In this document: positions 1 to 64,000 of the stretch, one piece after another
Layout: every line of letters begins with the position of its first letter
How positions within the stretch are numbered: position 1 is the stretch's first letter
Notes under the pieces: generated by a model
The model's input: only the letters and a program-made list of their open reading frames with translations
What the model was told of the DNA's origin: nothing
The model's database searches: none
IMG/VR virus record: IMGVR_UViG_3300029305_002470
Coordinates: 22,517-86,516 of that record
Direction: 5' to 3' (one strand)
DNA: 64,000 nt
Source: a virus
Taxonomy: Duplodnaviria > Caudoviricetes
Translations under genes and position numbers: made by a program

Positions 1-39
1 CATTTGCCATTTCTTTTATCTCCTTTATATATTATTTAA

Positions 40-1788
40 TTATATTGAATCCCACTTGCTTGTGGACTCTTTTGCAATAGGTTTAGGAATAGCCATAGAC
101 CAAATACTTGCAGACATTTCTTTTCTTGAACCATTATCAAATGCAAGAGCCTTGGCTTTATTTTTCCATCCATCAATATCAGAAAGCTTGCAAGCAAGAC
201 CTTCTTCTTTTAAGCTTTCAAGAGTTTCACTATCAACACACTCTCTAAGTTCTTCAAGTGTCTGTTGCACCGCAAAATCTCTTTCAGCATTTTCTTTATC
301 TTCTTTATACTTTTTAAGTTCAGCAATCTCTGCGTCTTTTTCCATTATAATATTTTCGAGTTCGCTGATTTTCTCATCTTTCTTTGCCATTTCTTCTTCG
401 GAGCATTCACACTCATCAGTGTCTTTATCGCACTCTGGACATTTTTCTTCATCTTCGCCCATTTCTTCATCTGAACACTCTTCTTTGTCAGCATCATCTT
501 CACTGCCATCGACCTTATCTTCCATGTCTTTGGCATCTTTTTCGTCATCTTCCTTAGAAGTTTCATCTTCTTTGGACGCATCTTCTGCCTTATCATTGTC
601 TTCTGCTTCGGCTTGTACTTTATCTTCCTTTTTTGTATCCCAATAAATATCAGCCTCAACATGTTTATCATCATCGTCAACTTCTACTTCAGCATCGACA
701 CGATAACGAACATCATCAATAGTGAAGATAATATGGTCTTTCTCAACAGAATCTACATAAGCATCCTTACCTTCATGCTCTTGCACTTTGGCAATAATGT
801 CGCCCCATGCTTCTCTGCCTTCAATCTCAAATTTTACAGACATATTTTCTTCCTCACCTTCTTCTGCCAATTTAAATTTCTTATAAAGCTTTTCAACTTT
901 AGAAACCACATCAGTTTCATTATGTTGTTTTGCATAAGCCAAAGCACTAGCCAATGCAAATCTATTATAATAAAAAGTATTATCTATTAATTCCATGACA
1001 GGATATTTTAATTTTTCAGATGGTGCATCTTCCCAACCATCTTCAACTTTCAAATATACCTTATCAACAAGTTCAGAACGATTAGAAGCTTCCATAATTT
1101 TATTTCTAAGCTCCGTTTTATCAACATCGCCCCATGGAGTATCTTTTAATTCTGTAGTATTAATAGAATAAGACTTATTTTCAAATTGTATAATTTGCTC
1201 ACGTTCTGCAAGCTTTTGCCATACAGATTTATAATATTTTTCACAATCAGATTGCACCGATGTATCTTCAAATCTTTTTATATTAATAGTAGAGCCAGGA
1301 GATGACGGTCTTACAGACATACCTAATACGGTTACACCCATAATATTAAAACGTTTAGCAGTAGTTCCATTATCATTTGGTTCTTCTTCTACGCCCATCT
1401 CTACACTAACAGACCTTGTATTATTTGCTTGTGTAAATATATTACAAAAATCTGAAGCATACTGTTTTGAAATTACCGCATCAGCAACTCCACGCAAAAA
1501 TCCTTGACGATTTCTTATATATCTTACTTCTTGCTCTCGTGGAAAATAACCAACTATAACTTCGTCTGCCGCATGTCCACTTGCATCTCCATAAGCAACT
1601 TTAGCTACTAAAAATTTACCTAATACGGTAGAAGCACATTGCTTAAAAACTTCTTCTGAAATATCAATTTTATGAGTATTAGCATTCGTGCCAAGAAAAT
1701 CCACAGCACCAACAATAAATTCATCTTCAGAATAGTTCTCCATATTAATAGTCATCAGTGCGCCATCTGACATTTTATAAATTGCCAA
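40..1788 (-). CDS. Prohead protease / scaffold protein (SPbeta YonD-like)
   Basis: N-terminal protease-like region (GHAADE, RSVSVEM) followed by a long acidic and coiled-coil scaffold tail. Lies downstream of portal. TTG start with GAGGTG RBS. Confidence 0.7.
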   Translation of the reverse strand: MAIYKMSDGALMTINMENYSEDEFIVGAVDFLGTNANTHKIDISEEVFKQCASTVLGKFLVAKVAYGDASGHAADEVIVGYFPREQEVRYIRNRQGFLRGVADAVISKQYASDFCNIFTQANNTRSVSVEMGVEEEPNDNGTTAKRFNIMGVTVLGMSVRPSSPGSTINIKRFEDTSVQSDCEKYYKSVWQKLAEREQIIQFENKSYSINTTELKDTPWGDVDKTELRNKIMEASNRSELVDKVYLKVEDGWEDAPSEKLKYPVMELIDNTFYYNRFALASALAYAKQHNETDVVSKVEKLYKKFKLAEEGEEENMSVKFEIEGREAWGDIIAKVQEHEGKDAYVDSVEKDHIIFTIDDVRYRVDAEVEVDDDDKHVEADIYWDTKKEDKVQAEAEDNDKAEDASKEDETSKEDDEKDAKDMEDKVDGSEDDADKEECSDEEMGEDEEKCPECDKDTDECECSEEEMAKKDEKISELENIIMEKDAEIAELKKYKEDKENAERDFAVQQTLEELRECVDSETLESLKEEGLACKLSDIDGWKNKAKALAFDNGSRKEMSASIWSMAIPKPIAKESTSKWDSI

Positions 1789-1987
1789 AACCGCTCACCT
1801 CTTTTCTGTTTTTTAATTCATTACAAGTGTTAATAAGATGTTCTAATAAATGACTTTTCTTATAATAATAAATATAATTATCATAATATTTTGGAATAAA
1901 CCCAACTTTCTGTAAATAATCATTTATTTCAGCATCCTTAACTGCTATATAAAGTTTACTACACATAGGTTTTTGTCTTAATAACAT
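1775..1987 (-). CDS. Small hypothetical protein between portal and protease
   Basis: 70 aa ORF with AGGTGA RBS, co-directional with the head genes. Confidence 0.6.
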   Translation of the reverse strand: MLLRQKPMCSKLYIAVKDAEINDYLQKVGFIPKYYDNYIYYYKKSHLLEHLINTCNELKNRKEVSGFGNL

Positions 1988-1995
1988 TTTATCAC

Positions 1996-3714
1996 CTATG
2001 CCCCCGATGTATCATAATCACTACTATTTGTAGAACTATCAGCCTTACGTGGTCTACCTGGTCTTCCAGTATGTATATAATTTGTTCCTTCTTGATTATA
2101 ATTTGATGCATTACCGCCTTGATTATTTTCATTAGAACCACCATTAATACCACCAGCCACACCAGGAGTAGTAAATATAGACTGTAACGAAGAACAATTC
2201 TTCATCCAAGAATCATCAGCACTGCTCTCCAATAACATATGACTAAACATCACTGGGTCATATCCAAAAGCACTTGCAAATGCGGTATCATTTAATACAA
2301 TACCAGTTTGAGCAAGCTTCATAATTCCCTCTTTACGCCATTCTCTTTCGAAACCATAAACACTACCATCAAATGCAAATTTAAATTTATAATGTTTTGT
2401 TAATCTATTCACATAAAAATCTAAAAAATTATTAAATTGTGTATAAACTTTACGCATTACATTATAATCTGCAAGTATAGCGTTTCTAATTTCTTCTTGA
2501 GACATTTTATCAGAAGAATATAAAATTCTACTTGCTCCAGCACCGCTAGCTAATGTAGTCTTATATTGACTTTCAGCCATAGAAGTATTCTCATCTTTAT
2601 ATTGATAAAACTTAGTTTCTTCTGATGGCATCGCTCCAACCACAACATGCTTACCAATTGCATTTTTAACAATTTGTAAAAGCGTACCAAGTCTAACAGG
2701 GTCAAAAGCGGTAGCATTTGATTCATTAGATTTAAGCATCTTTATTTCTCCAATAAGATATGCATATGCACCCAACGCATCTTTATCATATTGAAGTTTT
2801 CTTGTTGGTATATTCATAATGGCATCACGCATAAGCGATGCTAAAAATGGTACATCATTAAATGTAGAATCATCTAACTTAAATACCCATGCACCACTAG
2901 GCAAACCATTATGTTCATATATAGGACTTGTCTGTGTCCAATAAGCAAACATACCAGTACGCTTATCTAGTTTATTAGTTGGATTATAATTATAATAAAC
3001 TCCGTTGCCACTATACATTCTGGCCATAAATTCTTTAAATACTGGGTCAAAACCATCTATGTCTACGCCTGGTTGTAAAAAATAATTCATATCAAAATCA
3101 TATAAATATCCTTTTTCCCATGCACCAGTAATTAAACAATATTCTTGCGGCATTAATTGTAATGTATATTGTGGGTTATTTATATCATTATTATTTCGCA
3201 ACCAATAAAAAGCTGTTTCACTACGCATCATTTGACGCACAACTTTTAAAAACTCTTTCTTATAATTAAAATGAGTTAAAAATTCTTCAACCTTTTGTTT
3301 ATCTTTTTTATATTTAGGAGTGCTAAACTCACTTTTATTTTTAACATTAACACATGTATAAGATAAATCAAAAGATAATATATTGGCATAATATTCAAGC
3401 AATCTTTTGAATGTTATCTCTGCCAACTCCATCCACTCTTGATAATTCCTAAGTTCTTTAGCATTATTTTTTGCATTTCCTAATGCTTTTACTAAAGCAT
3501 CATAAGTCGGAGTTTTAGGGTTGTTATTAAGATTAATTAAATTTTGATTTAACAGAGAAGGGGTAAACATATTATTTACATTTAACAATGTATCACTAAA
3601 CGCAACCGCAACTTCTTTTAACCATTCTGCTTGTTCAGCAGAAAGCATTTCATGAAAATCATTTGCCAACCTTATTATACCCCCTTTCTTTAAACTAACA
3701 TTATATTCTTCCAA
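1996..3714 (-). CDS. Portal protein (SPbeta YonE-like)
   Basis: 572 aa, directly downstream of TerL and upstream of the protease; sequence style matches SPbeta-like portals. Confidence 0.75.
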   Translation of the reverse strand: MEEYNVSLKKGGIIRLANDFHEMLSAEQAEWLKEVAVAFSDTLLNVNNMFTPSLLNQNLINLNNNPKTPTYDALVKALGNAKNNAKELRNYQEWMELAEITFKRLLEYYANILSFDLSYTCVNVKNKSEFSTPKYKKDKQKVEEFLTHFNYKKEFLKVVRQMMRSETAFYWLRNNNDINNPQYTLQLMPQEYCLITGAWEKGYLYDFDMNYFLQPGVDIDGFDPVFKEFMARMYSGNGVYYNYNPTNKLDKRTGMFAYWTQTSPIYEHNGLPSGAWVFKLDDSTFNDVPFLASLMRDAIMNIPTRKLQYDKDALGAYAYLIGEIKMLKSNESNATAFDPVRLGTLLQIVKNAIGKHVVVGAMPSEETKFYQYKDENTSMAESQYKTTLASGAGASRILYSSDKMSQEEIRNAILADYNVMRKVYTQFNNFLDFYVNRLTKHYKFKFAFDGSVYGFEREWRKEGIMKLAQTGIVLNDTAFASAFGYDPVMFSHMLLESSADDSWMKNCSSLQSIFTTPGVAGGINGGSNENNQGGNASNYNQEGTNYIHTGRPGRPRKADSSTNSSDYDTSGA

Positions 3715-4943
3715 GCATCTTCATCAAATTCTTCTACTTGGTCTTGTTTCGATAATTTATTTTCTAATATATTAAAAAACATATTTCCATATGCCAAAGT
3801 AACAATACGGTCTTTGGTAAATGAACGTGGTTCTTTTAACTTTATTTTACCTTCACGCACTTCTTGCCGTAGAGAGATAGCTTCTTGTACTAAAAATTCC
3901 GTTTGAGTGAATGGTAATTTTTCTCTCATACGTTCTGTACTTGTCATCTTAATATAATCTTTACGTTTTACTAATTCAGTATCAAAAGAAACATCATCTA
4001 TTAATAAACGTAATTTATTATCAACCATAGATGACCGTAATGCTCTCCACATTTTATCATTAAATTCTAAAGAACCTTGAACTGGAACCACAACAGGTTT
4101 TGCTTTTGGGTCAACAGTTCTTGAAGCTAAATCATTAATCTTGGCTTCCGTTAAAAAATGAAGTTTATTATCTGTAACAACAGTAAATCCACTACTATCC
4201 CATATATTATTATCTCTTGTAGGATGTATATATGGTTTTGTTAATGCAGTATATCTATCTTCTCCACCTGAACGTAAATCAAGAACAATATAATCAGCTT
4301 GATAATCATAAAACAATTCTCTTATCCTACGTTGTGTTAATTCAGATTCTCCACCACTTAAAGTTTCAAGATAATCTAAATTACGAATCATTTCACCTTT
4401 ATCATAAAAACCACTTTGACATTCTATAACAGTATTATCGTTTGCCTCATATTTATTTACGGTATTAGAAAACGCAAAGTCAATTACAATAAGTCTAATT
4501 TCATTAGATTTTTTATCTCTATTTTGCATCTTAATACCATTAATAAATTCTGTTTCTGTAGGTGGTCTAAAAGCTTTATGCATCTTTTGACATTTACGTA
4601 ATAACTCTAATGGGAAATATGCATTTTCTGCTTCACCTAACGCTTCATTAAGATATTCCATACGAATATCAGCCTCAGATGTAGTCTTCTGGATTTTTTG
4701 CCACTCCCCCACGGTTTTGAGCCCGTAGCGTAAGCTTGTATATATATCAGCCGCAAAGAAATTATAAGGGACACTCTTGTTTAAAAAAGATTCTTCTACA
4801 ACTCTCTTAAACAATCTGTAATACCACTCAGCTTTATAACGTGCTGACGTTATATATATAGATATACCTTCTTCATAATATGTACTATCTTCTGAATATT
4901 CTTCTTTTTGAAGATATATAGGTTGACGAGGATGAAGCATCGG
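3690..4943 (-). CDS. terL: Terminase large subunit, 3-prime exon (nuclease domain)
   Basis: HPRQP...ITSA motif C region, DFAF and D-x-R-S-G-G nuclease-like motifs, KDR-x-V-T-L-A-Y-G C-terminus. The exact exon start is uncertain. Confidence 0.85.
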   Translation of the reverse strand, partial: PMLHPRQPIYLQKEEYSEDSTYYEEGISIYITSARYKAEWYYRLFKRVVEESFLNKSVPYNFFAADIYTSLRYGLKTVGEWQKIQKTTSEADIRMEYLNEALGEAENAYFPLELLRKCQKMHKAFRPPTETEFINGIKMQNRDKKSNEIRLIVIDFAFSNTVNKYEANDNTVIECQSGFYDKGEMIRNLDYLETLSGGESELTQRRIRELFYDYQADYIVLDLRSGGEDRYTALTKPYIHPTRDNNIWDSSGFTVVTDNKLHFLTEAKINDLASRTVDPKAKPVVVPVQGSLEFNDKMWRALRSSMVDNKLRLLIDDVSFDTELVKRKDYIKMTSTERMREKLPFTQTEFLVQEAISLRQEVREGKIKLKEPRSFTKDRIVTLAYGNMFFNILENKLSKQDQVEEFDEDAWKNIMLV

Positions 4944-6186
4944 TGTTATGTTCGTATAAGGTCGCAACGCTTATACCGTTCTCTTATGAACTGCTTATAT
5001 TTTCATATAAGACCAGACTATATGTTTTTCTTTTATTCTATATCTTTTATAATTTCACAATATTTATTATCTGTAGTACACAAATAATAAATAGCTTCTT
5101 GTAATTCTCCTATGGTTGGTGCTTCATAATTCCCTTTTATACGAATAATCTTAAATCCTTCTTGATATACAAATGCATCTCTATTAGCATCTTGCTTTTT
5201 TCTATTTTTATGCCAATACTGACCATCATATTCAATGTCAATCTTGCAACCATTGACATCTATCATACAATCCATACAAATTCTATCGTATATATATGAT
5301 GGATGTGCATTATTACCATATAAAGATATTAACATATCGCACATTATTCTTTCAACTTTAGATGTTGGATAATGACCATTGGCTAGTCTTGTTCGCCAAT
5401 ACTTATTACCAAACTCATCAGTTTGAGAATACCAATCTACACCATATTTTTTGCGCATAGTATTATGATATTTTTGTTTACTTGCAGGACATTGTATAGT
5501 ATATTCTACACCATATATATCCATCATAGACCTTTTAATCTTTTGTTTAATATCTTCGTTTTTAAAAACACAATTACACCCATATTTTTTTATATTAGTT
5601 TGTTGTGTCTTTAAACTTCGACATTTATAAGAAGAACAAGCGTCTATTGTGTCATCTTTATCATGTCTACTACGCCACTCTTTATATGTTTTTGTATACT
5701 CTTTACCACAAAAATCACATTTTACTGTTATTATTGCAGTACAAGATTTTGATAAATCATTTATATCAACTTCAAACTCATCACCACATTGTGTGAAACG
5801 ATATCCTAAATCCACATATCGTTTTTTATTAGCGTTATTCCATTTTAATAATGTTGTTTTACTTACTATCATTTTTAAATTCACTAATATATAATAAAAG
5901 AAATCAAATTTTTCCATTGCCATTAGCTTGCAATGTACTCCGACTCAATCGGATAGTCGTTGAAGGTCTTCCATATATTATAAATAATACTTAGGACTTT
6001 CCCTGCTGAACTTCCATTGTTGCTAAATACTTAGGATTTAACCTTATATTCATCTTGTATCTTTTTTCTGTTTTCACAACCATTCAGTTTATTGTTTCCA
6101 ATTACTGTTTAGGCATACAAGCTTTAGGATTTACCAGCAATTAACTTGAAGTACGTACCAATTACTTGATACGCAGAGCCTACTTA
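4944..6186 (-). mobile_element. Group I intron (IA-like) in terL, carrying an endonuclease ORF
   Basis: Read on the minus strand: P1 hairpin GAGT-AAGTAG-GCTC (6189-6176), TAATTGCTGGTAAATCCTAAAG, TTCAGCAGGG, R element TTCAACGACTA (5964-5954), S element CATATAGTCT (5024-5015), P9 hairpins. Boundaries are uncertain by a few nt. Confidence 0.85.
5033..5923 (-). CDS. Intron-encoded homing endonuclease, Vsr/EDxHD-like C-terminal nuclease with Zn-ribbon and KKYG repeats
   Basis: CDFCGKEY Zn motif, repeated N-x-KKYG units, C-terminal DIEYDGQYWH. Lies between the R and S elements. The true start may be the ATG at 5872. Confidence 0.75.
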   Translation of the reverse strand: MAMEKFDFFYYILVNLKMIVSKTTLLKWNNANKKRYVDLGYRFTQCGDEFEVDINDLSKSCTAIITVKCDFCGKEYTKTYKEWRSRHDKDDTIDACSSYKCRSLKTQQTNIKKYGCNCVFKNEDIKQKIKRSMMDIYGVEYTIQCPASKQKYHNTMRKKYGVDWYSQTDEFGNKYWRTRLANGHYPTSKVERIMCDMLISLYGNNAHPSYIYDRICMDCMIDVNGCKIDIEYDGQYWHKNRKKQDANRDAFVYQEGFKIIRIKGNYEAPTIGELQEAIYYLCTTDNKYCEIIKDIE

Positions 6187-6780
6187 CTCAAAAATACTAT
6201 CAACATCACCCTTTTTAAGCAGTCTACATTCTTCATATACAAGTAATGTAGCTCTCGAACCTCTTGATGAATCAACAGGTGGTAATACTTTAATAGAACT
6301 ACCATTAAAGAAATTAACTTCAACTTCATCTTTAGAAGATTTAATAGTTATCATACCCTTTTCATACATATATTTTAATACAGGTGATAACTTTTTAATA
6401 AGTTCATTTTTAATTTTATGCTCGACCATTTTACGACCCTGTTCAAGAGTGGATGCTGTAATAACAGCTTCAGTATATGGTTTTAATAAACAAACACAAA
6501 TACAATAAAGAGCTACAATAAAACTCTTAGAACTTGCCCTGCTACATATACCAAACCAAACTTGACTTATGCCCATCATATAAAGCATAATACGTTGAAA
6601 CGGTCTTAATTTTATCCTTAATTTATCTTCGGCATATATATCAATATTACGTCTATAAAATGTTGTCCATTTTTTTATTTGGGTTTTACGCTCTTCTTCT
6701 GTTAATTTAGGTTTAATAGATTTATCGGTTTCACGCTTCATACGAATAACTTTATTTAAATCTTTACGGTCATTCGTCAT
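6187..6780 (-). CDS. terL: Terminase large subunit, 5-prime exon (ATPase domain)
   Basis: LRPFQ adenine-binding motif, CSRASSKS Walker A variant, SRGSRATLLVYEECR Walker B; ends at an in-frame TAA at the intron start. Confidence 0.9.
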
Positions 6781-7678
6781 TCAATATATCCTTATTATCC
6801 TCAACCCAATCTTCTGTGTCTTCTTTCTCAATATTGTAATCTTTAGACCCAGTTATAAGATTAAGAAGTGGACGCTTAATTTCTCTTATCCATCCAGCAT
6901 GAATACCTCTAAAATCTTTATACATATTTTTATCTTTATAATATTCAGCAGGTTCTTCATTCTCCATTAGCCAAATATCATATTCAATCATTTTTTCAAC
7001 ATCAGTTTTTTGTCGCTCAACTTCAAACTTATCTATACCCAAAGCTTTCATCATGTCTATCTGACGTTTCATAGCTTTATCAACATCATTACCTTCCCAA
7101 ATATCAAGTTCGGCAAGACATAAATTTCTATATAATTGTTCTTGAGCAACATCTAATTCTTTATTTTTAACATAAGAAGCCCATCGACTTTCAAGATACT
7201 GTAATTGTGTAGTATCTTTATCTTCTCCCCATCTATAACGCAATTCTTTTTGTTCTTCTTCAATAGCCTTTTCAGACTTCTGAATAGAAGCTATATCTTT
7301 AAAATCTACATCTGTACCATCAAAGCCAGTCCATGCTTCTTTTTCAGCTTTGGTTTTATTAGCTTGAAAACATCTCGTATAATTACCCCAATAACTTTTA
7401 GTTTTATAATCTTTGATATTGGTCATATACATATTATATAGCTTTCTTACAAATGGCACACCCATATCTGCACAAGTATAAAATATAGCCGCTTCCATAT
7501 TGCGATATTTTTTTAAATAATCTTGTGCAATTTTATTACTGCATTCTCTACAATATGGTTGTACTCCATTAGCATGTCTAGGATTTGGAGATTTATAAAA
7601 ATCTTCTATTGGATACATTCTGCCACAACCTATACAGAAACTTTCTATAGGTTTTATAGTTGCACCTTTTTTTGGCAT
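6770..7678 (-). CDS. Zn-finger protein upstream of TerL (possible terminase small subunit)
   Basis: CIGCG...CREC Zn motif, GGAG RBS before ATG 7678, overlaps the terL start. Confidence 0.5.
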   Translation of the reverse strand: MPKKGATIKPIESFCIGCGRMYPIEDFYKSPNPRHANGVQPYCRECSNKIAQDYLKKYRNMEAAIFYTCADMGVPFVRKLYNMYMTNIKDYKTKSYWGNYTRCFQANKTKAEKEAWTGFDGTDVDFKDIASIQKSEKAIEEEQKELRYRWGEDKDTTQLQYLESRWASYVKNKELDVAQEQLYRNLCLAELDIWEGNDVDKAMKRQIDMMKALGIDKFEVERQKTDVEKMIEYDIWLMENEEPAEYYKDKNMYKDFRGIHAGWIREIKRPLLNLITGSKDYNIEKEDTEDWVEDNKDILNDE

Positions 7679-7735
7679 ATAACCATCTCCTTTTATTCTA
7701 AGCAATAAAAAAGATAGCCATATAGACTATCTATT

Positions 7736-8899
7736 TTAATCAACAATTATTTCTATTACACATCTATCTTCATCGTATATAATTAACGTTTGACTTGGCT
7801 TAGTTACCGCTCTAAGATTTAAAGCATATTCATCACTGCCACAAAGACTACCATTAACAGTTACATATATATTTGATTCATTTATATCTTTATGCGCATG
7901 TGTATGTCCTAAATGTATTTCATCTGGAACGCATTTATATATTTTACTAAAATCTTCGATAACTTGGTTTACCTTATCATGTTGTCCATGAGCTAAACAG
8001 ATAATTTTATTATTAAATGTATATTTAACAAAATCTAAACCACCAGATGTTGTAATAGTTATATCCTTATCTAATTTTAATTTAAGAAATTCTGGAATTA
8101 ACATTTCCATATTTTCTTTATTAATAGATTCTTTTTTATTTGGAATAAGTCTACCATGATTGCCCAACGTAGTAATTACTTTAATACTACGTACATAAGG
8201 TTTTAATTCATTAATAAAATACGCTAACATATTTGACACAATAACAATTTGTGAAACCGCATCTTCTTCAGATTGTATTCTATTACTTACATTAATAATT
8301 CCATGCGACATATCACCATTTATCTCAATTGCCAAATCTGTAATATTATAATTAAGTATATATTTTTTTAATTTATTTAATAATTGTTCCATACGTTCAT
8401 GGGCAATCTCAACAGAATAACAATTAAATTGAGTATCTATTAAACTACCAACATGCCAATCTGACAACATTACAATAGCACTCTTTGAATTATTTTTCTT
8501 TTCAACACGTTCACCATATTTATATGTTGGCAACTCATCAAGATTTTGTAATGCAGATTTTAATACATCTACAAGATTTTCATATCTTGCTTCTGCCATC
8601 AATTCTTTTCGATATTCTCTACGAGCATCTTGATATTTAATCTTTTCTTTATATACTTCCTTTTTTAAAGTTTTTAATCTATCTAATTCTTCTTGAGAAC
8701 AGTAATCATTTTGAAATTTTTCTTGATAATGCTTCGCAACTGCATATCCACTATACCGTCCCCCATTAAAAGATTTTCTTAAAGAATCGGGATGTACGGA
8801 TATATCAAGCTCATCCACCATCTCTTCCCAACTCCTATCATCAACCCCTTCAACTTTATCAATTAAAAGCTGAAGTTCATCTTCATATGACTTGGGCAT
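7736..8899 (-). CDS. Calcineurin-like metallophosphoesterase
   Basis: SDWHVG, NGDM, GNHGR, HG and HLGHTH motifs. Confidence 0.8.
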   Translation of the reverse strand: MPKSYEDELQLLIDKVEGVDDRSWEEMVDELDISVHPDSLRKSFNGGRYSGYAVAKHYQEKFQNDYCSQEELDRLKTLKKEVYKEKIKYQDARREYRKELMAEARYENLVDVLKSALQNLDELPTYKYGERVEKKNNSKSAIVMLSDWHVGSLIDTQFNCYSVEIAHERMEQLLNKLKKYILNYNITDLAIEINGDMSHGIINVSNRIQSEEDAVSQIVIVSNMLAYFINELKPYVRSIKVITTLGNHGRLIPNKKESINKENMEMLIPEFLKLKLDKDITITTSGGLDFVKYTFNNKIICLAHGQHDKVNQVIEDFSKIYKCVPDEIHLGHTHAHKDINESNIYVTVNGSLCGSDEYALNLRAVTKPSQTLIIYDEDRCVIEIIVD

Positions 8900-8901
8900 A
8901 A

Positions 8902-9390
8902 TTATGTTCTCCTTTTAATTTGCATACGAGTATCCTTGACAATCTCTCTAATGTTTTCGCCAGTATCTCGTTTTCTTTCCAACATTCTTCTAATATCCGT
9001 TTTGCTCTTTTCTGCATCACGTTCTTCTAATTCTTGTTCGAGTGCAGTAAGAGTTCCACGTTTTTTATTTCTACGCCCCTCTTTACTTACAATAGCATCA
9101 TTTACATAATCTTTAAAATTTTGACTAGCCGTAAATTTAGGAGCATAATGAATAGGGACGAAATACATTAGTCCATCTCGCCCTCGTCTTTCATAGCCTC
9201 CAGTTTCTAATAAATAAAACTTTCCAATATTTTTTAATCTTACAGAGCCATTATATCTAACTTCTTCTCTAATTGTATCTAATAAACCATTATAGATTTC
9301 TTCCATATGACTTTCCACAAATTTATTTTGGAAGTTGCATCTATTATACCACATTTGCAAAAACTGCTTGTGTTTTAAAGTCTTACCCAT
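8902..9390 (-). CDS. HU/IHF-like DNA-binding protein
   Basis: VRLKNIGKF...PKFTASQNFKD beta-arm signature. Confidence 0.65.
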   Translation of the reverse strand: MGKTLKHKQFLQMWYNRCNFQNKFVESHMEEIYNGLLDTIREEVRYNGSVRLKNIGKFYLLETGGYERRGRDGLMYFVPIHYAPKFTASQNFKDYVNDAIVSKEGRRNKKRGTLTALEQELEERDAEKSKTDIRRMLERKRDTGENIREIVKDTRMQIKRRT

Positions 9391-9713
9391 TAGAACACCT
9401 TACCTAAAGTTTCTTCTTTCATTTCCGCCTTAATAGCAGGACGAAATCTAAAAGTAGGTTTATTAAATGCTTGCTGTGCAGGCAACATCATTTTTTCTTT
9501 AGTAAATGGATTAATGCCTTGTCTTGCAGGTTTAGCATCAACTTGTGTATTAGAAAAAGTTCCGATATTAGGAATACCAACTTCATATCCAGTCATAATA
9601 GCTTCCTTTAAAACTGAATAATAAGCTTCTAAAATTATACTAACATCTTTTTTATATTTATTAGACTGTAATGCTACTAAGCGTTCTAATTCACTTCTTG
9701 TTAATTTTCGCAT
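9390..9713 (-). CDS. HU-like DNA-binding protein
   Basis: IPNIGTF...ARQGINPFTKEKMMLPA...PTFRF signature. Confidence 0.85.
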   Translation of the reverse strand: MRKLTRSELERLVALQSNKYKKDVSIILEAYYSVLKEAIMTGYEVGIPNIGTFSNTQVDAKPARQGINPFTKEKMMLPAQQAFNKPTFRFRPAIKAEMKEETLGKVF

Positions 9714-9827
9714 TACTATTTCCTCTCATTCATTATATACTTTTACATCCTTGTTTCCCTAACTGTTATATTTGTAGTAATATTAACAAAGTAACAAAAC
9801 ACCATGATTTCAAAGTTTGTGATATTT

Positions 9828-12431
9828 TTAACACTGTCCAGATTTCTGTTCAGCATATATCTTACGCATGAACATCCTTTTATATTCTTTACGAGCAATA
9901 TGCGCACATTCTTCAGAACAATATTTTTTTTCTACATAATCTACGTCTTCAATCCTTGCTCCACATATAGGACATATACTTCCAAGAGCAGAAGAATTGC
10001 GTTGTATATTCTGATAGATTTCTTTTCCAAAACATTCCCATAATGTTTTTTTTGAACTATTTTTTCGTTGCACATATAAAAAATAAATTAATGTATCAAC
10101 AATAGTTTCTTGAGAAAAAGGTAATGCTAATAATTTCTTTTTTATCTGTTGATAAATATAACTATCATATTTCTTTGTGTTTAAATTATCTTTATCATCA
10201 ATAACTTTATAAAATTTATATTTATGTGAATTTAAATAATCATATGTTGTAACAATATCTTCATATATATCTTTATACAAATATTTTTTATCATGCAATA
10301 AAACACGGTAATCAAATTTACCTATACTTTTATTAAATTTAATTCTTACATTAGGGATAATATTTTCTAAATAATTAACGGCAGTGGGCTTCCACGATGT
10401 TATTTGATGCTCAGACTTATCTTTAGCATATTTAAAATAATACGGCAATAAATCTGTTGTATAACTTTTAATTATTTTATCTATATCATTTGGTCTTTTT
10501 ATTTTATACAGTGTTTTAGCGTAATCAATTACAAAATTATTTTCACATGTTAACCACTTAACAACATTGATTTCTCTATCTGTAATTTTTCCACTATTCC
10601 AAACCTTAGAAATGTTATTACTAATTATACCAATATTACCGCCAGTATAAGCTAATTCCAAACCATGAAATAAAGTATTGCCATTAATTTGTGATGGTTC
10701 AGCTTTTCGCATATTATAATATAATGGAACAATATTTTGCATATTACGTTTAGCTAAACGAATTAATTGTTTTTCTCTGACTACAAGACTTTTGTCTCCG
10801 TCAACATCAAATTGTAAAATTTTACTTATCAAATCATGACAACTCGTATAAACACATTTAGTATCAAACCATTTATCCGTCAAATCATTTTGCACATTTC
10901 TACGAATAGCATGTTCCTTATATAAATGTGGCGAACGCAAACAATCTAATTCTTCGCCATCTCTATATAAATTACAACTAATTTCACCTTTTGATAATAA
11001 ACCTTGTGGATTTTTATCTCCTAAAAATAACCATTCACAAAAAGCATAAAGGTCTGGTGCAAGAAAAGTATACTTACCATCAATCGCTAATTTACCAGCC
11101 TTACCCCATTTAACTAAACTACGCTTAACATCTTTAATAATATCTCTGCTATATTTATCTCGCATTAACTCAGGATATAACATTAAGCTCTTTTGAATAT
11201 AACTTGGACTTATATTCTCTTCTACCGCTCCAAGCAAACGCATTGTTGTTCTATAATCTTCACCAACATTTTTTATTTCTTCAACAGTACGTTTAGCTAG
11301 TGAACGCATTTCTCTCGGTTTAATATCAGTTAATGTTTGCAACATCTGATAATTAATACGAGCATTTGGTATAAATTCTTCCTCTTGATTTATACGACCT
11401 GCCGTACAACAATATTCTTTATACCATCTTTTATATTGTTCCCATGAATCATAATATTTCCACATTTTAAATTGTGATTTAGTAAATATATATTTAATAT
11501 CTTCTTTAAAAATATCATGTATATTACCATATATATCTTTAATAATACCACAATTACAATTAGGGTTCAAGGAATGTTCTTGTATAAATTTCCTAAAGTC
11601 AAATTTTACTAATAATCCTTTTATCCATGGAAGTCTAACCATAGTTGTTGTATCATCTAACATAATACCACAACCATCCATGTGTGGAATTAAAACATCC
11701 ATACATTGTCGTGTAATAGAATAATCAGTATCGTCTATATAATCAACTTCATCATTTACAAAGGTTTCGAAATCATCTACTACAATTGCTTTATCAATAT
11801 TAAAATCTTCCCAAACCTCTGTTGCAGAATTGGCTAAAGCATAATAAGCTAGAAATTTATTTACATTAACTCCACCACGGCGATTAATTTCTTCAATGCT
11901 TAATCCACACATCAATGTCTTTTCATATTGTTTTAATTTTTCTTCTTTTACTACTACAAATTTTTTTGTTCTTATTTGTCCTGCGCTTGCACTAAATAAT
12001 ACATATTTTTGTCCATTATATATAAAACCGTTTTTTATAATATCTTCTGCAACTTGAAAAAAATAAACTTGCACAATCATTATATCTTCAGTAAGTTCAT
12101 TTGTTTTACATTGAAATGTTCTTGTTAAAAATGATTCAAATATTGATACTACATTTCTATCATTAATACATTCAGTTCTTAATTCTCTTAATTGATTATT
12201 TTGTCTTGTTTGTTCAAATTCTTTATATAATTTATTTTTTTGATTATTAATATATTTATCTATTTTATTTAATTGATGTGAATATAATGAATCTCTTTTC
12301 TTTTTATTTTTAATTTTATTTCTTAAATAATATAATCTTACTAACTTATTATGTATATTCATTTCTTGCTGGTTATAAAAGCAAGCCGTATCCAACGAAT
12401 ACACATGTATCTGCTTTTCTAATCCAAGCAC
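9828..12431 (-). CDS. Single-subunit double-psi-barrel RNA polymerase (SPbeta YonO-like)
   Basis: 867 aa with SAGQIRTKK, DGCG, RSPH and the catalytic QFDVDGD (DxDGD) motif. Confidence 0.85.
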   Translation of the reverse strand: MLGLEKQIHVYSLDTACFYNQQEMNIHNKLVRLYYLRNKIKNKKKRDSLYSHQLNKIDKYINNQKNKLYKEFEQTRQNNQLRELRTECINDRNVVSIFESFLTRTFQCKTNELTEDIMIVQVYFFQVAEDIIKNGFIYNGQKYVLFSASAGQIRTKKFVVVKEEKLKQYEKTLMCGLSIEEINRRGGVNVNKFLAYYALANSATEVWEDFNIDKAIVVDDFETFVNDEVDYIDDTDYSITRQCMDVLIPHMDGCGIMLDDTTTMVRLPWIKGLLVKFDFRKFIQEHSLNPNCNCGIIKDIYGNIHDIFKEDIKYIFTKSQFKMWKYYDSWEQYKRWYKEYCCTAGRINQEEEFIPNARINYQMLQTLTDIKPREMRSLAKRTVEEIKNVGEDYRTTMRLLGAVEENISPSYIQKSLMLYPELMRDKYSRDIIKDVKRSLVKWGKAGKLAIDGKYTFLAPDLYAFCEWLFLGDKNPQGLLSKGEISCNLYRDGEELDCLRSPHLYKEHAIRRNVQNDLTDKWFDTKCVYTSCHDLISKILQFDVDGDKSLVVREKQLIRLAKRNMQNIVPLYYNMRKAEPSQINGNTLFHGLELAYTGGNIGIISNNISKVWNSGKITDREINVVKWLTCENNFVIDYAKTLYKIKRPNDIDKIIKSYTTDLLPYYFKYAKDKSEHQITSWKPTAVNYLENIIPNVRIKFNKSIGKFDYRVLLHDKKYLYKDIYEDIVTTYDYLNSHKYKFYKVIDDKDNLNTKKYDSYIYQQIKKKLLALPFSQETIVDTLIYFLYVQRKNSSKKTLWECFGKEIYQNIQRNSSALGSICPICGARIEDVDYVEKKYCSEECAHIARKEYKRMFMRKIYAEQKSGQC

Positions 12432-12579
12432 TATATTCCCTCTCTTCTTGTTCTGCTATAACTTCATTTATATCATCAATGTAATCACACCATTGTTCAT
12501 AATTACTACGCTGAAAACTCGATTGAGAAGATGGAAATTTATTATAACTCATTTCATTCCATCTATCTAACATGCACAT
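12373..12579 (-). CDS. Hypothetical protein
   Basis: GAAAGGAG RBS, first gene after the leftward promoter. Confidence 0.5.
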   Translation of the reverse strand: MCMLDRWNEMSYNKFPSSQSSFQRSNYEQWCDYIDDINEVIAEQEEREYSAWIRKADTCVFVGYGLLL

Positions 12580-12599
12580 ATATTCTCCTTTCATTATCT

Positions 12600-12735
12600 A
12601 AGATATATGTATTATATCATAAATTAAATAAAAAATCAAGTATTTTATAGAATACTCACAAAAATAAAACAAATTCTTATTATAAAATTTGTGAAATAAA
12701 ACAATTGATTTTTTAAGAATTTTATGGTACAATTA
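12600..12735. promoter_or_regulatory. Divergent sigma-A-type promoters
   Basis: Minus strand TTGATT-N17-TATAAT (about 12639-12611). Plus strand TTGATT-N17-TACAAT (about 12705-12733). Confidence 0.65.
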
Positions 12736-12769
12736 TCAATGTAATCAGCGGTCACGAAAAGGAGTAAAT

Positions 12770-13453
12770 ATGGATAATTATTTATATAAACATTATAAGG
12801 GAAAATATCGAGTATTAGCAGATTATGATACTACTACAAATGATTTCCCACGCAATGAACAAGGAAATATAGATGAAGATTTTGCAGACTTTTATATACC
12901 AGGTAAAAAGAATGTGCAAATACGTCATGGCATGAGAGACAATTTAGGATGTTATATATTCAGTAATACATTAGCACGTAATATACTTGCGACTATTTAT
13001 GAAAGAGAATTAAATAAAGATGCTCCTAAAAAAATAGAAACAATTGCACAATCATTAATTAACAATAATATTATTATTGATATTACATATTATGACGGAG
13101 AAATTTTATTTACATTTAAAAATATATATCTTGATAATTGGGCTGATATATTTAAATTAAAAAAGTCTGGAGCAAATATATCTCCATTATCTTTAAAAAA
13201 TTTACCTAAGTCAGAATATGTTATTGATAAAAATGATGAGCAGAAATATAATAATTTATTTAATAATTTAGATAAAACTCAGAAAATGCAGATAGCAAGA
13301 AAATCTGTAAATAATGTTATTGATAAATTAACCAAAAAACAAAAAGCAGAAATGAAATCATTGTGCATGAAACCAAAACAATATATACATTATATTGGCA
13401 AATGGGACAAATTAATTGCTGAAGTAAATAAGGAGATACATAATTATGAATGA
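12770..13453 (+). CDS. Hypothetical phage protein
   Basis: 227 aa ORF with AAGGAG RBS. Confidence 0.7.
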   Translation: MDNYLYKHYKGKYRVLADYDTTTNDFPRNEQGNIDEDFADFYIPGKKNVQIRHGMRDNLGCYIFSNTLARNILATIYERELNKDAPKKIETIAQSLINNNIIIDITYYDGEILFTFKNIYLDNWADIFKLKKSGANISPLSLKNLPKSEYVIDKNDEQKYNNLFNNLDKTQKMQIARKSVNNVIDKLTKKQKAEMKSLCMKPKQYIHYIGKWDKLIAEVNKEIHNYE

Positions 13454-13823
13454 ACCAATGAGCTATTTTGATTTTACACATTATATTAAAAAGTCACAAG
13501 AGGAATGTGATTGGATAGATAATTTTTATAAACTTGGGTTTGAAGGGCTTGCTGAAAAAATATGGTCATATGATAATTCTATAGACCTTATTAGTAAAAT
13601 ATTTAACGATACAACTCATGTATTACATGATTGGATATATGAAACAAATTATGGTAGAGACAATAATATTAATATGATATATAAAGATAAATATATACGA
13701 ACCATAAATGATATATATAATATATTAATTCAAATATATAACAAAGAAATAGATTGGACAGAAATAGAAATTAAAAGAGGTGATGACCTATCGCAGATAG
13801 AAGAATGTTCTCCAAACGTATAA
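13446..13823 (+). CDS. Hypothetical protein
   Basis: 125 aa ORF with AAGGAG RBS, overlaps the upstream stop. Confidence 0.65.
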   Translation: MNEPMSYFDFTHYIKKSQEECDWIDNFYKLGFEGLAEKIWSYDNSIDLISKIFNDTTHVLHDWIYETNYGRDNNINMIYKDKYIRTINDIYNILIQIYNKEIDWTEIEIKRGDDLSQIEECSPNV

Positions 13824-14222
13824 TAGAAAGTGATGATTTTCTTGAACTAAGTAAAGAATCACAATCTTTATATTTTCATTTATGCATGTATGCTGATGAT
13901 GATGGATTTATAAATAATGTTAAATCTATTATTCGTGCAGTAGGAGCAAATCAACAAGACTTAGAAGAATTAAAAGAAAATAATTATGTACATGAATTTG
14001 AAAGCGGCATTGTTTTAATTATGCATTGGAAAGTTCATAATTATATTCAAAAAGACCGCTATCGTCCAACATCGTGTACAGAAGAAAAAAATCAAGTTGA
14101 ACTTGTTTATGGTTCTGCTTATGTATTAAAATAAAAACATTGTATCCATAGTATAGGTTAGGTTAATTAGAGTAAGAGATAGAGTTAGAGTAAGAGTTAG
14201 AGATAGTATAGAGTTAGGTTAA
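13790..14222 (+). pseudogene. Truncated replisome-organizer / replication-initiator N-terminal domain
   Basis: RRMFSK-I-ESD-FL...LYFHL...ADDDGF...HW-HNYIQKDRY signature. ATC stands where the usual start would be (13790). Stop at 14132 is followed by out-of-frame RVRDRV repeats. Confidence 0.55.
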
Positions 14223-14305
14223 TTTATGTCTCGCAGAGACATAAAAATAGCATCATATTAAAAGAAGTTAAATAAAAAAATAAATTTTACGGGAGGCTAA
14301 ATTTT

Positions 14306-14557
14306 ATGTCAGATAATGTAAATCATCCATCTCATTATAATACAGGAAGTATTGAAGTAATTAATTATATTAAAGATAAATTAAATTATGATGAATTTAC
14401 TGGATATCTTACAGGTAATATAATTAAATATATATCAAGATATAAACATAAAAATGGAGTTGAAGATTTAAAAAAGGCAGAATGGTATCTTAATTATCTT
14501 ATTAATTATATTGAAAATACATCAATAGAAGAAAAGAATAATTTGATAAATAAATAA
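14306..14557 (+). CDS. DUF3310-like protein
   Basis: DNVNHPSHY...GNIIKYISRYKHKNG-EDLKKA-WYL. Confidence 0.8.
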   Translation: MSDNVNHPSHYNTGSIEVINYIKDKLNYDEFTGYLTGNIIKYISRYKHKNGVEDLKKAEWYLNYLINYIENTSIEEKNNLINK

Positions 14558-14563
14558 CAATGC

Positions 14564-14592
14564 TTGACTATTATATTATTATATGATATAAT
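14564..14592 (+). promoter_or_regulatory. sigma-A promoter
   Basis: TTGACT-N17-TATAAT with extended TG. Confidence 0.75.
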
Positions 14593-14621
14593 ATATTATA
14601 TATTAATTAAGGAGAAATAAT

Positions 14622-15257
14622 ATGATTGAATATCACAAGATAGAACCACCATTCATTAGAGAAGATGGAACTAAGAAGCTTATTGAAGGTAAATTTAAAA
14701 ATGAAACATTAGAATTTCTAAAAGACCTCAAGTGGCAGTTTACTGAAAAAATTGATGGTACAAATATTTCTATTGTTTGGGATGGACATAAAGTAGAATT
14801 TCACGGAAGAACGGAAAGAGCGCAGATTCCTGCACATCTTGTAAATAAGCTTAATGACCTTTTCGGCGGTCAAGTAAATGAAGAAATGTTTGAACAAATA
14901 TTTGGAGATACTCCAATGATTTTATATGGAGAAGGATATGGATATAAAATACAAAATGGCGGAGCATATAGAGATGATGTATCATTTATTCTTTTCGATG
15001 TATATCAACCAACTACTGATGTATGGCTTAAGCGTGAAGCAGTAGAGAGTATTGCAAATCAGCTTGGAATTGAAGTAGTACCAATTATACTTGAAGGAAC
15101 TATAGATGATGCTGTTCAATTTGTTAAAACAGAACCACAGTCTACAATAGGTAAAGCTAAAATGGAAGGTGTTGTTGGTAGACCTTATATAGAATTAAAA
15201 GACAGAATGGGAAAAAGAGTTATTACAAAAATAAAAGTATTTGATTTTGTTAGGTAA
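14622..15257 (+). CDS. ATP-dependent RNA ligase (Rnl2-like nucleotidyltransferase domain)
   Basis: Motif I TEKIDGTN, motif III YGEGYG, IIIa FILFDV, IV MEGVV, V TKIK. Confidence 0.8.
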   Translation: MIEYHKIEPPFIREDGTKKLIEGKFKNETLEFLKDLKWQFTEKIDGTNISIVWDGHKVEFHGRTERAQIPAHLVNKLNDLFGGQVNEEMFEQIFGDTPMILYGEGYGYKIQNGGAYRDDVSFILFDVYQPTTDVWLKREAVESIANQLGIEVVPIILEGTIDDAVQFVKTEPQSTIGKAKMEGVVGRPYIELKDRMGKRVITKIKVFDFVR

Positions 15258-15261
15258 TATA

Positions 15262-15933
15262 ATGGGAACAGTTACAATATTAAAAGAAACAACAAAAAAT
15301 CCAATTACACTTATAGGTGAAAGAGCAGGAGTATGTTATAATGCTGATATATCAGATTCTGCAAAAAATTATAAACGTGGTTTAGAATGTATTAAATCTG
15401 GCCATGGTCGTGCAATGGAATATGTTAATGTAGAAATGATATTAGATGGATTTTCTGCAAGAGTAATTAGAGAATGGTATACTCATATAGGCGGAGCACC
15501 TACAAGATTACAGTCTTCTACACGATATATTAATTATGATAATTTTAATTATGTTGTACCACCTAGTATAATTAACAATCCATATGCATTTAAAATATAT
15601 GTAGATACAATGAGTTATATTGCAAATGGATATAAACAACTTACAGAATTAAATATCTCAAAAGAAGATATAGCAATGTTGCTTCCATTAGGTATGACAA
15701 CAAAAATTATAGACAAAAGAAATCTACGTAATCTTGTTGATATGTCAAGACAGCGTATGTGTAGCAGAGCATATCTTGAATACAGACTTTTATTTGAAAT
15801 GATATGTGAAGCATTATCTGAATACTCAGAAGAATGGGCGACATTAGTAGATATGTTATTTCATCCTAAATGTGAAGAACTTGGATATTGTCCAGAATCT
15901 AAATCATGTGGTCGTATGCCACAAAAGAGGTAA
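15262..15933 (+). CDS. thyX: Flavin-dependent thymidylate synthase
   Basis: GH-x-x-x-EY, SARVIRE-x-THI (RHR-like), QSSTRY, LLPLG, QR-x-C-x-RA. Confidence 0.9.
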   Translation: MGTVTILKETTKNPITLIGERAGVCYNADISDSAKNYKRGLECIKSGHGRAMEYVNVEMILDGFSARVIREWYTHIGGAPTRLQSSTRYINYDNFNYVVPPSIINNPYAFKIYVDTMSYIANGYKQLTELNISKEDIAMLLPLGMTTKIIDKRNLRNLVDMSRQRMCSRAYLEYRLLFEMICEALSEYSEEWATLVDMLFHPKCEELGYCPESKSCGRMPQKR

Positions 15934-15935
15934 TT

Positions 15936-16079
15936 ATGATATTTTTTATAATAATACTTATAACAATTTTATTTATAGTATGTATACCACATATTTTTAT
16001 AACTTATACAGATATGGACTATGTTAAACATCTTGAAAATATGGGTGTATATGTAGATGAGAATGGTAAAGAAATATAA
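15936..16079 (+). CDS. Small membrane protein (47 aa, not in ORF track)
   Basis: AGAGG RBS, hydrophobic N-terminus. Confidence 0.5.
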   Translation: MIFFIIILITILFIVCIPHIFITYTDMDYVKHLENMGVYVDENGKEI

Positions 16080-16351
16080 TGGGAAACATAATGAAGTCAT
16101 ATCAAGTTCGTATGTATGATGAATATTATACATTATGCGATAAATATAGAAAATTAATAAGAATACTTAGAGATTATGATATAGGACAATTAGAGTTTAC
16201 ACCAAATTGTCCTATTGAATTGTTAAAAGAACAAGCCGATGTTATGAAGAGATATATAGATATACTATTAGAATGCAGTAAATATGAAGATATGGAATTA
16301 AAAGAATTTGAATTTCGCATTGAACGTGGAGAAGATTATGGAATATATTGA
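16079..16351 (+). CDS. Hypothetical phage protein
   Basis: FTPNCPIELL-EQ---M--Y--IL motif common in gut phages. Confidence 0.65.
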   Translation: MGNIMKSYQVRMYDEYYTLCDKYRKLIRILRDYDIGQLEFTPNCPIELLKEQADVMKRYIDILLECSKYEDMELKEFEFRIERGEDYGIY

Positions 16352-16637
16352 AATTGTGGGAAATGAAAACATGTTTAAAACTGCTATACAATCTGTAATA
16401 AATTGGTATAATAATCATATTGGTCAAGATACATTTTCTTTTATAACTAAAGAAGATGTATGTATAGTATGGTTTGCTAAAACATTACAAAATTTTAAGG
16501 TCATATTAGCTACTCCATTTATTGGTCAAGAATTTTATGAATTTACATATAATGGTAATAAGCAAGAAGCATATCTTGACGTATATACTAAAACAGACAA
16601 TCAAATGATTAAATTTCATGGAGATAATAATGAGTAA
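16338..16637 (+). CDS. DUF6275-like phage protein
   Basis: VWF-KTLQN-K...YE-TYNG-K-E-YLDVY-K signature. Confidence 0.65.
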   Translation: MEYIEIVGNENMFKTAIQSVINWYNNHIGQDTFSFITKEDVCIVWFAKTLQNFKVILATPFIGQEFYEFTYNGNKQEAYLDVYTKTDNQMIKFHGDNNE

Positions 16638-16884
16638 AGAATATAATGGAAAATTTGAAGATATAATAATTGGTATACCATCAAATGCTGTTGAATTAAA
16701 TATAGAAGTAACAATATATGAAAATGGCGAACTTGAAAAAGTTTATGGTAAATATAATTTAAACGATATTGAAGAAGCAAAAAAAACATTTGAAAAATGT
16801 TGTTATGGAGAATATCCGACATATGTTATAACCGATAAGGGTAAAGCATGGCTTGAAGAATTAAAAAGAAATGGCGAAATATAA
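16630..16884 (+). CDS. Hypothetical protein
   Basis: GGAG RBS, co-directional. Confidence 0.6.
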   Translation: MSKEYNGKFEDIIIGIPSNAVELNIEVTIYENGELEKVYGKYNLNDIEEAKKTFEKCCYGEYPTYVITDKGKAWLEELKRNGEI

Positions 16885-16958
16885 TATACCTTATAGGGTA
16901 TAAAATAATATAAAAAAATATAAATTGCACCCTATAAGGTATAACAAGGAGATATAAT

Positions 16959-17387
16959 ATGGGTCTTGAGAATGGTATTCAATTGATAACAAAACAAAAG
17001 ATTAATTTGGATGATTGGGATATAATGCCAGAATATGTTCATATAGAATTTGATGAGTTTGATACTAATAAATACAAAGATGGATATTATTACAATATTT
17101 GTTATTGGAGAAAGTGTTCCTGTATTAGAGACTCAATTTTAAATAATATTTTTAATGAGCATAATAGTGCAGGTGGTATTTTTGAAATAGACAAACCAAA
17201 TCAAATCGAACAGATTCAAAACATATTGATATATCACTTGCTTAATCCAGAAGCGTGGAGAAGTGCAATTTGGACATTGGATGAAGCTTGTCGTAATATT
17301 GCACAATGTATTATTAATCTCACATGGTTAAAAAATTTTATGGCAGAACATGTAGAAGCAAGGATAATATTTTATGACAGTTATTAA
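16959..17387 (+). CDS. Hypothetical phage protein
   Basis: AAGGAG RBS, MGLENGI start, YWRKC motif. Confidence 0.65.
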   Translation: MGLENGIQLITKQKINLDDWDIMPEYVHIEFDEFDTNKYKDGYYYNICYWRKCSCIRDSILNNIFNEHNSAGGIFEIDKPNQIEQIQNILIYHLLNPEAWRSAIWTLDEACRNIAQCIINLTWLKNFMAEHVEARIIFYDSY

Positions 17388-17395
17388 GGAGTAAT

Positions 17396-17599
17396 ATGAA
17401 ACGAAAGAAAAATATTTTATCATGTCCATTTTGTGGGAGTAAAGCAAATTTGTTTGTAATGGATAGTGGTAAAAAAGATGGTAAAAAATATTATGATATA
17501 GAGTGTACTCAGTGTGGAGCAATTATGTTAACGCCTAAACAGCATATGCTTTCTGATAATAAAATAGATATTATAGAAAGGTGGAATCATAGAGTATGA
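17396..17599 (+). CDS. Lar-like restriction alleviation protein (Zn ribbon)
   Basis: LSCPFCGSKA...CTQCG...IERWNHR. Confidence 0.65.
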   Translation: MKRKKNILSCPFCGSKANLFVMDSGKKDGKKYYDIECTQCGAIMLTPKQHMLSDNKIDIIERWNHRV

Positions 17600-17781
17600 A
17601 TGTAGAAACTATTATAAAAGATATTACAGATAGTCGTGCTTATATGATAGGTTATGAAGATGGATTTAATGATTGGCGAAAGCAACATGAAGTTATTGAA
17701 GAAGTTTTGAATCATGAATATAATCGTGGATATAAAAATGGCTATAATGATGGAATAAAGGTTAATCAAAATAATGAATAA
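17596..17781 (+). CDS. Hypothetical protein
   Basis: ORF overlapping its neighbours. Confidence 0.5.
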   Translation: MNVETIIKDITDSRAYMIGYEDGFNDWRKQHEVIEEVLNHEYNRGYKNGYNDGIKVNQNNE

Positions 17782-17950
17782 AAAAACATTAATTAAAGAT
17801 ACGGAAAATATGGAAACTATTATGTCACGTACCGCAGAGCCTTGTGATATATGGCAAGATAGATTTATATATGACATGGCAAAAACAATATGGCATATTT
17901 TACAACATATATATAAAAAAGAATACAAGGATTTAAATAATGAAGAATAA
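17774..17950 (+). CDS. Hypothetical protein (58 aa, not in ORF track)
   Basis: Open frame that fills the gap, start overlapping the upstream stop. Confidence 0.45.
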   Translation: MNKKTLIKDTENMETIMSRTAEPCDIWQDRFIYDMAKTIWHILQHIYKKEYKDLNNEE

Positions 17951-18263
17951 AATAATTGCAGTAGATTTTGATGGTACATTATTTGAAAACAAATATCCAT
18001 ATATTGGTAAACCTAATATTAAACTTATTAATAAATTAATTAAAAGACAGAATAAGGGTGATAAAATTATATTATGGACTTGCAGAGAAGGTCAGGAATT
18101 AACAAATGCCATTAATGCTTGCAAAGTGTTTGGTCTTGAATTTAATGCTATTAATGATAATGTATCAGAAATAATTGAAGCATGGGGAGAAAATACAAGA
18201 AAAATATTTGCCAATATTTATATAGATGATTTAAATAAATCAGTAACATTATGGGAAGAGTAA
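17940..18263 (+). CDS. HAD-superfamily hydrolase-like protein
   Basis: IIAVDFDGTL, WTCREG, YIDD motifs. Confidence 0.8.
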   Translation: MKNKIIAVDFDGTLFENKYPYIGKPNIKLINKLIKRQNKGDKIILWTCREGQELTNAINACKVFGLEFNAINDNVSEIIEAWGENTRKIFANIYIDDLNKSVTLWEE

Positions 18264-18269
18264 AATAAT

Positions 18270-18605
18270 ATGTATAGTAAACATTATCCAAATATTGAAT
18301 TATTAGTATATCAGACACGATTTCTTTTGTTAAAAGAAGATAAAGATAAATACAATAATCTTAATTTAAGCGTTGATATTTTTCCACAAACTTGGGCAAG
18401 TACAGCATTAGGATTTGGTGGCATTGGTGGTCAAGCAATGACAACTGCATATACTACTATAGTTTATGACGTATTAAAAGAAGTCTATGTAATATTTTTT
18501 GATAATAAATTTGCATATATGGTTGAATCACCTAATGATAAATTTATTAAAGATATGTATAATAGACAAATGTTATCTATAGATAAGGCATTAAAGGAGT
18601 ATTAA
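18270..18605 (+). CDS. Hypothetical phage protein
   Basis: FPQTWASTALGFGGIGGQAMTTAYT conserved phage motif. Confidence 0.7.
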   Translation: MYSKHYPNIELLVYQTRFLLLKEDKDKYNNLNLSVDIFPQTWASTALGFGGIGGQAMTTAYTTIVYDVLKEVYVIFFDNKFAYMVESPNDKFIKDMYNRQMLSIDKALKEY

Positions 18606-18710
18606 AGATAGACAATGAGTACAAGTGTAATTGTTAGTATAATGTGTATGCTTTCTTATTTAATAGGGTTATGGGTCGGTAAAAATAAATTAAAATAAAA
18701 GGAATAAATT

Positions 18711-18911
18711 ATGATATATGAATTTGGACGAGACATAATTTACTGTTGCAAATGTATTAGACACTTCTTCAGAGCAATGTTCTGTAAGGATTATTATACC
18801 GAGTTGCATGGAATTGGTCTGTGTGGGCAGTATAGCAGAGAAGAACCATTCCCGATACGATACTGTAATTACGAACGTTGCCCAAAACTGAAAGGAGTAG
18901 ACGATGATTGA
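18711..18911 (+). CDS. Cys-rich hypothetical protein
   Basis: AAGGA RBS, several Cys pairs. Confidence 0.5.
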   Translation: MIYEFGRDIIYCCKCIRHFFRAMFCKDYYTELHGIGLCGQYSREEPFPIRYCNYERCPKLKGVDDD

Positions 18912-19068
18912 GTTGAAAATAGAGGGATGTTGCCGAGATTGTAATTCGATAGTTTTAGAACTTCGGAAGTTTGGTGAAGACTATTGGGTTAAATGCATAC
19001 ATCAGGATGTATGCGGCAAGTTGGAGAAGGAAAAACAAGAAGGAGCAGACGATGAAGCATCAGATTGA
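18904..19068 (+). CDS. Cys-rich hypothetical protein (54 aa, not in ORF track)
   Basis: GAAAGGAG RBS. Confidence 0.55.
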   Translation: MIELKIEGCCRDCNSIVLELRKFGEDYWVKCIHQDVCGKLEKEKQEGADDEASD

Positions 19069-19234
19069 TATAACTCCAAACAACGCTATCTACATAGACG
19101 GGAAACGAGTTGTCGGCAGAAAGCCGTATGGATTTTTTGAAACAAAAACAATACGAATAACTGACAGCGACCTTGTAGAAATAGCTAATCGTTGCGAGGA
19201 GTTGATGAAAGGAGCAGACGATGAGGTGCGTTGA
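19052..19234 (+). CDS. Hypothetical protein
   Basis: GAAGGAG RBS before ATG 19052. Confidence 0.55.
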   Translation: MKHQIDITPNNAIYIDGKRVVGRKPYGFFETKTIRITDSDLVEIANRCEELMKGADDEVR

Positions 19235-19379
19235 TTGTGAACTGCACGATTGTGTAGTCGGTACACATTTCTGTAACTACAAAGGCAAAAGCGGAAGACG
19301 TAGACCAAGACGCATAAGTGAAGAAGATGCGCACAAGGATGTACCTTGCGAATATGTCGAAAAGGTGAAAGGGGAGTAG
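19221..19379 (+). CDS. Cys-rich hypothetical protein (52 aa, not in ORF track)
   Basis: GAAAGGAG RBS. Confidence 0.55.
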   Translation: MRCVDCELHDCVVGTHFCNYKGKSGRRRPRRISEEDAHKDVPCEYVEKVKGE

Positions 19380-19382
19380 ACA

Positions 19383-19529
19383 ATGAGTGAAGTAATGACG
19401 ATTTACAGTAACAATGGAGCAGTGAGGATAGTTACCGATGGTGAATATTATTACATACAGAACGGTGGCTGTTATGAAAGATTTGATAATCTTGAATCTG
19501 CAAAAGAAACTGCAATGTCACTGTATTAA
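19383..19529 (+). CDS. Hypothetical protein (48 aa, not in ORF track)
   Basis: GGGGAG RBS. Confidence 0.5.
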   Translation: MSEVMTIYSNNGAVRIVTDGEYYYIQNGGCYERFDNLESAKETAMSLY

Positions 19530-19545
19530 TTAGAAGGAGCAGTGA

Positions 19546-19857
19546 ATGAGTGACAGATTGTTAAAGGAATCAGATGTATTAAAAGCAATTGATAAAAGAG
19601 TTGAAGAACTGTCAAAAGACCCTGTATTTATACGTAAGAACGGAATCATAGATATTATGGGAGTCAAGAAATACATTTTAGCTATTCCATCTGTAGAAAG
19701 ACCGAAAGGTAAGTGGATAGACAGAGGCGAGTATGCAGAGTGTTCAATATGCGGAGCGCATAGCGGAACGCAGTTTAATGGTGTTGAACCTATTCCATTA
19801 AAGACAAACTTCTGTCCTAATTGCGGTGCTGATATGAGAGATAAAAACGATGAATAG
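19546..19857 (+). CDS. Zn-ribbon hypothetical phage protein
   Basis: CSICG...FCPNCGADM. Confidence 0.7.
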   Translation: MSDRLLKESDVLKAIDKRVEELSKDPVFIRKNGIIDIMGVKKYILAIPSVERPKGKWIDRGEYAECSICGAHSGTQFNGVEPIPLKTNFCPNCGADMRDKNDE

Positions 19858-20080
19858 ATATATAGATGCGAATAAAATTGATATAAGAGCAAGAGAAGGA
19901 TATAACCATGATGGCGTATTATATTTACCTTATCGTGATATCAGAAAATCACTTGATTCTGCACCAAGTATAGATATAGTATTTTGTCGAGAGTGTAAGT
20001 ATAGGAATAATCGAGAAAAATGTTCTATGCGAGTATTTACAGGTGACAATGATTTTTGTTCATATGGAGACAAGAAATGA
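19850..20080 (+). CDS. Hypothetical phage protein
   Basis: RYIDA...APSID-VFCRECKY...DFCSYG. Confidence 0.65.
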   Translation: MNRYIDANKIDIRAREGYNHDGVLYLPYRDIRKSLDSAPSIDIVFCRECKYRNNREKCSMRVFTGDNDFCSYGDKK

Positions 20081-20244
20081 TAAATGATATAGTATGTTAT
20101 GCAAATAAATGTAAATATAATGATAATACAAAAAATGAATGTATGAAAGAAATTATTTGTATTAAACCTAACATAGATGATGCAGAACCTGCTTATTGTG
20201 ATAATTATATTGACCCATTTTACGAGGATGAATATGATGAATAA
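20077..20244 (+). CDS. Cys-rich hypothetical protein
   Basis: ORF overlapping its neighbours. Confidence 0.5.
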   Translation: MINDIVCYANKCKYNDNTKNECMKEIICIKPNIDDAEPAYCDNYIDPFYEDEYDE

Positions 20245-20575
20245 TAAAATAAGAAAAGATTGTTTTTGGTATAGACCGTGGCAAGATATGTCGGCAACAT
20301 TTCATCAATGTCATTTAAAAGATACTGCTGAAGAATGTGATGGTACATGTGATAATTTTATACATAAAGATGTAGTTGATAGATTAATATATAAAGTTAT
20401 ACAAACACCATTTCATAATCGGCATACCGCTGAATGGATAGATTATTATAATAATTTTAAATGTACTCATTGTGGTTTTGAATTAGATGGAGAATTTCCT
20501 TATTTTGAAATGGACTTGCCAAATTATATGCCTGCATATTGTCCTAAGTGTGGATTTCCAATGTATAAAGAATAA
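20234..20575 (+). CDS. Zn-ribbon hypothetical protein
   Basis: GAGG RBS, CTHCG and YCPKCG. Confidence 0.65.
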   Translation: MMNNKIRKDCFWYRPWQDMSATFHQCHLKDTAEECDGTCDNFIHKDVVDRLIYKVIQTPFHNRHTAEWIDYYNNFKCTHCGFELDGEFPYFEMDLPNYMPAYCPKCGFPMYKE

Positions 20576-20585
20576 AATAAAAAAC

Positions 20586-20614
20586 TTGATTTTACATATA
20601 AAATATAGTATAAT
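20586..20614 (+). promoter_or_regulatory. sigma-A promoter
   Basis: TTGATT-N17-TATAAT. Confidence 0.65.
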
Positions 20615-20629
20615 ATATGAGAGGTTAAA

Positions 20630-20800
20630 ATGAACCCAGCGATATTTATAATTGTTATTCTCATTGCTATTGGAATTTGGTTTGTATTGGCACGTAAAAA
20701 TATTTTTATACAAACCGAAAACTTTATAGATGAAAGTATAAATATGGGAATACATGATAAAGAAATTACAGATGTAGATTTTGAGACAAAGGAGTATTAA
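20630..20800 (+). CDS. Small membrane protein upstream of SPFH gene (56 aa, not in ORF track)
   Basis: GAGAGG RBS, N-terminal transmembrane helix. Confidence 0.55.
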   Translation: MNPAIFIIVILIAIGIWFVLARKNIFIQTENFIDESINMGIHDKEITDVDFETKEY

Positions 20801-21646
20801 ATGAGAAAAGGTATAACAGGAGCGGTAGTTGCAGGTGGAGCAATTATACTTGCAATTATTCTATTGATTATGTGTTCGGTAAGAGTGCCAGCAGGTTATG
20901 TAGCAGTGCAATATAGTCTTAACGGTGGTGTAAAAGATAAGGTTCTTACACAAGGTTGGCATATGATTCCACCAACAGTACATGCTACAAAATATACTGT
21001 AGGTATTGAACAGTCATATCTTACTAAAGATGACCGTGGTGATAGCGAAGATGATGAAAGTTATTCGGCTTCTTCAGCAGAAGGTAAGGCTCTCGATATT
21101 GAATTGACTTATACATATCAGTATCAACCAGAAAATGTTACTGCTGTATTTACTCGTTTTAAGGGACAGAGTGGCAAAGAAGTAAAAGAGTCATTTATTA
21201 AGCCTAATATTATTTCATGGTCAAAAGAAGTTATTGCAAGATATAATGTAGCTGATATTCTTGGTGCTGAAAAGGCGAATGTAAATAAGGATATCACAGA
21301 ATATGTTGCTAAGAAATTTGAGCCATATGGTATTACTATTAGTAATGTATCACTTATTAATGTAGGTGTTGATAAGAAAACTAAAGAAGTTATCAATGAT
21401 AAAATTGCCGCACAGCAGAAAGCTGAAACACAAAAGATTGAAAATCAAACAAAAGTAGATAAGGCAAAAGCCGATGCAGAAGCAAGATTAATTGAAGCTA
21501 AAGCTGAAGCTGAAGCAAATGAACTTTTGCAGAAATCACTTTCTGATAAGGTACTTAAACAGCAGTATCTTGAAAAGTGGGATGGAGTGCTTCCAAAAGT
21601 TAGTTCAGATAGTTCAATGATATATGATATCGGAGATGTCGAATAA
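20801..21646 (+). CDS. SPFH / prohibitin (band 7) family protein
   Basis: N-terminal TM helix, V-AGYVAV, AEA-rich coiled coil, Y-EKWDG-LP. Confidence 0.9.
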   Translation: MRKGITGAVVAGGAIILAIILLIMCSVRVPAGYVAVQYSLNGGVKDKVLTQGWHMIPPTVHATKYTVGIEQSYLTKDDRGDSEDDESYSASSAEGKALDIELTYTYQYQPENVTAVFTRFKGQSGKEVKESFIKPNIISWSKEVIARYNVADILGAEKANVNKDITEYVAKKFEPYGITISNVSLINVGVDKKTKEVINDKIAAQQKAETQKIENQTKVDKAKADAEARLIEAKAEAEANELLQKSLSDKVLKQQYLEKWDGVLPKVSSDSSMIYDIGDVE

Positions 21647-21671
21647 AATATAAAGGTAGGACTCATAGAAT

Positions 21672-21866
21672 ATGAAGAATAATAAAACAGAAGTTTCATA
21701 TCATGGAGCAGGGTTTGCTGAATTGTTATGTTTAGCATTCATAGTGCTTAAATTAACACATGTGATTAATTGGTCATGGTGGGCTGTAACTGCTCCAATA
21801 TGGATACAATTTATTTTAATTATAATTACTTTAATTTTTTATGCATTTGTAAAATATATTCTTTAA
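21672..21866 (+). CDS. Small membrane protein
   Basis: LKLT-VI-WSWW-V--PIWI motif common in phages. Confidence 0.7.
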   Translation: MKNNKTEVSYHGAGFAELLCLAFIVLKLTHVINWSWWAVTAPIWIQFILIIITLIFYAFVKYIL

Positions 21867-21953
21867 TTAAAATAAAAAATAAATAATTTATTTTAATTAA
21901 TTTTAATTTAAAATTAATTATTTTTTATTAAAAAATATTAAAAGGAAAAATAT

Positions 21954-22529
21954 ATGATACCAACATTATATGATAAATTTAAACCATGGTCTGCTAATGG
22001 CAGTATATATATAATATCAGATACACATTTCGAAGATGTTGATTGCAAGTTAATGGATAGTAATTGGATATCACCACAAGAACATATAGATAATATAAAA
22101 AAATATGTACATAAAAATGATACTCTTATTCATCTTGGAGATGTAGGCGACCCAAAATGGTTGAATCAAATAAAAGCGTATAAGGTTTTAATTATGGGCA
22201 ACCATGACCAAAGTGCCACAAAGTTTAAATCATACTTTGATGAAATATATACTGGCCCACTTTTTATAGCAGAAAAGATTTTACTTTCTCACGAATCAAT
22301 AATTAATGGGTCTGCATGGTTTAACATACATGGACATGACCATAATAAATTATCGTATACTGAATGGCGAACTAACCAAGGTTTTACAGAATCGTGGAAC
22401 GAATTAAATCTTGCCGCCAATGTTGTAGACTATCAAGTATATAATTTAGGCAATGGTATTAAAAATGGTTTATTGTCATATGTAGATGGTGTTCATAGAT
22501 TGACGATAGATAAAGCAAGTAAAAAGTAA
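21954..22529 (+). CDS. Metallophosphoesterase
   Basis: SDTH, GDVG, GNHD, LSHE, HGHDH. Confidence 0.85.
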   Translation: MIPTLYDKFKPWSANGSIYIISDTHFEDVDCKLMDSNWISPQEHIDNIKKYVHKNDTLIHLGDVGDPKWLNQIKAYKVLIMGNHDQSATKFKSYFDEIYTGPLFIAEKILLSHESIINGSAWFNIHGHDHNKLSYTEWRTNQGFTESWNELNLAANVVDYQVYNLGNGIKNGLLSYVDGVHRLTIDKASKK

Positions 22530-22628
22530 AACGCAATATATTACTGTTTAATGTTTACTATTATAGACAAAAATATATATAATGCTTATAATAGTAAACT
22601 TCTTTATATCATATGATAAGGAGAAGTT

Positions 22629-22901
22629 ATGGATTTTAAATTTACGGATAATTTTGAAGGAACACTTGAATTAACAAAAGACTCTTATAATAATTTGTTA
22701 GAGATTTTTAATTTGCCAAAAGAGGATAATGAAATGAAAAATATGATAACCGTATATGATATATATGATATAGATAATCATGAAAAAATTCTTAGAGTTT
22801 ATACTGAAGTTGCACTTGCAATAGTAGTTGTAGTATTAGCTCAGGAAATGTTTAATATGCAGATACAGCCAGTTTTAATTAAGGCAGAAGAATGTGAATA
22901 A
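22629..22901 (+). CDS. Hypothetical protein
   Basis: AAGGAG RBS. Confidence 0.5.
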   Translation: MDFKFTDNFEGTLELTKDSYNNLLEIFNLPKEDNEMKNMITVYDIYDIDNHEKILRVYTEVALAIVVVVLAQEMFNMQIQPVLIKAEECE

Positions 22902-22906
22902 ATAAA

Positions 22907-23662
22907 ATGATACAATTATATAATGATGATTGTTTTAACATATTTAAATCTATAGAAGATAATTCTATAGATTTAATATTATGTGATTTGCCATATGGAT
23001 TAAGTCGCACAAAAAAGATATGGGATTGTGCGTTACCATTAGATAAATTGTGGCAAGAATATAATCGTATTATTAAATCACAAGGTAATATAGTTTTATT
23101 TAGTAGTGGGTTGTTTACTATTGATTTAATTAACAGCAATCGTAAACAATATAAATATAAACTTATATGGAAAAAGAATACTGCAAGCGGTATGGGACTT
23201 GCTAAATATCGTCCTATGAATTATTACGAAGAGATATGTGTATTTAATAATACTAATGCTACATATAATCCTCAGATGAAACTAAGAGAAAACAAAGCTA
23301 AACATTCATATAAATACAATCATTCATGCCGTAATAGTAATCATGTTAATTTTAAAGATAAAGAATATAAATATAATCCAGATTGGGTACAGCCAAGTAA
23401 TGTTTTAGAATTTAATACTGTACCTAATCGTAATGGTAAATTGCATCCAACACAAAAACCAGTAGATTTATGTGAATGGTTAATTAAAACATATAGTAAT
23501 GAAAATGATATTGTATTGGATAATTGTATGGGCAGTGGGACTACTGGTGTGGCATGTATAAATACTAATAGAAATTTTATTGGTATTGAAATAGATGATG
23601 GTTATTTTAATATAGCGGAGCAAAGAATAAATGAAAAAACGAATAGACCCAATAATGGTTAA
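22907..23662 (+). CDS. DNA methyltransferase (beta class, N6A/N4C)
   Basis: CDLPYG, HPTQKP, DNCMGSGTTG. Confidence 0.9.
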   Translation: MIQLYNDDCFNIFKSIEDNSIDLILCDLPYGLSRTKKIWDCALPLDKLWQEYNRIIKSQGNIVLFSSGLFTIDLINSNRKQYKYKLIWKKNTASGMGLAKYRPMNYYEEICVFNNTNATYNPQMKLRENKAKHSYKYNHSCRNSNHVNFKDKEYKYNPDWVQPSNVLEFNTVPNRNGKLHPTQKPVDLCEWLIKTYSNENDIVLDNCMGSGTTGVACINTNRNFIGIEIDDGYFNIAEQRINEKTNRPNNG

Positions 23663-23813
23663 GGAAGCTATAAATAATAAACAACTTCGTGTATGGTGGA
23701 TGGAAGACCCACATACACATCATAAAAAAGTATATCTATCTGATGTAATAGAAAATAGAGAACCTTTTGTTCAAGAATTAGGCGATACGGTATTTCTAAT
23801 TGAAACGCCATAA
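23631..23813 (+). CDS. Hypothetical protein
   Basis: 60 aa ORF overlapping the methyltransferase end. Confidence 0.5.
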   Translation: MKKRIDPIMVKEAINNKQLRVWWMEDPHTHHKKVYLSDVIENREPFVQELGDTVFLIETP

Positions 23814-23874
23814 AAATGCAATATATTATAAGTTATTGCAATGTTATTGAACCTTTAGATATATATGTAGAACA

Positions 23875-24144
23875 ATGAGAACTAAAGCAGAACGTAGACA
23901 TAATGATTGGCATAAGGCTATTAGAAAGCAAGAGTTGTATAGATGTTTTATGAGTTGTTGCAGAACTAATAATAATTTATACGATAATCTTCATCAATAT
24001 TCAAAAAATAAAATACATGTTTCTGATGCACATGGCGGCAAGAAAACTAATAATCGTGGTAGAAAAAAATATTATGGACAAGGGTGCAAACTTTGGAAAG
24101 CATCTGATTTAAGAAAAGTCGTAGGATTAATGGAGCAGTTATAA
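23875..24144 (+). CDS. Basic hypothetical protein
   Basis: 89 aa ORF, co-directional. Confidence 0.55.
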   Translation: MRTKAERRHNDWHKAIRKQELYRCFMSCCRTNNNLYDNLHQYSKNKIHVSDAHGGKKTNNRGRKKYYGQGCKLWKASDLRKVVGLMEQL

Positions 24145-24903
24145 ATGAATTATTTTGGTAGCAAAAGTAGACAAGCTAAATATATTGTACCTATTATACA
24201 AAAGTATATAGATGATAATGGTGTTAGTATGTATTTAGAGCCATTTGTAGGTGGAGCAAATATTATAGATAAAATAGTTTGTGATAATAAAATTGGCACA
24301 GATATAAATAAATATATTATAGCATTATTTAACTATATACAAAATGGTGGACGATTAAAAGATTCTTATACAAAAGATATATATGATAAAGCTCGTAAAG
24401 CTTGGCACAATAATAATAAAGATAAAGAATTTGAAGATTGGGAAATAGGTGCTATAGGTTGGCTGTGCAGTTATAATGGTCGTGGGTTTGATGGTGGATG
24501 GGGATATGAAGCTATGCAAACTAAGCCAAATGGAAAGACTGTACATAGGAAGTTTTATGAAGAGCGCAAAAATAATTTACTAAAACAAGCACAATCTCTA
24601 TTATGGCAGGATATTAAGTTTGAATGTTTAGATTATAGAGAACATTATCTAGTTAACTGTGTAATATATTGTGACCCACCCTATAAAGGGACAAAACAAT
24701 TTGCCAATTCTGTTAAGTTTGACCATGAAGAATTTTGGGATATTATGAGGGATTGGAGTAAAAGAAATATAGTTCTTATTTCTGAGCAAGAAGCACCAGA
24801 TGATTTTGTTTGTATTTGGGAAAAAGAGGTAGCAAGAACTATTATACCAAAAGCAATACCGAAGTCAACTGAAAAATTATTTATATATAAGGATAATATA
24901 TGA
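24145..24903 (+). CDS. DNA adenine methyltransferase (Dam/D12-like)
   Basis: NYFGSK, EPFVGGAN, YCDPPY, FDHEEFW, EKLF. Confidence 0.9.
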   Translation: MNYFGSKSRQAKYIVPIIQKYIDDNGVSMYLEPFVGGANIIDKIVCDNKIGTDINKYIIALFNYIQNGGRLKDSYTKDIYDKARKAWHNNNKDKEFEDWEIGAIGWLCSYNGRGFDGGWGYEAMQTKPNGKTVHRKFYEERKNNLLKQAQSLLWQDIKFECLDYREHYLVNCVIYCDPPYKGTKQFANSVKFDHEEFWDIMRDWSKRNIVLISEQEAPDDFVCIWEKEVARTIIPKAIPKSTEKLFIYKDNI

Positions 24904-25574
24904 GAATTATAGATAAGAATACAGATTTTTACGATTATTATCAAAATATATACAAAGATGATACGTTTGTTTTTGACCGCAGAGATTCATTTCTTTTAAC
25001 AAAAGAAATGTTATGCAATTATTTATATATAAATAAGTATTATAGTTGGATATTAAGACAATATAAATATAACCCGTTCTATTTTATGTTATTACAAATA
25101 TGTAATACGTTTTGGTTATTTGTAATTGAAGTAACTGAAATAGATAACTATGATAAAGCAAAGAAATATAATATTGAATTATTATGTCAATGGAAGAATT
25201 ATAATAAATCAAGAAAGCTTTGTGAATTAAGTATTATAGATTTTTATCATTATACAAGAGATGATAAGGATTATATTTATAATAATATAAATACTTTTAT
25301 AACTGCTGTTAATACAAATAATTATAAATTAAAGAAAATAATTGATGAGCAAACTATATATAATGGTAATGAAAAAATTAAAAAACATATTCCATTATTA
25401 AAAGCTTGCGGCATTGCAAACTGTATAGATGCCCATGACGTATATTTGGCATTTGAAGAATATTTCTCTCTTGAAAAATCTTCAACAGAAAGGAGAGAGC
25501 CAATTGGGACAACCGATATAGATAAAATAGAAAGTCATGGGTTTGATAAAAAGATTTCTTTTAGAGGTAAATAA
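24900..25574 (+). CDS. Hypothetical phage protein
   Basis: MRIID---DFYDY start, KIESHGFD---SFR end. Confidence 0.7.
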   Translation: MRIIDKNTDFYDYYQNIYKDDTFVFDRRDSFLLTKEMLCNYLYINKYYSWILRQYKYNPFYFMLLQICNTFWLFVIEVTEIDNYDKAKKYNIELLCQWKNYNKSRKLCELSIIDFYHYTRDDKDYIYNNINTFITAVNTNNYKLKKIIDEQTIYNGNEKIKKHIPLLKACGIANCIDAHDVYLAFEEYFSLEKSSTERREPIGTTDIDKIESHGFDKKISFRGK

Positions 25575-25738
25575 TGAACTGGGGATTTATATCATGTGCA
25601 TTAATAAATATAGCCAATATAGTTTGTTTTACTATATTAGCTATAACATTTAATAAGTGGTGGATAATTTTATTCGCATGTTTATTTCAGGCTTTTTATA
25701 AGCATGGCGATGGTGAAGATGATGAGAAAAAGAAGTAA
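25574..25738 (+). CDS. Small membrane protein (54 aa, not in ORF track)
   Basis: AGAGG RBS, two hydrophobic segments. Confidence 0.5.
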   Translation: MNWGFISCALINIANIVCFTILAITFNKWWIILFACLFQAFYKHGDGEDDEKKK

Positions 25739-25869
25739 ACGTATAAATAAAGAACAGGAATGTCCATTATTTAAATGGTGTCCAAGTCATACTGCTGTAT
25801 GTAGAGTTTGTTTACCAGATGATGGATGTTATTGGTATAGATGGTTTAAGCAATTAATAGAGGAAGATA

Positions 25870-26208
25870 ATGGAAAAATATAAAGCCAAAGGCGTAATCA
25901 ATTTTGTATTTAATGGTTGCGATGTGATAATGCAGGAAAGAGATTTTACTGTTGCTGAAAAGGATTTAGGTTGGGATGAATTTCCTATTTATGATTTGAT
26001 GAGTGGTGAAGAATTTCTGTATGATGTAGATAATGGATTTTTTATTGATTATGATGGTTCTCTTGCAGAAGTATTTGTAGATGGATATCTTTCTAATTTA
26101 GGACTTCAGCATAGAGGCATACGTCAGGGACAGTTTCTTGCTACTAAAGAGTTTTGGGAAAATCTTATGAAGACAAATAAGATAGAAGTAAATTGGGCAA
26201 ATAAATAA
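25870..26208 (+). CDS. Hypothetical protein
   Basis: GAGG RBS. Confidence 0.65.
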   Translation: MEKYKAKGVINFVFNGCDVIMQERDFTVAEKDLGWDEFPIYDLMSGEEFLYDVDNGFFIDYDGSLAEVFVDGYLSNLGLQHRGIRQGQFLATKEFWENLMKTNKIEVNWANK

Positions 26209-26220
26209 GGAAATAGTAAA

Positions 26221-26778
26221 ATGGCAGAAATTAAAAGAACATATGAAAAGCGTAAACAATTGTTTAGCGATATGATGTTGGAATGTGGATTATGTTTAAC
26301 AGATATTGTAGAATTAAGTGACGGATTGGACAGTATAGGATATTTTACAATGCCAGCATCTATTAATCATCATGGCAATTATGAGGGTGGATTGTTTGAC
26401 CATTCTTATGCAGTAGCAGATAATTTAATTAATTTAACAATTAAATTAAATTTACAGTGGGAAAGAAAATGTAGTCCTTATATTGTAGGATTATTTCATG
26501 ATTTATGTAAGTGTCAAAATTATATATATAATATTGAAACAAAACAATGGGAATATAATAATAATATTATTATGACTGGTCATGGCGATTTATCAGTAAT
26601 AATGGCACAACAGTTTTGTATTTTAAATGAAGAAGAAATTACCTGTATACGTTGGCATATGGGTGCATATGATGATAAGGAGAACTGGAATATATTAGGC
26701 AGAGCAATAGAAAAATATCCAAATGTATTATATACGCATACTGCCGATATGATTGCAAGTAGAGTAAATGGCATATAA
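26221..26778 (+). CDS. HD-domain phosphohydrolase
   Basis: PAS---HH---EGGL-DHS, LFHDLCK, GHG, IRWHMG, H-AD. Confidence 0.9.
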   Translation: MAEIKRTYEKRKQLFSDMMLECGLCLTDIVELSDGLDSIGYFTMPASINHHGNYEGGLFDHSYAVADNLINLTIKLNLQWERKCSPYIVGLFHDLCKCQNYIYNIETKQWEYNNNIIMTGHGDLSVIMAQQFCILNEEEITCIRWHMGAYDDKENWNILGRAIEKYPNVLYTHTADMIASRVNGI

Positions 26779-27169
26779 TAAGTCGAGCATTTGGCATAAA
26801 AGGAATATAATTATGTTATGGGAACATTATTATAATGATTTGACATTAGATGATTTTATTAAGTTTTATAAGAAAATACAAGTAGAAGAATCACGTTGGT
26901 ATGGAGTTGTAATGACAAATTATTTATATGAATCATTACAGTCTGAATTGGATTTAATTGTTACGTATTCTTTTGATTATTTGGCTAGTTTGTATGGATT
27001 ACATGTTTTAGTATTTGATGAATATTGTAATGCACATAATATACAATGTGCTGTTGTAGATGAGAATACATATTATGCAATGTGCAAAGGTAAAGAATAT
27101 ACGGAAATAGGAAAGGAAATTTCACAGGTTTTAGATAAGGTACAGGATAAAATAAATGAAAGATTATAG
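26768..27169 (+). CDS. Hypothetical protein
   Basis: ORF, start uncertain. Confidence 0.55.
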   Translation: MAYNKSSIWHKRNIIMLWEHYYNDLTLDDFIKFYKKIQVEESRWYGVVMTNYLYESLQSELDLIVTYSFDYLASLYGLHVLVFDEYCNAHNIQCAVVDENTYYAMCKGKEYTEIGKEISQVLDKVQDKINERL

Positions 27170-27422
27170 AAGTAAGGCAGAACAAGCTATAGAAGGCTTG
27201 ATGTTAATAAAAAGAAATGTTAAAGAAAATAGTCATGAAGATTATTATTTAAATTGTGGCATTAAAGCATTGTCTAAAGATATTCCTGCCAAAGTGGAAA
27301 CACATATAGATTTAAGAAGATTTAGTATAGATAGTTTTTGTCCGATGTGTAATAATATGTTGTGTAATGACCGTGATATTAAATATTGTGAAGCATGTGG
27401 ACAAAGATTATATTGGGAGTAA
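27156..27422 (+). CDS. Zn-ribbon hypothetical protein
   Basis: CPMC...YCEACGQRL-W. Confidence 0.65.
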   Translation: MKDYRSKAEQAIEGLMLIKRNVKENSHEDYYLNCGIKALSKDIPAKVETHIDLRRFSIDSFCPMCNNMLCNDRDIKYCEACGQRLYWE

Positions 27423-27627
27423 TTTAGTGGGCAGATTAAATGATGTAACATTAACAGATGAATATATAGATGCTTATGTTAATGATTATGATTTACAAAA
27501 AATATATTTAGTATTAAGGGATATATCTGAAACATTGGCAATGTTTTATGATAATATATATAATAAAGATGAAGAAACTAATGATAGTAATGTAGATAAT
27601 ATGTTAAAGAATTGGAAGTTTCCATGA
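27367..27627 (+). CDS. Hypothetical protein
   Basis: ORF, true start probably downstream of 27367. Confidence 0.4.
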   Translation: MTVILNIVKHVDKDYIGSNLVGRLNDVTLTDEYIDAYVNDYDLQKIYLVLRDISETLAMFYDNIYNKDEETNDSNVDNMLKNWKFP

Positions 27628-27980
27628 TTAATGGAGAGTTTGAAATGCAGTCAATGATAGATATGAATGAATTTATAAATTATGGAACATGTTATGATGT
27701 AGGAGTAATTTATAAAGATTTTAAATGGGCAAATAAAATATATGATATATTATATAATAAATTAAATGCCGCCATATATACTCATCGCAGAAATAGGTAT
27801 TATATGGATATGACATTATGTGGTGGTATAAGATATAGGTTTTTAAAAGCTGATAATAATTTAGCAGGGTATTATTTTAACAGAGTATTTATACAGGGAA
27901 GTGTATCACAGGATTATATAGATGATTATATTAAGCCAACATTGTATCATCAGAGTGATATAGTTGTCATAGATGATTAG
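27624..27980 (+). CDS. Hypothetical protein
   Basis: Last gene before the non-coding island. Confidence 0.55.
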   Translation: MINGEFEMQSMIDMNEFINYGTCYDVGVIYKDFKWANKIYDILYNKLNAAIYTHRRNRYYMDMTLCGGIRYRFLKADNNLAGYYFNRVFIQGSVSQDYIDDYIKPTLYHQSDIVVIDD

Positions 27981-28774
27981 TGTTTGGATGATATGTTACT
28001 CAGAATTTACATAGTTTTTTAACGTAAATGGCGGTAATTTCAAGAGAAAGATGGATTATGATATAGTTGATTGTTTAAATAAATAAAATGTCTTAAAATC
28101 TTGATAGGTCAATATTTTTAATATGGTAAATGAGAAAAACAGTACAAAACGTACTGTTTTTTTATTGTGCTTGTTTTTAGGACATTGAATGTACGGTTTT
28201 TTACTGAATGTATTGTTTTTGGTGGTAAATGTAAAGTTTGTTTTACGTATGTAAAGTATTCTTTACATGGAATAATAGTTTGGAGATTGTGTGGAAAGAG
28301 GGTAGATTAGATGTGGAAATTTTGTAATATACAGGGATATTTAAATGTTGGAAAAGAGTTGGAATTTTAAGGGGTTGAGGGAATTTAGGTATATAGTTTA
28401 TTGCTGGCTGATTCATGTCTGATGACTGGTTTGGTATGGCTTCGAAGAACTTGAAGTTAGTTATCTCTAACTCGTTTGAAAAATACCCCCTCTTGCATAA
28501 AATTTTTGTGAAAAAACACAAAATAAGGGATAAAAAAATAGTGAAAATGATTATTTTCACTAAAATAATATATCATTTTATCGGTCAACTTGATTTTATC
28601 TTTTGTTCAAAATCACAAAAAATCAGCTTATATTGCACTGTTTTTTGTGTATTTTCACAATATAACGTGTTCTAATATGGCGTTGAATTTTGTGGTAAAA
28701 CACAAAAAAATCCTTAAAATTTGTGTAAAATACACAAAAAATATTGTATACATGTGTACCATGCAAGCGTATAA

Positions 28775-28890
28775 ATACAAGTATACTTGTATACAATAGC
28801 GTGTATACTTGTACACACAACACAACAATGTATACAATCAAGTAAATGTATATATGAATACATTCATCTGTATACTTGTATACATATGTA
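28775..28890. promoter_or_regulatory. GntR-family-like operator cluster (GTATACTTGTA x3, TTGTATACAA)
   Basis: 18-bp palindrome ATACAAGTATACTTGTAT at 28775-28792; GTATACTTGTA at 28781, 28803, 28870. Confidence 0.45.
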
Positions 28891-28904
28891 TATATATTCA
28901 TATA

Positions 28905-28931
28905 TTAGCACTCATTCATTGTGAGTGATAA
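28905..28931. promoter_or_regulatory. CIRCE element 1 (HrcA operator, one mismatch)
   Basis: TTAGCACTC-N9-GAGTGATAA. Confidence 0.85.
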
Positions 28932-28937
28932 CAATAA

Positions 28938-28964
28938 TTAGCACTCGTTTATATTGAGTGCTAA
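28938..28964. promoter_or_regulatory. CIRCE element 2 (perfect)
   Basis: TTAGCACTC-GTTTATATT-GAGTGCTAA. Confidence 0.95.
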
Positions 28965-28967
28965 CTA

Positions 28968-28994
28968 TTAGCACTCGTATTCAGTGAGTGCTAA
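28968..28994. promoter_or_regulatory. CIRCE element 3 (perfect)
   Basis: TTAGCACTC-GTATTCAGT-GAGTGCTAA. Confidence 0.95.
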
Positions 28995-29015
28995 TAGTTA
29001 AAAGTTTCACAATAT

Positions 29016-29031
29016 TGTTTCACGTGAAACA
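29016..29031. promoter_or_regulatory. parS site 1 (ParB/Spo0J binding)
   Basis: TGTTTCACGTGAAACA, perfect consensus palindrome. Confidence 0.9.
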
Positions 29032-29062
29032 TAACAAAATATTTTTATCTTTATTGTACCTT

Positions 29063-29078
29063 TGTTTCACGTGAAACA
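29063..29078. promoter_or_regulatory. parS site 2
   Basis: TGTTTCACGTGAAACA. Confidence 0.9.
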
Positions 29079-29585
29079 TTGTACCATTGTACTAATACAT
29101 TAATACAATAATATACATGTTAAAAAAATATCAATATTGTTGCTATACACAAATTATGAATGTTTCACGATATAAATTTTGTATGTTTCACACAAATAGT
29201 AGAATTTTTAACGAGAGTTTTAATAAACTAACTTTTGTGTTTCAGAACAAAAAATTTAAAAATTATTTGTGTATTCAATACAAAATTGATAAATTTTTAA
29301 CGCTATTTTCAGTATAAAAATGAAAAAAACATAAAAAAACAATTGTGTTGTAAACATAAAAAATTTAAAAAAAATTTGTGTAAATACACAAATAAAATAT
29401 AGCATGTCAGCAATACGATTTTATCATATTTTCAGAGCCTCAAAACGTTGAAATTTCAATGCTTCCAGCCTCAAAAATAGCAAAATGTTTTTTCAGTTTC
29501 CTTCATTATAACGCGTGTAAAGCCCTTCTTGAATTGTATTATTGTATTAATACAGTCATACAATAAAGTCGGTTTAAACTGACAA

Positions 29586-29613
29586 TTGACACAACTAAAA
29601 AAATTCTTAAAAT
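29586..29613 (+). promoter_or_regulatory. First early promoter
   Basis: TTGACA-N16-TAAAAT, flanked by two operator palindromes. Confidence 0.6.
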
Positions 29614-29695
29614 GATAATTGCAAGGCGGCAAAAAGTCCGCACATTCTCACATAGTCGGTTTAAACTGACAAATACAGAAAGGAAAGGTTACATT

Positions 29696-30316
29696 ATGAA
29701 AACTACAAACAACGCAAAGGTAAAGGTTACAACTCTTAACGCTCAGACAATTGAAATGCTCAACGTTCAGCTTGATATTATCAAATCAAAAGGTACAACG
29801 TCACTTAATGCTGATATTGCAAGGGCAAAGGCACTCTATACCATTAAAGATGCCGCACTCTATGAGTGCGACAATTGCAAGTCCTTTAAAGAATGGTATA
29901 ACGTAAAACATGACGGTACAATCTATGGTATTACGTACAAATCAGCTTGTATTCTTATCAATACATATGCTAACGTATGGTCACATAAAACATTTAAGGC
30001 ACTGCCTTTATCAATTGCGTGCCGTATGGCGTCAGCTTGCAAAAATGCTGACAATGTAAAAGCATGTGAAAGGCTTGTTGCGGAAGGTAAAATTAAGCCT
30101 GACATGACACAAAACGCCATAAATGATTTACTTAAGGCGGAAGGTATTGTAAAGGCAAAAACTGACAATTTGAGTGCGCCAGCACCAAAAACCGCTGACG
30201 CTGACAATGACACCGTAAAGGTTGCGCTTGCTATGGTCAACGCTTTTATGAAAAGCAATTGCAAGGATGAAACAATAATGGATAATTGGAACGTCATACT
30301 TGATGCGCTTAAGTAA
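29696..30316 (+). CDS. First early gene, hypothetical (weakly DUF3102-like)
   Basis: AGAAAGGAAAGG RBS before ATG 29696; higher GC than neighbours; has its own terminator. Confidence 0.75.
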   Translation: MKTTNNAKVKVTTLNAQTIEMLNVQLDIIKSKGTTSLNADIARAKALYTIKDAALYECDNCKSFKEWYNVKHDGTIYGITYKSACILINTYANVWSHKTFKALPLSIACRMASACKNADNVKACERLVAEGKIKPDMTQNAINDLLKAEGIVKAKTDNLSAPAPKTADADNDTVKVALAMVNAFMKSNCKDETIMDNWNVILDALK

Positions 30317-30330
30317 TTCATACTCACATA

Positions 30331-30368
30331 TGACCGCCGAAAGGCGGTCATTGTTTTTTCTTTTTTTA
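30331..30368 (+). terminator. Intrinsic terminator
   Basis: TGACCGCC-GAAA-GGCGGTCA followed by a T-rich run. Confidence 0.85.
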
Positions 30369-30498
30369 TACGTGCGCATTTTTCTGAATAAAGCGGATAA
30401 AATTTTGCCCACAAAGGGATTTTGCGGAGTCAGTTTAAACTGACAATTAGCAATTAAAAATTGCCGTAAAATAAATTTGCGAGTAAAATTTTGCCCAC

Positions 30499-30527
30499 TT
30501 GACAATAGCAGAAAAATTTTATACTAT
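30499..30527 (+). promoter_or_regulatory. Early sigma-A promoter
   Basis: TTGACA-N17-TACTAT(AAT). Confidence 0.75.
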
Positions 30528-30597
30528 AATAGTGGATATTAAATCCGCCACTCAAAAAGTCAGTTTAAACTGACAGCTTAAGAAAGGAAGTGCTTAA

Positions 30598-30912
30598 ATG
30601 AAAACAAAAATTGCAAGACAGATTCAGTTTAATAAATTTGATAGAATTCACATTGACAAAACTATCGACCTTTTGGTTGATATGTGCAATATTATGCTTG
30701 ATGCGGTTGATGTGGGCGATGAATTTGATTCAATTACAAATATTGATATGTGCGATGCAGATACTGGAGAGGTTATTGCTATGCGCTCAGAGCTTGAAAA
30801 TTGTGCAATGACACTTGCGAACCTTTGGAATTATATAAAAGATAATATTAATGAAGATATTAATATAGAATGTCATGAAGCAGGCAAGATAAAAGTTGAC
30901 AGCATGTTTTAA
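30598..30912 (+). CDS. Early hypothetical protein (acidic)
   Basis: AGAAAGGA RBS. Confidence 0.7.
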   Translation: MKTKIARQIQFNKFDRIHIDKTIDLLVDMCNIMLDAVDVGDEFDSITNIDMCDADTGEVIAMRSELENCAMTLANLWNYIKDNINEDINIECHEAGKIKVDSMF

Positions 30913-30924
30913 TTCTGTTATTAT
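30896..30924 (+). promoter_or_regulatory. Early sigma-A promoter
   Basis: TTGACA-N17-TATTAT with extended TG. Confidence 0.7.
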
Positions 30925-31159
30925 AATGGTGGGCGTGGATTTTGCCCATGCTCACCATTGTTTCAAAATGAATTCAGCAAAAGTCAGTTTAAACTGACAA
31001 TTCAAAATTGAATTCAAAAATCCATCTTAAAAATCGAAATGAGAATTTAAAATGCGCTTTTAAGTTTTGATTTAGATTTTTGAAACTATTTTTGAATTTT
31101 AGTTTTGAAATTCTATTATGAAATTCTAATTTCAGTTTTTAATTTTGCGAGGTGTAATT

Positions 31160-31486
31160 ATGATTAATTTTGAAAATATTGCAACATATAATCTGTATGT
31201 TGGTCTGAATGACAAGGATAAATATGTTCAGATTATTGATGATGATTTTGCTATGCAGACAGTGCGCGATGTCGTATCTAATATTGTAGGTGGTGCGACT
31301 TTTACAAAATCATTCGGACATTGGGTGGATGAATTCGGAAATGAAACTACAGAATCGACTATTGTTGTTAAAATTACTGCGACAGATGATGCGCACATTG
31401 AGCGCATATGTGAAATTCTGAATTCAAAATTAAATCAGAATTGCATAATGGTTGAGAAAAGTTTGTCGCAGATTGCCTTTGTATAA
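31160..31486 (+). CDS. Probable S-adenosylmethionine lyase (SAMase / DUF3574-like)
   Basis: YVGLNDKD, GAT-----G-W-------TEST-V, L---LNQ-CI-VE pattern resembles phage SAM lyases; early-region location. Confidence 0.55.
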   Translation: MINFENIATYNLYVGLNDKDKYVQIIDDDFAMQTVRDVVSNIVGGATFTKSFGHWVDEFGNETTESTIVVKITATDDAHIERICEILNSKLNQNCIMVEKSLSQIAFV

Positions 31487-31582
31487 TTTTAGATTGAAAA
31501 TTTGGCATGAATTTTCATGCCATTCTTTGAATCTAAAATGAAATTCTAATTTGGATTTTTAAAATAGGAAGGTGGGCAAACT

Positions 31583-31813
31583 ATGTATAGACAATATGAG
31601 AATCCATGGGAATTGGAAGAAGAATTGGCTAAACTTGAATATGAATTAACTATGGCGGAATATGAGGGTACATCCGATGAAGAATTGGCTGACATTCAGA
31701 TGTCAATTTATGAAATGAAAGACCGCATAAATTTCGCATGGCAGGACAATGAATTTGAATGCGATAATTATGACTATGCGGATGAATTGTGGATGATGGA
31801 AAACTGCTATTAA
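31583..31813 (+). CDS. Highly acidic early protein
   Basis: GGAAGG RBS, Asp/Glu-rich. Confidence 0.7.
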   Translation: MYRQYENPWELEEELAKLEYELTMAEYEGTSDEELADIQMSIYEMKDRINFAWQDNEFECDNYDYADELWMMENCY

Positions 31814-31900
31814 TTTTGGTCTGAAATTTTGGGGCGGAAATTTTGCCCCATTATTTGAAATCAAAATTGAATTTCTAAAATAAAATTATGAGGTGATATT

Positions 31901-32083
31901 ATGGAAAAATGGTACAATTATGAAACTGAAAATCCGATTATTAAGGATGAACTGCGCAGATATTTTCATGAGAATAAAATCAAATATGAATTATCCGCAT
32001 GTTTTGATGGGTGGCATTTTGAAATTTACCTTAATGAAAATGAGGTTGAAAATGTAAACTCATTTTTGAATTCTATTTATTAA
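31901..32083 (+). CDS. Early hypothetical protein
   Basis: GAGGTG RBS. Confidence 0.7.
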   Translation: MEKWYNYETENPIIKDELRRYFHENKIKYELSACFDGWHFEIYLNENEVENVNSFLNSIY

Positions 32084-32111
32084 TTCTGATTTAGATTTTG
32101 TGGGGTGAATT

Positions 32112-32297
32112 ATGAAACGAATTTTTAATAAGGTTATGTTTTATTTTGGGGTAATTCTGTTTATTCTTGGATGGAGTAGTATTGATAGTGAACATAATTT
32201 AATAGCGTTCATTATGGCTTTTGGCGGTCTTGGTATTGCATATTTGAATAGGAGTGTGTATTATGAATATAACAGAGAATATGATGAAGAACTTTAG
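32112..32297 (+). CDS. Early membrane protein (two TM helices)
   Basis: GGGGTG RBS, hydrophobic segments. Confidence 0.6.
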   Translation: MKRIFNKVMFYFGVILFILGWSSIDSEHNLIAFIMAFGGLGIAYLNRSVYYEYNREYDEEL

Positions 32298-32445
32298 CAT
32301 AATTATGCGGATATATTGGGATGATATATGCGTTGCTATATTCGGATATAATTCGGAATCAAAATTCTATACGGATTTTATACATGAAATGGATAATCTT
32401 ATTACTAATGGACGCATTGAAGTTATGCGATTTGACAATCTTTAA
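32281..32445 (+). CDS. Early hypothetical protein
   Basis: ORF, start uncertain. Confidence 0.4.
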   Translation: MMKNFSIIMRIYWDDICVAIFGYNSESKFYTDFIHEMDNLITNGRIEVMRFDNL

Positions 32446-32460
32446 AGCTTATGCTACTAT
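32432..32460 (+). promoter_or_regulatory. Early sigma-A promoter
   Basis: TTGACA-N17-TACTAT with extended TG. Confidence 0.75.
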
Positions 32461-32541
32461 AATTATGGGTTTTGAAATTGCCCACCGAAAGTCAGTTTAA
32501 ACTGACAAATTCAAATTGAAAATTGAAAAGGAGATTTTAAA

Positions 32542-32703
32542 ATGGAATTTGAAAATGTAATCAAAGCTTTTAATACATGCAAGGATTTTAGCGAATATGA
32601 TGAACGTGAGTGGGATTATTTCGATGATGATGAATTTTATGAACGCACCGAAGATTATAATATACCATATGATGGTGAAGATTGGGGATTTGGTGAATTT
32701 TGA
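32542..32703 (+). CDS. Very acidic, aromatic-rich 53 aa protein (not in ORF track)
   Basis: AAGGAG RBS; MEFENVIKAFNTCKDFSEYDEREWDYFDDDEFYERTEDYNIPYDGEDWGFGEF. Confidence 0.65.
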   Translation: MEFENVIKAFNTCKDFSEYDEREWDYFDDDEFYERTEDYNIPYDGEDWGFGEF

Positions 32704-32784
32704 TTTGAGAATTTGAGTCTAATATGTTAGACTCATTTTCTGAAGTCAAAATCTAATTTCAAATTTTAATTATGAGGTGACATT

Positions 32785-33099
32785 ATGAATACTATGCACT
32801 ATAAGAATGATAAAAATTGTGATGTTCGCCGTGAGATTATTAAAAAGTATATTGGATATGGCAATGAAGTTTTTAGGGCAGAAGTAGACCGTGGTCATAA
32901 AAACGGTTCTGAAATTCATGTTGTAACTGATAGTGGTATTATTGAAATTTATAATACAAGAACCAAAAAGCATATTACAGATTTGATTGCAAGACCGAAT
33001 CAGATTAAGCGTGTTTATAATGCCAAGAATGAATTTGCCCCAAAATGGTTATTAGATATTGCAAAAGATAATATGGATAAAGGTTATAACTTGGTATGA
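32785..33099 (+). CDS. Conserved early phage protein
   Basis: VDRGH-NG-EIH------GII-I-N--T---IT-LIARP-QI-R motif. Confidence 0.75.
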   Translation: MNTMHYKNDKNCDVRREIIKKYIGYGNEVFRAEVDRGHKNGSEIHVVTDSGIIEIYNTRTKKHITDLIARPNQIKRVYNAKNEFAPKWLLDIAKDNMDKGYNLV

Positions 33100-33128
33100 A
33101 ATTCTAATTTAAGAAAGGAAAATGAATT

Positions 33129-33353
33129 ATGAAAATCGAATATGATTTTAGGGTTGATATGACAGTTTGTGAATTGGTGCAGTATCTTTATGATGAATTA
33201 CAGAATGAGGCAAGACATACTGATTATATTATTAGTCGGAATAAATGTGATGATGTATCTCATTTTTGGATTGAAGCAAGTATTGCACGTGAAAACAAAC
33301 TTTATGATTTAATAGATGATATATGCCTTAAGGCACATCAGGCAGATGAATAG
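33129..33353 (+). CDS. Early hypothetical protein
   Basis: AGAAAGGA RBS. Confidence 0.65.
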   Translation: MKIEYDFRVDMTVCELVQYLYDELQNEARHTDYIISRNKCDDVSHFWIEASIARENKLYDLIDDICLKAHQADE

Positions 33354-33405
33354 TTTTGGTGTATCAGAATCGAACTGAAATTCCAATTTGAAAAGGAGAA
33401 TTCAA

Positions 33406-33741
33406 ATGAAATATTATATTACATATTATGAAGCATATCCGATTTATGAGCCAGCAGAAGGCGGATATTATTATGAAGGAATTAATGCGGTTGAGTGGGC
33501 ATATTGGGATGAAGAAAATAATTTTGATGAAGTCTTTAATCATATTGGAGAACTTGCCGAGAAATATGACCTTAAAAATCTAAACATAGATAAGAAATGG
33601 GCATATGATATGGTAAATGAATATGGTAATATTATGGTTGCTATAGATAGGTCAAAATATATTGGCGATAATAGGTATCTATATTTAGAAAATGAAACCG
33701 CATTTAAATCTGAGGAATGTGGTTGGCATCCTTATGAATAA
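33406..33741 (+). CDS. Conserved early phage protein
   Basis: AAGGAG RBS; YPIYEPAEGGYY motif. Confidence 0.7.
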   Translation: MKYYITYYEAYPIYEPAEGGYYYEGINAVEWAYWDEENNFDEVFNHIGELAEKYDLKNLNIDKKWAYDMVNEYGNIMVAIDRSKYIGDNRYLYLENETAFKSEECGWHPYE

Positions 33742-33770
33742 AATCGAAACTGAAATTGCGGGGTGAAATT

Positions 33771-33992
33771 ATGAAAATGGCAGATTTTTTTGAAAGATTT
33801 GATGCGTTTTTTAGTAATTATAATAAAATTACAATGTTAGTAGAAAATTGTAAACATTCTCGTAGAGATTATAATATTACAACACATGAAGCAGTTCATT
33901 ATAAAGAAATGTGGTGGAGAAATTTAGAAATCGAATATTTTTCATTTGATTATGATAATGTATTGTATATCGTAGCAAAGGAGTGTGAATAA
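33771..33992 (+). CDS. Early hypothetical protein
   Basis: GGGGTG RBS. Confidence 0.6.
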   Translation: MKMADFFERFDAFFSNYNKITMLVENCKHSRRDYNITTHEAVHYKEMWWRNLEIEYFSFDYDNVLYIVAKECE

Positions 33993-34467
33993 TATGAAAA
34001 TCAATCTGAAAAAAGTAATCTCAATTATGATTCTTATTGTAGCTTTTGAAGTAGTATATCTCATTGGGTTTTATATGCCTAACAAAGTTGCATATGGTAA
34101 TTCAGAAGAAGAAATTGCCACGGAAAATCTGATTTCAGAAGATGAAATGGAAATCGAAAATGAAGATTTAATTTCGGAAAATGAAATTGCCGAGTGTGAT
34201 TTGACAGACAATGAGGATTGTGATATTATAATAACGGATGATGAGTCCGATGTTAACGATGAAGATATTGTTGAGATTGAAGAATCAGAACCTACACTTG
34301 AAGATATACTAATTGATGAATGTCCGTTTTTTGTAATAGATGAGATAAATGAAATTGATTCTTATGCAAAAGGAAATTGGTATTGCTATTACATTTATGC
34401 AGATGGTGATGTATACGTTGTAACAACAAAGAATGGTCACGTTGATATTTGTGTACAGTTGAATTAA
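33985..34467 (+). CDS. Membrane-anchored protein with long acidic linker
   Basis: N-terminal TM helix, D/E-rich middle. Confidence 0.7.
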   Translation: MNNMKINLKKVISIMILIVAFEVVYLIGFYMPNKVAYGNSEEEIATENLISEDEMEIENEDLISENEIAECDLTDNEDCDIIITDDESDVNDEDIVEIEESEPTLEDILIDECPFFVIDEINEIDSYAKGNWYCYYIYADGDVYVVTTKNGHVDICVQLN

Positions 34468-34536
34468 AAGTCAGTTTAAACTGACCAAAATTGAAATGAA
34501 AATTTAATTTGAAATTCTAAAATGGAGAGGTGAATT

Positions 34537-34830
34537 ATGAACGCATATGAAATCAGACTTAATAATGTAAAGCTTATGCACAATACTATGATTGATATGA
34601 ATAATGAGAACGCATATTTTACATGGATATATATAATGCCAGATGAACCTATGGAAGATGATTTTGAATGGTTCGCAGAAGATGAAGAAAGATATATAGA
34701 ATTATATACATCATTTATGCGTATATTTAATAGGTATATTAAAGATGGATTGTTTAATCCGAGTGATGAGGTGGTGGATTTTGCTCATAAATTTAAGGAA
34801 GAATTTGATATTTTTAAATGGGAACATTAA
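34537..34830 (+). CDS. Early acidic hypothetical protein
   Basis: GAGGTG RBS. Confidence 0.7.
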   Translation: MNAYEIRLNNVKLMHNTMIDMNNENAYFTWIYIMPDEPMEDDFEWFAEDEERYIELYTSFMRIFNRYIKDGLFNPSDEVVDFAHKFKEEFDIFKWEH

Positions 34831-34859
34831 AATTGAATTTGAAATTGTGAGGTAAAATT

Positions 34860-35051
34860 ATGACTTATATTGTAGACTTTGTAATACATGGATATCATGA
34901 GATAGAAGTTAAATCTGATAATTATGAGGATGCTATAAGTTCGGCAGAAGAAATTATGAGCATGACAGATTTTGGAGCATTAAATTATGATATAGATGCT
35001 GAAGTATATGCTGTCGAAGATGAAGATGGTAATACAAGATATGAATTTTGA
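34860..35051 (+). CDS. Early acidic hypothetical protein
   Basis: GAGGT RBS. Confidence 0.65.
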   Translation: MTYIVDFVIHGYHEIEVKSDNYEDAISSAEEIMSMTDFGALNYDIDAEVYAVEDEDGNTRYEF

Positions 35052-35059
35052 GGTGAATT

Positions 35060-35236
35060 ATGAGTGAGAAAATTGAATATCTAATTTCAAAATTAGCAGA
35101 GAGTTATATTGATGAAGCATTGTCAAGACAGTGTGGACAGATTATGTTTGCGGCAGATGATATGGAAATTAGCGTTGAAGATTTGAATATATTATTGGAT
35201 TGGTTTGGTATAAATGAAGATGATTATTTAATATGA
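35060..35236 (+). CDS. Early acidic protein (58 aa, not in ORF track)
   Basis: GAGGTG RBS. Confidence 0.6.
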   Translation: MSEKIEYLISKLAESYIDEALSRQCGQIMFAADDMEISVEDLNILLDWFGINEDDYLI

Positions 35237-35245
35237 GGTACGATT

Positions 35246-35443
35246 ATGGTACGAGAACATATAGAATATATTTCATTATCGGCAGAAGAAGATAAAATTG
35301 TAACTGAATTTAAAAATATGTTATCAAATTATCTTTCCGATATTGAAAAAGAAGATGCGTTTCCTACATTATCAGATACATATTTAGATGCACAGCATCT
35401 ATTAGAAGTTTTAAATGTATTTATTAGAAAGAACATACGTTAA
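35246..35443 (+). CDS. Early hypothetical protein
   Basis: GAGGT RBS. Confidence 0.6.
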   Translation: MVREHIEYISLSAEEDKIVTEFKNMLSNYLSDIEKEDAFPTLSDTYLDAQHLLEVLNVFIRKNIR

Positions 35444-35471
35444 TTTTGAATTTGAAATTGTGGGGTGGATT

Positions 35472-35798
35472 ATGGAATTCAAAGAATTAATTCGGAAATT
35501 TTATCCAAATGTTAATATAGTTATGATGGAACTGTGTCCATATTATGATTCGGCTAAATCATTTTATGGTAAAGCAAAAGTTTTTGAAATTGGAAATGAT
35601 GTTTTTCTTATGAGTTATGATACTATTGTGGCATCTTATAATCGAGGTGCAAAAATGGCACAAGTATTTGATACTTATAGTGCAACTACGCTTAGACATA
35701 TTAAAGAGTTTTTAAAACAGAGTGGATTTAAAGCTGAATCAAAAAAGCAAATTGAAAAAGATTATTGCCTTGAAAATTTGGGGGAGAAATATGTTTAA
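35472..35798 (+). CDS. Conserved early phage protein
   Basis: KSFYGKAKV...L-SY-T-VA...SATT-RHIKEFL-Q motif. Confidence 0.75.
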   Translation: MEFKELIRKFYPNVNIVMMELCPYYDSAKSFYGKAKVFEIGNDVFLMSYDTIVASYNRGAKMAQVFDTYSATTLRHIKEFLKQSGFKAESKKQIEKDYCLENLGEKYV

Positions 35799-35988
35799 TA
35801 TTGAAATGGAATATATGAAATCGTATGCTAAAATTGCAAGCGAAGCAATCACGGCAATGGCATTAGTATGGGAACAGATGCAGTTTAATGAAACAGAACC
35901 AGAAATTTTGGCAGAGGATTATCCACTTGACAAATCGTTTGATGAATTTGCATTTGAATTTTCACAGTGGATTCATAATTGGACTTAA
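35791..35988 (+). CDS. Early acidic hypothetical protein
   Basis: GGGGAG RBS. Confidence 0.6.
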   Translation: MFNIEMEYMKSYAKIASEAITAMALVWEQMQFNETEPEILAEDYPLDKSFDEFAFEFSQWIHNWT

Positions 35989-36002
35989 AAATTTTGCTTG
36001 AC

Positions 36003-36031
36003 TTGACAGCCTTATAAAAGTATGTTATTAT
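36003..36031 (+). promoter_or_regulatory. Early sigma-A promoter
   Basis: TTGACA-N17-TATTAT with extended TG. Confidence 0.7.
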
Positions 36032-36036
36032 AATAG

Positions 36037-36113
36037 TGCGATGAGAGATGGCACAAAAAACGTGGTGTGTTTGTCTTTCCTTTCTAAATATAAAATTCCA
36101 TTTCTCATCGCAA
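36037..36113 (+). ncRNA. Structured leader or small RNA with an exposed pyrimidine loop
   Basis: Outer stem TGCGATGAGAGATGG/CCATTTCTCATCGCA enclosing a hairpin and CTTTCCTTTCT. Confidence 0.4.
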
Positions 36114-36187
36114 CTTGAAATTCTAAAATCAATTTTAAAATTCTAAACGAGTCAGTTCAAACTGACTGAAAGATTAAGAGGTAAATT

Positions 36188-36475
36188 ATGAATAGATACA
36201 GAATTTGCGGAACAGTTAGCGTTGATGTTTATGCTGAAATTGATGCTCCAACTTTTGAAGATGCTATGGAATATGCAAGAGATAATTTCCGTATGGAAGA
36301 ATATTGTAATGGCAGTGTTGGTTGTGAAGATGGTAGTTATGAATTTGGAGATGCAGAAGTAACTTGCTGTTGTGATATTGATTGGTATGAAGATTATTCT
36401 GAACTTGTCGAAGAGAATGTTGAAACTGAAACTGACATTTGGGAAACAGAAGAAGAAAATGAAGAAGAAGATTAA
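36188..36475 (+). CDS. Very acidic early protein
   Basis: GAGGT RBS; D/E-rich. Confidence 0.7.
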   Translation: MNRYRICGTVSVDVYAEIDAPTFEDAMEYARDNFRMEEYCNGSVGCEDGSYEFGDAEVTCCCDIDWYEDYSELVEENVETETDIWETEEENEEED

Positions 36476-36680
36476 ATGGGTATGCGAATTGCCGCTGGAA
36501 ATTCAAGCTGAAATTCAAAATGAAATTTATGATTTGTTTGTAGAAATTGGCATAGATAATTTGGAAGAATCTGTAGAACGTGCTATGAATGAAAAGCTAA
36601 TTAATATTATTGGTAGTGAATATGGATTGTTACCATATGAGAAATATGCTAAATATATTTTTGAAGGAGTAGACATATGA
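36459..36680 (+). CDS. Early hypothetical protein
   Basis: ORF overlapping the upstream stop. Confidence 0.55.
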   Translation: MKKKIKWVCELPLEIQAEIQNEIYDLFVEIGIDNLEESVERAMNEKLINIIGSEYGLLPYEKYAKYIFEGVDI

Positions 36681-36919
36681 AAATCTATACTGAAGATTCA
36701 ATTCGTAATTTCAATTTCTGGAGTGGTGCTTGTAATACCGTAGCAGATTTAATATGGGATGATTTTGATATTATAGAAGAAAATCTCGAAGTGCTTTTTA
36801 ATGGCGAGATGACAGATACCGACCTTAATGATTTCTTTTGGTTCGAACGTGATACTATCGCTGAGTGGCTTGGTTATGATAATTATGATGAATTGATGCA
36901 CGACAGAAATGAAGATTAA
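36677..36919 (+). CDS. Conserved acidic early phage protein
   Basis: F-FWSGA...T-T-LNDFFWFE-D-I-EWLG motif. Confidence 0.75.
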   Translation: MKIYTEDSIRNFNFWSGACNTVADLIWDDFDIIEENLEVLFNGEMTDTDLNDFFWFERDTIAEWLGYDNYDELMHDRNED

Positions 36920-36946
36920 TCTAACTTGTTAGATTGAGGTGGTGGT

Positions 36947-37156
36947 ATGAGAACAGTAAAACATTATCCAAGAAGTTGTTATTTTCCAAATGAAATTCAA
37001 ACTCGAAATGCTATGCGTGAATACGATGAGAAGAAAAGAATTTGGTACGAAGAATTGGAAAGATTGTGTCCTAATTATTATCAGTTAGGATTAAGAGAGC
37101 GACAGCCAATTCGCGCCGAAGTAGATAAGATTGTAGGTTTTCATTTAGATTATTAG
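36947..37156 (+). CDS. Early hypothetical protein
   Basis: GAGGTG RBS. Confidence 0.65.
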   Translation: MRTVKHYPRSCYFPNEIQTRNAMREYDEKKRIWYEELERLCPNYYQLGLRERQPIRAEVDKIVGFHLDY

Positions 37157-37170
37157 AAAGGAATTTCAAA

Positions 37171-37431
37171 ATGAAAAAATGGACTGTGTATAAAGTTTAT
37201 GCTGAAGATTATAAAGATATTTATAGTATGATTGTGCCAGCACCATCTAAAAAGGAAGCCGAAGATTATGTGCGGCGTGGTGGGCTTGACATTATAAAAA
37301 CAAAAGAACTTTCGGATTTGAAAATCAATGTTGATTATCTTGGTAATCATCTTAGAAAAGAGGGTTATGATGAAGATGGCATAGATGTTATATGTAGACT
37401 TATTCAGATGGTTGGACTGTGCGAGGTGTAA
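37171..37431 (+). CDS. Early hypothetical protein
   Basis: AGAAAGGA RBS. Confidence 0.7.
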   Translation: MKKWTVYKVYAEDYKDIYSMIVPAPSKKEAEDYVRRGGLDIIKTKELSDLKINVDYLGNHLRKEGYDEDGIDVICRLIQMVGLCEV

Positions 37432-37433
37432 TT

Positions 37434-37796
37434 ATGAGAGAGATAGTTGATTGGAGAATTACAAAGCGAACTAAGCTTTTGGAAATCAATAATGATATGT
37501 GTCATAATTATTATTATCTTATTAATGGACGCATTAATAATGCTGACCGAAGTGCATATAGAAAATTTAAATTCGTAATTTGGTTTGATATTTTTGATGT
37601 CGATGAATTTTTTAATCATGTTGAGGATGATGTATGGCTTGACCGACCAATTACAGATGAAGATATTTCAGAATATGTAGACGAATGTATATGTTGTTAT
37701 ACTGATATGATTTATTCATATGAAAATTGTAATGACTTTTATAAAATGTGTAATGATTCTATTGTAAGATATAATGAAATAGCTAAACATTGGTAG
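37434..37796 (+). CDS. Early hypothetical protein
   Basis: GAGGTG RBS. Confidence 0.7.
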   Translation: MREIVDWRITKRTKLLEINNDMCHNYYYLINGRINNADRSAYRKFKFVIWFDIFDVDEFFNHVEDDVWLDRPITDEDISEYVDECICCYTDMIYSYENCNDFYKMCNDSIVRYNEIAKHW

Positions 37797-37847
37797 GTTG
37801 AAATTCGATTTGAAATTCTAATCTGAAAAGCGTTATCAAAATCTAAT

Positions 37848-37876
37848 TTGACAGATTAATAAAGCCATGCTATAAT
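37848..37876 (+). promoter_or_regulatory. sigma-A promoter (perfect consensus)
   Basis: TTGACA-N17-TATAAT with extended TG. Confidence 0.85.
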
Positions 37877-37915
37877 AATATATATCAATAAAAGTGAGCC
37901 GAAAGGAGCGCAGAT

Positions 37916-38503
37916 ATGAAACCTTATGCACTTAAATATTTCAGCACTGATTTTTTAAAAGATGCAGACATTACTAAGATTGGTATGTATGTTTGGACAC
38001 CATATTCTAATATCAAAGATGAATTTAGGGATGAGGTTGATGAACCTTGGACAGATGATTATGATGAAGAATGTGTTCCGATTTTTGAAAACAATCTTTT
38101 TAAATTCTGTATTGACCCTATGAATTATGAATATTGTATGGGTTCATATTTTGAAGAAGAATTACTTGATGAATTTTTCGACAATGTAATTAAACCATTT
38201 AATCATTATATGGTATGTGCATATCATTGTGATTGGCGTGGCAGAAATGGATATAAAATTTGCGATAGTCTTGCTGAAGCATTTTGCAGAGATTACGATG
38301 TAACACAGTATTATGTTGGTGGAAGCAGTGGTGGAAAATCAATCTGTATTTGCGAACATAGTCATGATGTTCCAATGGGACATACCACAATGATTATTGG
38401 ACTGACAGATAAAGAATATGAAAAATTTAATCATTGGGATGTAGCTTTTGAAACTGTATTTGATTTTGCAGATAGAAATTCTAAATCAATTATTGAAATC
38501 TAA
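37916..38503 (+). CDS. Early acidic hypothetical protein
   Basis: AAGGAG RBS; HSHD-PMG motif. Confidence 0.75.
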   Translation: MKPYALKYFSTDFLKDADITKIGMYVWTPYSNIKDEFRDEVDEPWTDDYDEECVPIFENNLFKFCIDPMNYEYCMGSYFEEELLDEFFDNVIKPFNHYMVCAYHCDWRGRNGYKICDSLAEAFCRDYDVTQYYVGGSSGGKSICICEHSHDVPMGHTTMIIGLTDKEYEKFNHWDVAFETVFDFADRNSKSIIEI

Positions 38504-38569
38504 TTTGAAATTTGAATCTTAAATTTTGAGTCAGTTTAAACTGACATTATTTGAAAGGAGAATAACATT

Positions 38570-38809
38570 ATGGCTAATATGAGTTATTGCAGATTTCATA
38601 ACACAAGACTTGATATGATGGATTGTATTGAAGCACTTAAAAGAGCGGAATGGGATGGTGAAAAGATTAGCAAAGAAGAAATTAAATATTGCGAATGGAT
38701 GTTTGATAGCATTATAGAATATCTTGATGATGAAGGAATTATAGATGAATTTGATTGGGATGCATATGAAGAATGGAAATCGAATCTACATGAATGGAGT
38801 GAAGAGTAA
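38570..38809 (+). CDS. Conserved phage protein
   Basis: MANMSYCRF-NT--D--DC motif. Confidence 0.75.
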   Translation: MANMSYCRFHNTRLDMMDCIEALKRAEWDGEKISKEEIKYCEWMFDSIIEYLDDEGIIDEFDWDAYEEWKSNLHEWSEE

Positions 38810-38989
38810 ATGTGGGTATGGATTGTAATTGAATTACAGAAAACTAAAGATGGTATGCAACCTAAGATTTTGGCTGTGCGTTCTGATGAGAAATCAGCAA
38901 ATGATATTGCATATGCAAACCCTACTAAATGGTGTAATGTTATTAAAATAAAAATTGATGCTGATTATGAAGTAAGAAACACACTGTAA
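38810..38989 (+). CDS. Hypothetical protein (59 aa, not in ORF track)
   Basis: Open frame abutting the upstream stop. Confidence 0.45.
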   Translation: MWVWIVIELQKTKDGMQPKILAVRSDEKSANDIAYANPTKWCNVIKIKIDADYEVRNTL

Positions 38990-39033
38990 TTCTGGTGTAC
39001 CAGAAATAAAATTCTAATTTGAGAGGTGAAATT

Positions 39034-39645
39034 ATGGGACAGTTTTCATGGTTAGATTGTATTACAGAAGCACAGATTGTAGATGATAAAGTTAAAGATG
39101 TCTATGTATTAATCCCAAAAGAATTTGGCGGGGGACATATTGTAGAACATTGTTATGATGGGTATGGAAATTTTGGCGGCAAAGATATATTTGATTTGGT
39201 TGCTGATTGGAATCGTAATGTTTTATCTGAAAAACCGAATTTCATTTTCCCTTATGCGCTTGAAAGGGCAAAGAGACTTTTAGAATATCAGAACAATAAA
39301 GATAATTATTCTGAAAAAATTCTTTTACAGATTTGTGATGAACCTTGGTATAAATATTACTCAGATTTGAATTTAAATATTGATGAGATTGTAGAAAAAT
39401 GTAGAGAAGATTTTAATAAATATTTTGATTATAGATATATCGGTATTAGTCTTGCGTGTTACGATGAAGATAACGAAGCATTGCCATTCCCAATTAAAAT
39501 AACTTATGATGCTACAGCGGTTTATGAATATTGTTTGCCATCAAAATCAGACCCAAATCAGGGATGGGAAACGTATGATGAAGATGATGAATGGGAAGAA
39601 GAACAGTATTGGACTGTTGAAGATGAAGAAGAAAATGAATATTAA
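39034..39645 (+). CDS. Conserved phage protein
   Basis: MGQFSW...YDGYGNFGGKD-F-LVADWN...SKSDPNQGW. Confidence 0.75.
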   Translation: MGQFSWLDCITEAQIVDDKVKDVYVLIPKEFGGGHIVEHCYDGYGNFGGKDIFDLVADWNRNVLSEKPNFIFPYALERAKRLLEYQNNKDNYSEKILLQICDEPWYKYYSDLNLNIDEIVEKCREDFNKYFDYRYIGISLACYDEDNEALPFPIKITYDATAVYEYCLPSKSDPNQGWETYDEDDEWEEEQYWTVEDEEENEY

Positions 39646-39772
39646 ACGATGTGGATATTCGCCGTATGGCTATATAGTTTATATTAATAATCGGCGTTTA
39701 GAATTCGCCACGGAATCTGAATTTGATGAATGGATTGGGGAGTATAATTATGGATTTATATCTGATATATAA
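39635..39772 (+). CDS. Small hypothetical protein
   Basis: YGY------R---FATESE--E motif. Confidence 0.5.
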   Translation: MNIKRCGYSPYGYIVYINNRRLEFATESEFDEWIGEYNYGFISDI

Positions 39773-39983
39773 ATATGCATATTGGGGAGCGATTGAAGAA
39801 CTTAAAACATTGACCAAACTTTATAATATGTGTCTTGAAGTTTCAGATGGAGATGCCGCAGAGGAATATGAAATTGAAATTGAAAAAACAAAATCTAATT
39901 TTGATTTTATAATTTCAGCTTTGGGTTATGATAAGGAATCGTGTTGGCAAGTATTAGATTATGAAATTAGAAAGGTGTGTTAA
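39750..39983 (+). CDS. Hypothetical protein
   Basis: GGGGAG RBS. Confidence 0.6.
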   Translation: MDLYLIYKYAYWGAIEELKTLTKLYNMCLEVSDGDAAEEYEIEIEKTKSNFDFIISALGYDKESCWQVLDYEIRKVC

Positions 39984-39985
39984 TT

Positions 39986-40249
39986 ATGGAAGATAAACAG
40001 AAAATTTGTAATGCATTTTGTGAAACACTTAGACTAACAAGAGCCGCTGGTTCACCAACCAACAATCCACTTATTGAACTTAAGTATATGACCAAAGAAG
40101 AAGGTGGCAGATTTGATGAAACTGTACGTCCAATTTTTGCAGACCATTGTGGAGAGGCTATGAAATATTATGATGTAAACGTTAGCGGCGATAGTGGCAT
40201 TGGTATGATTATAGATATTATGAATCAGTTCGTAACCAAAATGTGGTAA
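39986..40249 (+). CDS. Hypothetical protein
   Basis: MEDKQKIC...VNV-GDSG--MI-DI motif. Confidence 0.65.
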   Translation: MEDKQKICNAFCETLRLTRAAGSPTNNPLIELKYMTKEEGGRFDETVRPIFADHCGEAMKYYDVNVSGDSGIGMIIDIMNQFVTKMW

Positions 40250-40268
40250 AATGAAATGAGGTTTAATT

Positions 40269-40490
40269 ATGGCTGAAATGAAATTTGAAATCAAACAGCA
40301 CATGTGTGTTCTTAGTGAACGTAAGAATGGTTGGAAAAAAGAATTAAATAGAGTATCTTGGAATGATGCCGACCCTAAATGGGACATAAGAGAATGGAAT
40401 GAAGAACATGATAAAATGTCTCGTGGTATTACACTGACTGAAGATGAAGCTAAAAATCTATCTCAGTTTTTAAAATCTATTTTCTGTTAA
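40269..40490 (+). CDS. PC4/YdbC-like ssDNA-binding protein
   Basis: GWKKELN-VSWN----KWDIREW-----KM--GITLT--E. Confidence 0.85.
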   Translation: MAEMKFEIKQHMCVLSERKNGWKKELNRVSWNDADPKWDIREWNEEHDKMSRGITLTEDEAKNLSQFLKSIFC

Positions 40491-40514
40491 TGATATAAAT
40501 TTTGGGAGACAGTT

Positions 40515-40745
40515 ATGAAAGAAATAGTTTTTAATGTATTTTGCAGTGGCATTTATGAAACAAAACTTATAGTTGATGATAATTTTTGTAGTAATAATTT
40601 GAATGAAATGTCTGATGAAGAATTTGAAAAAGTAAGAAGATATGTTTGTGAACATTTGGACGAAGCACATCTTGGAGAAATAGAATGGATAGCCGACATA
40701 GACGTTGATGCAGAGGATATTAAGGCTATTTATTCTGTAGGGTAA
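40515..40745 (+). CDS. Acidic hypothetical protein
   Basis: GGGAG RBS. Confidence 0.6.
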   Translation: MKEIVFNVFCSGIYETKLIVDDNFCSNNLNEMSDEEFEKVRRYVCEHLDEAHLGEIEWIADIDVDAEDIKAIYSVG

Positions 40746-40778
40746 TTGAAATTTGATTTGAAATTATGAGGTATAATT

Positions 40779-41375
40779 ATGAGTAACATTGATAATATTA
40801 TTGCAGACATTGCAGAAGTGAATCGGACTTATGGATTTTGGATTAGGGATGAACATGGTAATCTGAAAGATGATGTTATTTGTGGAGAAGTAATTCCGTT
40901 TTTGGAAGAGCTTAAAGATTATGAAATTGATATGTCTCAATCTGAAATTAAAGACATGATGAATTTTTGGGACAGCAATTTTGATAAGCCAAAATATGAA
41001 AGAAATAATACATATAATTATAGCGCAAATATTGACCACGATATTGATTATCGAATTGTAGAATCTGCCCACGATGGAGTATGGTTTGCATTTATGGTTC
41101 ATAGATATGGCGATGTGCGTGGCAATTATACTGATTGGGCAGTATGTAAATTTGATAATCTATATGAACTTTGGGAACTTGAATCTATTAGGCAGTCAAA
41201 GAATTTTAATGATGGCGATAAGATTGAAAGATATACTGCTGATATAAATATCTTTGATGAATGTTATAATGTATATGATAATGATGAGAGAGAAGATGTA
41301 GGATACTTTTATGACATAGAGGTACCAGAAGTTCTTGAAGCTATTGCTAAAATGCGTTCTGAAATGGAGAATTAA
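40779..41375 (+). CDS. Acidic hypothetical protein
   Basis: GAGGT RBS; H--GDVRGNY motif. Confidence 0.75.
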   Translation: MSNIDNIIADIAEVNRTYGFWIRDEHGNLKDDVICGEVIPFLEELKDYEIDMSQSEIKDMMNFWDSNFDKPKYERNNTYNYSANIDHDIDYRIVESAHDGVWFAFMVHRYGDVRGNYTDWAVCKFDNLYELWELESIRQSKNFNDGDKIERYTADINIFDECYNVYDNDEREDVGYFYDIEVPEVLEAIAKMRSEMEN

Positions 41376-41377
41376 TC

Positions 41378-41614
41378 ATGGCAAGGAGAATGAGATTTGG
41401 AACTTGGTGTTGTAAGGATGAAGACGATGAACGTAAAATAAATTATACGTTTACAGATTCAGATGGTGAAGTTCTTTATTTTACAAGTGAGGACATTGTA
41501 TCTTGGAGTATGCTTTCAAGAATTCGTAATGCATGGATAACAAGTATTGAACTTATTAAAAATGAATTTAATAATCCCGAGGGAGAATGGTATGCAGTTC
41601 TTTATGAAGATTGA
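41378..41614 (+). CDS. Hypothetical protein
   Basis: GGAG RBS. Confidence 0.65.
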   Translation: MARRMRFGTWCCKDEDDERKINYTFTDSDGEVLYFTSEDIVSWSMLSRIRNAWITSIELIKNEFNNPEGEWYAVLYED

Positions 41615-41615
41615 T

Positions 41616-41644
41616 TTGACAGATTAATAAAAGTATGCTATAAT
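41616..41644 (+). promoter_or_regulatory. sigma-A promoter (perfect consensus)
   Basis: TTGACA-N17-TATAAT, near-identical to the 37848 promoter. Confidence 0.85.
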
Positions 41645-41704
41645 ATATATAGTGAAATTTGATTTGAATTTTTTAATTCCGATTTGAAAATTGGCGGTGA
41701 AATT

Positions 41705-42013
41705 ATGAAAAGATTTTTAATTAAAGTTACCTACCTTAGTGGTAAACATAAGGGTGAATCATACTTTATGCGTAAGGGTGGTTATGTTACACAGCCAGAT
41801 GGTTATCATTTTGAAAGTGAAACTTATGCAACAGAAGCTATTGCTAAAAGAGTATGCACAAAGTTATACAATAATAATGAACTCAACAGAAGAGTGGAAG
41901 AACAGACAAGAGCATACGATTTAAAAAAAGGTAGGACTGTTCATGATTGGTTTCTTTATGAACATGAATCTTATGAACCATATGCGATTGAATGTGGTAA
42001 AGATATTATATAA
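41705..42013 (+). CDS. Hypothetical protein
   Basis: GCGGTG RBS. Confidence 0.7.
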   Translation: MKRFLIKVTYLSGKHKGESYFMRKGGYVTQPDGYHFESETYATEAIAKRVCTKLYNNNELNRRVEEQTRAYDLKKGRTVHDWFLYEHESYEPYAIECGKDII

Positions 42014-42064
42014 GTTCCATTGAAAATGGAACATAGATTTTTTAATGAAACAAGGAGATTAATT

Positions 42065-42421
42065 ATGGAAATTAAAAAGTTTGATATTGATAATAGGCAT
42101 ATTGAATTTGTAAATCAGTCAGTCAGTACACGAAATGGATTTAAACATATGACTACTATGTTTATTAATGGATGTCAGTGCGCAGAACATACTGTTCATT
42201 ATCTTAATAGAACATGGGAATGCTATCCGTTTCAGACATGTATGCGTGGCTGTGTTAGAAACGAACTTGAAAATCGAATTGAAAATTTGAAATCAGAATT
42301 CAAATTCAAAAATAATTATAAGGTTCTTAATGCAAAACGTAGGGAAGAATTTGAAGAATATATCAAAGATGATAATGAAATCAAATTCTATAATGAACTT
42401 CTTGAAAAGATTGGGGCGTAA
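42065..42421 (+). CDS. Conserved phage protein
   Basis: AAGGAG RBS; TRNGFKH...YLNRTWE-Y-FQ. Confidence 0.75.
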   Translation: MEIKKFDIDNRHIEFVNQSVSTRNGFKHMTTMFINGCQCAEHTVHYLNRTWECYPFQTCMRGCVRNELENRIENLKSEFKFKNNYKVLNAKRREEFEEYIKDDNEIKFYNELLEKIGA

Positions 42422-42426
42422 TAATT

Positions 42427-42657
42427 ATGAATTATTTTAGTCATTGCATAACTATTAAATCATTGTTAATTGAATATCAAATAGTCCAACATATGTGTTG
42501 GGATTTATATCGTAATGCAAACCAATATTTATTTGAAGAAAATGAAACTGATGATAAGAAATTCATAAAAATTTTAAGAAAAAGATATTTTAATTTACAA
42601 GATGAATCTTATAAAAGATTTTATGAATTATTACGGGAGGAATATTATGGGTTATGA
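42427..42657 (+). CDS. Hypothetical protein
   Basis: ORF in co-directional string. Confidence 0.5.
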   Translation: MNYFSHCITIKSLLIEYQIVQHMCWDLYRNANQYLFEENETDDKKFIKILRKRYFNLQDESYKRFYELLREEYYGL

Positions 42658-43003
42658 ATCAAAGCTGTACATTGTAGAGGAAGCTAATTTTAAAATTCCA
42701 TCTGACAATGGTAAAGTATGGGCAGAAGTAATTGGGACGATTAACCTTTGTGTATGTTATCCAATTACTAAAGTGTTTAATGAAGTTGCCAATGGATATA
42801 TTTATGCTGATGATGGTAATACAAGAATAGAAAAAGATAAATATGGTAAACCATTGACTGTAGCAGAAATTGATGACGTAATTAAATGTTTAAAAGCAAT
42901 AGTAAAAGAAGATGGATATTGGAGAGCTAAAATTGCAATTGATTTTTTGAAATCAATTAAAAAAGAAAATCCTAATTGTAAAGTATATCATTTCGGTTAT
43001 TAA
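42647..43003 (+). CDS. Conserved phage protein
   Basis: GGAGG RBS; MGYESKLYIVE...DKYG-PL...YHFGY. Confidence 0.75.
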   Translation: MGYESKLYIVEEANFKIPSDNGKVWAEVIGTINLCVCYPITKVFNEVANGYIYADDGNTRIEKDKYGKPLTVAEIDDVIKCLKAIVKEDGYWRAKIAIDFLKSIKKENPNCKVYHFGY

Positions 43004-43082
43004 TCTAAGGAGCATTTATGACAATTATTACTTGTGTTATTTTATACGTTATTGTTTCTGTGATTGAATGGGCGGTTTAATT

Positions 43083-43310
43083 ATGAAAATTGAAAATGTA
43101 TTATCAATTAAAGAATATGAATGGCTGACACCAATAGAATTGTATCAAGCTGTTGAATGGTTAATGAATAATCGCAGTGCAAGATTTCGTACATGGTTGG
43201 CTAATAATTTTAGCGGACAAATGGATAGATGGTCATGGGGTAATATTGCAAGAGCAATAGCAGAATATGATTTAGATATACAACTTGAAATGATAGAATT
43301 GATGTATTAA
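43083..43310 (+). CDS. Hypothetical protein
   Basis: ORF with RBS. Confidence 0.6.
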   Translation: MKIENVLSIKEYEWLTPIELYQAVEWLMNNRSARFRTWLANNFSGQMDRWSWGNIARAIAEYDLDIQLEMIELMY

Positions 43311-43326
43311 TATACGAGGATTTAAA

Positions 43327-43767
43327 ATGAAAAAAGTAATTCTTAACAAATGTTTTGGGGGTTTTGATGTATCTCCAAAAGCATATCAATTATATGCAAT
43401 ATATAAAGGATATTCTTGTTTATATAAATATCAATTTACTTCAACTTATACTTATTTTCAAAATAAGATAGTATATAAATTAGTTGATTTATTTGATGAA
43501 TGTTTGGGTTGTTATGTTACTAAATATTTCGGAAAAGAAATTTCTGAAACTGAGGCTTCAAAAGAAGATTGGGAAAAACATATATTATATTTGGGTGCTG
43601 ATAATAGAGAGGACGATATATTAATTAAAGTTGTAGAAGAATTAGGAGATGAAGCAAGCGGTAGATTTGGTGAGTTAATTGTTGTAGAAATACCTGATGA
43701 TTTAGATTATATAATAGATAATTATGATGGCATAGAAACTTTACATGCAAGAGTGGAAACGTGGTAA
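43327..43767 (+). CDS. Conserved phage protein
   Basis: KVILNKCFGGF-VS...R-D--LI-VVEELG--ASG----L-VVEIPD...YDG-E. Confidence 0.8.
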   Translation: MKKVILNKCFGGFDVSPKAYQLYAIYKGYSCLYKYQFTSTYTYFQNKIVYKLVDLFDECLGCYVTKYFGKEISETEASKEDWEKHILYLGADNREDDILIKVVEELGDEASGRFGELIVVEIPDDLDYIIDNYDGIETLHARVETW

Positions 43768-43776
43768 GGAGCAAAC

Positions 43777-44199
43777 ATGAAGTGGATTTATAATGATGGT
43801 GGTCGTAGCAAATATTATAAAGCAACTAACGTTAGAGATTGTGTATGTCGAGCAATAGCTATAGCTAATAATGAAGATTATAAAATGGTTTATAATACTT
43901 TAAAGAAATATAATCATGGTGAAAGTCCACGGAATGGAATGTATGAATCGGTTTATTCTAAACTATTAAAAGCGTGGGGGTGGAAACAAATTAAATGTGA
44001 AGAGAAAAATATACATTTAAATGAAAATGAAATTCCAGATGGAATTATTATTTGTAGAATTGACCGACATCTTGTTGCTGTGAAAGATAAAATTATTTAT
44101 GACACTTGGGATTGTAGTAAAGTTCGTAAAGGAAAAAACAAAGGTCAATCTGATATAGTTAAGATTATTAGTTATTGGATTAAGGAGAATGCGGCATGA
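43777..44199 (+). CDS. Conserved phage protein
   Basis: YNDGGRS-Y-----DCVCRAIAIA...HLVAV-D--IYDTWD. Confidence 0.8.
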   Translation: MKWIYNDGGRSKYYKATNVRDCVCRAIAIANNEDYKMVYNTLKKYNHGESPRNGMYESVYSKLLKAWGWKQIKCEEKNIHLNENEIPDGIIICRIDRHLVAVKDKIIYDTWDCSKVRKGKNKGQSDIVKIISYWIKENAA

Positions 44200-44381
44200 T
44201 GAAATCTACTGGTAAAATAGTTTATATTCCACAGCTTGGTGGTATGAAGCGCACTATATATCTTGATGATGATGGTATGAAATGTATTATGATAGATGGT
44301 ACATATTGGGGAATGGATGGATATAAAAAGTGGCTTAAAGATAGATATAGTATTAATATATCATATGAAATTTTAGATTAA
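44196..44381 (+). CDS. Hypothetical protein
   Basis: AAGGAG RBS. Confidence 0.55.
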   Translation: MMKSTGKIVYIPQLGGMKRTIYLDDDGMKCIMIDGTYWGMDGYKKWLKDRYSINISYEILD

Positions 44382-44395
44382 ATTAGGAGTTTGAA

Positions 44396-44650
44396 ATGCA
44401 GAAAAAGAAAATGATTTTTATAAAAAATACATCTGAACTTGCAGTGGGTGATGTTGTGTTAGCCATACCAGATGGTGATGATATTATGCGTATTGGTGAA
44501 AATTATTGTGTGCGCAGAGCAGGTGTAGAAGCTATTGACGATAATAATGATTTGGTTATGTATGATTTGGATAAGCAGAATCATTTTATGTGGGATGGCA
44601 ATTGTGATGTAACTGATGACGATAATTTTATTATTGTAACTCTAAGATAA
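44396..44650 (+). CDS. Hypothetical protein
   Basis: AGGAG RBS. Confidence 0.6.
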   Translation: MQKKKMIFIKNTSELAVGDVVLAIPDGDDIMRIGENYCVRRAGVEAIDDNNDLVMYDLDKQNHFMWDGNCDVTDDDNFIIVTLR

Positions 44651-44679
44651 AATGTATTAAATAATATTCAAAATCTGTC

Positions 44680-44708
44680 TTGACTTTTAAAATCATTTAT
44701 GATATACT
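44680..44708 (+). promoter_or_regulatory. sigma-A promoter of the recombinase/replication operon
   Basis: TTGACT-N17-TATACT with extended TG. Confidence 0.7.
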
Positions 44709-44732
44709 AATTAAGTATTTGAGAGGTGAATT

Positions 44733-45545
44733 ATGAAAACATATTTAGATTTATTTTTAAATGAATATGAAAGTGCAGGAACAAGACGTAATTATAATGG
44801 TACAATTTCCGCCATGCTTAATGCAATCAATAAGGATATAAATAATATTACTAAAATTGACCTTGTTGAATATAAGAATACGTTTAAAAATTTGGCGGCG
44901 AGTACACAGGCGCAAAAAATTATTTGTATTAAATCTTATTTTAAATTTCTTTTTGATAATGATGTTATAGAATCTAATCCTGCTGAGAAATTATCCACGC
45001 CAAGAGTGGAGCATAAACCAAAAGATGCACTTACTACTGATGAGGCAATTATGTTAATGCATTATGGCAACAAAAGAGAACGTGCAATTATAGCAACATT
45101 TTTAAATACTGGTATTAGAGTGCAGGAATTAATAGATATAAAATTTGTAGATTATATAAAAGAACCAAGTAAAATGGTTTTAAAAACTAAGAGAGGTAAG
45201 TATCGTACTGTTTATTTAAATGATGATACAATCAAACTTATAAATGAATATCTTAAAGTACGTAAGGAAGGATGTGATAATCTTTTTGTAAGCAATCAGG
45301 GAACTCCATTATCAGAATATAGTTTAAATAACACATGGAAAAAGTTAGCAACTAAAGCTGGGATTGATAAACATATTACCAATCATAGTTTTAGGTCTAC
45401 ATTTGTAACCACTATTGCAAGAGAACACGGCATACTTATGGCACAGATGGCAGTTAATCATGCTAATATTGCGACCACAAGAATATATGTGCGTGGTATG
45501 GAAGATGAAGTTGAAGCTGTAGTTAGAGGTTTGAAAGTATGTTAG
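44733..45545 (+). CDS. Tyrosine recombinase (XerC/D-like)
   Basis: Complete catalytic set: TGIR, KTKRGK, HSFR, NH, TRIY. Confidence 0.92.
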   Translation: MKTYLDLFLNEYESAGTRRNYNGTISAMLNAINKDINNITKIDLVEYKNTFKNLAASTQAQKIICIKSYFKFLFDNDVIESNPAEKLSTPRVEHKPKDALTTDEAIMLMHYGNKRERAIIATFLNTGIRVQELIDIKFVDYIKEPSKMVLKTKRGKYRTVYLNDDTIKLINEYLKVRKEGCDNLFVSNQGTPLSEYSLNNTWKKLATKAGIDKHITNHSFRSTFVTTIAREHGILMAQMAVNHANIATTRIYVRGMEDEVEAVVRGLKVC

Positions 45546-45796
45546 AAAATTCAAATGGAAATTTTGATTTGAGATTTAAAATTAAATTTGGAAATTTGAA
45601 AAAAGAATTTAAAGATAATTATTATCTTGCAACCAAAGAGCGTTATGTAGAAAATAGTATAATTGAATGTAAATTATTGTGTGAAAAAGATAAATCTAAA
45701 TATGTTACTGGAATAATTAATGTTTTAGGTAATGAAATAAAAGAACAAATTAATTTAAATTATTTTGAAGAATGGGAAATTGAAAGTATAGTTTAA
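45539..45796 (+). CDS. Hypothetical protein
   Basis: ORF overlapping the recombinase stop. Confidence 0.45.
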   Translation: MLENSNGNFDLRFKIKFGNLKKEFKDNYYLATKERYVENSIIECKLLCEKDKSKYVTGIINVLGNEIKEQINLNYFEEWEIESIV

Positions 45797-45821
45797 TAAT
45801 TGAAAGGTTTTATAAAATAAT

Positions 45822-46967
45822 ATGAGTGAAAAAATTAAAAAGACAAATTGGGTTTCAACTTTTAAACTTATAGGCAAAGCAAAAATTAATGACAATAGTT
45901 TTAAGATTGATAACATATCTGAGAGTGGATGGTGTTATAACAATCTTAATCTTGGCGTTGATTGTGGTGAAAAATATGGTAATGTTTATGCCAATTTGAT
46001 GGGTGGTTATTCTACAAAGAATCATGGTGTAATTTATGTTCATGGCAAGAAAGATGATGGTACTGATGATTGGGACAATTCATTTACTGTAGATTGGGAT
46101 GATAGATTTGATGATGAGATTCTTGATTCAATAGGTGATTTTTGTTTTATTAGAATCGGTCTTGAAAACACCGAGGGTGGTAATATTTATACACAAAAAT
46201 TCCTTTCAGCATATGATGCTGTAGCTTATGTTAAAGAACATCTTGTTAATGATATGGTCATTAATGTGCAGGGAAATATGCGTTATAGTTTTTATAAAGA
46301 TGGTGTCAGTTTGCAGAGAAATATTAATAGTATTTTTTTGAGCAAGGCAGAACCAGAAAATTATAAAGCAACATTTGCACAGTCTGTACTAATTGATAAA
46401 GAATCAATTAATCTTAAAGAGGACATAGACAAGGATAGAAATTCTGTTAAGATTCATACAAGAGTTTTGGATTATGTAAAAGAAATTAATAATGTAGAAT
46501 TTAAGGGACAGTATCCACTGCCATTTATATTTGAATATGAATATTCATCTGAAGAAATGTTTAAGAAAATTTATCAAACACTTTTCAAAATTAAAAAGGG
46601 TGTAAGACAAATTAATTTTGAAGGTGAATTTATTAATAGTGGCGCAGTTGTACAGGCAACTATGGATGATGTACCTGATGATGTAAAACTTCTTATTGAT
46701 ATGGGTCTGTATACAGAAGAAGAAATTCTTACTAAATATGCGGCACAAGGTAATACAGAAAGAAGATGTGTATTGACTAAGCCAATTGTTAAAATTGAAG
46801 GCGATGATGATAATAGGACTGCGGTCATTCAGATGTTTGATGAAAGATATACTGAAGAAGAACTTGAAATTCAAATTGAAAATTCAGAATCTGATTCTGA
46901 CTCATTAGATTTCTCAGCAATTATGGATGACGATGATGATTTGGATTGGCTGTCAGAACTTGCATAA
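45822..46967 (+). CDS. Putative single-stranded DNA-binding protein
   Basis: Beta-rich, very acidic C-terminal tail (DDDDDLDWL), heads the replication operon. Confidence 0.6.
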   Translation: MSEKIKKTNWVSTFKLIGKAKINDNSFKIDNISESGWCYNNLNLGVDCGEKYGNVYANLMGGYSTKNHGVIYVHGKKDDGTDDWDNSFTVDWDDRFDDEILDSIGDFCFIRIGLENTEGGNIYTQKFLSAYDAVAYVKEHLVNDMVINVQGNMRYSFYKDGVSLQRNINSIFLSKAEPENYKATFAQSVLIDKESINLKEDIDKDRNSVKIHTRVLDYVKEINNVEFKGQYPLPFIFEYEYSSEEMFKKIYQTLFKIKKGVRQINFEGEFINSGAVVQATMDDVPDDVKLLIDMGLYTEEEILTKYAAQGNTERRCVLTKPIVKIEGDDDNRTAVIQMFDERYTEEELEIQIENSESDSDSLDFSAIMDDDDDLDWLSELA

Positions 46968-46979
46968 AGGTGGTGAAAT

Positions 46980-48128
46980 ATGAAATACGGAAAAAAGAAT
47001 CAAGTAAATCTTAATCCTCTCAATTATAATATTTGTGTTTTAGGCGAGGCAAAAATCGGAAAGACAACTTTAATGCACCAAGTTTGTGAAAAGCTTGTAG
47101 GCGAAGATGGATATTTGTTCTGTGAAATGGGAGCAGAACGTGGAGCGGATGCGATTCAAGGAATTCCATATGTTAATTGTCCAACATGGTCGGATGATTA
47201 TGATGAACTTGAAAATACAATTGGAATTGAAACTCTTGTTGATGATATTGTAGATAATAAATCAGTAGATTATCCAGAACTTAAAACAATCGTTATTGAT
47301 ACATTCGATTTCTTTATTGAACTTGCAGAAGCAGAAAGTATTAGACAGTATAATAAACAGTGCAGAGAACGTGGAGATGCTGATAAAGTAGTAAAGACTA
47401 TTAACGCCGCATGGGGTGGTTATGGTCGTGGAGAAAAACAGGCTATACAGCTTATGTTTGAATTGACAGATAAGCTTGCGTCTGTAGGTGTACATACTAT
47501 TTTTATTAGTCATACAAAACAGAAAGAAATTTCTGATGTAGTTAGTGGAAATTCATATTCTATTTTGACATGTGATATGCAAAATAATTATTTCAATGCA
47601 CTTAAAAAGAAGCTTCATTTCCTTGCCGTTGCATTTTATGATAGAGAACTTGTGGCAAGCGGCAAGAAGAAGAAGGTTAATAATAAAGATGTAGATATTA
47701 AAAAGATTAGTAAAGAAAGCAGAAAGATTAAGTTCCGTTCTGATGATTATTCTATTGATAGCGGTTCAAGATTTGCTGACATTGTAGATGAAATTCCTAT
47801 GGATGCAGATGAGTTTATTAAGGCTTTAACAGATGCCATTGAAACTGAAGCTTCAAAGTCTGGGCAGTCTATTAAAGAGGTAAAGAAAGAACAGGACAAG
47901 CTTGCCAAGGCGAAGAAAAAGAAAGCTACAGAAGCAGAACTTAAGGCGAAATCAGAACATGAACTTGAAGATACTGTTGAGGCTATTGTAGATTTCTTCC
48001 AGAATAATAAAACTAATCTTGATGTGATTAAACCAATTTTGAAAGAAATTAAAAATCTTGGTTATGATAAACCACAATCAATTTCTGATTTAGATAATGC
48101 AAAAAAGATTTTAAATCTTTGTAAGTAA
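46980..48128 (+). CDS. AAA_24 / Sak4-like ATPase
   Basis: Walker A GEAKIGKT, Walker B IVIDT, YGRG, FISH. Confidence 0.8.
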   Translation: MKYGKKNQVNLNPLNYNICVLGEAKIGKTTLMHQVCEKLVGEDGYLFCEMGAERGADAIQGIPYVNCPTWSDDYDELENTIGIETLVDDIVDNKSVDYPELKTIVIDTFDFFIELAEAESIRQYNKQCRERGDADKVVKTINAAWGGYGRGEKQAIQLMFELTDKLASVGVHTIFISHTKQKEISDVVSGNSYSILTCDMQNNYFNALKKKLHFLAVAFYDRELVASGKKKKVNNKDVDIKKISKESRKIKFRSDDYSIDSGSRFADIVDEIPMDADEFIKALTDAIETEASKSGQSIKEVKKEQDKLAKAKKKKATEAELKAKSEHELEDTVEAIVDFFQNNKTNLDVIKPILKEIKNLGYDKPQSISDLDNAKKILNLCK

Positions 48129-48147
48129 TACAAAAGGATAATGAGTC

Positions 48148-48603
48148 ATGACAGAAAAAGAAAAGAAAGCCGCAGAAGAAAAAGTATTTCGTGACCTTTG
48201 CGATTATGTTAAAACGGAGATAATGGGGTATGATGAAAATCAATCTCTAAGTAGGGACATGATATTGAGATTAAGAGGGTTAAAAACGGGACAGTATATG
48301 GCTAATAAGAATAGTCCGTCTATGGCTCATTATCCATATAAGGTCATTCTTTTAACTTTTAAATATGTAAAACAACATGAATTAGATAATATATTGCGTT
48401 CTAAAAAATTTAATAATGACCAACATAAGTTTAATTATATTTTAAAAATTATAGATAATAATATTAATACTGTTTATAATAAAGTAAAAAAAATAAAAGA
48501 AGAACAACACAGAGCAGATAATATTGAAGTTGTAGAATTACCTAATTATACTAATCAATATGCTCAACAAAAAGTAAATAAAGATTTGGAGAAATTCTGG
48601 TAA
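48148..48603 (+). CDS. Conserved hypothetical protein upstream of the helicase
   Basis: LRLRGLK-G--M-NK motif; AAGGA RBS. Confidence 0.7.
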   Translation: MTEKEKKAAEEKVFRDLCDYVKTEIMGYDENQSLSRDMILRLRGLKTGQYMANKNSPSMAHYPYKVILLTFKYVKQHELDNILRSKKFNNDQHKFNYILKIIDNNINTVYNKVKKIKEEQHRADNIEVVELPNYTNQYAQQKVNKDLEKFW

Positions 48604-48607
48604 AACA

Positions 48608-50080
48608 ATGGCAAAGCAATTAACCGCTTTTGAAAAAGAGCAAGCAGAATGTGCGCAGAAGATAAATGAATATAAGCTTTTATCTGAAGCAAATATAGTT
48701 GCGAGTATATTTAAAAAGCCAGAGTTAATGTATAATGTAGATTTAAAATTAGAAGATTTTGGACATAATATTTGGAAGTGTTGGTATGCCGTAGCAGATG
48801 GTTTAATTATTAAAGAAAAGAAAACAAGTCTTGATGAAATTTCAGTAGGGATTTATTTGGAAAAGCATCCTAAATTAAGAAGTAAGATTCAAGAGTATGG
48901 TGGATATTCTACTATCAATGATGCCACAGCATATATTAATCTTGATAATTTTGAAAGCTATGTTAATGATATTAAAAAATTTAATGTTCTATTACAATTA
49001 TTGAAATATGGTTTTCCAATTTCAGAAAAGCTATCAGAATATATTGATAAAACATCAGATGAAATTTATTCTGAATTAGAGCTTATGCTTAATCATACAT
49101 TTTTAAATACTGAAAGCAGTATCAAATCTTATAATGCTTTTGCAAACATTCATCAATATATTGACGAATTAAACAATGGAGCAGATATTGGATTACCATT
49201 TTATGGAGCAGATTTATTAAATGCAGAAACTGCTGGTATGAGACTTGGCACTATGACTGGATTGGGCGGACTTAGTGGTAGTGGCAAAAGTTTACTTGCT
49301 TTTAATTATTTAATTCCGTCTGCAATTAAAAATCATTTTCCAACAGTATTTATTATTAATGAAGAAGATGAAAAACGTTATAAAAAGGAAATGATTATAT
49401 GGGTAGCTAATAATATTTTTCATGCCAATGTATCAAAGTATCAATTGCGAAACGGACATTTTGGTGAAGAGTTAATGAAAATATTTCAGCAATGTGCAGA
49501 TTGGATTGAAGATAAACAAGAACAACATATATTAACTATTGTGCCATTACAAACTTATTCAGTTAATATTGCAATTAAGGTCATAAAAAAATATGCTCGT
49601 ATGGGAGTGCAGTATTTTGTTTTAGACACAATGAAACCAAGTGCGAATGCAAAAGGGGAAATATATCAAAGTATGATGTCTGATGCTGTAGCTCTATATG
49701 ACGTTATTAAACCAACTAATTTAAATGTACATTTATTATGTACATATCAACTTAATAAAGCATCATCTAAATTACGTAAATTAACATCTGATAATATAGG
49801 GATGGCTAAATCAATTGTTGATGTTATGTCAATGAATATTATGGTTAGACATCCACATGCAGATGAATTTGATGGGGAATCACACGCACTTAAATGTTAT
49901 AGATTAGATAAGAAAAATAAAATTCCATTTACATTGGATAAAGATAAATCTTATCTAATAATATTTATTACTAAAAATAGATTTGGTCGTGCTAATCACC
50001 AACAAATTATTGCAGAGTTTGATATGGGTACAAATAAATATCGTGAAGTTGGTTATACAATAATCATGGAAGATTTTTAA
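48608..50080 (+). CDS. dnaB: Replicative DnaB-like helicase
   Basis: GLSGSGKS, INEE, VLDT-K, YQL, KNRFG. Confidence 0.88.
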   Translation: MAKQLTAFEKEQAECAQKINEYKLLSEANIVASIFKKPELMYNVDLKLEDFGHNIWKCWYAVADGLIIKEKKTSLDEISVGIYLEKHPKLRSKIQEYGGYSTINDATAYINLDNFESYVNDIKKFNVLLQLLKYGFPISEKLSEYIDKTSDEIYSELELMLNHTFLNTESSIKSYNAFANIHQYIDELNNGADIGLPFYGADLLNAETAGMRLGTMTGLGGLSGSGKSLLAFNYLIPSAIKNHFPTVFIINEEDEKRYKKEMIIWVANNIFHANVSKYQLRNGHFGEELMKIFQQCADWIEDKQEQHILTIVPLQTYSVNIAIKVIKKYARMGVQYFVLDTMKPSANAKGEIYQSMMSDAVALYDVIKPTNLNVHLLCTYQLNKASSKLRKLTSDNIGMAKSIVDVMSMNIMVRHPHADEFDGESHALKCYRLDKKNKIPFTLDKDKSYLIIFITKNRFGRANHQQIIAEFDMGTNKYREVGYTIIMEDF

Positions 50081-50097
50081 AGACGAAAGGATACACC

Positions 50098-51183
50098 ATG
50101 TTTGTAACTGAGATAAAAGAATATATATATAAAAATGGTAAAATTCCTTTTGTCTTAGAAAATCTTGGTTGTAAGAAAATAGAATATCATAACAATAAAG
50201 ATTATTATTCAGCTTGTTTTAAAGATGGTGATAATCCAATGGGTATAAATATTCGTAATAATATTTATTTAAATTATTGTTCATGGAGCAGAAATGTAGC
50301 ATGGGATGAGGGACAAGATTTAATTTCTCTTATTGAATATAGTAATCAATGTGATTTTTTAACCGCATTAAAATGGTTACATAAGATATTAGATATACCG
50401 TATTCAAATAAAGATATTAAAAAGAAACCTAATAATATTGATTTAAAATCAAAAGCATTATCTGTATTCACAAATTTTTTATCTCATAATAATAATGTGA
50501 ATGTGGGAGATATAGAAGTTTTAGATGAATCAATTTTAGATGAGTATACACCTATTGAGTATATTGGATTATTACATGAAGGAATTACACCTTATGCTTG
50601 TAAGAAATTTAATATTGAATATAGTTATCGCCGCAAGAGAATAATTATTCCACAAAAATTGTGGAGCACTGGACAAATTATTGGACTTAATGCTCGTACA
50701 ACAATTGATGGTTATGAACAATTTGGAATTAATAAATATAGTTTCACCAAGGGATATAATAAATCAATTAATCTTTATGGATTATGGGAGAATTATAATA
50801 GTATAAAAAAGAAAGGTTATTGTTGTGTGTTTGAAAGTGAAAAATCTGTATTAAAAAGATATTCACAATTTGATGAAACAGCAGTAGCATTATCTGGTAA
50901 ATTTATATCTGAAGAACAGAAACGTATTTTAATAGGATTAAATGTAGATATTATTCTTTGTTTGGATAATGATGTTAGCATAGAAGAAATATATTCTTTA
51001 TGTGAAAAATTTTATGGAATTCGTAATGTATATTTTGTAAAAGATACTAAAGGAAAGCTCGGTAAAAAAGACAGTCCTACCGATATTTCCGATGATATTT
51101 ATCAAGAATTATTATCTAATAAAATTAAATATACAAAAGAATTACATGATAAATATTTAAAATTAATTAATAAGGAGAGGTAA
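50098..51183 (+). CDS. dnaG: DNA primase (TOPRIM)
   Basis: FESEKSV, ALSG, LDND, KDSP; directly follows the helicase. Confidence 0.8.
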   Translation: MFVTEIKEYIYKNGKIPFVLENLGCKKIEYHNNKDYYSACFKDGDNPMGINIRNNIYLNYCSWSRNVAWDEGQDLISLIEYSNQCDFLTALKWLHKILDIPYSNKDIKKKPNNIDLKSKALSVFTNFLSHNNNVNVGDIEVLDESILDEYTPIEYIGLLHEGITPYACKKFNIEYSYRRKRIIIPQKLWSTGQIIGLNARTTIDGYEQFGINKYSFTKGYNKSINLYGLWENYNSIKKKGYCCVFESEKSVLKRYSQFDETAVALSGKFISEEQKRILIGLNVDIILCLDNDVSIEEIYSLCEKFYGIRNVYFVKDTKGKLGKKDSPTDISDDIYQELLSNKIKYTKELHDKYLKLINKER

Positions 51184-51184
51184 C

Positions 51185-51331
51185 ATGGATATAATTATAT
51201 GTCCTATTTGTAGTAGTATTTTATATCCAGATGATATAATTTATAAAAATGCAGAAAATGAATGTATAGGATGTCAAAATTGTGTCGCTGAACATGAAGC
51301 AGTAGAATTGACATTTGAAAATTATGATTGA
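51185..51331 (+). CDS. Small Zn-binding protein (48 aa, not in ORF track)
   Basis: GAGAGG RBS; CPIC and CIGC--C. Confidence 0.5.
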   Translation: MDIIICPICSSILYPDDIIYKNAENECIGCQNCVAEHEAVELTFENYD

Positions 51332-51386
51332 AATTTGGATTGAAAATTTGAAATCAAATTGGAATTTTGAAAAGGAGTTTTAGAAA

Positions 51387-51578
51387 ATGTTTTATTGTAC
51401 TGAATGTGATAATATTTTTGAACGTCCATATCTTTATTCTGAAGACCCATCGCCTCGTGGTATAGCATTGCCAGCAGGAGAAGAAATATATGAACTATGT
51501 CCTATTTGTGGTTCACCATATATTGAAGAAGTAGATGAGGGCGAATACGATGAAGATGATTTATGGTATGAGGGTTAA
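51387..51578 (+). CDS. Zn-ribbon acidic protein
   Basis: CTEC...CPICGS; AAGGAG RBS. Confidence 0.7.
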   Translation: MFYCTECDNIFERPYLYSEDPSPRGIALPAGEEIYELCPICGSPYIEEVDEGEYDEDDLWYEG

Positions 51579-51730
51579 AGATTTATCAAAGAAATATTTT
51601 GGAGATTTAGTTCCTGAAAATAGAATGGGAATAAAATTAAAACCACAAAAAGATAAAGTCGTAGAAAAAATATTAAAGCAATATAAAAATTAAAAACGGA
51701 TTTTACGTAGATAAATTTATAAATAATTAT

Positions 51731-52819
51731 ATGAGACTATCAAAAGCACAATTAGAAGAAATTAAAAACGAATATGGCGTAGATAATTTATGGAGTTGGT
51801 CAAGGATTTCATCTTGGCATACTTCAAAATATGATTGGTTCTTACATTATGTATTACATACGCCACCTGATAGAGTAGATTGTATTTATGGACAAGAAGG
51901 TTCATACTCTCATGATATTATAGAGAAGTTTTACAATCATGAAATTGAATATAAAGATATGATAGATGAATTTGAAGACAGTTGGAATATGTCTCGTAAT
52001 ATTCTTGGTCTTAAATTTAATCGTAATGATAATGAAAAAGATATAAGCATAGGTAATAAATATTATGAGAACTTAAAATTATTTTTTCAAAATCATATAC
52101 CACTAAATTATGATATTGTTACAGAAGATTTTGCATTAATACAATTTGATGATATAGTAATGCAAGGTTATATTGATGCTTGGTATAAAGATGAAGCTGG
52201 ACATTATCATATTATAGATTGGAAAAGTAGTACCATTTATACTGGTAATACATTAAAAGAAAAAAGTGGACAGCTTGTATGTTATGCGATGTCATTTATG
52301 AATAAAGGAATTCCACTTAGTAAAATACATTTGCATTTTAATTTCTTAAAGTATTGTACTATTGCATATGAACAAGCTAATGGTAAAATAAAAGAGATGA
52401 ATGTTGAGCGTAGATTACTTGGAGAAAAATTACAAACTCCATGTAAAATGTGGCTAAAGAAATTTGGTTATGATGTAGATGAATATCTGCCTAAGATATT
52501 AGATACTATGGATATTAAATGTTTGCCACAAGAAGTTCAAGATAAATTTCAGATTAAAGATTGCTATGTAGAAGTTCCACTTGATAAAGATATAATAAAA
52601 TATTGGAATAATTATGTTATTGATACTATTAATAATATTGAAGGGGCAATAATGAATTATGAAATTTTTGATGATGATTCTATGTTCCAAGATAGTATTG
52701 ATGAAGTAGCGGCACAATCATTTTATTATGCAACATTATCTGAATACAGCACAAATCTTAATTTGTGTTATAAAAAATACATAGAAAAACTTGAAAATGG
52801 TATTGACATTTTAACGTAA
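51731..52819 (+). CDS. PD-(D/E)XK exonuclease (RecB/Cas4-like)
   Basis: SWSRI, GS--HD--E, QGYID, IIDWKSS, QL--YA. Confidence 0.8.
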   Translation: MRLSKAQLEEIKNEYGVDNLWSWSRISSWHTSKYDWFLHYVLHTPPDRVDCIYGQEGSYSHDIIEKFYNHEIEYKDMIDEFEDSWNMSRNILGLKFNRNDNEKDISIGNKYYENLKLFFQNHIPLNYDIVTEDFALIQFDDIVMQGYIDAWYKDEAGHYHIIDWKSSTIYTGNTLKEKSGQLVCYAMSFMNKGIPLSKIHLHFNFLKYCTIAYEQANGKIKEMNVERRLLGEKLQTPCKMWLKKFGYDVDEYLPKILDTMDIKCLPQEVQDKFQIKDCYVEVPLDKDIIKYWNNYVIDTINNIEGAIMNYEIFDDDSMFQDSIDEVAAQSFYYATLSEYSTNLNLCYKKYIEKLENGIDILT

Positions 52820-52831
52820 ATATGTTATACT
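52803..52831 (+). promoter_or_regulatory. sigma-A promoter
   Basis: TTGACA-N17-TATACT with extended TG; the -35 lies within the end of the upstream gene. Confidence 0.7.
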
Positions 52832-52866
52832 GAATAAACATTCAGTGAATTATAGGTGAGGTTATT

Positions 52867-53670
52867 ATGAGTACAATTAAATTTTTACAGGGCGATTGTC
52901 TAAGGTGGATGGATAAAATTTCTACCAAGGGACAAATTATAGATGTTGTATTAACATCGCCACCATATAATACAAGTAGACCGTCATCAGAACGTAGTAT
53001 GGAAAACTATGAAGGACGTTATAAGGTATATGATGATTTAAAAACCAGTGTTGAATATTGTGATTGGTGTGTTGATATATTTAATCACATTGATAAGATA
53101 CTTAAACCAAATGGCGTGGTACTCTGGAATGTATCATATGGGACGGATGCAACTGTAAATACTGAAGGTATTGGGCTAATGTGGAATAGTATTAGTGATA
53201 TTATTCGTAATACTAATTTTACAGTAGCTGATAAAATAGTTTGGAAAAAGAAATCAGCATTGCCTAATAATGTATCTCCAAATAAGCTTACTCGCATTTG
53301 TGAAGAAGTGTTTGTGTTTTGTCGTAAATCAGAATACAAAACATTTTATGCTAATAAAGAAGTTAGCAAAATTGGTAAAAATGGACAAACATTTTACAAA
53401 GTTTTATATAATTTTATAGAAGCCGCTAATAATGATGGTGTAACAAAAATTAATAAAGCTACATATAGTTCTGAGCTTTGTCTTAAATTACTTGAAATGT
53501 ATGCTCCAAAACATGGTTTAATATATGACCCATTTATGGGAACTGGGACAACAGCTATAGCATGTGAAATATTAAATTTAAATTGTATTGGTACTGAAAT
53601 TGATAATGAACAAGTAGAGTATTCTAATAATCGTTTAAAGGAATATAGAAATGGAATATCATGTAAATAG
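52867..53670 (+). CDS. DNA methyltransferase (beta class, probably N4C)
   Basis: TSPPYN, DPFMGTGTT. Confidence 0.88.
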   Translation: MSTIKFLQGDCLRWMDKISTKGQIIDVVLTSPPYNTSRPSSERSMENYEGRYKVYDDLKTSVEYCDWCVDIFNHIDKILKPNGVVLWNVSYGTDATVNTEGIGLMWNSISDIIRNTNFTVADKIVWKKKSALPNNVSPNKLTRICEEVFVFCRKSEYKTFYANKEVSKIGKNGQTFYKVLYNFIEAANNDGVTKINKATYSSELCLKLLEMYAPKHGLIYDPFMGTGTTAIACEILNLNCIGTEIDNEQVEYSNNRLKEYRNGISCK

Positions 53671-54019
53671 AAAAGTATGGCAAGTGCTTTGGAATGCAAT
53701 TTTAGGACATTTAGGTTTTGGTAGTAATAACGGAACACAATTTAATAATGATATTTTTGAATGTAAATCTTATTGTTGGTTTGATGATGGTGATGATATA
53801 GAACGTAATGATTATCATTTTTATCATAAGCCAAGTGGATTTAAAATACAATGGTATAAATATGCTTTACGTGGGGCATATTGTAATATGAATATATCAG
53901 ATGAACAATTTGTAGATATTTTATATGATTGTTTTAATTCATTACAACCTATAAGTGGTAACGTAAAAATTATTTATGATGTAGATAAATGGTGGGCAGA
54001 AGAAAATGTTGAAGAATAA
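53651..54019 (+). CDS. Hypothetical protein
   Basis: ORF overlapping its neighbours. Confidence 0.6.
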   Translation: MEYHVNRKVWQVLWNAILGHLGFGSNNGTQFNNDIFECKSYCWFDDGDDIERNDYHFYHKPSGFKIQWYKYALRGAYCNMNISDEQFVDILYDCFNSLQPISGNVKIIYDVDKWWAEENVEE

Positions 54020-57000
54020 TTATGTAGTATATCATTTACATTCGGATATAAGTTCTGCTGTAACTAATATTGATAGTATTAATAAACCTGAACATTATGT
54101 TGATTATGCTAAATCTTTAGGGATGGTCGCTATGGCATTTTCTGAACATGGAAATGTTATGGGATGGAAACATAAAAAAGATATTATTGAAAATGCAGAC
54201 ATGAAATATATTCATGCCTGTGAATTTTATCTAACTGAAGATGATATTAAAGAAGATAAACACAGAGATAACTATCACTGTGTATTAATAGCAAAAAATT
54301 ATGATGGTGTAAAAGAGCTTAATTTATTATCTTCGCAATCGTTTAATAGAGATGATTGGCATTTTTATTATATGCCAAGAATATCTGTTAGAGATTTATA
54401 TAATACTTCAGATAATATTATTATAACATCTGCATGTCTGGCCAGTGTATTTAATCGTGGTAATATTGAATTGCAAAAAGAGATGTTAAACTTCTTTGTA
54501 CAGAATAGACAAAGATGTTATTTAGAAATACAACATCATAACTGCGAAGACCAAATTGCATATAATAAAAAATTGTATACAATACATCAACGTACAGGAA
54601 TTCCACTTATAGCAGGAACAGATACTCATGCGTTAAATGATGTATATGCACAGGGCAGAAAGGTATTACAGAAAGCCAAAGATGTATTTTTTGCCGATGA
54701 AGATAATTGGGATTTAACATTCAAGACATATGATGAATTAGTACACGCATATGAAATACAAAATGCGATTCCTAAAGAAGCGTATCTTGAAGCAATTAAT
54801 AATACTAATATAATGGCAGAACAAATTGAAGAATTTCAACTTGATTATACTCCTAAATATCCAAAATTATATAAGGATTCTGAGAAGGTTTTTAAACAAA
54901 AAATAGCACAAGGATTAAAAGATAGGAATATTAATTCATCTTTGCCGAATTATCAAGAGTATAAAGATAGAATAGCCTACGAATATAATACATATAAACA
55001 TAATGGTGCTATAGATTTTATGCTTCTTGAAGAAAATTATAAATCTGAAATGCGCAAGCAAGGTATTGAATATGGATATTCAAGAGGTTCTGTTTCTGGA
55101 AGTATTATAGCTTATCTATTACATATTACAGAAGTAGATAGCATACAACATCATCTTAACTATGAACGTTTTATGAATAAAGAGAGGGTGAGTTTAGCCG
55201 ATGTCGATACGGACTTTTATTCCGCGGATAGGAAATTTGTTAAGGATTATTTATATAATAAACATGGACTATTTTGTTGCGATATTATCACTTTTAATAC
55301 TGTAAAATTAAAAGGTGCTATTAGAGAAATAGGTAGAGCAATGAATATTTCTCTTGATGAAGTTGATGATATTTGTAATAACTTAGAAGATAAAGAAGAA
55401 GAATTAAGAAAACAATATAAAGAATTATTTTATTGGGCAGACCTTGTTACTAATGTTGTAGTCTCAGTAGGATTTCATCCAGCAGGAGTTGTTGTTTCAC
55501 CATTTCCTATTGATGATTATTTTGGTACATTTACCACAACAACTGACGAATATAGAATTGCTCAATTAAATATGAAAGAAATTGATTCTTTAAATTTTGT
55601 TAAGCTAGATATTCTTGCTCTTGATAATATAGGATTAATTAACCAAACATGTAAACTTGCAGGGATAGATAGATTAACTCCGCAAACAGTTAAAGATGAT
55701 ATTAATGTGTGGAATAGTATTAGAGATGATACTACATTAATATTTCAATTTGAATCAAATTTTGCATCAGATTATATTAAAGAATTATTTTCTAATAAAA
55801 CTATTAATAAAATAAAAAAACGTAATCCGAATTTCTCTTACATAGATTTAATGTCTGTAGCTAATGGAGCATTACGTCCAGCAGGAGAAAGTTATAGAGA
55901 TGCGCTTAAACAAGGTGATGTTAGAGATAATGGACATGAGGCATTAAATAATATGCTTGCTTCTACAAGTGGATTTCTTGTATACCAAGAACAAGTTATC
56001 CAATTCTTACATGAATTTTGTGGATATACTATGGGCGAAGCTGATATTGTCCGTAGACATTTCGCAAAGAAAACAGGAACCGATGAGGACATCCCTAAAA
56101 TTCGTGATGGTTTTATTAAAACTATGAAAGAAAAATATAACACATCACAAGAAGAAGCAGAAAGAATTATTGTTGATTTCTTAAGAGTAATTGAAGATGC
56201 CAGTAATTATCTGTTTTCATTGAACCATGCATTGCCATATTCTTACATTGGATATATATGTGGATATTTAAGATATTATTATCCATTAGAATTTTTAACA
56301 AGTGCATTAAATATATTTGAAAATAAAGCCGATGACACAGCACGTATCATAGCATATGCTAAAAAGAACGGTATTGAAATTAAGGGCATTAAATTTGGCA
56401 AATCAGAATCTAAATATACAATGGATAAAGAGAATAATTGTATATATAAAGGAATCGCAAGTATTAAATATTGCAACAATGATATTGCTACTGAATTATT
56501 TGAATTAAGTCAACGCAAAAAATATAATAATTTTATTGATTTGCTTAAAGATATATATGCTTATACATCTTTAAATTCAAGACAGCTTAATATATTAATA
56601 GGATTAAATTTTTTCTCAGAGTTTGGAAAAAATAAATATCTAATTAATATTGTAGATATATACAATAAATTTGGTACTTGTAAAATTATTAATAAAAATA
56701 ATCTTGAAGAGTTTAATAATCAATATGGACTAACAGAATTAATGCTTGATAAATATTGTGGTAAGTCCACAGCAAAACAATACAGAGAAATAGATAATGA
56801 AGGATTAATCAAAGCTTTATGTGAAAAATTAGAAAACAAATCATTATCTATTAGTGAACAAATTAAATTTGAAGATGAAATGCTTGGATATATTGATTAT
56901 GTAAATTCTAAAGTACCAGAATATTTTTGGATTGTTACCGAATTTAAAGTATATAATAATAGTAGCAAACCATATTTAACACTGCGTAATATACACAGTG

Positions 57001-57191
57001 GAGAAACAGTAAAAACCAAAATTAAAAAAGCCAAAATTTTTGACGCCAATCCATTTGAATTATATTCAGTTTTAATATTTAACAATCTTTCTTATGAGAA
57101 TAAACATAAAAAGGTAGATGGCAAATGGATTGAAATTGATGAAAAAGAACCTGTGTTAAATGCTTATGAAGTATTAAAAGGATGTGAATGA
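54006..57191 (+). CDS. dnaE: DNA polymerase III alpha subunit (DnaE-like)
   Basis: PHP domain (HLHS, EHGN, GTDTH), RGSVSGS, SLADVDTD, HPAG, VKLDIL, VYQEQ, FS-NHA--YS. Confidence 0.95.
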   Translation: MLKNNYVVYHLHSDISSAVTNIDSINKPEHYVDYAKSLGMVAMAFSEHGNVMGWKHKKDIIENADMKYIHACEFYLTEDDIKEDKHRDNYHCVLIAKNYDGVKELNLLSSQSFNRDDWHFYYMPRISVRDLYNTSDNIIITSACLASVFNRGNIELQKEMLNFFVQNRQRCYLEIQHHNCEDQIAYNKKLYTIHQRTGIPLIAGTDTHALNDVYAQGRKVLQKAKDVFFADEDNWDLTFKTYDELVHAYEIQNAIPKEAYLEAINNTNIMAEQIEEFQLDYTPKYPKLYKDSEKVFKQKIAQGLKDRNINSSLPNYQEYKDRIAYEYNTYKHNGAIDFMLLEENYKSEMRKQGIEYGYSRGSVSGSIIAYLLHITEVDSIQHHLNYERFMNKERVSLADVDTDFYSADRKFVKDYLYNKHGLFCCDIITFNTVKLKGAIREIGRAMNISLDEVDDICNNLEDKEEELRKQYKELFYWADLVTNVVVSVGFHPAGVVVSPFPIDDYFGTFTTTTDEYRIAQLNMKEIDSLNFVKLDILALDNIGLINQTCKLAGIDRLTPQTVKDDINVWNSIRDDTTLIFQFESNFASDYIKELFSNKTINKIKKRNPNFSYIDLMSVANGALRPAGESYRDALKQGDVRDNGHEALNNMLASTSGFLVYQEQVIQFLHEFCGYTMGEADIVRRHFAKKTGTDEDIPKIRDGFIKTMKEKYNTSQEEAERIIVDFLRVIEDASNYLFSLNHALPYSYIGYICGYLRYYYPLEFLTSALNIFENKADDTARIIAYAKKNGIEIKGIKFGKSESKYTMDKENNCIYKGIASIKYCNNDIATELFELSQRKKYNNFIDLLKDIYAYTSLNSRQLNILIGLNFFSEFGKNKYLINIVDIYNKFGTCKIINKNNLEEFNNQYGLTELMLDKYCGKSTAKQYREIDNEGLIKALCEKLENKSLSISEQIKFEDEMLGYIDYVNSKVPEYFWIVTEFKVYNNSSKPYLTLRNIHSGETVKTKIKKAKIFDANPFELYSVLIFNNLSYENKHKKVDGKWIEIDEKEPVLNAYEVLKGCE

Positions 57192-57390
57192 TTTGAATGG
57201 CAGAAAGGCTAAAGTTAAATCTTGGCTTAATCACTTTGCAAATGAACTTTATACATATCAACAATGTTTTCTTTGCAATTTAATTTCTTGTGATGATATT
57301 GGTAAATATCATTTTGATGATATTTGTAATAAAATAAATGCTTTAAATGTAGCATTAGAAGAAACGTTATTTGAATTGGAATATAAGTGA
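57184..57390 (+). CDS. Hypothetical protein
   Basis: ORF overlapping the dnaE stop. Confidence 0.5.
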   Translation: MNDLNGRKAKVKSWLNHFANELYTYQQCFLCNLISCDDIGKYHFDDICNKINALNVALEETLFELEYK

Positions 57391-57397
57391 GGTGATT

Positions 57398-57613
57398 ATG
57401 GGATATAGATTGACTAAAAATGCAATTAAATGTTTAAAATGTGGAGATATAATTGAGAGTAAGTCTGTTCATGATTGGGTGCGATGTTCATGTGGAGCAT
57501 GTTTTGTGGATGGTGGTCTTTATTATATGCGAGTAGGTGGCAACAAAGAAGACTGGGAAGATATGAGCGAATGGGTTGAAGAAGAAGATAAGGAGAGCGA
57601 TGAAGAATGGTAA
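57398..57613 (+). CDS. Zn-ribbon protein
   Basis: NAIKCLKCGDIIES---HD---CSCG---VDGG. Confidence 0.8.
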   Translation: MGYRLTKNAIKCLKCGDIIESKSVHDWVRCSCGACFVDGGLYYMRVGGNKEDWEDMSEWVEEEDKESDEEW

Positions 57614-57804
57614 TACATGTCTTATATTGGATAGCATTTGCCATACAAATATTTTGTTTTCCAGCGACTATATATACTGATGTAAGACGAGCATATGGTC
57701 GTATTTTCAATACTCGTATTGATACGAAAATTTATCATAAAATATTTTACTGTATGGCTATTTGTTTTATTATTTTATTTATAATAATTTTAATAATGGG
57801 GTAA
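57607..57804 (+). CDS. Small membrane protein
   Basis: AAGGAG RBS, two hydrophobic segments. Confidence 0.55.
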   Translation: MVIHVLYWIAFAIQIFCFPATIYTDVRRAYGRIFNTRIDTKIYHKIFYCMAICFIILFIIILIMG

Positions 57805-57810
57805 TGATAT

Positions 57811-58011
57811 ATGATAACAATTTATACAACAGATACATGTCCAAGATGTAAAATATTAAAAATGAAACTTCAATCTAAAAATATTGAATATGTAGAAAAT
57901 CATAATGAAAAAGAAATGGAAGAACTTGGTATTATGACAGTTCCTTATATAGAAGTTGATGGTAGACTTATGGATTTTGCAGATGCAAATACTTGGATTA
58001 ATCAACAATAA
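57811..58011 (+). CDS. Glutaredoxin/NrdH-like protein
   Basis: CPRC, TVP; upstream of nrdD. Confidence 0.85.
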   Translation: MITIYTTDTCPRCKILKMKLQSKNIEYVENHNEKEMEELGIMTVPYIEVDGRLMDFADANTWINQQ

Positions 58012-58028
58012 TAAGGAGCGAATTAATA

Positions 58029-59957
58029 ATGAATATTAATATTAGAACAAATAAAAATTTTGCAACACAATTAAACAAACTTGACCAAGAATATGGAGAA
58101 GAATTTAGAAGTCTTCAAGGACTTGATGAAGATAAATTAAGTTTTACAGATTTTATTAATAATTTTATAGACATTGATACAGTGGCAGATGCCTCTGTAG
58201 ATGCGAGTTCAAATATTGCACAAAAAGATGTTGTAGTTCTTTTAAGCGAAATGTCAAAGCCACATCAAAAACTTTTAGCATTTCATAAATTATATTATGA
58301 GATACATAAAATGTATGGTTTTAAAGTGGCGAATGAAGCATTTGAAGCAATGTGGAATTATGCTATCTACATGCATGATTTTAATACTGCAACTTTTATA
58401 AGTTATTGTTTTGCATATGATATTAAAGATATAGTTGAGAAGGGTTTATTCTTTATTGATAACTATAATGCAAAACCCCCAAAGCATTTAGATAGCTTTG
58501 TACAAATTCTTATGGAAGGTATTTGCTTCTTGGCACGTAGACAATCAGGTGCTGTAGGATTACCAAATCTTATTCCATATTTATATTATTTTTGGAGCAG
58601 AGATGTAGCAAATGGCTATTATACCAAAGACCCAGAAACATATAAGAAACAACAAATACAAGCATTAATTTATAGACTTAATCAGCCATGGGTAAGGTCT
58701 GACCAATCGGCATTTACTAATGTAAGTGTATTTGACCATCCATATTTTGAAGCTATATTTGGTGCTTCACAATTCCCAGATGGGTCATTTATGATTGATG
58801 AAGAAGAAGAGATTATACAATTTCAAAAAGATTTTATTAATGTTATTAATGAAATCAGAGAAGAAAATGTATTTACATTTCCTGTGCTTACAACCTCATT
58901 GCTTTATCAAAATAATAAATTTGTAGACGAAGACTTTGCTAAATGGTCTTGTGAAGCGTCACGTAAATGGAACTTATTTAACTTCTTTACTGACAGTACA
59001 GTTAATAGCCTTAGTAATTGTTGTAGATTAAAGTCAGATGTAACAGACCTTTACTTTAATAGTATCGGTGGTACTGCGCTTAAGGTAGGTTCTGTTAAGG
59101 TGTCTACTATTAATATTGCAAGACTTGCATATGAAAATAAAAATAATAAAAATAAGTTTTTAGAAGCATTAAAAAATCTTACAGAACTTAATTTAAAAAT
59201 ACTTGATGCTCAAAGACATATTATTATGCGTAATGTTGAAAAGGGATTATTGCCTAATTTTAGTTCAGGACTCATTGATTTTGAACACTTATATTCTACT
59301 GTAGGTATTAATGGTATATATGAAACCATTAAAACATTTGGATATACATATGTAGATGAAATAGGTAATACTCATTACACAGACGAAGCATATACATTAG
59401 GTAAAGAAATTTTTGAAACTATTCGTGGATGTATTGATGAGTTTGTAAAAGATAAAAACTATAAAATTAATATTGAACAAATCCCAGGAGAACAAGCGGC
59501 TGTTAAGTTACAAAAAGCAGACACATTACTTTATCCACATAGAGTTGTAAAAGATTTACCACTTTATGGTAATCAATGGATTCCACTTGGTATTAAAGCA
59601 AGTATAGCAGAACGTACTAAAATCTGTGCGGCTTTTGATTCATATTGTAATGGTGGAAGTATTGAACATATTAATATAGATACTTATTTTGATACATTTG
59701 ATAAAGCTTGGCATATGCTTAATTGGGTAGCACAGCAAGGTGTAACTTATTTTGCATTTAATGGTAAAGTATCACAGTGTAAAAATCATCATAGTTTTTA
59801 TGGAGATGTCTGTCCAGAATGTGGCGAACCTGTACAAACAGAATATACACGTACAGTTGGGTTCTACACCCCGACCAATACATGGTCAAAAGAACGTAAG
59901 GCAGAATATAAATTAAGAGAATGGATGCCTCTTAATGAAAAGGCAGAGAACGCATAA
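58029..59957 (+). CDS. nrdD: Anaerobic ribonucleoside-triphosphate reductase (class III)
   Basis: QSGA, SNCCRL, IPGE, C--H...CPECG, TRTVGF glycyl-radical loop. Confidence 0.93.
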   Translation: MNINIRTNKNFATQLNKLDQEYGEEFRSLQGLDEDKLSFTDFINNFIDIDTVADASVDASSNIAQKDVVVLLSEMSKPHQKLLAFHKLYYEIHKMYGFKVANEAFEAMWNYAIYMHDFNTATFISYCFAYDIKDIVEKGLFFIDNYNAKPPKHLDSFVQILMEGICFLARRQSGAVGLPNLIPYLYYFWSRDVANGYYTKDPETYKKQQIQALIYRLNQPWVRSDQSAFTNVSVFDHPYFEAIFGASQFPDGSFMIDEEEEIIQFQKDFINVINEIREENVFTFPVLTTSLLYQNNKFVDEDFAKWSCEASRKWNLFNFFTDSTVNSLSNCCRLKSDVTDLYFNSIGGTALKVGSVKVSTINIARLAYENKNNKNKFLEALKNLTELNLKILDAQRHIIMRNVEKGLLPNFSSGLIDFEHLYSTVGINGIYETIKTFGYTYVDEIGNTHYTDEAYTLGKEIFETIRGCIDEFVKDKNYKINIEQIPGEQAAVKLQKADTLLYPHRVVKDLPLYGNQWIPLGIKASIAERTKICAAFDSYCNGGSIEHINIDTYFDTFDKAWHMLNWVAQQGVTYFAFNGKVSQCKNHHSFYGDVCPECGEPVQTEYTRTVGFYTPTNTWSKERKAEYKLREWMPLNEKAENA

Positions 59958-60457
59958 TGAGAATAAAAGGCTTAGAAATTGAGGATTTTGTAAATTATAA
60001 ATATCCATCAATGTTTATAGCTGTTGGAGATTGCGATTGGAAGTGTTGCATTGAAGGTGGGTTTGATACATCAGTGTGTCACAATTCACCTTTGGCACAC
60101 GCCTATGAACGTGATGTAGATGATGATTTTATTTATTATAATTATATCAATAATCCAATAACTCAAGCTATAGTTATAGGTGGCTTAGAGCCTATGACTA
60201 GATTTGATGATATATATAATTTAATAAAATACTTTAGAAATAATAATTGTAATGATACATTTATAATATATACAGGATATTATCCTAATGAAATAAAAAA
60301 ATATTTAGAAGCATTATCAAAATTTGATAATATAATTATTAAATTTGGTAGATATAAACAAAATTCTAATCCTATATTTGATAAAGTATTAGGCATAGAA
60401 TTAGCTTCAGATAATCAATATGCTATTGCATTAAATGAAATACTTGACAAACTATAA
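59957..60457 (+). CDS. nrdG: Anaerobic RNR activating protein (radical SAM)
   Basis: CDWKC...CHN Cys cluster, GGLEP, YTGY, KFGRY. Confidence 0.88.
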   Translation: MRIKGLEIEDFVNYKYPSMFIAVGDCDWKCCIEGGFDTSVCHNSPLAHAYERDVDDDFIYYNYINNPITQAIVIGGLEPMTRFDDIYNLIKYFRNNNCNDTFIIYTGYYPNEIKKYLEALSKFDNIIIKFGRYKQNSNPIFDKVLGIELASDNQYAIALNEILDKL

Positions 60458-60472
60458 AAAATATGTTATAAT
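60444..60472 (+). promoter_or_regulatory. sigma-A promoter (perfect consensus)
   Basis: TTGACA-N17-TATAAT. Confidence 0.8.
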
Positions 60473-60517
60473 GCTATTGTTCGTTAAGAGAGATATGAGT
60501 AAAGCGAGGTTAAAAGG

Positions 60518-60916
60518 ATGAAAGAAGCTAAATATACTTGGAAAGTATTGCCAACAAATGTGGCAGAAGTAGAGAATTTCTTTAATGACATTATGAATAT
60601 TCTCAATGAAACTGATGTTAAAGAAAATAAAAAGGTTATTAAAGATGTAAGACCTGCAACTGCAAAGAAGCATAGAAAAGGTATTACAAATTTTAAGCCA
60701 CTATTTATTCCAAAGCTTAAAGATGTATGGTTTTATAAACCTGCTACAATCGCATGGTTTGAGGATGGCACAAAAACTGTAGCAGTTGCTGGCCATGGCG
60801 ATAAATATGACAAGGAAACTGGTCTTGCAATCTGTATGCTAAAGAGGGTTCTTGGAAATAAAGAATATAGAAAGATTATGGATGAATGGTGTTATAAAAA
60901 GGAGAATATGAATTAA
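60518..60916 (+). CDS. Conserved phage protein
   Basis: PATI--F-DGTKTV------D-YDKE-GLA-C--K. Confidence 0.75.
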   Translation: MKEAKYTWKVLPTNVAEVENFFNDIMNILNETDVKENKKVIKDVRPATAKKHRKGITNFKPLFIPKLKDVWFYKPATIAWFEDGTKTVAVAGHGDKYDKETGLAICMLKRVLGNKEYRKIMDEWCYKKENMN

Positions 60917-61416
60917 TGCATTTTGAAAAGGTTAGTTATGAACAGTGGTCAAAAGATTTGCCATACAAAAATATACCAGCTTCAACATTGATGAAATGGT
61001 ATCATGAAATTAAATTGCCACAGCAAGGCACTACATATTCAATGGGTGTAGATTTCTTTATGCCATATAAAACAAATATACTTCCATATAATAAAATTAA
61101 AATACCTACAGGAATCAGATGGGTATGTGACAAAGAAGAAGATAGAAAATATGGACTATTGATTGTGCCACGTAGTAGTATAGGTATTAAAAATGGTTTA
61201 AGACTTTTGAATACTATAGGTGTGGTTGATGCAGATTATTATCTATCCGATAATGAGGGACATATAATGCTGTTTATGGAAAATACAACAGATGATAATG
61301 TAGTTCTTAATAATGGCAAAGGCATAGTGCAAGGTCTTATTGTACCATATATTACACCACAGTTTGCTGAAACCAATACTGATAGACATGGTGGATTTGG
61401 TTCTACAGATTCATAA
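60916..61416 (+). CDS. dut: Trimeric dUTPase
   Basis: PRSSIG, NTIGVVDADYY, QG, RHGGFGST. Confidence 0.92.
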   Translation: MHFEKVSYEQWSKDLPYKNIPASTLMKWYHEIKLPQQGTTYSMGVDFFMPYKTNILPYNKIKIPTGIRWVCDKEEDRKYGLLIVPRSSIGIKNGLRLLNTIGVVDADYYLSDNEGHIMLFMENTTDDNVVLNNGKGIVQGLIVPYITPQFAETNTDRHGGFGSTDS

Positions 61417-61564
61417 TAAAATTTGTATTTTTTAAGGGGTGATTAGATAAGTTATTTATTAAATGAACAACTTATCAATAAGTAAGTTTTCTTTTGAAAT
61501 AGGATTAATTTTCTTTAAAAAACTGCGTGATTACTGAGTAACATACATAGGAGAAATATATATC

Positions 61565-61678
61565 ATGGCACAGAATTTTCAGGAATTTAAAAGAACAATG
61601 GCAAAGCTTGATGCACAGCTTAAAAAAGAAGAGGCAGAGCGTAAGGCACGAAAAGAATCTAAGACCAAAAAGAAATAA
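61565..61678 (+). CDS. Small basic protein (37 aa, not in ORF track)
   Basis: AGGAG RBS; MAQNFQEFKRTMAKLDAQLKKEEAERKARKESKTKKK. Confidence 0.55.
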   Translation: MAQNFQEFKRTMAKLDAQLKKEEAERKARKESKTKKK

Positions 61679-61692
61679 GGAGATAAATAGTT

Positions 61693-61851
61693 ATGGCAAG
61701 ACAGAAAGAGTTTTCAGAAGTAGAAGCTGAACTTTTTGAAATGATTTATACATATGCCATTAATAATCATATGAGTATTGGGGCAGTAGAATTTGTAACA
61801 AGAAGTGCAGTCAAATCTCTTAAAGATATTGCATTTGTTAACGAAGAATAA
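61693..61851 (+). CDS. Small hypothetical protein (52 aa, not in ORF track)
   Basis: AAGGAG RBS. Confidence 0.55.
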   Translation: MARQKEFSEVEAELFEMIYTYAINNHMSIGAVEFVTRSAVKSLKDIAFVNEE

Positions 61852-61886
61852 AAAAGTGTAGAATTCTACATTTTTAAAAATAATGC

Positions 61887-61915
61887 TTGACAAATATTAT
61901 AAAATGTGTTATAAT
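61887..61915 (+). promoter_or_regulatory. sigma-A promoter for the tRNA-like RNA
   Basis: TTGACA-N17-TATAAT with extended TG. Confidence 0.85.
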
Positions 61916-61930
61916 ATATAAGTCAATTAA

Positions 61931-62053
61931 GTTTAGTGGCGGAATATGTAGACGCTGTTGCGTGAAGATTCGGTTGCTGATGCATAAGCAAACTTAGTCA
62001 CGAGCTAAAGTAACGAAATCCGAATCATGTGAAGTGCAAATCTTCACCTAAAC
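61931..62053 (+). ncRNA. tRNA-like structured RNA with an expanded, branched anticodon domain
   Basis: GTTTAG/CTAAAC acceptor-like stem, Leu-type D arm TGGCGGAATATGTAGACGC, T arm GTGAAG-TGCAAAT-CTTCAC, inner stems GATTCGG/CCGAATC and GTTGCT/AGTAAC; no CCA. Confidence 0.6.
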
Positions 62054-62079
62054 ATTTTTAAAAATATTTAAAAATACTC

Positions 62080-62108
62080 TTGACAAATTAAAGAAAATAT
62101 GTTATAAT
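62080..62108 (+). promoter_or_regulatory. sigma-A promoter for the tRNA array
   Basis: TTGACA-N17-TATAAT with extended TG. Confidence 0.85.
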
Positions 62109-62150
62109 ACATCTTGTTGAGTGAGATTAAAAAACTTACTCAACAATTGA

Positions 62151-62224
62151 TGGGGTATAGCGTAATGGTAGCGCAAGGGACTTTGACTCCCTATGTCTGT
62201 GTTCAACTCACAGTACCCCAGCCA
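62151..62224 (+). tRNA. tRNA-Gln(UUG)
   Basis: Cloverleaf, AGGGA-CTTTGAC-TCCCT, CCA end. Confidence 0.9.
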
Positions 62225-62263
62225 CATGGTAGCATAGCTCAGTTGGTAGAGCGGGTGGCTGTT

Positions 62264-62731
62264 TACTTGACCTTACTAAGTTTAATTAAAAAAACAAATG
62301 GATAGTAAACAAAAAGGAAATATTACTGAACTTGAAACAATGTTAGCTTTTTTAAAATTAGGTTATAATGTTTTAATTCCTTATGGAGATTGTGAACGTT
62401 ATGATTATGTTGTAGATGTAAAAGGTAATTTTATTCGAGTTCAAAGTAAAACATCACATTCTGATGATGAGGGAGCTTCTTTTAAATTTGGTGGAAGAAG
62501 CTGTAATCGAAAAGATGGTAAAATTATTCATCATCAGTATACTAAAGACGAAATTGATTATTTTGCAACAACATTTAATGGAAAATATTATTTAATTCCT
62601 GTGGAAGAATGTGGAGCAAATAAGAGACTTCGTATTCTTCCAACAAAAAATGGACAAGCTAAAGATATTACTTGGGCTAAAGATTATGAATTGGATGAGG
62701 TAGTTAAAACTTGGTAAGTTGATGTGTAAGC
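62264..62731 (+). mobile_element. Anticodon-loop insertion / intron encoding an endonuclease, no group I core
   Basis: Only 34 nt before and 14 nt after the ORF; the two insert ends base-pair with each other. Confidence 0.8.
62298..62717 (+). CDS. PD-(D/E)XK endonuclease (group I intron-associated, I-Ssp6803I-like family)
   Basis: KG-I-E------LK-GY-V--P-GD--RYD-VVD------RVQ-K...Y----IDYFA. Confidence 0.82.
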   Translation: MDSKQKGNITELETMLAFLKLGYNVLIPYGDCERYDYVVDVKGNFIRVQSKTSHSDDEGASFKFGGRSCNRKDGKIIHHQYTKDEIDYFATTFNGKYYLIPVEECGANKRLRILPTKNGQAKDITWAKDYELDEVVKTW

Positions 62732-62771
62732 AACCACTGTGTCCTAGGTTCGAGTCCTAGTGTTACCGCCA

Positions 62772-63045
62772 AAGACAGTTGATACTGTCTTGCAAATATT
62801 ATAAACAACAATGTAAATTAAAGTGGATGTTAACTTAAACTTTAAAGAGAAACGCTTGACGACCCAAGTTGGTTAAATCTCGGTAGCCAATACAACAGTA
62901 GCGCATAGTACAAAAATTTCGACTATATAGCCGCAAGTCGTGGAAGAAAAATTTCGAAGTTGTTTATAACTATTAACGTCCAGTCTAGCTCAAGACGTAA
63001 AATTATTCTTGATAATACTTGAAGGCTAGTAGAGAGTATTATCAA
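62772..63045 (+). ncRNA. Unassigned structured RNA within the tRNA array
   Basis: Long-range stem TTATAAACAAC/GTTGTTTATAA (62799-62809 with 62959-62969) and two further hairpins with complementary loops. Confidence 0.4.
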
Positions 63046-63049
63046 TTAT

Positions 63050-63126
63050 TGCGGAGTGGTAGCAGTGGTTAGCTCGTCAGGCTCATAACCTGAAGGTCAT
63101 AAGTTCGAATCTTATCTCCGCAACCA
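63050..63126 (+). tRNA. tRNA-Met(CAU), initiator-like
   Basis: TCAGG-CTCATAA-CCTGA, CCA end. Confidence 0.88.
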
Positions 63127-63131
63127 ATTAT

Positions 63132-63208
63132 GCACAGGTAGTTCAGTAGGTTAGAGCAGTCGTCTTATAAGCGACTTGTCGTTGGTTCAAGTCCAACCCT
63201 GTGTACCA
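63132..63208 (+). tRNA. tRNA-Ile(UAU)
   Basis: GTCGT-CTTATAA-GCGAC, CCA end. Confidence 0.88.
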
Positions 63209-63212
63209 ATAT

Positions 63213-63289
63213 GCTCCTGTAGACCAATTGGCAGAGTCATCCGATTTAAGCTCGGAACAGTGTGGGTTCGAATCCCACTAGGAGTACCA
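63213..63289 (+). tRNA. tRNA-Leu(UAA), short variable loop
   Basis: TCCGA-TTTAAGC-TCGGA, CCA end. Confidence 0.85.
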
Positions 63290-63294
63290 ATTAT

Positions 63295-63369
63295 TGGCGA
63301 GTAGTCCAATGGCAGAGACTAGGGTCGCTACCGAATAGTAACAAGTTCGAATCTTGTTCTCGCCAACCA
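63295..63369 (+). tRNA. tRNA-like gene with an aberrant anticodon arm (undetermined)
   Basis: Acceptor TGGCGAG/CTCGCCA, D and T arms and CCA are intact; the anticodon stem does not form canonically. Confidence 0.6.
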
Positions 63370-63372
63370 TAT

Positions 63373-63449
63373 GGGTTACTATCCCAATCGGCAGAGGAAG
63401 TAGGCTCAAACCCTATAAAGTCTGGGTTCGAATCCCAGGTGACCCACCA
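63373..63449 (+). tRNA. tRNA-Leu(CAA), short variable loop
   Basis: GTAGG-CTCAAAC-CCTAT, CCA end. Confidence 0.85.
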
Positions 63450-63453
63450 ATAT

Positions 63454-63528
63454 GTTCAGATAGCTCAGTGGTAGAGCGTTGGGTTGAAGCCCCATGCGTC
63501 ATAGGTTCAAATCCTATTCTGAACACCA
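63454..63528 (+). tRNA. tRNA-Phe(GAA)
   Basis: TGGG-TTGAAGC-CCCA, CCA end. Confidence 0.88.
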
Positions 63529-63531
63529 TCA

Positions 63532-63614
63532 AAGCCACATACAGCAAATTTAAATGTATGGTTACAAATTTTGCTTTGAAAACAAATTAATGGGTTCAAT
63601 TCCCAATGTGGCTT
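63532..63614 (+). ncRNA. tRNA-like element (pseudo-tRNA)
   Basis: AAGCCACAT/ATGTGGCTT stem, ACAGCAA in place of a D arm, T-like arm TGGG-TTCAATT-CCCA; no CCA. Confidence 0.5.
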
Positions 63615-63620
63615 GTTTAT

Positions 63621-63697
63621 GCACCCTTAGTTCATTAGGTTAGAACGCTGTGCTGATAACGCAGAGGTGCTTGGTTCAAATCCAAGAGGGTGTACCA
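63621..63697 (+). tRNA. tRNA-Ile(GAU)
   Basis: CTGTG-CTGATAA-CGCAG, CCA end. Confidence 0.9.
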
Positions 63698-63701
63698 ATG
63701 T

Positions 63702-63776
63702 GTGGGTTATAGTCTAATGGTAAGACGCAAGATTGTGGCTCTTGTCATCTGAGTTCGATTCTCAGTAATCCACCCA
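63702..63776 (+). tRNA. tRNA-His(GUG)
   Basis: CAAGA-TTGTGGC-TCTTG, G-1:C73, CCA end. Confidence 0.9.
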
Positions 63777-63795
63777 ATCTAATTAATTAGACTAT

Positions 63796-63869
63796 GTGGG
63801 TGTAAGCTAAAGGAAAACGGTATGCTTTGGGAGCATACATTGTGAGTTCGAGTCTCACCTCCCGCACCA
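63796..63869 (+). tRNA. tRNA-Pro(UGG)
   Basis: TATGC-TTTGGGA-GCATA, CCA end; one acceptor mismatch. Confidence 0.82.
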
Positions 63870-63873
63870 ATAT

Positions 63874-63949
63874 GGGGCTATAGCTCAGTTGGGAGAGCAC
63901 ATGCCTTGCACGCATGGGGTCGAGGGTTCAAGTCCCTCTAGCTCCACCA
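63874..63949 (+). tRNA. tRNA-Ala(UGC)
   Basis: GGGGCTA acceptor with G3:U70, CATGC-CTTGCAC-GCATG, CCA end. Confidence 0.92.
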
Positions 63950-64000
63950 AAAGGTGAACTCTACCTAAATTCATATCAAGGAAACCAATAGATATAATAG

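Follow-up and report, generated by a model that had tools for sequence, protein, structure and literature searches.

The phage is large and uncultured and comes from the gut. All coordinates refer to the window, that is, the whole stretch of 64,000 nt that was analysed (positions 22,517 to 86,516 of the record IMGVR_UViG_3300029305_002470); the entire record has 86.5 kb and is 71% complete. In the ORF maps, a gene-free island separates the first early gene from the last gene of an upstream plus-strand block (Table 1); this block encodes an RNA ligase, methyltransferases, and an HD phosphohydrolase. The sequence-only reading had noted about 1.1 kb without a gene; the lack of genes holds, but not the size, as the real stretch (27981-29695) measures 1.7 kb. 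Small ORFs at 28243-28560, 28623-28901, and 29117-29317 were rejected as genes because they are not conserved in relatives, and an ORF comparison found no open frame of the island that is.

The DNA polymerase is of the DnaE type, nearest to those of Bacillus and Clostridioides siphophages and not to that of T5. Clostridioides phage pCD1602_4, the best polymerase match, was discarded as a relative; it shares 10 of 159 proteins and has neither CIRCE nor parS. A tyrosine recombinase of 270 aa is encoded at 44733-45545. No ParB_N, HrcA, GntR, ParA-type ATPase (AAA_31), HTH_3 repressor, or co-chaperonin was found in the 86.5 kb, although the absence of a cognate parAB is not final, given a record of 71% completeness. 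In other metagenomes, contigs that belong to this phage end within the island, three of them exactly at 29496. Contigs that extend past the right end of the record break in a tRNA array.

Twenty palindromes with arms of at least 7 were counted in the island, against 3.7 ± 1.9 (maximum 9) in 200 dinucleotide shuffles; this density (z about 8) is the highest among all segments compared along the 86.5-kb record, whose median count is 4. The palindrome blocks were found by motif search where the sequence-only reading had placed them, and that reading, which was to be given up if motif density did not exceed that of shuffled sequence, therefore holds on this point. An Rfam search of the island at a permissive threshold returned only chance microRNA-like matches, lying on palindromes. 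Scanning the island with a panel of other operator consensus sequences gave nothing meaningful for Spo0A, DnaA, LexA, Rex, CRP/FNR, cre, CodY, CtsR, NrdR, Fur, PerR, Noc, TnrA, SinR, ArgR, or BirA; there was no Spo0A box (the whole record has seven, about the chance level) and no DnaA box with up to one mismatch.

Table 1. Features of the island and its right-hand flank, in window coordinates
Feature	Position	Strand	Remark
Whole gene-free island	27981..29695	.	From ORF maps; last gene of the upstream plus-strand block to the first early gene
Terminator-like hairpin closing the upstream operon	28133..28163	+	13-pair stem, then a T run
Strand-asymmetric G/T-rich segment	28170..28440	+	G 27%, C 5%
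Two tandem palindromes of the TGTAAAG-N4-CTTTACA type	28229-28268		Within the G/T-rich segment; family kept in L223 and L224
Promoter-like site TTGAAA-16-TAAAAT (10/12)	28476..28503	+	Consensus match only; a TTGTG-N6-CACAA site follows directly
Left cluster of five TTGTG-N6/7-CACAA sites (28506, 28603, 28645, 28690, 28721)	28504..28738	.	
Palindrome with 10-bp arms	28539-28562		Inside the left TTGTG cluster
GTATAC palindrome cluster (GTATAC-TT-GTATAC and TTGTATACAA core)	28745..28892	.	
Weak promoter-like site TATACA-16-TATATT (9/12)	28879..28906	+	-10 abuts the first CIRCE
Three tandem CIRCE (HrcA operator consensus)	28905..28994	.	Distances between starts 33 and 30 bp; no two spacers alike
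parS, exact chromosomal ParB/Spo0J consensus	29016..29031	.	
Second exact parS	29063..29078	.	Fused to the following GntR-type operator; 16/16 conserved in L225
Predicted YtrA-type GntR operator, 22-mer TTGTAyTAATACATTAATACAA with preceding half-repeat	29080..29108	.	
Two parS half-sites (TGTTTCAC) at 29161 and 29184	29161..29192	+	23 bp apart; 25/26 bases kept in L225
Right cluster of four sites of the TTGTG-N6/7-CACAA type	29235..29391	.	Pairs 29235/29267 and 29343/29376
CGTTGAAATTTCAA palindrome	29444..29463	.	One copy here; 3-4 in L223 and L224
Second, diverged GntR-type operator	29534..29563	.	Just upstream of the early promoter; 26/30 kept in L225
First early promoter TTGACA-16-TAAAAT (29586-29613) with flanking 16-mers	29568..29670	+	Layout shared with L223, L224, and L225
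First early gene (product of 206 aa, not assigned to a known family)	29696..30316	+	Query used to find related phages

Host-type operators

Two families agree exactly with host consensus sites, as the sequence-only reading had maintained. The CIRCE copies fit the inverted repeat TTAGCACTC-N9-GAGTGCTAA (consensus in PMC3192767), the one at 28905 with one mismatch and those at 28938 and 28968 exactly, while both complete parS sites are the exact 16-bp palindrome TGTTNCACGTGAAACA (consensus in PMC7022226). Outside the island the 86.5-kb record has no CIRCE and no exact parS; the numbers of exact matches expected in the record from base composition are 6e-7 and 8e-5, respectively. The 9-N9-9 inverted repeat is identical to that of the class I heat-shock operators (groESL and hrcA-grpE-dnaK-dnaJ), and the first copy likewise abuts a -10-like hexamer. 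Unlike in class I heat-shock operons, however, three CIRCE stand in tandem without a strong promoter, and they do not lie between a sigma-A promoter and such an operon, the record containing no Cpn10 and no annotated chaperone gene.

The TGTA-N12-TACA family (29080-29108 and 29534-29563) is, judging from its sequence, a third host operator, of the YtrA-type GntR class. Its 22-mer is exact in the related loci L223, L224, and L225, and 27 of the 29 operator bases are kept in the last of these. An identical 22-mer was found in 24 bacterial genomes, which span many phyla; in most cases it directly precedes a short GntR gene that is followed by an ABC transporter, and in 17 of the 24 it lies at the 5' end of the short GntR-like gene, between promoter and start codon. 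The type for such auto-operators in front of gntR-ABC transporter operons is ytrA of B. subtilis (PMC8060467). Although the phage copy is letter for letter the same as the bacterial ones, it has neither a GntR gene nor an ABC transporter beside it, and a second, diverged copy stands at the early promoter.

Probably lineage-specific families

The TTGTG-N6-CACAA family comprises four exact sites (28506, 28645, 28690, and 29376) and five close variants. It occurs in L223, L224, and L225 as well, again in pairs 31-33 bp apart. An assignment to Rex was rejected, as the sites, of 16-17 bp, fall 2 bp short of the 18-bp Rex consensus TTGTGAA-N4-TTCACAA (PMC5355995), and so was one to CRP/FNR, since they do not fit TGTGA-N6-TCACA; real matches to either with at most two mismatches are absent from the island. 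Against a control consisting of the reversed pattern, TTGTG-W6-CACAA was not enriched in 121 Clostridia genomes (2 matches vs 3), nor was the GTATAC-TT-GTATAC 14-mer in 301 (12 vs about 21), of which the cluster at 28745-28892 holds two exact copies and two or three variants. One match to this 14-mer (L254) may overlap the promoter of a gene that could code for a GntR-like protein. Because neither motif exceeds the control, we do not call them host operators, and from this lack of enrichment in the sampled Clostridia both families look lineage-specific. The metabolic part of the decoy panel proposed by the sequence-only reading therefore finds no support. A further lineage-specific element, a 16-mer, stands at 29568-29583 and 29655-29670 on either side of the first early promoter, and seven more copies occur deeper in the early region.

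Conservation and comparable arrays

Searching the island and its flanks as DNA against 50,697 phage records gave no match, a search of IMG/VR with the flanking proteins (the first early protein and the HD protein) gave no relatives, and scanning metagenomes with an early-protein alignment gave one locus, which was too short to be of use. In relatives whose neighbouring protein is 58-73% identical, the motif families persist in differing order and copy number; L223 (58%) has one parS, one CIRCE, the GntR operator, and the other families in a rearranged order. In comparison with L225, identity amounts to 84% at the motif bases and to 69% between the motifs (Fisher p = 1e-5). These data support the view that the blocks are probably genuine protein-binding palindromes under selection.

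Comparable arrays, with two to four CIRCE, three to ten Rex boxes, or CIRCE plus parS, are present in unrelated large phages. The richest in Rex, L064, has 10 exact Rex boxes and two CIRCE in about 2 kb; six more contigs carry three to eight Rex boxes each, L056 has four tandem CIRCE, and tandem exact parS pairs occur on at least 100 IMG/VR contigs. A search of IMG/VR for a tandem-CIRCE pattern with a short gap gave none. GTATAC clusters adjoin the CIRCE in L017 and L034; L018 and L021, which carry CIRCE too, have them at other places in the locus. A -10 element also abuts the CIRCE in L017 and L034 (TACAAT in both) and in L064, where a TTGACA-17-TAGAAT promoter runs straight into it; overall, a promoter match of at least 9/12 is found just upstream of 52% of 122 viral CIRCE vs 8% of random places. 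About 22 of 113 IMG/VR CIRCE matches lie less than 200 bp from the end of the locus; these are interpreted as dnaK/groE promoters of the host next to a prophage border and were left out of the count of phage arrays.

Discussion

Various single host factors are borrowed by phages, such as LexA and IHF, Spo0A together with Spo0J in phi29, and, less certainly, DnaA in T5. The combination of HrcA, partition-protein, and GntR-type operators with lineage-specific sites in one compact island was not found described in the literature. The sequence-only reading had likewise known of no such array in a phage, but its claim has to be qualified by two partial precedents. The phages phi29 and Nf of Bacillus subtilis carry host parS (Spo0J) sites and Spo0A boxes, acting in cis, on a virulent genome; in phi29 five parS are dispersed and Spo0A binds at early and late promoters, and the sites serve to suppress the lytic cycle and to segregate the genome into the spore (PMC2731898). 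As in phi29, a phage without a ParB of its own (in 86.5 kb) has consensus host parS sites and operators of host regulators; in contrast to phi29, the sites crowd together in a single island without genes, the regulators concerned would be HrcA and a GntR-type repressor, and Spo0A boxes are lacking. The second precedent is the injection-stop region (iss) of T5, 1,662 bp of untranslated DNA dense in palindromes and repeats with eight host DnaA boxes (Davison, bioRxiv 10.1101/866236), which lies within the long terminal repeat, is linked to the A1/A2 genes, and has boxes for DnaA only (bioRxiv 10.1101/866236). Our island resembles it in having about 1.7 kb of non-coding DNA before early genes, nested palindromes, and boxes for host proteins, and in a conservation among relatives that the flanking genes do not share. 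It differs from it in the lack of DnaA boxes and in the type of phage, as judged by the DnaE polymerase.

What calls for explanation is that the host-type sites match their consensus, are unique to the island, are conserved in relatives, and have no matching gene in the record. Since exact sites for host proteins are mixed with lineage palindromes, the island would either read or soak up host regulators by means of non-coding DNA. We favor the former, at a probability of roughly 45%: the island may be the main non-coding control region of this phage, a cis-acting landing pad for host and lineage-specific proteins by which the early region is coupled to the state of the host. HrcA would bind the three CIRCE, ParB/Spo0J the parS sites, and a YtrA-type GntR repressor the 22-mer operator, while lineage-specific, probably phage-encoded proteins would join them on the TTGTG-N6-CACAA pairs and other palindromes. 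The assembly would couple the behaviour of the phage chromosome beside the early region to the host state, be it transcription running into or starting at the early genes, or the positioning, segregation, or trapping of the DNA. The binding of host proteins, the effect in cis, and the process controlled are each what we infer from these sites.

Several observations are consistent with such an action in cis. A terminator precedes the sites and the first early promoter follows them, the diverged GntR-type operator lies 22 bp upstream of the -35 element of that promoter, and CIRCE in other phages occupy the canonical operator position, as in L064, L017, and L034. The families that are not enriched in hosts flank the core of host sites left and right as phased pairs with a distance of 31-33 bp, an arrangement that characterises nucleoprotein control regions more than a simple list of decoys. 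The higher conservation of motif bases relative to L225 agrees with selection on the sites, and phi29, whose host parS sites and Spo0A boxes act in cis, offers a precedent. The tyrosine recombinase would agree with a circular or carrier state, where reliance on borrowed partition would be sensible. Other observations speak against it: the first 700 bp downstream of the CIRCE array contain neither a gene nor a conserved ORF, the island's own promoter-like sites score a weak 9-10/12 in DNA that is rich in AT, Spo0A and DnaA boxes are absent, three tandem near-perfect operators are more than the control of a promoter needs, and the variation of order and copy number of the host sites among relatives argues against a precise promoter architecture.

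These last two features would be natural for a DNA sponge acting in trans, which we consider possible but on balance unlikely. The high-affinity operators of the replicating phage would titrate the low-abundance repressors HrcA and GntR, as well as ParB, with no need for a phage protein; chaperones and the ABC-transporter operon would be derepressed, and ParB/Soj-dependent control of the chromosome and of sporulation would be disturbed. The island has multiple near-perfect consensus sites without a regulated gene, their order and number being free to vary; no co-chaperonin of the phage was found in the record, and perfect operators form arrays in unrelated phages as well (L064, L056, and the six Rex contigs). 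As bacterial genomes contain few CIRCE (one to five each in G001-G005, two in S. thermophilus; PMC3192767), a few phage copies would outnumber the host sites, and since all transcription factors identified are repressors, titration would give derepression. In a synthetic system, repeated decoy sites do change the expression of the target (PMC3322331). At the same time, half of the families of the island are not of host type, tight clustering and phasing with lineage-specific sites are superfluous for a sponge, and a sponge would gain the phage nothing if it turned off host transcription at an early stage. The hrcA gene is autoregulated, and this would buffer titration. A natural decoy array for DnaA is datA of E. 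coli. Similar to such arrays, datA as well as synthetic repeats (PMC3322331), the island has clustered high-affinity sites without a target gene; but the known decoys are cellular or engineered and serve one factor each, whereas here several factors would be addressed from a replicating viral genome, by a titration that is hypothetical. The cis role of parS in phi29 is well documented, and our literature search gave no paper demonstrating a phage sponge of this kind. A mixed phage/host control region is preferred here to the pure panel of host decoys of the sequence-only reading because at least half of the blocks seem to be lineage-specific.

Two further explanations appear improbable to a similar degree. 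Bound host proteins might form a nucleoprotein barrier at a genome terminus or entry point that pauses DNA entry, protects the end, or insulates the early region, the identity of the proteins being of minor importance. By analogy, the size and style of the T5 region, the location directly before the early genes, the use of different host proteins by different phage lineages, and the breaks of same-phage contigs inside the island would agree with this. The upstream RNA ligase, methyltransferases, and HD phosphohydrolase, however, are not recognisable as T5 pre-early genes, the DnaE-type polymerase is not T5-like, and the T5 clamp is itself only a proposed model. Alternatively, this could be a plasmid-like maintenance region, as in phage-plasmids, in which the 29% of the genome that the record lacks would code for a ParB, a GntR, and possibly a protein resembling HrcA that use these sites; the incompleteness of the record, the tyrosine recombinase, and the frequency of tandem exact parS pairs in IMG/VR would allow it. 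Against it are the lack of ParB_N, HrcA, GntR, ParA-type ATPase, and HTH_3 in 86.5 kb and the nature of the sites, which are exact universal host consensus and not a private plasmid centromere; moreover, we know of no phage-encoded HrcA. Finally, inert relics of captured host promoter DNA, which the GntR-type operator with its preceding half-repeat does resemble, or chance palindromes in an AT-rich spacer are hardly credible, as chance is excluded by the shuffles and the composition expectation, motifs are conserved above background in relatives, the spacers of the three CIRCE all differ, so that the arms and not copies were kept, no remnants of host genes are found in the island, and comparable arrays recur in unrelated phages.

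The island suggests a practical rule for annotating large "empty" regions of genomes of uncultured phages, host operators in such regions may help in host prediction, and the island could be a natural source of parts for synthetic biology. A broader conjecture, which we rate as unlikely as the sponge itself, is that a general, protein-free takeover device is common to large phages infecting Firmicutes of the gut and rumen, made of non-coding sponge arrays of perfect operators for host repressors (HrcA, Rex, YtrA-type GntR, and others) and parS, which would capture the repressors and ParB while the phage DNA is amplified. If this were true, chaperones, fermentation, and transport would be switched on and the control of segregation and sporulation blocked, and the island would be one multi-factor example. 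Overall, the conservation of the island in relatives and its echo in unrelated large phages point to a possibly widespread sensing or reprogramming of host physiology, which in this form would cost no coding capacity.

Palindromes and Host-Type Operators in the Gene-Free Island

The gene-free stretch 27981-29695 (hereafter the island) contains all motif blocks described in the sequence-only reading. The motif density also exceeds that of shuffled DNA, a comparison suggested there: 20 palindromes with arms of at least 7 were counted, against 3.7 +/- 1.9 in dinucleotide shuffles, which is the highest count in the whole record (median 4). No stop-free frame of the island is conserved in the relatives, and a comparison of the island with Rfam gave no family match.

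The three CIRCE elements, whose spacers are all different, conform to the HrcA operator (PMC3192767), and the parS pair to the chromosomal ParB/Spo0J site (PMC7022226), bearing out the earlier claim that two families are exact host consensus sites. The island is their sole location, as the rest of the 86.5 kb contains no further CIRCE or parS; the numbers expected by composition are 6e-7 and 8e-5, respectively.

The TGTA-N12-TACA block is an identifiable 22-mer with exact copies in 24 bacterial genomes, ranging from Acidobacteria to Saccharibacteria, Spirochaetes, and many Firmicutes. All these copies have a promoter-like setting, and in 17 of the 24 genomes a short GntR-like gene carries the 22-mer at its 5' end. 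At one such locus that was scanned, this gene (PF00392 GntR, 8e-17) is followed by an ABC-transporter ATPase, the YtrA-type layout (PMC8060467). Since the 22-mer precedes GntR genes in bacteria, a third island family is a host operator as well. Planctomycetes and CPR bacteria are also among the carriers of the identical 22 bp; for an operator, such identity across phyla is unusually strict and may point to the horizontal spread of a gntR-ABC cassette. The record itself, in its 86.5 kb (71% complete), is without ParB_N, HrcA, GntR, Cpn10, a ParA-type ATPase, and HTH_3.

Features of the phage and of host-operator arrays in other IMG/VR contigs
Feature	Position	Details
Terminator-like hairpin	28133-28163	left bound of island
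CIRCE x3, tandem	28905, 28938, 28968	two exact, one with one mismatch
parS x2, exact	29016, 29063	two half-sites further on
First early promoter, TTGACA-16-TAAAAT	29586-29613	right bound of island; its gene at 29696
Portal and other structural genes		minus strand
RNA ligase, DNA methyltransferases, HD phosphohydrolase		long plus-strand run
Many small genes, including SAM-lyase-like protein		after long plus-strand run
Sak4-like protein, DnaB-like helicase, primase, DnaE-type polymerase, NrdD/NrdG, dUTPase, tRNA array		after small-gene block
DNA methyltransferases (at least three in record)	22907-23662, 24145-24903, 52867-53670
Tyrosine recombinase, 270 aa	44733-45545	Phage_integrase domain, 2e-29; directly before replication module
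L056: four tandem CIRCE		divergent intergenic region
L078: two CIRCE
L034 (116 kb): two CIRCE, exact parS		2 kb gene-free island
L064 (176 kb): ten exact Rex boxes, two CIRCE	L064:3300-5300	within ~2 kb
L096 (relative of L064): four exact Rex boxes, three CIRCE	L096:7000-10300

Other Palindrome Families

Nine copies of TTGTG-N6-CACAA, mostly paired at 31-33 bp, flank the host-site core on both sides. As a Rex box this motif is 2 bp short of the consensus (PMC5355995), and it does not fit a CRP/FNR site. It shows no excess in 121 Clostridia genomes (2 versus 3 for the reversed control), nor is the GTATAC-based block enriched in 301 such genomes (12 versus ~21). GTATAC clusters adjoin CIRCE in the phage contigs L017 and L034, in both of which TACAAT abuts CIRCE, and lie elsewhere within the CIRCE-bearing loci L018 and L021; in part they may be promoter elements.

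TGTAAAG-N4-CTTTACA, CGTTGAAATTTCAA, and the 16-mer GTCrGTTTAAACTGAC are common to relatives of this phage only. The 16-mer has nine copies, confined to the early region (29568-38545) and standing on either side of the first early promoter; those at 30559 and 30983 double, by score, as minus-strand terminator-like hairpins.

The segment 28170-28440 is strongly strand-asymmetric (G 27%, C 5%). Low-complexity segments of this kind, purine/pyrimidine or G/T-rich, occur in each host-operator island compared, the other three being from unrelated phages (L034:10380-10560, L262:7400-7900, L096:10400-10950); an origin, R-loop, or packaging role is possible.

Conservation in Related Phages

Three related phages were reached via homologs of the first early protein. 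One of them, L225 (73% identity), is colinear with 29062-29684 and 72% identical there, the motif bases being 84% and the remainder 69% identical (p = 1e-5). It matches parS at 16/16 positions, the GntR-type operator at 27/29, and the half-sites at 25/26, and has TTAGATATATCTAA-type palindromes at the place of CIRCE. The more distant L223 (58% identity) has its own gene-free island of 1.95 kb, in which single parS and CIRCE sites are accompanied by the exact 22-mer, the TGTAAAG palindrome, two paired TTGTG-N6-CACAA sites, TTGAAATTTCAA in three copies, and a 16-mer pair around the promoter; unlike in the window, parS precedes CIRCE. Thus the block comparison proposed earlier shows the motif families to be under selection, while their order and copy number are fluid.

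Similar Arrays in Other Phages

At least 113 IMG/VR contigs contain an exact CIRCE. In roughly a fifth of them the site resembles a host promoter at the border of a prophage; several have arrays that lie inside large phage contigs, away from any chaperone gene. In L064 and L096, Rex boxes and CIRCE are joined by a TTAGTTAGTCTAAACTAACT palindrome family. Six further contigs have exact Rex-box pairs inside arrays of 2-8 exact boxes; in Rex arrays as a whole (2-10 exact consensus boxes; L064, L096, L021, and L278-L283), the boxes often form pairs between small gene cassettes. The GntR-type 22-mer was found in three contigs (95-166 kb), within CA-rich stretches free of genes. Pairs of tandem parS are frequent among IMG/VR contigs. 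Bacillus phage PBC2 (KT070867.1, 169 kb) has three scattered parS-like sites (8255, 92946, and 103501) with one mismatch each, recalling phi29.

Gene Content and Kinship

The linear record (86.5 kb, GC ~29%, rated 71% complete; the window is its bases 22517-86516) has the gene content of a large tailed phage infecting an anaerobic Firmicute. The closest polymerases belong to Clostridioides phage pCD1602_4 (50.6%), followed by PBC2-like Bacillus siphophages (~46%); only 10 of 159 proteins are common to the record and pCD1602_4, and no relative at the DNA level was found among 50,697 phage records. Near-identical contigs come from at least six metagenomes, and study labels of remoter relatives lead us to infer a ruminant-gut habitat. 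The length of the tyrosine recombinase gives no sign of an arm-binding N-terminus; it could be a dimer resolvase, a cyclization enzyme, or a small integrase. The early gene 31160-31486 has a match to DUF3574 and a weak one to the S-AdoMet lyase family.

Discussion

The observation of a multi-regulator island is confirmed and extended here; its interpretation as a panel of decoys is supported in part only. Sequence alone cannot separate action in cis from action in trans. We tentatively favor a cis-acting landing pad (probability about 0.45). The host sites are intermixed with lineage-specific ones, whose pairs are phased; the island heads the early region, and a diverged GntR-type operator adjoins the early promoter. 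The canonical promoter-then-CIRCE layout is seen in L064, L017, and L034, and weakly in the window; moreover, a promoter match lies just upstream of 52% of viral CIRCE versus 8% of random places. Phage phi29, with host parS and Spo0A boxes (PMC2731898), provides a precedent.

A sponge titrating host factors in trans is less likely, though a serious competitor. It is consistent with several perfect operators without a target gene, with the mere 1-5 CIRCE per bacterial genome, with the freely varying arrangement, and with the up to ten boxes in Rex arrays of other phages; moreover, all identified factors are repressors.

An entry or terminal barrier of the kind proposed for T5 is rather improbable. 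In its favor are the island's strong resemblance to the iss region of T5 (bioRxiv 10.1101/866236) and breaks of contigs: same-phage contigs of other metagenomes begin inside the island (28711, 29237, 29246, 29429, and 29496), three independent ones at exactly 29496, ~90 bp upstream of the first early promoter. This position may mark the physical end of the genome or the edge of a repeat, or else a site at which strains differ; directly after it, CATTATAACGCG is kept in L225. We give equally little weight to service of the sites by the phage's own proteins, encoded in the missing part of the genome, and hardly any to the sites being relics.

Phage DNA bearing sites for host factors is already known; what is unusual is the presence of several factors' sites in one conserved island, and arrays of this kind appear to be widespread.

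Follow-up and report, generated by a model that had tools for sequence, protein, structure and literature searches.

CIRCE is the operator of HrcA, the heat-shock repressor that controls groESL and dnaK in Firmicutes. In Bacillota, as in many other bacterial groups, the groESL and hrcA-grpE-dnaK operons form the class I heat-shock regulon, and one or two CIRCE usually lie at the groESL and dnaK promoters. HrcA is the master repressor of the chaperone machinery, and many phages need chaperones for capsid folding. When we surveyed one genome from each of 185,579 prokaryote species for two perfect CIRCE within 30 bp, 22 contigs carried two tandem copies and none carried three. These bacterial tandems have a pitch of 29-53 bp, mostly 31-35 bp, and for 14 of the 22 pairs the distance to groES or clpB is 16-93 nt, the usual place being immediately upstream of groES.

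Sites for several other host regulators are known on phage DNA. The virulent Bacillus phages phi29 and Nf carry boxes for host Spo0A and parS sites (PMC2731898), host LexA is the prophage repressor of GIL01 (PMC4551915), and phages of Alphaproteobacteria carry CtrA sites (PMC9437464). In T5, the injection-stop (iss) region, 1.66 kb of untranslated DNA beside the pre-early genes, contains many palindromes and eight DnaA boxes (bioRxiv 10.1101/866236). Precedents for decoys are synthetic arrays in yeast (PMC3322331) and the titration of DnaA by chromosomal sites in E. coli (PMC12371093). Full-text literature searches returned no paper on CIRCE/HrcA sites on phage genomes and none on phage DNA arrays that titrate host regulators. 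The predicted HrcA sites described here would thus be a new addition to borrowed operator sites, among which they have not been reported, and their use for sequestration, if true, would be categorically new.

The locus shares features with these systems and differs from each. As in phi29 and Nf, a phage without the cognate genes has consensus sites for host proteins, including parS for Spo0J/ParB, and the sites are conserved within a phage group while their numbers vary between relatives. Unlike the 0A boxes of those phages, which act as operators at promoters or origins, the predicted HrcA sites form a promoter-less array in a gene-free island. As in GIL01 and the CtrA phages, a host stress or cell-cycle regulator may be read through cis sites, and LexA boxes occur in the islands of relatives, some overlapping the -35 of a promoter-like element. 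However, the sites in GIL01 and the CtrA phages overlap phage promoters, and the 5-8 LexA boxes and 3-6 CIRCE found in this lineage surpass what an operator needs.

A CIRCE array in a gene-free island

We analysed a window of 64,000 nucleotides, which is the stretch 22517-86516 of the 86,516-bp IMG/VR record IMGVR_UViG_3300029305_002470; coordinates of this phage are those of the window. The record is linear, 71% complete by CheckV and about 29% GC. The phage encodes a DnaE-type polymerase, a DnaB-like helicase, a primase, a Sak4-like protein, NrdD and ThyX, and further an RNA ligase, DNA methylases and a portal protein. The DnaE proteins most similar to its own occur in Clostridioides phage pCD1602_4 (51%), in Bacillus PBC2-like phages (46%) and in Thomasclavelia phages (41%), and the metagenomes that contain the sequence come from animal gut and faeces, mostly of ruminants. 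Because of the GC content, the DnaE relatives and the gut habitat, the host is probably a low-GC gut member of the Bacillota. The features considered here are as follows.

27981-29695, no strand: gene-free island of 1.7 kb, between an accessory gene block and the first early gene
28133-28163, plus strand: intrinsic-terminator-like hairpin (13-bp stem, T run) that ends the upstream gene block; also present in the relative L132
28476-28503, plus strand: promoter-like element TTGAAA-16-TAAAAT with a conserved AATACCCCC spacer, aimed rightward at the array
28506-29391, no strand: TTGTG-N6-CACAA palindromes, four perfect (starts 28506, 28645, 28690 and 29376) plus variants
28746-28884, no strand: cluster of GTATAC(TT)GTATAC palindromes, adjoining the CIRCE array on its upstream side
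28905-28931, no strand: CIRCE copy 1, TTAGCACTC-N9-GAGTGATAA, one mismatch (C24A, right arm)
28938-28964, no strand: CIRCE copy 2, TTAGCACTC-N9-GAGTGCTAA, perfect consensus
28968-28994, no strand: CIRCE copy 3, TTAGCACTC-N9-GAGTGCTAA, perfect consensus
29016-29031, no strand: parS copy 1, perfect TGTTTCACGTGAAACA, 21 bp past the last CIRCE
29063-29078, no strand: parS copy 2, perfect, chromosomal-type TGTTTCACGTGAAACA
29568 and 29655: 16-mer palindrome GTCGGTTTAAACTGAC, on both sides of the first early promoter
29586-29613, plus strand: first early promoter, TTGACA-16-TAAAAT (11/12), 592 bp downstream of the array
29696-30316, plus strand: first early gene, 206 aa, no family; weak homologue of the post-island gene of L132 (24% identity, E 1e-6)
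44733-45545: XerC/D-like tyrosine recombinase, 270 aa, at the head of the replication module
62151-63949: ten tRNA genes (Gln, Met, Ile x2, Leu x2, Phe, His, Pro, Ala)

In left-to-right order, the elements of the island are a G/T-rich tract, the promoter-like element, TTGTG-N6-CACAA, the GTATAC cluster and the three CIRCE, followed by the two parS, further repeats and the 16-mer palindrome. The original prediction of three CIRCE within 90 bp, two perfect and one with a single mismatch, was confirmed by pattern search. Dinucleotide-preserving shuffles gave a mean of 0.01 matches, and three or more occurred in 0 of 100. The elements are separated by 6 and 3 bp (33 and 30 bp from start to start), and their three N9 spacers all differ. 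No other CIRCE with up to three mismatches was present elsewhere in the whole 86,516-bp record.

The array lies outside the class I heat-shock operon setting, with neither a chaperone gene nor an adjacent promoter. groE, dnaK and hrcA had been noted as absent from the window, and this held for the full record: six-frame family searches detected no HrcA, Cpn10, Cpn60, HSP70, HSP20 or DnaJ in the 71% of the genome that it is estimated by CheckV to cover. The gene nearest to the array is 700 bp away, belongs to no family and is not a chaperone gene. Compared with bacterial CIRCE/HrcA operators, the phage elements have the same 9-bp arms and 9-bp spacer and the 30-35 bp pitch of double operators. 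They differ in number (three to six copies versus at most two), in adjoining no chaperone gene or promoter and in the distance of over 590 bp that separates the array from the nearest strong promoter. The nearest clear promoter had been placed about 600 bp away; this stood for the best sigma-A-like promoter, 592 bp downstream, while the promoter-like element 400 bp upstream of the array had been missed.

The other palindromes of the island and of the early region are probably read by phage proteins. All perfect TTGTG-N6-CACAA copies in the record lie inside the island. We rejected this palindrome as a Rex or CRP site, as the spacing does not fit, and as a DnaA site, as there are just two relaxed DnaA boxes within the island. 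A CopY/BlaI-type assignment for GTATAC was considered and not kept. The 16-mer palindrome (GTCRGTTTAAACTGAC) has nine copies between 29568 and 38545, exclusively at early intergenic positions, and probably serves either as an early operator of the phage itself or as an RNA hairpin. An Rfam scan gave sub-threshold matches to microRNA-like hairpins alone, which are meaningless here. Open reading frames within the island (e.g., 28243-28560, minus strand) were rejected as genes, since they are not conserved in L132 and have no family hits. A search of IMG/VR for relatives of the first early protein gave none. At the parS pair, metagenome-run depth rose to about 250, where contigs of other organisms match both sites and the spacer between them.

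Conservation at the locus among syntenic relatives

We identified relatives through the HD-phosphohydrolase gene 2 kb upstream of the array, by a metagenome scan, and through an early gene 2 kb downstream, and confirmed them by multi-gene synteny. CIRCE were counted with up to two mismatches, DnaA boxes as perfect boxes and LexA sites as core boxes; the DnaA, LexA and parS assignments are exact consensus matches. The original prediction had proposed scanning related phages for CIRCE at this locus, and the scan was positive: five of the seven syntenic relatives have CIRCE in the same island, in one to six copies and, in four of them, as arrays. The counts were as follows.

This phage: CIRCE 3, parS 2, DnaA 0, LexA 0
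L132: CIRCE 6, parS 1, DnaA 5, LexA 5 (7-8 with variants)
L133 (contig ends at a parS-like site): CIRCE 3, DnaA 0, LexA 0
L242/L243: CIRCE 3, parS 1, DnaA 0, LexA 1
L246: CIRCE 2, parS 1, DnaA 3, LexA 1
L241 (also about 14 iteron-like repeats): CIRCE 1 (degenerate), parS 1, DnaA 1, LexA 0
L244: CIRCE 0, parS 0, DnaA 0, LexA 0
L247: CIRCE 0, parS 0, DnaA 0, LexA 2

The flanking proteins of the CIRCE-bearing relatives are only 24-83% identical to those of this phage. In L132, the island is bracketed by homologues of the HD protein (60%), the first early protein (24%) and later early proteins (44-70%). Outside the CIRCE, the islands could be aligned in patches only, at 69-76% identity, and the order of the modules is shuffled between relatives. 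Since L244 and L247 lack CIRCE, the element is an accessory module of the island. As background, we took 1.19 Mb of DNA flanking homologues of this HD gene in 80 phages that are not related to this one, and it contained no CIRCE and no parS. These 80 IMG/VR loci, found with an HD-protein profile, were rejected as relatives, as they share one gene only, and were kept as this control.

Pairwise identity among the 18 CIRCE copies of the lineage averaged 93% for the arms and 40% for the spacers. Conserved arms with differing N9 spacers, as originally noted for the three copies of this phage, were thus borne out across the lineage. The spacer is 9 bp long in all 18 copies, with no 7-, 8-, 10- or 11-bp variants in the islands, and the pitch within arrays is 30, 33 or 35 bp. 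Seven of the copies are perfect and 11 have one or two mismatches. Arm positions match the consensus in 312 of 324 cases, and none of the 12 deviations is compensated on the partner arm. Because deviations are uncompensated and arms are conserved relative to spacers, selection acts on the arm sequence, as for a protein-binding site, and not on a hairpin. Related phages without the regulator gene have kept consensus sites for a host regulator. Based on the match to the 18 bases of a near-universal operator and on this pattern of selection, host HrcA very probably binds the sites.

The same data bear on whether the elements could be CIRCE look-alikes, namely sites for a phage-encoded binder, DNA or RNA hairpins, or a neutral remnant of captured host promoter DNA. 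Consistent with such an origin, the island is full of other palindromes (TTGTG-N6-CACAA, GTATAC, the 16-mer), and each CIRCE copy is able to form a 9-bp hairpin. However, all 18 specified bases of the operator are matched, with seven perfect copies in the lineage, and a hairpin is difficult to reconcile with arm deviations that are never compensated. Six-frame searches of the record found no HrcA-like gene that could encode a binder, a neutral remnant is excluded by the conservation of arms over spacers in a poorly alignable island, and the perfect parS, DnaA and LexA consensus sites alongside point to host proteins. We therefore consider look-alikes very unlikely.

Megablast of 27000-31000 against INPHARED phages gave no match. 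DnaE relatives told us little: the five in that collection (pCD1602_4, PBC2, TR-TP1, LIBA6276 and MT835481) contain no CIRCE. None of five IMG/VR DnaE matches carries CIRCE either: the three at 82-85% identity and the one at 62% are fragments of less than 20 kb, too short to reach the island, while the one at 53% is a complete, CIRCE-free phage of 151 kb. Contigs over the island from the DNA runs X2, X3 and X5 were identical; as these runs contain the same strain, they are uninformative on conservation. The RNA run X22, which contains only a relative of about 95% identity, covers only 27900-28568 and 29144-29261, and the array lies outside the covered part.

Further site clusters were evident in the relatives' islands. 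The gene-free island of L132 contains five perfect DnaA boxes in 77 bp (L132:4113-4190) and, upstream of the first early promoter, a stretch of about 270 bp with seven or eight LexA boxes of the Firmicute (Cheo) type (L132:4330-4600). In L241 (3800-4260), about 14 iteron-like ACCAAGTGGTTAA repeats surround a perfect parS and adjoin a cluster of DnaA-type boxes (TTTTCCACA / TTATCCACA); this stretch is a probable replication origin.

Could the island be a replication, partition or DNA-entry region in which HrcA, ParB and DnaA are nucleoprotein bricks? It would then provide an origin with a centromere that maintains the phage like a plasmid, or act in DNA entry as a T5-like injection-stop or handle, and HrcA would serve as a DNA-binding brick whose regulatory meaning is unused. 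The 21-bp gap between CIRCE and parS, found both here and in L132, fits this idea, as do the perfect DnaA box clusters of L132 and L246, the ACCAAGTGGTTAA iterons with DnaA-type boxes of L241 and the contigs of several relatives that break inside the island. The island also resembles the T5 injection-stop region (bioRxiv 10.1101/866236): both are large conserved non-coding regions by the earliest genes, with repeats and host boxes, including DnaA boxes in L132, L246 and L241. The comparison is between different host phyla and protein sets, the T5 model is itself a hypothesis, and the record analysed here is linear and 71% complete. Moreover, strict DnaA boxes are missing from the island of this phage, family searches of the record gave neither a ParB_N nor a Rep gene, and module order is not conserved. 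Two relatives lack CIRCE and two lack parS, so neither is core to an essential origin or packaging site. An architectural role is therefore unlikely.

Possible sequestration or sensing of HrcA

The promoter-like element upstream of the array is conserved. TTGA[AC]AAATACCC[CT]C followed by an A-rich -10-like hexamer was found in eight lineage contigs, with counterparts of the element at L132:3505, L242:5067, L246:3660, L241:3472, L244:3679, L247:1088 and L130:6554. The -35 of the element is overlapped in L242, L246 and L247 by a LexA-type box that resembles CGAACGTATGTTTG, with variation at one or two bases, and the element may be an SOS-controlled promoter reading into the island. As this conserved element faces rightward 400 bp upstream, the array may lie inside a transcription unit.

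These observations raise the possibility that array-bound HrcA stops or weakens transcription of the phage, for example as a roadblock to transcription from 28476-28503 or by repressing the first early promoter at long range. Release of early expression or replication would follow once HrcA is inactive, which would report that GroEL is busy (heat, proteotoxic stress) or that infection is late. Together with the relatives' LexA boxes, the island would then be a stress-sensing switch of a temperate or plasmid-like phage. The promoter-like element faces the array in the eight contigs, three of them with the LexA-type box over the -35, and no terminator was predicted between it and the early genes. 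A roadblock is independent of position, so the shuffled module order is compatible with it. A non-lytic state is also possible, given the XerC/D-like recombinase, which would fit either integration or the resolving of dimers of a circular, plasmid-like form, and the DnaE relatives, which we take to include phages known as plasmid prophages.

Other features are not those expected of a sensor. No promoter lies within or adjoins the lineage arrays (none adjoins CIRCE in this phage, L132 or L133), and the two promoters are 400 bp and 590 bp away. Five to six tandem copies are excessive, as one or two suffice for known operators, and the near-consensus early promoters have their own repeated 16-mer palindrome, which is the likelier operator. 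Precedent, however, lies with sensing: the documented host-regulator sites on phage DNA, namely the Spo0A boxes of phi29 (PMC2731898), the LexA sites of GIL01 (PMC4551915) and the CtrA sites (PMC9437464), are all sensors or operators, which also counts against a decoy. We regard a sensor or gate as a tentative possibility.

The reading that we prefer is that the array works by occupancy, as a decoy that sequesters HrcA (probability about 0.4). In this model, the phage lineage keeps by selection a tandem CIRCE array that has no promoter and no gene. The island would be a mosaic docking place for host DNA-binding proteins, with ParB/parS here and DnaA and LexA boxes in relatives. As phage DNA replicates, its CIRCE sites, three per genome, would come to outnumber the few operators of the host. 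This surplus of predicted high-affinity sites would sequester HrcA, and the host groESL and hrcA-grpE-dnaK operons would be derepressed at about the time when capsid proteins need folding. We infer each part of this model, namely HrcA binding, a host HrcA, titration and a benefit to the phage, from the DNA sequence.

Occupancy is favoured over operator geometry because the copy number varies from 0 to 6 and exceeds that of bacteria, no promoter or gene is adjacent and the order is shuffled. Variable copy number and order are as expected of a position-independent, dosage-type element. The locus has what a decoy array would have: tandem sites of predicted high affinity, no target in cis, a copy number of 0-6 and a shuffled order. 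As in the synthetic yeast decoys and the titration of DnaA, tandem high-affinity sites without a target gene would sequester a DNA-binding protein, although those systems are cellular or synthetic and not viral. The islands of relatives also hold further promoter-less arrays of perfect consensus sites, such as the five DnaA boxes in 77 bp and the 5-8 LexA boxes of L132. The very low background of CIRCE around the HD gene in unrelated phages, and chaperone-less CIRCE arrays in large phages of distant lineages, also speak for this reading.

Some findings weigh against sequestration or would limit its effect. Unlike maximal-affinity decoys, 11 of the 18 lineage copies have mismatches. As hrcA is autoregulated, titration would be partly buffered, and as L244 and L247 have no CIRCE, any benefit would be conditional. 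Thus, the original proposal of a chaperone-less decoy survives in part. Operator-grade CIRCE without a chaperone target are conserved at the locus, but a sensor, the alternative that the original proposal also gave, is nearly as likely an explanation.

A broader and tentative version of the decoy model is that the island is a sponge for several host regulators (HrcA, LexA, DnaA and ParB, with Rex-like sites in other lineages). Replication of the phage DNA would then induce chaperones and the SOS response and would interfere with the way the host replicates and segregates its DNA, with CIRCE as the heat-shock module. Such islands might be a protein-free host-takeover device of large gut-Bacillota phages.

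Whether HrcA is sequestered or sensed, the array suggests one of two things: a protein-free way of raising host chaperones, or the use of protein-folding stress as an input to phage decisions. Mosaic islands of CIRCE, parS, DnaA and LexA sites recur in several distantly related large gut phages, and this recurrence suggests an overlooked layer of interaction with host regulators in non-coding phage DNA. This is relevant to annotating phage dark matter and to predicting phage behaviour in gut and rumen communities.

CIRCE in other IMG/VR contigs

At least 113 IMG/VR contigs carry a perfect CIRCE. In about 45 of them, the site has a gene for Hsp20, GroES/GroEL, HtpG, ClpB or HrcA as its neighbour; such cases are fragments of host DNA, plasmid-like replicons or chaperones carried by phages. 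A subset comes from distant large phages (DnaE 24-31% identical where detectable), in which chaperone-less CIRCE lie in palindrome-rich intergenic islands. Phage use of CIRCE is thus heterogeneous, and the phage described here is one of those whose CIRCE form an array in a gene-free island.

The arrangements in this subset vary. L059 (5375-5548) has four CIRCE, three of them perfect, with an exact 49-bp period and interleaved with GTTAGA-N4-TCTAAC palindromes. The related phage L020 has one CIRCE at the same place, after a GTATAC cluster. In L059, the CIRCE are about 40 bp upstream of a strong promoter, and the range for the L020/L059 lineage is 40-55 bp. In the complete 167-kb phage L013 (11790-12156), one perfect CIRCE lies between a promoter-like site and an RBS, with the look of a classical operator. 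The gene behind it, a 105-aa ORF without a Pfam family, is a candidate for a phage gene under HrcA control and may encode a co-chaperone that has gone unrecognised. The placement of CIRCE next to promoters in L059, L020 and L013 is operator-like; it agrees with a sensor and counts against a decoy.

Two to three CIRCE lie at the head of a gene block in the 176-kb phage L067 (4700-5250) and the related contig L098 (9460-10260), accompanied by four to nine copies of TTGTGAA-N4-TTCACAA, the Rex-box consensus, and by AGTTAGTCTAAACTAACT palindromes. Two chaperone-less CIRCE occur in L004 and another two in L037, where their neighbours are GTATAC motifs and a perfect parS. In L024, one CIRCE directly follows three LexA-like boxes. 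A GTATAC cluster also lies directly 5′ of CIRCE at L133:14900-15040, L246:4016-4190, L020:10070-10220 and L037:10100-10230, and the two elements are thus neighbours in several lineages that are only distantly related.

A rolling-circle Rep (PF23343) is encoded on L011, L019, L025, L038, L050, L060, L063, L077 and L095, IMG/VR contigs of about 5-7 kb that look like small plasmids rather than viruses. Most of these Rep contigs also carry an Hsp20 gene preceded by CIRCE.

Follow-up and report, generated by a model that had tools for sequence, protein, structure and literature searches.

A pair of perfect parS sites in a gene-free island

A repeat-rich island of 1.7 kb without credible genes (27984-29695, delimited from an ORF map, a terminator scan and repeat families) separates an accessory gene block from an early gene block in the window, by which we mean the whole 64,000-nucleotide stretch analysed, bases 22517-86516 of a linear viral record of 86,516 bases that is estimated to be 71% complete. 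The island has a terminator at its start (28133-28163) and at its end a strong sigma-70-like promoter (TTGACA-16-TAAAAT; 29586-29613, + strand), which serves the first early gene (29696-30316, + strand), a 206-aa reading frame that heads a long block of small early genes. Within the island lie two perfect copies of the palindrome TGTTTCACGTGAAACA, parS-1 at 29016-29031 and parS-2 at 29063-29078, 47 bp apart from centre to centre and 620 bp upstream of the first early gene. The chromosomal parS consensus is the site of ParB/Spo0J, which recruits SMC in Firmicutes. The consensus palindrome TGTTNCACGTGAAACA is matched at 16 of 16 positions twice, in non-coding DNA, and these two are the only sites with two or fewer mismatches in the window and in the whole record, whereas base composition predicts 2.8e-5 perfect sites per 86.5-kb record. 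A preliminary description had placed two perfect host-type sites at exactly these coordinates and equated them with the chromosomal consensus; both statements hold.

Three additional parS heptamers occur in the island against 0.18 expected, GTTTCAC at 29004-29010, TGTTTCAC(G) at 29161-29168 and TGTTTCAC at 29184-29191, all on the + strand, which bears out the degenerate half-sites previously claimed near 29003, 29161 and 29184. Two of the three half-sites are conserved in the relative L289, that at 29161 being kept at its position 233 and that at 29184 lying in a 19-mer, TTGTATGTTTCACACAAAT, common to both phages. As parS-1 and parS-2 have only the 18-mer TTGTTTCACGTGAAACAT in common and differ in their flanks, the pair is no simple tandem duplication. 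Each end of the record is at least 35 kb away from the pair.

Several palindrome families crowd the island, some of them with no known binder. Three CIRCE-type inverted repeats (TTAGCACTC-N9-GAGTGCTAA; 28905-28995) lie just upstream of parS-1, and two copies of a phage palindrome, AGTCGGTTTAAACTGAC, flank the first early promoter (29567-29585 and 29654-29672). At 0.5-1.3 kb from the promoter of the first early gene, the parS sites do not suggest themselves as its operator. A DnaA-dependent origin in the island was rejected for want of any DnaA box there. Control by Spo0A in the style of phi29 was likewise rejected, with seven Spo0A boxes (TGTCGAA) in the record against 6.2 expected and none within the island.

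Other features of the island were noted in their own right. The palindrome GTCrGTTyrAACyGAC at the first early promoter, compared among the window and L158, L159, L289, L290 and L315, varies across lineages by symmetric changes together with G:T-type asymmetries, a pattern that an RNA hairpin fits at least as well as a protein operator. The islands of relatives contain a composite unit, (A)CGTGAAAC-N3-TTGAAATTTCAA(CG), in which a parS half-site is joined to another palindrome, in two to four copies each (L158 2483-2510; L315 9386-9410; L290 293-320); the window retains AAACGTTGAAATTTCAATG at 29438-29468, with the half-site missing. Assembly breaks also cluster in the island: many independent assemblies (L160, L161, L292, L294, L317-L321 and further records) stop at differing points, 67-986 bp before the first early gene. 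A hypervariable, repeat-rich region fits these varied breakpoints better than one physical genome end, although the island may possibly lie near a genome end.

The gene content of the record indicates a large SPbeta-like phage of anaerobic Bacillota, with a G+C content of ~29%. A YonO-type single-subunit RNA polymerase (867 aa; 9828-12431, - strand) shares 46-49% identity with its counterparts in SPbeta, phi3T and Clostridium phage D-1873, and the nearest matches of the DnaE polymerase are found on a Clostridium tetani plasmid (54%) and in Clostridioides phage pCD1602_4 (51%). An anaerobic ribonucleotide reductase, Gram-positive-type lysins and a ten-tRNA array (62151-63949, + strand) complete this assignment, the array lying at the right end of the record, where the contig ends inside or just after it. 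The replication module is headed by an Xer-like tyrosine recombinase (270 aa; 44733-45545, + strand) with an intact R..HxxR..H..Y signature and its nearest relatives, at 35%, in ~100-kb Enterocloster phages; a role as integrase or as dimer resolvase is conceivable. The phages nearest by YonO and DnaE infect Bacillus, Clostridium and Clostridioides, many of them being plasmid prophages, and the host is probably a clostridial spore-former. Many ORFans, Lar and a SAM-lyase-like protein are encoded in the early region. Beyond the left end of our record, the sequence of a near-identical phage continues through a tail/lysin region into genes for a DUF6273 protein, an RVT_1 reverse transcriptase and an XkdX-like product, an order that suggests a diversity-generating retroelement near tail-fibre genes.

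Conservation in relatives and parS on other viral contigs

Relatives were traced through homologues, both exact and distant, of the first early gene, and the contigs carrying these were inspected. In four diverged lineages, with first early genes 55-100% identical, one or two consensus parS sites occupy the equivalent island. The identical phages L291 and L293, from other samples, have an identical island, parS-1 included. L289 (first early gene 73% identical) has one perfect parS, to which parS-2 aligns together with its flank TTGTAnCATTGTAnTAATACATTAATACAA, L158 (58% identical) carries CGTTCCACGTGAAACA, and L315/L316 (55% identical; an 83-kb scaffold) has two perfect sites 43 bp apart. Between lineages the spacers and flanks of parS are unrelated and the remaining palindrome blocks are differently ordered, yet parS 18- to 21-mers rank among the longest exact words common to the islands. 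Retention of the motif in four lineages despite unrelated surroundings is good evidence that the parS sequence is under purifying selection. Wherever the contigs of a lineage extend over the relevant part of the island, parS and the first early gene are linked; the remaining relative contigs end before the expected position of parS and were counted neither way. The L315 island has the parS pair and no CIRCE repeat, which argues that parS is not merely one item of a fixed set of sponge sites.

Megablast of the region against a phage collection gave no match, and no relatives were found by single-protein and alignment-based searches of IMG/VR with neighbouring genes. A 24-mer island probe had no match in IMG/VR, while a 17-mer island probe gave chance matches only in metagenomes. 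An alignment-based search of 185,579 species genomes was also without a match, so no prophage copy is known.

A survey of IMG/VR identified at least 119 viral contigs with a perfect consensus parS (L003-L121). These contigs, and the 31 with adjacent CIRCE arms, were considered as relatives and rejected, being unrelated to the phage. Among the larger of them, 30 of 32 are without ParB_N, and several multi-site contigs are phi29-like (L015, L030, L048, L066, L071 and L076, with two or three parS each). Orphan host-type parS may thus be common in phages. Duplicated coding repeats are false positives to be excluded from such surveys; one apparent parS pair 60 bp apart, at 6704-6779 of L061, was rejected, as it stems from a 60-bp tandem repeat within an ORF of 437 aa. 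A full-text literature search on phage-borne parS, ParB and spores yielded a single review, without any primary report.

Partition genes and the first early gene

Searches of the 86.5-kb record, itself ~71% complete, with ParB_N (PF02195), AAA_31, CbiA and Tubulin gave no match while the controls matched, and hence no Walker-type ParA was detected by AAA_31 or CbiA; StbA_N (ParM) also gave no match, although here the control too was without any match. When 65 small ORFs were compared with Pfam, no helix-turn-helix, repressor or partition family was found, and they included no recognisable lysogeny gene such as a repressor or antirepressor. The earlier statement that the window holds neither parA nor parB is therefore correct for canonical genes, and extending the search to the rest of the record, as had been proposed, did not alter this. 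It does not extend to the adjacent first early gene, for which a ParB-type fold is predicted.

Related genomes were searched in the same manner. ParB_N is absent from SPbeta, phi3T, Perkons, pCD1602_4, C. tetani pKHSU-144316-041-2, C. perfringens pCP_P201 and a complete 151.6-kb IMG/VR genome reached through DnaE (G001), the last being useless for synteny as only few genes are shared. A ParB_N-like ORF is present in c-st and D-1873, the only such cases among eight related records and G001, and these two have no parS; D-1873 carries TubZ/TubR. As a separate observation, the Psychrobacillus phage Perkons (MT325768.1; L302/L305), an SPbeta-like phage, has a perfect palindrome, TGTTCCACGTGGAACA, at 5194-5209 in an early intergenic gap before ardA, 5 kb from its left terminal repeat.

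An AlphaFold2 model of the 206-aa product of the first early gene (mean pLDDT 83.7, built on 11 sequences) predicts a DNA-binding domain of the ParB/Spo0J/Noc/KorB/SopB type at residues ~14-153, preceded by a short disordered N-tail rich in Lys and followed by a helical hairpin at the C-terminus (167-206). As only a 13-residue disordered tail precedes the DNA-binding domain, the predicted protein has no ParB_N CTPase/clamp domain. That domain enables the sliding of true ParB proteins, SMC recruitment and full partnership with ParA.

Foldseek with this model returned nothing significant, with ParB and Noc entries recurring among the weak matches. When these matches were re-aligned with VIA, the top 11 were all ParB/Spo0J/Noc DNA-binding domains, with Z scores of 6.1-8.2. 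The best was 1vz0 (Z 8.2, rmsd 3.2 A over 110 aa), Noc reached Z 7.5, and the first unrelated entry appeared at Z 4.9. A second, independent structure search against 48,161 representative chains placed Thermus Spo0J first (Z 7.6), followed by ParB-parS (6.7) and KorB (6.3 and 6.2), with SopB (5.6 and 5.1), VirB and P1 ParB (4.0) lower; ParB, KorB and SopB are all within the top 10. Values of 6-8 are middling for an all-helical model, as the tool itself warns that a common helical arrangement can produce them, and Raf1 scores similarly in the wide search (6.1-6.3).

Sequence methods do not link the protein to ParB: Pfam, a PDB-sequence profile and hhalign found no connection, and in an hhalign comparison a ParB_N protein taken from one viral contig showed no similarity. 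The family is tiny and confined to phages, with 13 matches among 1.84 billion representative proteins, and no Pfam domain was found in those 13 homologues. A BFVD fold search yielded uncharacterised phage proteins and DUF3102 only. Because nearly all branches of the ParB superfamily top an unbiased search, and because the gene adjoins parS wherever this can be seen, we consider it likely that the modelled protein has a ParB-type DNA-binding fold.

Possible roles of the locus and comparison with known systems

The parS sites are probably functional ParB-type centromere sites, maintained by selection; the protein that binds them, and the physiological outcome, we infer from the sites, their conservation, the gene linkage and the fold prediction. 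Like the small phage phi29, this phage probably plugs into, or interferes with, the host chromosome-partition machinery. As a gene for a predicted ParB-type protein adjoins the sites, parS may be served or contested by the phage's own product. Our main reading, held tentatively at a probability of roughly 0.45, is that parS and this headless ParB-like early protein constitute a phage module that couples the genome to, or contests, the host ParB-ParA-SMC apparatus. The first early product would be a dimeric helix-turn-helix DNA binder of ParB fold without an N-terminal CTPase/clamp. Host ParB (Spo0J) should also nucleate on the phage parS, as the sites equal the chromosomal consensus, and the module would tie the phage genome to the host apparatus. 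Cells in a non-lytic or carrier state, or cells that sporulate, could then position or carry the phage DNA, as happens for phi29 via Spo0J, and the phage protein may occupy, modulate or replace host ParB at parS.

Several observations weigh against such a module. Raf1 scores as high as the ParB proteins, the fold match is middling, and no sequence method connects the protein with ParB; the early protein could bind another island palindrome instead. The lack of repressor-type genes, and of any copy among the 185,579 species genomes, likewise speaks against an established lysogenic or plasmid state.

The preliminary description had proposed that the phage borrows host ParB-SMC or titrates ParB. 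Perfect, non-coding, conserved sites, the absence of canonical parAB and the precedent of phi29 all favour this idea, while its premise that nothing ParB-like lies nearby is not borne out as worded. The phi29 genome has five parS sites, which serve host Spo0J, and encodes no ParB; Spo0J takes part in the trapping of that genome in the spore, and Spo0A boxes silence the lytic cycle (PMC2731898; PMC9437464; Meijer et al. 2005 via PMC2731898). Our rescan of phi29 found four perfect TGTTTCACGTGGAACA sites. One parS site together with the chromosomal par operon stabilises an otherwise unstable plasmid (PMC7022226).

The borrowing part of that proposal, taken alone, follows the phi29 model: Spo0J would load on the phage parS, spread and recruit SMC and ParA, the neighbouring gene being unrelated to parS, and phage DNA would segregate with host origins into daughter cells or forespores. 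We regard this as rather unlikely to be the whole explanation. It accounts for the host-type consensus of the sites and agrees with phi29, which has four perfect parS and no ParB (PMC2731898). It is also in keeping with the 30 of 32 larger parS contigs that lack ParB_N, several of the multi-site ones being phi29-like, and with the spore-forming hosts and many plasmid prophages among YonO/DnaE relatives. However, it leaves a gene of predicted ParB fold beside the sites unexplained, wherever that part of the island is visible; the Spo0A boxes are not enriched, and, one tyrosine recombinase apart, no lysogeny or carrier-state genes were seen.

An early blockade of the host is a different outcome that we consider unlikely. 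Minutes after infection, the headless ParB would act as a dominant-negative roadblock on chromosomal parS, shutting off ParB loading, SMC recruitment and sporulation (via Soj), while the phage parS buffers or targets the protein or tethers phage DNA. If true, the protein would be the first inhibitor by which a virus targets the bacterial centromere.

A broader form of antagonism, quite improbable in our estimation, treats the sites as decoys: multiplying phage parS would titrate host ParB, and/or the headless protein would block chromosomal parS, disturbing SMC loading, segregation and the initiation of sporulation (Soj, Sda), with parS as part of a multi-operator sponge island next to CIRCE. 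The gene-free island is indeed full of other palindromes, three CIRCE elements included, and the early region, with its Lar, SAM-lyase-like and ORFan products, resembles one devoted to host take-over and anti-restriction. Loss of Spo0J blocks sporulation, acting through Soj (PMC7022226). Two sites per genome would nevertheless make a weak sponge unless ParB spreads extensively, and a pure antagonist protein would have no need of parS on the phage.

A conventional phage-plasmid ParABS system, with parA and parB in the unsequenced ~29%, is very improbable. In its favour, completeness is estimated at only 71%, several plasmid prophages are found among the relatives, and the intact Xer-like recombinase could resolve plasmid dimers. 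Yet par sites normally adjoin parAB, whereas these lie at least 35 kb from the record ends, and plasmid and phage ParBs normally use their own site and not the chromosomal consensus. The absence of ParB_N from seven related genomes, and the use of TubZ/TubR by D-1873, also tell against it. That the palindrome is the operator of an unrelated regulator, or a product of chance or duplication, is scarcely credible: no binder is known for other palindromes of the island and the L061 pair is a duplicated coding repeat, but a 16/16 match occurs twice in non-coding DNA, is conserved despite unrelated flanks and has a gene of predicted ParB fold adjacent.

The module that we favour has partial counterparts among known systems. 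It resembles phi29 in that host-consensus parS sites reside on a phage lacking a canonical ParB; in phi29 they serve for riding the segregation machinery of the host. However, phi29 is a 19-kb protein-primed podovirus with five dispersed parS and with Spo0A boxes, whereas the gene-free island of this ~120-kb SPbeta-like phage (YonO, DnaE) holds two closely spaced sites and further half-sites, with no Spo0A-box enrichment and an adjacent gene of predicted ParB fold. To our knowledge, viral exploitation of a host centromere system has been documented essentially for the phi29 family only. The present case would add large SPbeta-like phages that infect anaerobic gut Bacillota, and as most parS-bearing viral contigs checked have no ParB, such exploitation may be widespread.

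With Soj-Spo0J-parS of Bacillota, the locus shares an identical 16-bp site, and the predicted fold of the neighbouring product resembles the central domain of Spo0J/ParB. In contrast, no ParA was seen here, the protein has no ParB_N CTPase, the module for clamping, sliding and SMC loading, and the locus is viral and not near oriC. A centromere-like repeat beside the gene of a DNA binder also recalls P1 ParAB-parS, N15/F SopAB-sopC, RK2 KorB-OB and the TubZRC systems of c-st/D-1873. Whereas those have element-specific sites, full-length CTPase ParBs and a cognate NTPase, the phage combines a host-consensus site with a predicted headless protein and no NTPase partner was seen. Noc and VirB likewise use a ParB-type DNA-binding domain outside classical partition, but they keep the CTPase domain and have diverged sites, while the phage protein is without the CTPase and the nearby parS is undiverged. 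Phage-borne, host-type parS is thus already known. What appears to be new is the class of phage, a conserved pair of closely spaced sites within an island of many operators and, most of all, a neighbouring gene for a CTPase-less protein of predicted ParB fold. As a candidate natural ParB-domain protein without the CTPase switch, it would offer a tool and test case for separating parS occupancy, clamp loading and SMC recruitment.

Follow-up and report, generated by a model that had tools for sequence, protein, structure and literature searches.

A mobile, endonuclease-encoding insert whose ends pair with the anticodon of phage tRNA genes: a candidate protein-dependent tRNA intron

The window analysed here is a stretch of 64,000 nucleotides from a virus of the Caudoviricetes (IMG/VR record IMGVR_UViG_3300029305_002470, positions 22,517 to 86,516). 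Near its end, a tRNA-Gln gene and a tRNA-Asn gene split by an insert are driven by a consensus promoter (Table 1); the endonuclease ORF inside the insert has no other evident promoter. When 62228-62263 and 62732-62771 are joined, they form a 76-nt cloverleaf with the loop CUGUUAA, G73 and an encoded CCA, and ARAGORN calls the gene spliced in silico as tRNA-Asn(gtt). A sequence-only reading of the locus had claimed that removing 62264-62731 restores a tRNA-Asn(GUU), and this was confirmed. At default settings ARAGORN misses the split gene. With the option -i the gene is found with the cut placed one nucleotide earlier, and it is then called Asp(gtc). This reading, which would put a U at -1 and a G at the insert's end, as group I introns have them, is wrong, because the empty alleles described below (contig L197 and the relatives of phage EFP01) read CTGTT/AACC, that is tRNA-Asn, and because the junction between nucleotides 36 and 37 fits all other members of the family.

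Table 1. Features of the split tRNA-Asn locus and the RNA-ligase-family gene of the same window (positions in the window).
Feature	Position	Strand	Remarks
RNA-ligase-family nucleotidyltransferase gene	14622..15257	+	211 aa; PF09414, E 3.9e-21
Sigma-70-type promoter, consensus	62080..62108	+	TTGACA, 17 nt, TATAAT with TG; 12/12 match
5' half of tRNA-Asn	62228..62263	+	nt 1-36; anticodon GTT at 62261-62263 ends the half
Helix a, 5' arm	62261..62266	+	anticodon G34 U35 U36 and first 3 nt of the insert
Mobile insert (candidate intron)	62264..62731	+	468 nt, between tRNA nt 36 and 37
Internal-loop motif, 5' side	62267..62271	+	TTGAC; family YTGAC, box D-like CUGA
Helix b, 5' arm	62272..62283	+	within the 5' untranslated part of the insert
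PD-(D/E)XK homing endonuclease gene, I-Ssp6803I family	62298..62717	+	139 aa, 420 nt
Helix b, 3' arm	62707..62718	+	overlaps last ORF codons and TAA stop 62715-62717
Internal-loop motif, 3' side	62719..62725	+	TTGATGT; family YTGATGT, box C-like UGAUG
Helix a, 3' arm	62726..62731	+	GTAAGC, 3'-terminal hexamer of the insert; AGC at its end pairs with anticodon GUU
3' half of tRNA-Asn	62732..62771	+	nt 37-73 = 62732-62768; encoded CCA = 62769-62771

As the same reading had noted, the insert ends in C and is mostly a PD-(D/E)XK ORF (420 of 468 nt), and its non-coding part amounts to 48 nt (34 + 14). The product of the ORF matches PF11645 (PDDEXK_5; E 2.8e-31, 108.8 bits against a cut-off of 26.1) as well as the structure PDB 2OST (E 1.6e-9), and the residues P28, D31, D36, Q49 and K51 of the PD-(D/E)XK site are invariant across 14 diverse relatives.

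An insert-free allele was found on a sister metagenome contig (L197), which has the same promoter upstream, the same tRNA-Gln, spacer and tRNA-Met, and an uninterrupted tRNA-Asn at 1714-1789. This tRNA is identical to the joined halves at 74 of 76 positions, one D-loop base differing in the 5' half and one T-loop base in the 3' half. The exons are the best-conserved segment of the comparison (97.4%), the flanks being conserved at 70-87%. The cultured Enterococcus phage EFP01 (KY549443) carries a homologous insert of 463 nt, at about 105278-105740, in its tRNA-Asn gene, and the split gene is not annotated. EFDG1 is one of its insert-free relatives. The empty site is present in about 33 Enterococcus phages (Schiekvirus relatives), where it is annotated as an intact tRNA-Asn-GTT; in the alignment, read by eye, the EFP01 exons appear identical to the tRNA of these relatives. 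Because the element is present or absent at the exact site between collinear relatives (the window and L197, EFP01 and the Schiekviruses), it is, on the evidence of sequence comparison, a precise and mobile one. The hosts are bacterial, as seen from the consensus sigma-70 promoters, from Enterococcus as the host of EFP01 and from Bacillota MAG bins.

After curation the family comprised 53 unique homologous inserts, 453-488 nt long, in phage tRNA genes for nine anticodons, all of them between nucleotides 36 and 37. The family is widespread in phages and apparently undescribed. Decayed tRNA halves in the relatives would have spoken against splicing; the halves are intact in 52 of 53 cases, the genes spliced in silico being called as the expected tRNA, and L016 alone is broken, by a duplication in the D arm. 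Stem pairing in the split tRNAs (19.57 of 21) is close to that of 318 intact neighbours (19.39), 96% of them retain U33 and 100% retain R37, and nucleotides 37-38 are AA in 50 of 53. The split gene is the sole gene for its anticodon in 20 phages (non-CAT cases), and in several phages its amino acid is covered by no intact tRNA in the surrounding 20 kb. One phage has four split tRNAs. The endonuclease ORF is intact in 53 of 53 inserts, four of which read TAG as sense, in a set that is biased towards intact ORFs by its ascertainment through the protein. Persistent spliced introns often leave ORF-less derivatives behind; in a narrow test of IMG/VR with the exact 3' motif, all 12 true matches were ORF-bearing. 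The co-divergence of insert and exon was also considered as a clock for the age of the insertions and proved uninformative, the two being weakly correlated (rho 0.30) and exon identity being saturated near 70%.

The two ends of the insert and the anticodon pair to form a rod that runs, in the family, from U33-A37 through a helix a of about 10 bp and a small conserved internal loop to a helix b closing off the ORF. In the window, 62261-62266 and 62726-62731 form 6 bp, one of them G.U. The second pairing proposed from the letters, 62272-62276 with 62714-62718, is likewise real and is part of a longer helix of 12 bp (62272-62283 with 62707-62718), which is present in the minimum free energy (MFE) fold and shows compensatory changes in relatives, for example CTTAC/GTAAG here versus CTCAC/GTGAG in L004. 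For the full precursor, the MFE fold consists of the preserved cloverleaf together with the rod (z -4.76). Of the 53 inserts, 18 have the internal-loop motif pair YTGAC/YTGATGT; in another subclass CAAAC/GCAUUG stands in place of YUGAC/YUGAUGU. Tandem G.A pairs or a kink-turn are possible in this loop; the kink-turn is a lead at most, the loop being 1 x 2 nt and not a 3-nt bulge.

Helix a was followed across 46 distinct rods. As many as 388 of 460 cells are paired, compared with 247±9 (maximum 278) in 1000 shuffles of the partners and with 86-201 when the partner is slid. G.U stands in 75 cells and A.C in 6, and this excess of G.U places the pairing at the RNA level. The four junction-proximal pairs are formed in 45, 44, 46 and 46 of the 46 rods (96-100%), pairs 5-10 in 46-91%. 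The last three nucleotides of the insert pair with the anticodon in 45, 44 and 46 of 46 rods and follow it through nine anticodons (GTT/AGC, TTT/AAA, GAT/ATC, CAT/ATG, TGT/ACA or ATA and ACG/CGT among the anticodon/insert-end pairs). The covariation of the terminal helix, which had been named as a check on the claim, is thus strong, with pairing far above chance. The 3-nt stagger of the two junctions, also pointed out earlier, is real; it adds no information, because it follows automatically from an insertion after nucleotide 36 and a helix that continues the anticodon stem.

No self-splicing RNA was found in the insert. The Rfam search of positions 61400-64000 of the window gave no hit at E<=10, the group I core RF00028 included, and that of 12 related loci gave none at E<=0.1, with no group I, group II or small-ribozyme match at the insert; as a positive control, RF00028 gave a full-length match elsewhere in the phage genome (46 bits, E 2.1e-9). 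There is no room for a structured RNA of about 150-200 nt, all 48 non-coding nucleotides being engaged in the rod, and the profile of identical codons at same-amino-acid pairs is flat along the ORF (0.43-0.76), with no constrained block that could hide a core. U36, the base that the Synechocystis tRNA-fMet intron also follows, is present in 51 of 53 split genes. It is Watson-Crick paired in 46 of 46 rods (U-A in 44), its partner being the third-last base of the insert, and never paired with G, so that no U.G splice pair with a 5' internal guide was seen. The last base of the insert is C in 27, A in 17, G in 5 and T in 4 cases, in every one complementary to nucleotide 34, and a conserved terminal G (omega G) is absent among the 53 inserts. 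The earlier description of the insert as ribozyme-less is in agreement with the empty Rfam search and the flat codon profile.

That description had gone further and called the element archaeal/eukaryote-like in its logic. The general logic stands, the details do not. No bulge-helix-bulge was found by inspection or in the MFE fold: the junctions lie in a continuous helix, and the 4-bp central helix required by nucleotides 32-35 cannot form. The position is 36/37 and not 37/38. EndA/Sen (PF01974), for which the control was found in four archaea, was detected in 0 of 41 insert-bearing phage records, in a search that covered the phage genes. RNase III cuts with a stagger of 2 nt; cuts 3 bp apart inside a helix match neither this enzyme nor a bulge-helix-bulge.

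The gene at 14622 had been proposed as a source of the ligase. Its product does belong to an RNA-ligase family and may possibly be the sealing enzyme for the insert, but nothing ties it to the insert in particular, ligases being found in insert-free phages as well. A PF09414-like gene or RtcB is present in 24 of 25 near-complete insert-bearing phages and in 7 of 11 insert-free controls (Fisher p 0.023). We give this association no weight, because the records are related and because the RtcB gene of EFP01 is matched in 21 of its relatives that lack the insert. Large phages rich in tRNA genes commonly encode RNA ligases of this sort, whether they have the insert or not, and no ligase other than RtcB was found in either EFP01 or the L005 phage. 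The ligases also differ in chemistry, RtcB on one side and the Rnl type on the other, and insert-free phages have them too, so that they say little.

In our view the best reading of these sequences, held with moderate confidence, is that the insert is a tRNA intron removed by protein-dependent cutting and ligation. The operon transcript would fold as a normal tRNA body bearing the rod, protein enzymes would cleave the rod on both strands where exon and insert meet, and the anticodon loop would be closed again by an RNA ligase, so that a functional tRNA-Asn results. In this phage the Rnl-type enzyme (14622-15257) is a possible ligase, in others RtcB; an enzyme of the host is a further possibility. 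The endonuclease would be translated from the excised insert or from the precursor. It would cut the insert-free tRNA genes of co-infecting phages, and the element would spread by homing. Since it must work immediately in a newly invaded genome, the cutter would be either a ubiquitous RNase of host or phage or the insert's own protein. Against splicing it counts that the search for a splicing endonuclease found no candidate (EndA, sought in the 41 phage records) and that active homing with recent invasions could also explain the intact exons.

The main alternative, which we regard as possible and on balance improbable, is that the insert is never spliced. It would then be a selfish endonuclease gene lodged in its own recognition site, immune to its own enzyme, and it would destroy a dispensable phage tRNA. 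The tRNA body and the rod would serve the endonuclease alone: RNase P and RNase Z would trim the transcript, the tRNA-like ends would stabilise the embedded mRNA, and the intact halves would be due to recent homing into functional genes. Compact tRNA-like ends that stabilise an embedded RNA have a precedent in the engineered 'tRNA scaffold', and a rod set flush on the anticodon stem is what such a scaffold would require for its stability. An intron is not needed by the endonuclease relatives that stand free beside phage tRNA genes, presence and absence of the insert between close relatives fit recent invasion, the promoter of the tRNA operon is the sole one for the ORF, and no splicing enzyme was found in the phage records searched for EndA. 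However, a scaffold needs neither a canonical anticodon nor U33 nor A37-A38, and the anticodon pairs are the strictest of the rod. The exons stand above every flank in the comparison with L197, and the split genes are undecayed with the exception of the broken L016. In addition, four inserts are tolerated by one phage, and several phages would lose the amino acid concerned, as judged from the surrounding 20 kb.

A special case of protein-dependent splicing, which we consider unlikely, is that the insert's own PD-(D/E)XK protein cuts the RNA and a ubiquitous ligase seals it. I-Ssp6803I leaves a 3-nt 3' overhang; a symmetric endonuclease cutting both DNA strands around nucleotide 35 would be offered the same two positions by the RNA rod, in which the junctions are symmetric about base pair 35 and the left half copies the DNA site (U33-A37, G34-C, U35.G, U36-A). 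The right half, on the other hand, is unlike the DNA target, and we know of no member of the I-Ssp6803I family that cuts RNA. No product other than that of the ORF enters a naive genome together with the insert, the catalytic motif of this protein is invariant in the 14 relatives, and the lack of any disrupted or ORF-less copy among those seen is what would be expected if the protein were needed for tRNA function, although ascertainment through the protein biases that count. The PD-(D/E)XK fold is shared with tRNA splicing endonucleases (PMC3424549). The ends left by a metal-dependent PD-(D/E)XK enzyme (5'-phosphate and 3'-OH) suit Rnl-type ligases but not the RtcB of EFP01 and the L005 phage.

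That the insert is a cryptic self-splicing RNA, or is spliced by a trans-acting ribozyme, is very improbable, be the core one that overlaps the ORF, one in the ORF-less spacer of 278 nt downstream (62772-63049) or the group I intron at G000:C1:10657-11053: the U before nearly all inserts, the group I-like RNA elsewhere in the phage, the endonuclease relatives in a tRNA-fMet group I intron (PMC1995217) and the small tRNA group I introns of which the Rfam model misses some (Williams 2020) speak for it, but the non-coding nucleotides are all taken up by the rod, U36 is never paired with G, the terminal base follows nucleotide 34, Rfam is empty at the thresholds given, the codon profile is flat and EFP01 shows no conservation of the spacer downstream.

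Splicing of tRNA introns by proteins is regarded as characteristic of Archaea and Eukarya. To our knowledge, and in the literature that we found, the introns of bacteria and their viruses are self-splicing only (group I and II). Either of the two leading readings would matter, the first as protein-dependent tRNA splicing in the bacterial world, the second as a new selfish exploitation of tRNA. According to an old proposal (PMC6125680), mobile group I introns are the ancestors of the protein-spliced ones, and this descent would become testable if the inserts are spliced. It is doubtful that Bacillota phages remove a tRNA intron with the PD-(D/E)XK homing endonuclease that the intron itself encodes, the enzyme acting on a rod of RNA built in imitation of its DNA target. 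If they do, the proposed passage from mobile self-splicing to protein-spliced tRNA introns could be seen here in a living case, with the ribozyme lost and the cutting taken over by a homing endonuclease or by a relative of the restriction-fold splicing endonucleases. In practical terms, standard tRNA finders miss the split genes, and phage tRNA complements are consequently under-counted. EFP01 is in culture with the element and has dozens of sequenced relatives with the empty site, which makes the question accessible to bench work.

Among known systems, the intervening sequences of bacterial 23S rRNA resemble the insert in being ribozyme-less and in having an end helix that a host RNase could cut. 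They are excised without religation, the fragmented rRNA works, and they are not known to carry a homing endonuclease gene. A tRNA nicked after the anticodon is not expected to work, so a ligation step would be needed here, unlike in 23S rRNA.

The tRNA-fMet group I intron of Synechocystis PCC 6803 (655 nt, with an ORF of 150 aa) encodes I-Ssp6803I (PMC1995217; PDB 2OST). It has in common with the insert a PF11645 endonuclease, a place in a tRNA anticodon loop and mobility. The insert differs from it by its 48 non-coding nucleotides without a core, by the lack of a U.G splice pair and of a terminal G, and by ends that pair mutually and with the anticodon, whereas the group I intron has P1 and P10.

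Archaeal bulge-helix-bulge introns are cut by EndA and sealed by RtcB, and some of them carry homing endonuclease genes (PMC6125680 and PMC3424549). Like the insert, they are ribozyme-less, lie in stable-RNA genes, can hold a homing endonuclease gene and pair with the anticodon, and cutting by protein followed by a ligase is the presumed common logic. The insert differs in its continuous helix, its position at 36/37 instead of 37/38, its bacterial host and the absence of EndA from the 41 phage records, and its endonuclease is of the PD-(D/E)XK type, whereas those of archaeal introns reported in PMC6125680 are LAGLIDADG enzymes.

Free-standing PF11645 genes adjoin tRNA genes in viruses of bacteria and of archaea, namely in Kuttervirus, in Vibrio, Synechococcus and Streptomyces phages, in Pectobacterium phage My1 and in Halorubrum virus HSTV-4. 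As a separate observation, the loci L084 and L087 have tRNA inserts of 188-190 nt beside free-standing relatives; these inserts look group I-like by eye and receive no Rfam call. The free-standing genes are of the same family and belong to phage tRNA arrays, but they lie between tRNA genes and interrupt nothing, while the copy in the insert lies inside a tRNA and has gained a terminal rod covarying with the anticodon. The insert's gene probably evolved from such free-standing ones.

By default ARAGORN settings, the phage tRNA array at the end of the window comprises ten tRNAs, and none is called in 62225-63049. The sequence-only reading had placed a split tRNA-Asn there, and this is confirmed by halves that complete a cloverleaf and by an uninterrupted Asn(GTT) allele in L197, a sister metagenome contig of the window phage. 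The non-coding part of the insert is limited to 34 nt 5' and 14 nt 3' of the ORF, whose product matches PDDEXK_5 in Pfam (PF11645, E 2.8e-31) and, in the PDB, chain A of 2OST, the homing endonuclease I-Ssp6803I (E 1.6e-9). The intron mode of ARAGORN proposed Asp(GUC), cut one base earlier; this call was rejected because the empty alleles read CTGTT/AACC, that is Asn(GUU) with a 36/37 junction. As the two sigma-70-type promoters upstream of the split gene are perfect, the host is bacterial, and as no comparable promoter was found within the insert, the endonuclease ORF is expressible only from the tRNA operon transcript. The spacer that follows the split gene has no Rfam match; it is partly conserved (70%) in L197 and absent in the Enterococcus phage EFP01.

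Coordinates of the split tRNA-Asn gene and of other features in the window, in the whole record of the window phage (G000:C1) and in homologous loci (L-numbers)
Sequence	Feature	Position	Description
Window	RNA-ligase-family protein	14622-15257	PF09414, E 3.9e-21
Window	Promoter	62080-62108	sigma-70-type, perfect; directly before tRNA-Gln and the split gene
Window	tRNA-Asn 5' half	62228-62263	acceptor strand, D arm, anticodon-stem strand, C32 U33, GTT; by sequence reading
Window	Endonuclease ORF	62298-62717	139 aa; sole ORF in the 468-nt insert
Window	tRNA-Asn 3' half	62732-62768	starts A37 A38; rest of anticodon stem, variable loop, T arm, acceptor stem, G73; by sequence reading
Window	Encoded CCA	62769-62771	directly after the 3' half
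Window	Spacer	62772-63049	278 nt, ORF-less, between split tRNA-Asn and tRNA-Met
Window	RF00028, partial	about 5919-6042 (-)	21.7 bits
G000:C1, outside the window	RF00028 (group I intron)	10657-11053 (-)	46.3 bits, E 2.1e-9
L001 (EFP01)	Insert end	about 2900-2930
L001 (EFP01)	D-arm region of 5' exon	2432-2460
L184	Four split tRNAs	1289-1816, 8367-8914, 9725-10267, 11200-11738	Met-type CAT, Thr TGT, two Lys TTT
L028	Second insert kind	2382-2530
L036	Second insert kind	3180-3336
L015	Second insert kind	1977-2913
L074	Second insert kind	142-about 1070
L015	830-nt insert in tRNA-Gln(TTG)	499-1405
L084, L087	Endonuclease relative and tRNA with insert	1911-2175	free-standing relative directly upstream of the tRNA
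L025	ROOL RNA	3111-3417	142 bits
L066	tmRNA	979-1402	74 bits
L070	OLE-like match	2021-2108	53 bits

The 468-nt element is real, mobile and ribozyme-less, and is part of a large, apparently undescribed family. A 28-nt probe spanning the predicted exon junction matched two metagenome contigs, one of them L197, which shares the promoter, tRNA-Gln, downstream spacer and tRNA-Met with the window. Its tRNA-Asn is identical to the joined halves at 74 of 76 positions, with the two differences in the D and T loops. The flanks are 70-87% identical, tRNA-Gln 94.6% and tRNA-Met 85.7%, so the exons of the split gene are the best-conserved segment of the region. The cultured phage EFP01 encodes a homologous endonuclease (57.6% identity) within a split tRNA that is unannotated in its record. 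In about 33 related Schiekviruses both flanks were matched, 463 nt are missing, and tRNA-Asn-GTT is annotated; inspection by eye, used since MAFFT had put the 5' exon in the wrong place, shows CTGTT/AACC as their empty allele and EFP01 exons that appear identical. The program had aligned the relatives' exon to the end of the EFP01 insert, so close is the likeness of that end to the D-arm region of EFP01's own 5' exon; the likeness may be accidental, a trace of recombination or a sign of an alternative pairing partner. Two loci with a split tRNA-Asn, L007 and L009, agree at 97-99% in the insert and at 95% in the flanks, yet at only 74% in the tRNA exons, and both tRNAs fold perfectly. Movement of the insert or of the tRNA allele is thereby shown, the tRNA body having been swapped or having evolved much faster than its surroundings.

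Two protein-query scans of IMG/VR and one of species-representative genomes gave 84 loci, and the curated set holds 53 unique split tRNAs whose inserts measure 453-488 nt; L036 was added after reading by eye. The insert lies at 36/37 in every curated split tRNA, and after its removal in silico ARAGORN called the expected tRNA in 52 of 53, the sole exception (L016) having a duplication in the D arm. As read from the table of ARAGORN-called spliced genes, the split genes are Asn (GTT, 23), Thr (TGT, 9), Lys (TTT, 9), Ile (GAT, 5, plus L036) and Met-type (CAT, 4), with one each of Lys (CTT), Thr (AGT), Arg (ACG) and Ala (TGC). L184, the contig of L017, is a 190-kb phage with its four split tRNAs within 11 kb. 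These phages seem to infect Bacillota, namely Enterococcus in the case of EFP01, with MAG bins of Clostridium, Erysipelotrichaceae and further Bacillota also represented. Distant protein relatives (33-47% identity) are encoded free-standing, in the gaps between tRNA genes; tRNA genes are hence the target of the protein family as a whole, and residence inside a tRNA is the derived arrangement. An unusual T loop, ATCGTAA instead of TTCRANN, is found in L005, L006, L026 (3' exon) and L057, and is probably not random decay since it is conserved across distant loci. The endonuclease ORF is intact in 53 of 53, four of which need TAG read as sense. In L024 and L026, and also in L048 and L058, the ORF has in-frame TAG at conserved positions and a TAA stop; TAG is probably a sense codon in these phages. 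CTA-anticodon tRNAs occur in several related contigs. No ORF-less copy of the insert was found in a narrow test with its exact 3' motif in IMG/VR, and the collection by protein search is biased toward intact ORFs; both observations would suit an element in active homing as well as a protein needed for splicing.

Selection for pairing with the anticodon acts strongly on the insert at the RNA level. The sequence-only reading had noted pairing between the insert ends, and this pairing covaries among homologues. In the helix concerned (helix a), the anticodon and the first seven insert bases face the last ten insert bases without a gap; over 46 distinct sequences, Watson-Crick or G.U pairs fill 388 of 460 cells, as compared with 247±9 (maximum 278) in 1000 shuffles of partners among loci and 86-201 when the partner is slid by 1-3 nt. 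The three anticodon pairs and the next one are the strictest (45, 44, 46 and 46 of 46), and the last three insert bases track the anticodon: AGC/GUU, AAA/UUU, AUC/GAU, AUG/CAU, ACA or AUA/UGU, AAG/CUU, AUU/AGU, CGU/ACG and GUA/UGC. The ratio of G.U to A.C (75 to 6) points to selection on the sense-strand RNA and not on a DNA palindrome. Beyond helix a, a small asymmetric internal loop leads to a second helix of at least 12 bp, in which the 5' leader pairs with the last codons and the stop codon of the ORF and compensatory changes occur between loci. The loop of the window subclass (18 of 53) has YUGAC on its 5' side and YUGAUGU on its 3' side, which may resemble box D and box C with tandem G.A pairs; in another subclass the two sides read CAAAC and GCAUUG. 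When the 544-nt precursor is folded to minimum free energy (z -4.76), the cloverleaf is retained and the anticodon stem runs on into this rod. The 3-nt stagger remarked on earlier is present, but is a consequence of rod geometry: exon-exon pairing ends with U33-A37, which puts the 3' junction at the foot of helix a and the 5' one three pairs higher.

Protein-dependent splicing of the insert, including the case of a self-encoded enzyme, has in our judgment an even chance of being correct. A selfish insert that is never spliced and uses the tRNA as a frame is a serious possibility, but the less likely of the two. Every sign of function given below could reflect frequent, recent homing into working genes, the EFP01 exons being apparently identical to the tRNA of relatives; the near-identical insert in the diverged L007/L009 alleles shows movement of the insert or the tRNA allele; and the rod could serve the endonuclease alone, with the mRNA in a stable, RNase P/Z-trimmed tRNA frame. 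Against a dead tRNA, the decayed halves that the sequence-only reading took as a sign against splicing were not seen in 52 of 53 homologues: the split genes are formed no worse than 318 intact neighbours, with stem pairing of 19.57 out of 21 as compared with 19.39, U33 at 96% in each group and a purine at nt 37 in 100% and 99%, respectively, and nt 37-38 are AA in 50 of 53 split genes. The exons are also the most conserved part of the window/L197 comparison, one phage has four split tRNAs, and the rod is strictest exactly where it touches the junctions. In 20-kb stretches from 20 insert-bearing phages, a non-CAT split gene never shares its anticodon with an intact gene, and in several of these stretches the split gene is the sole supplier of its amino acid (for example Ile in L189; Asn in L177 and L180).

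If the insert is spliced by protein, the cutter would be either the protein encoded by the insert or a ubiquitous RNase of host or phage, since the element must work immediately on entering a new genome. We consider it improbable that the insert's own endonuclease cuts the RNA, even though tRNA splicing endonucleases share its fold (PMC3424549), descent of bulge-helix-bulge introns from group I introns has been proposed (PMC6125680), and the two junctions show, around base pair 35, the symmetry that a dimeric enzyme would need. The ligase suggested at 14622 does belong to the RNA-ligase family. RtcB and Rnl1-type searches gave no match in the window phage record (71% complete), nor did the latter in any control genome, so that the negative for Rnl1 carries no weight. 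Among near-complete records (at least 90%), a PF09414-like gene, mostly distinct from DNA ligase, is present in 22 of 25 with the insert and RtcB in 2 of the remaining 3 (either, 24), versus 4 and 5 (either, 7) of 11 controls without an in-tRNA insert; the excess is nominally significant (Fisher p 0.023) and confounded by the relatedness of the records. The same RtcB gene is carried by 21 insert-free relatives of EFP01. The association is weak; the two kinds of ligase require RNA ends of different chemistry, so that no pathway is either identified or argued against by these data.

Splicing by a cryptic or trans ribozyme is very unlikely, given that Rfam gave no intron or ribozyme match in 61400-64000 of the window at E<=10 or in 12 related loci at E<=0.1, while the same group I model finds a 46-bit match elsewhere in the window phage's genome. 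That match covers the full model length and is just under the gathering score. A group I intron was rejected since U36 pairs with A, never in a U.G wobble, and the last insert base is the complement of nt 34, not G; the proposal of a ribozyme-less insert thus stands. The share of same-residue pairs with identical codons stays level along the ORF (0.43-0.76) and reveals no doubly constrained block within it. A bulge-helix-bulge intron was also rejected, the junctions not lying in bulges and being at position 36/37; no EndA gene was found in 41 insert-bearing phage records by a search that detects EndA in four archaeal controls.

Other inserts were seen in tRNA genes of these contigs. A second kind, without Rfam match, has a conserved 3' end consisting of the hairpin GAGTGCAAnnCTC and then ...TCAAnCACCAC; its ORF-less forms of 74 and 83 nt cannot be group I introns, and longer forms measure 852-862 nt. 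The L015 insert in tRNA-Gln(TTG) follows the anticodon and its last 3 nt, CAA, pair with it, with no intron model called by Rfam; it thus obeys the same anticodon-pairing rule with a larger cargo. The 188-190-nt ORF-less inserts of L084 and L087 end in G and look group I-like by eye; Rfam does not call them. ROOL RNA, tmRNA and an OLE-like match also lie next to the tRNA arrays of phage contigs in the set. In our full-text literature search, ribozyme-less inserts with an endonuclease gene were nowhere described from tRNAs of bacteria or phages. Williams (2020) brings the tRNA introns of bacteria to 21 cases, all of group I.
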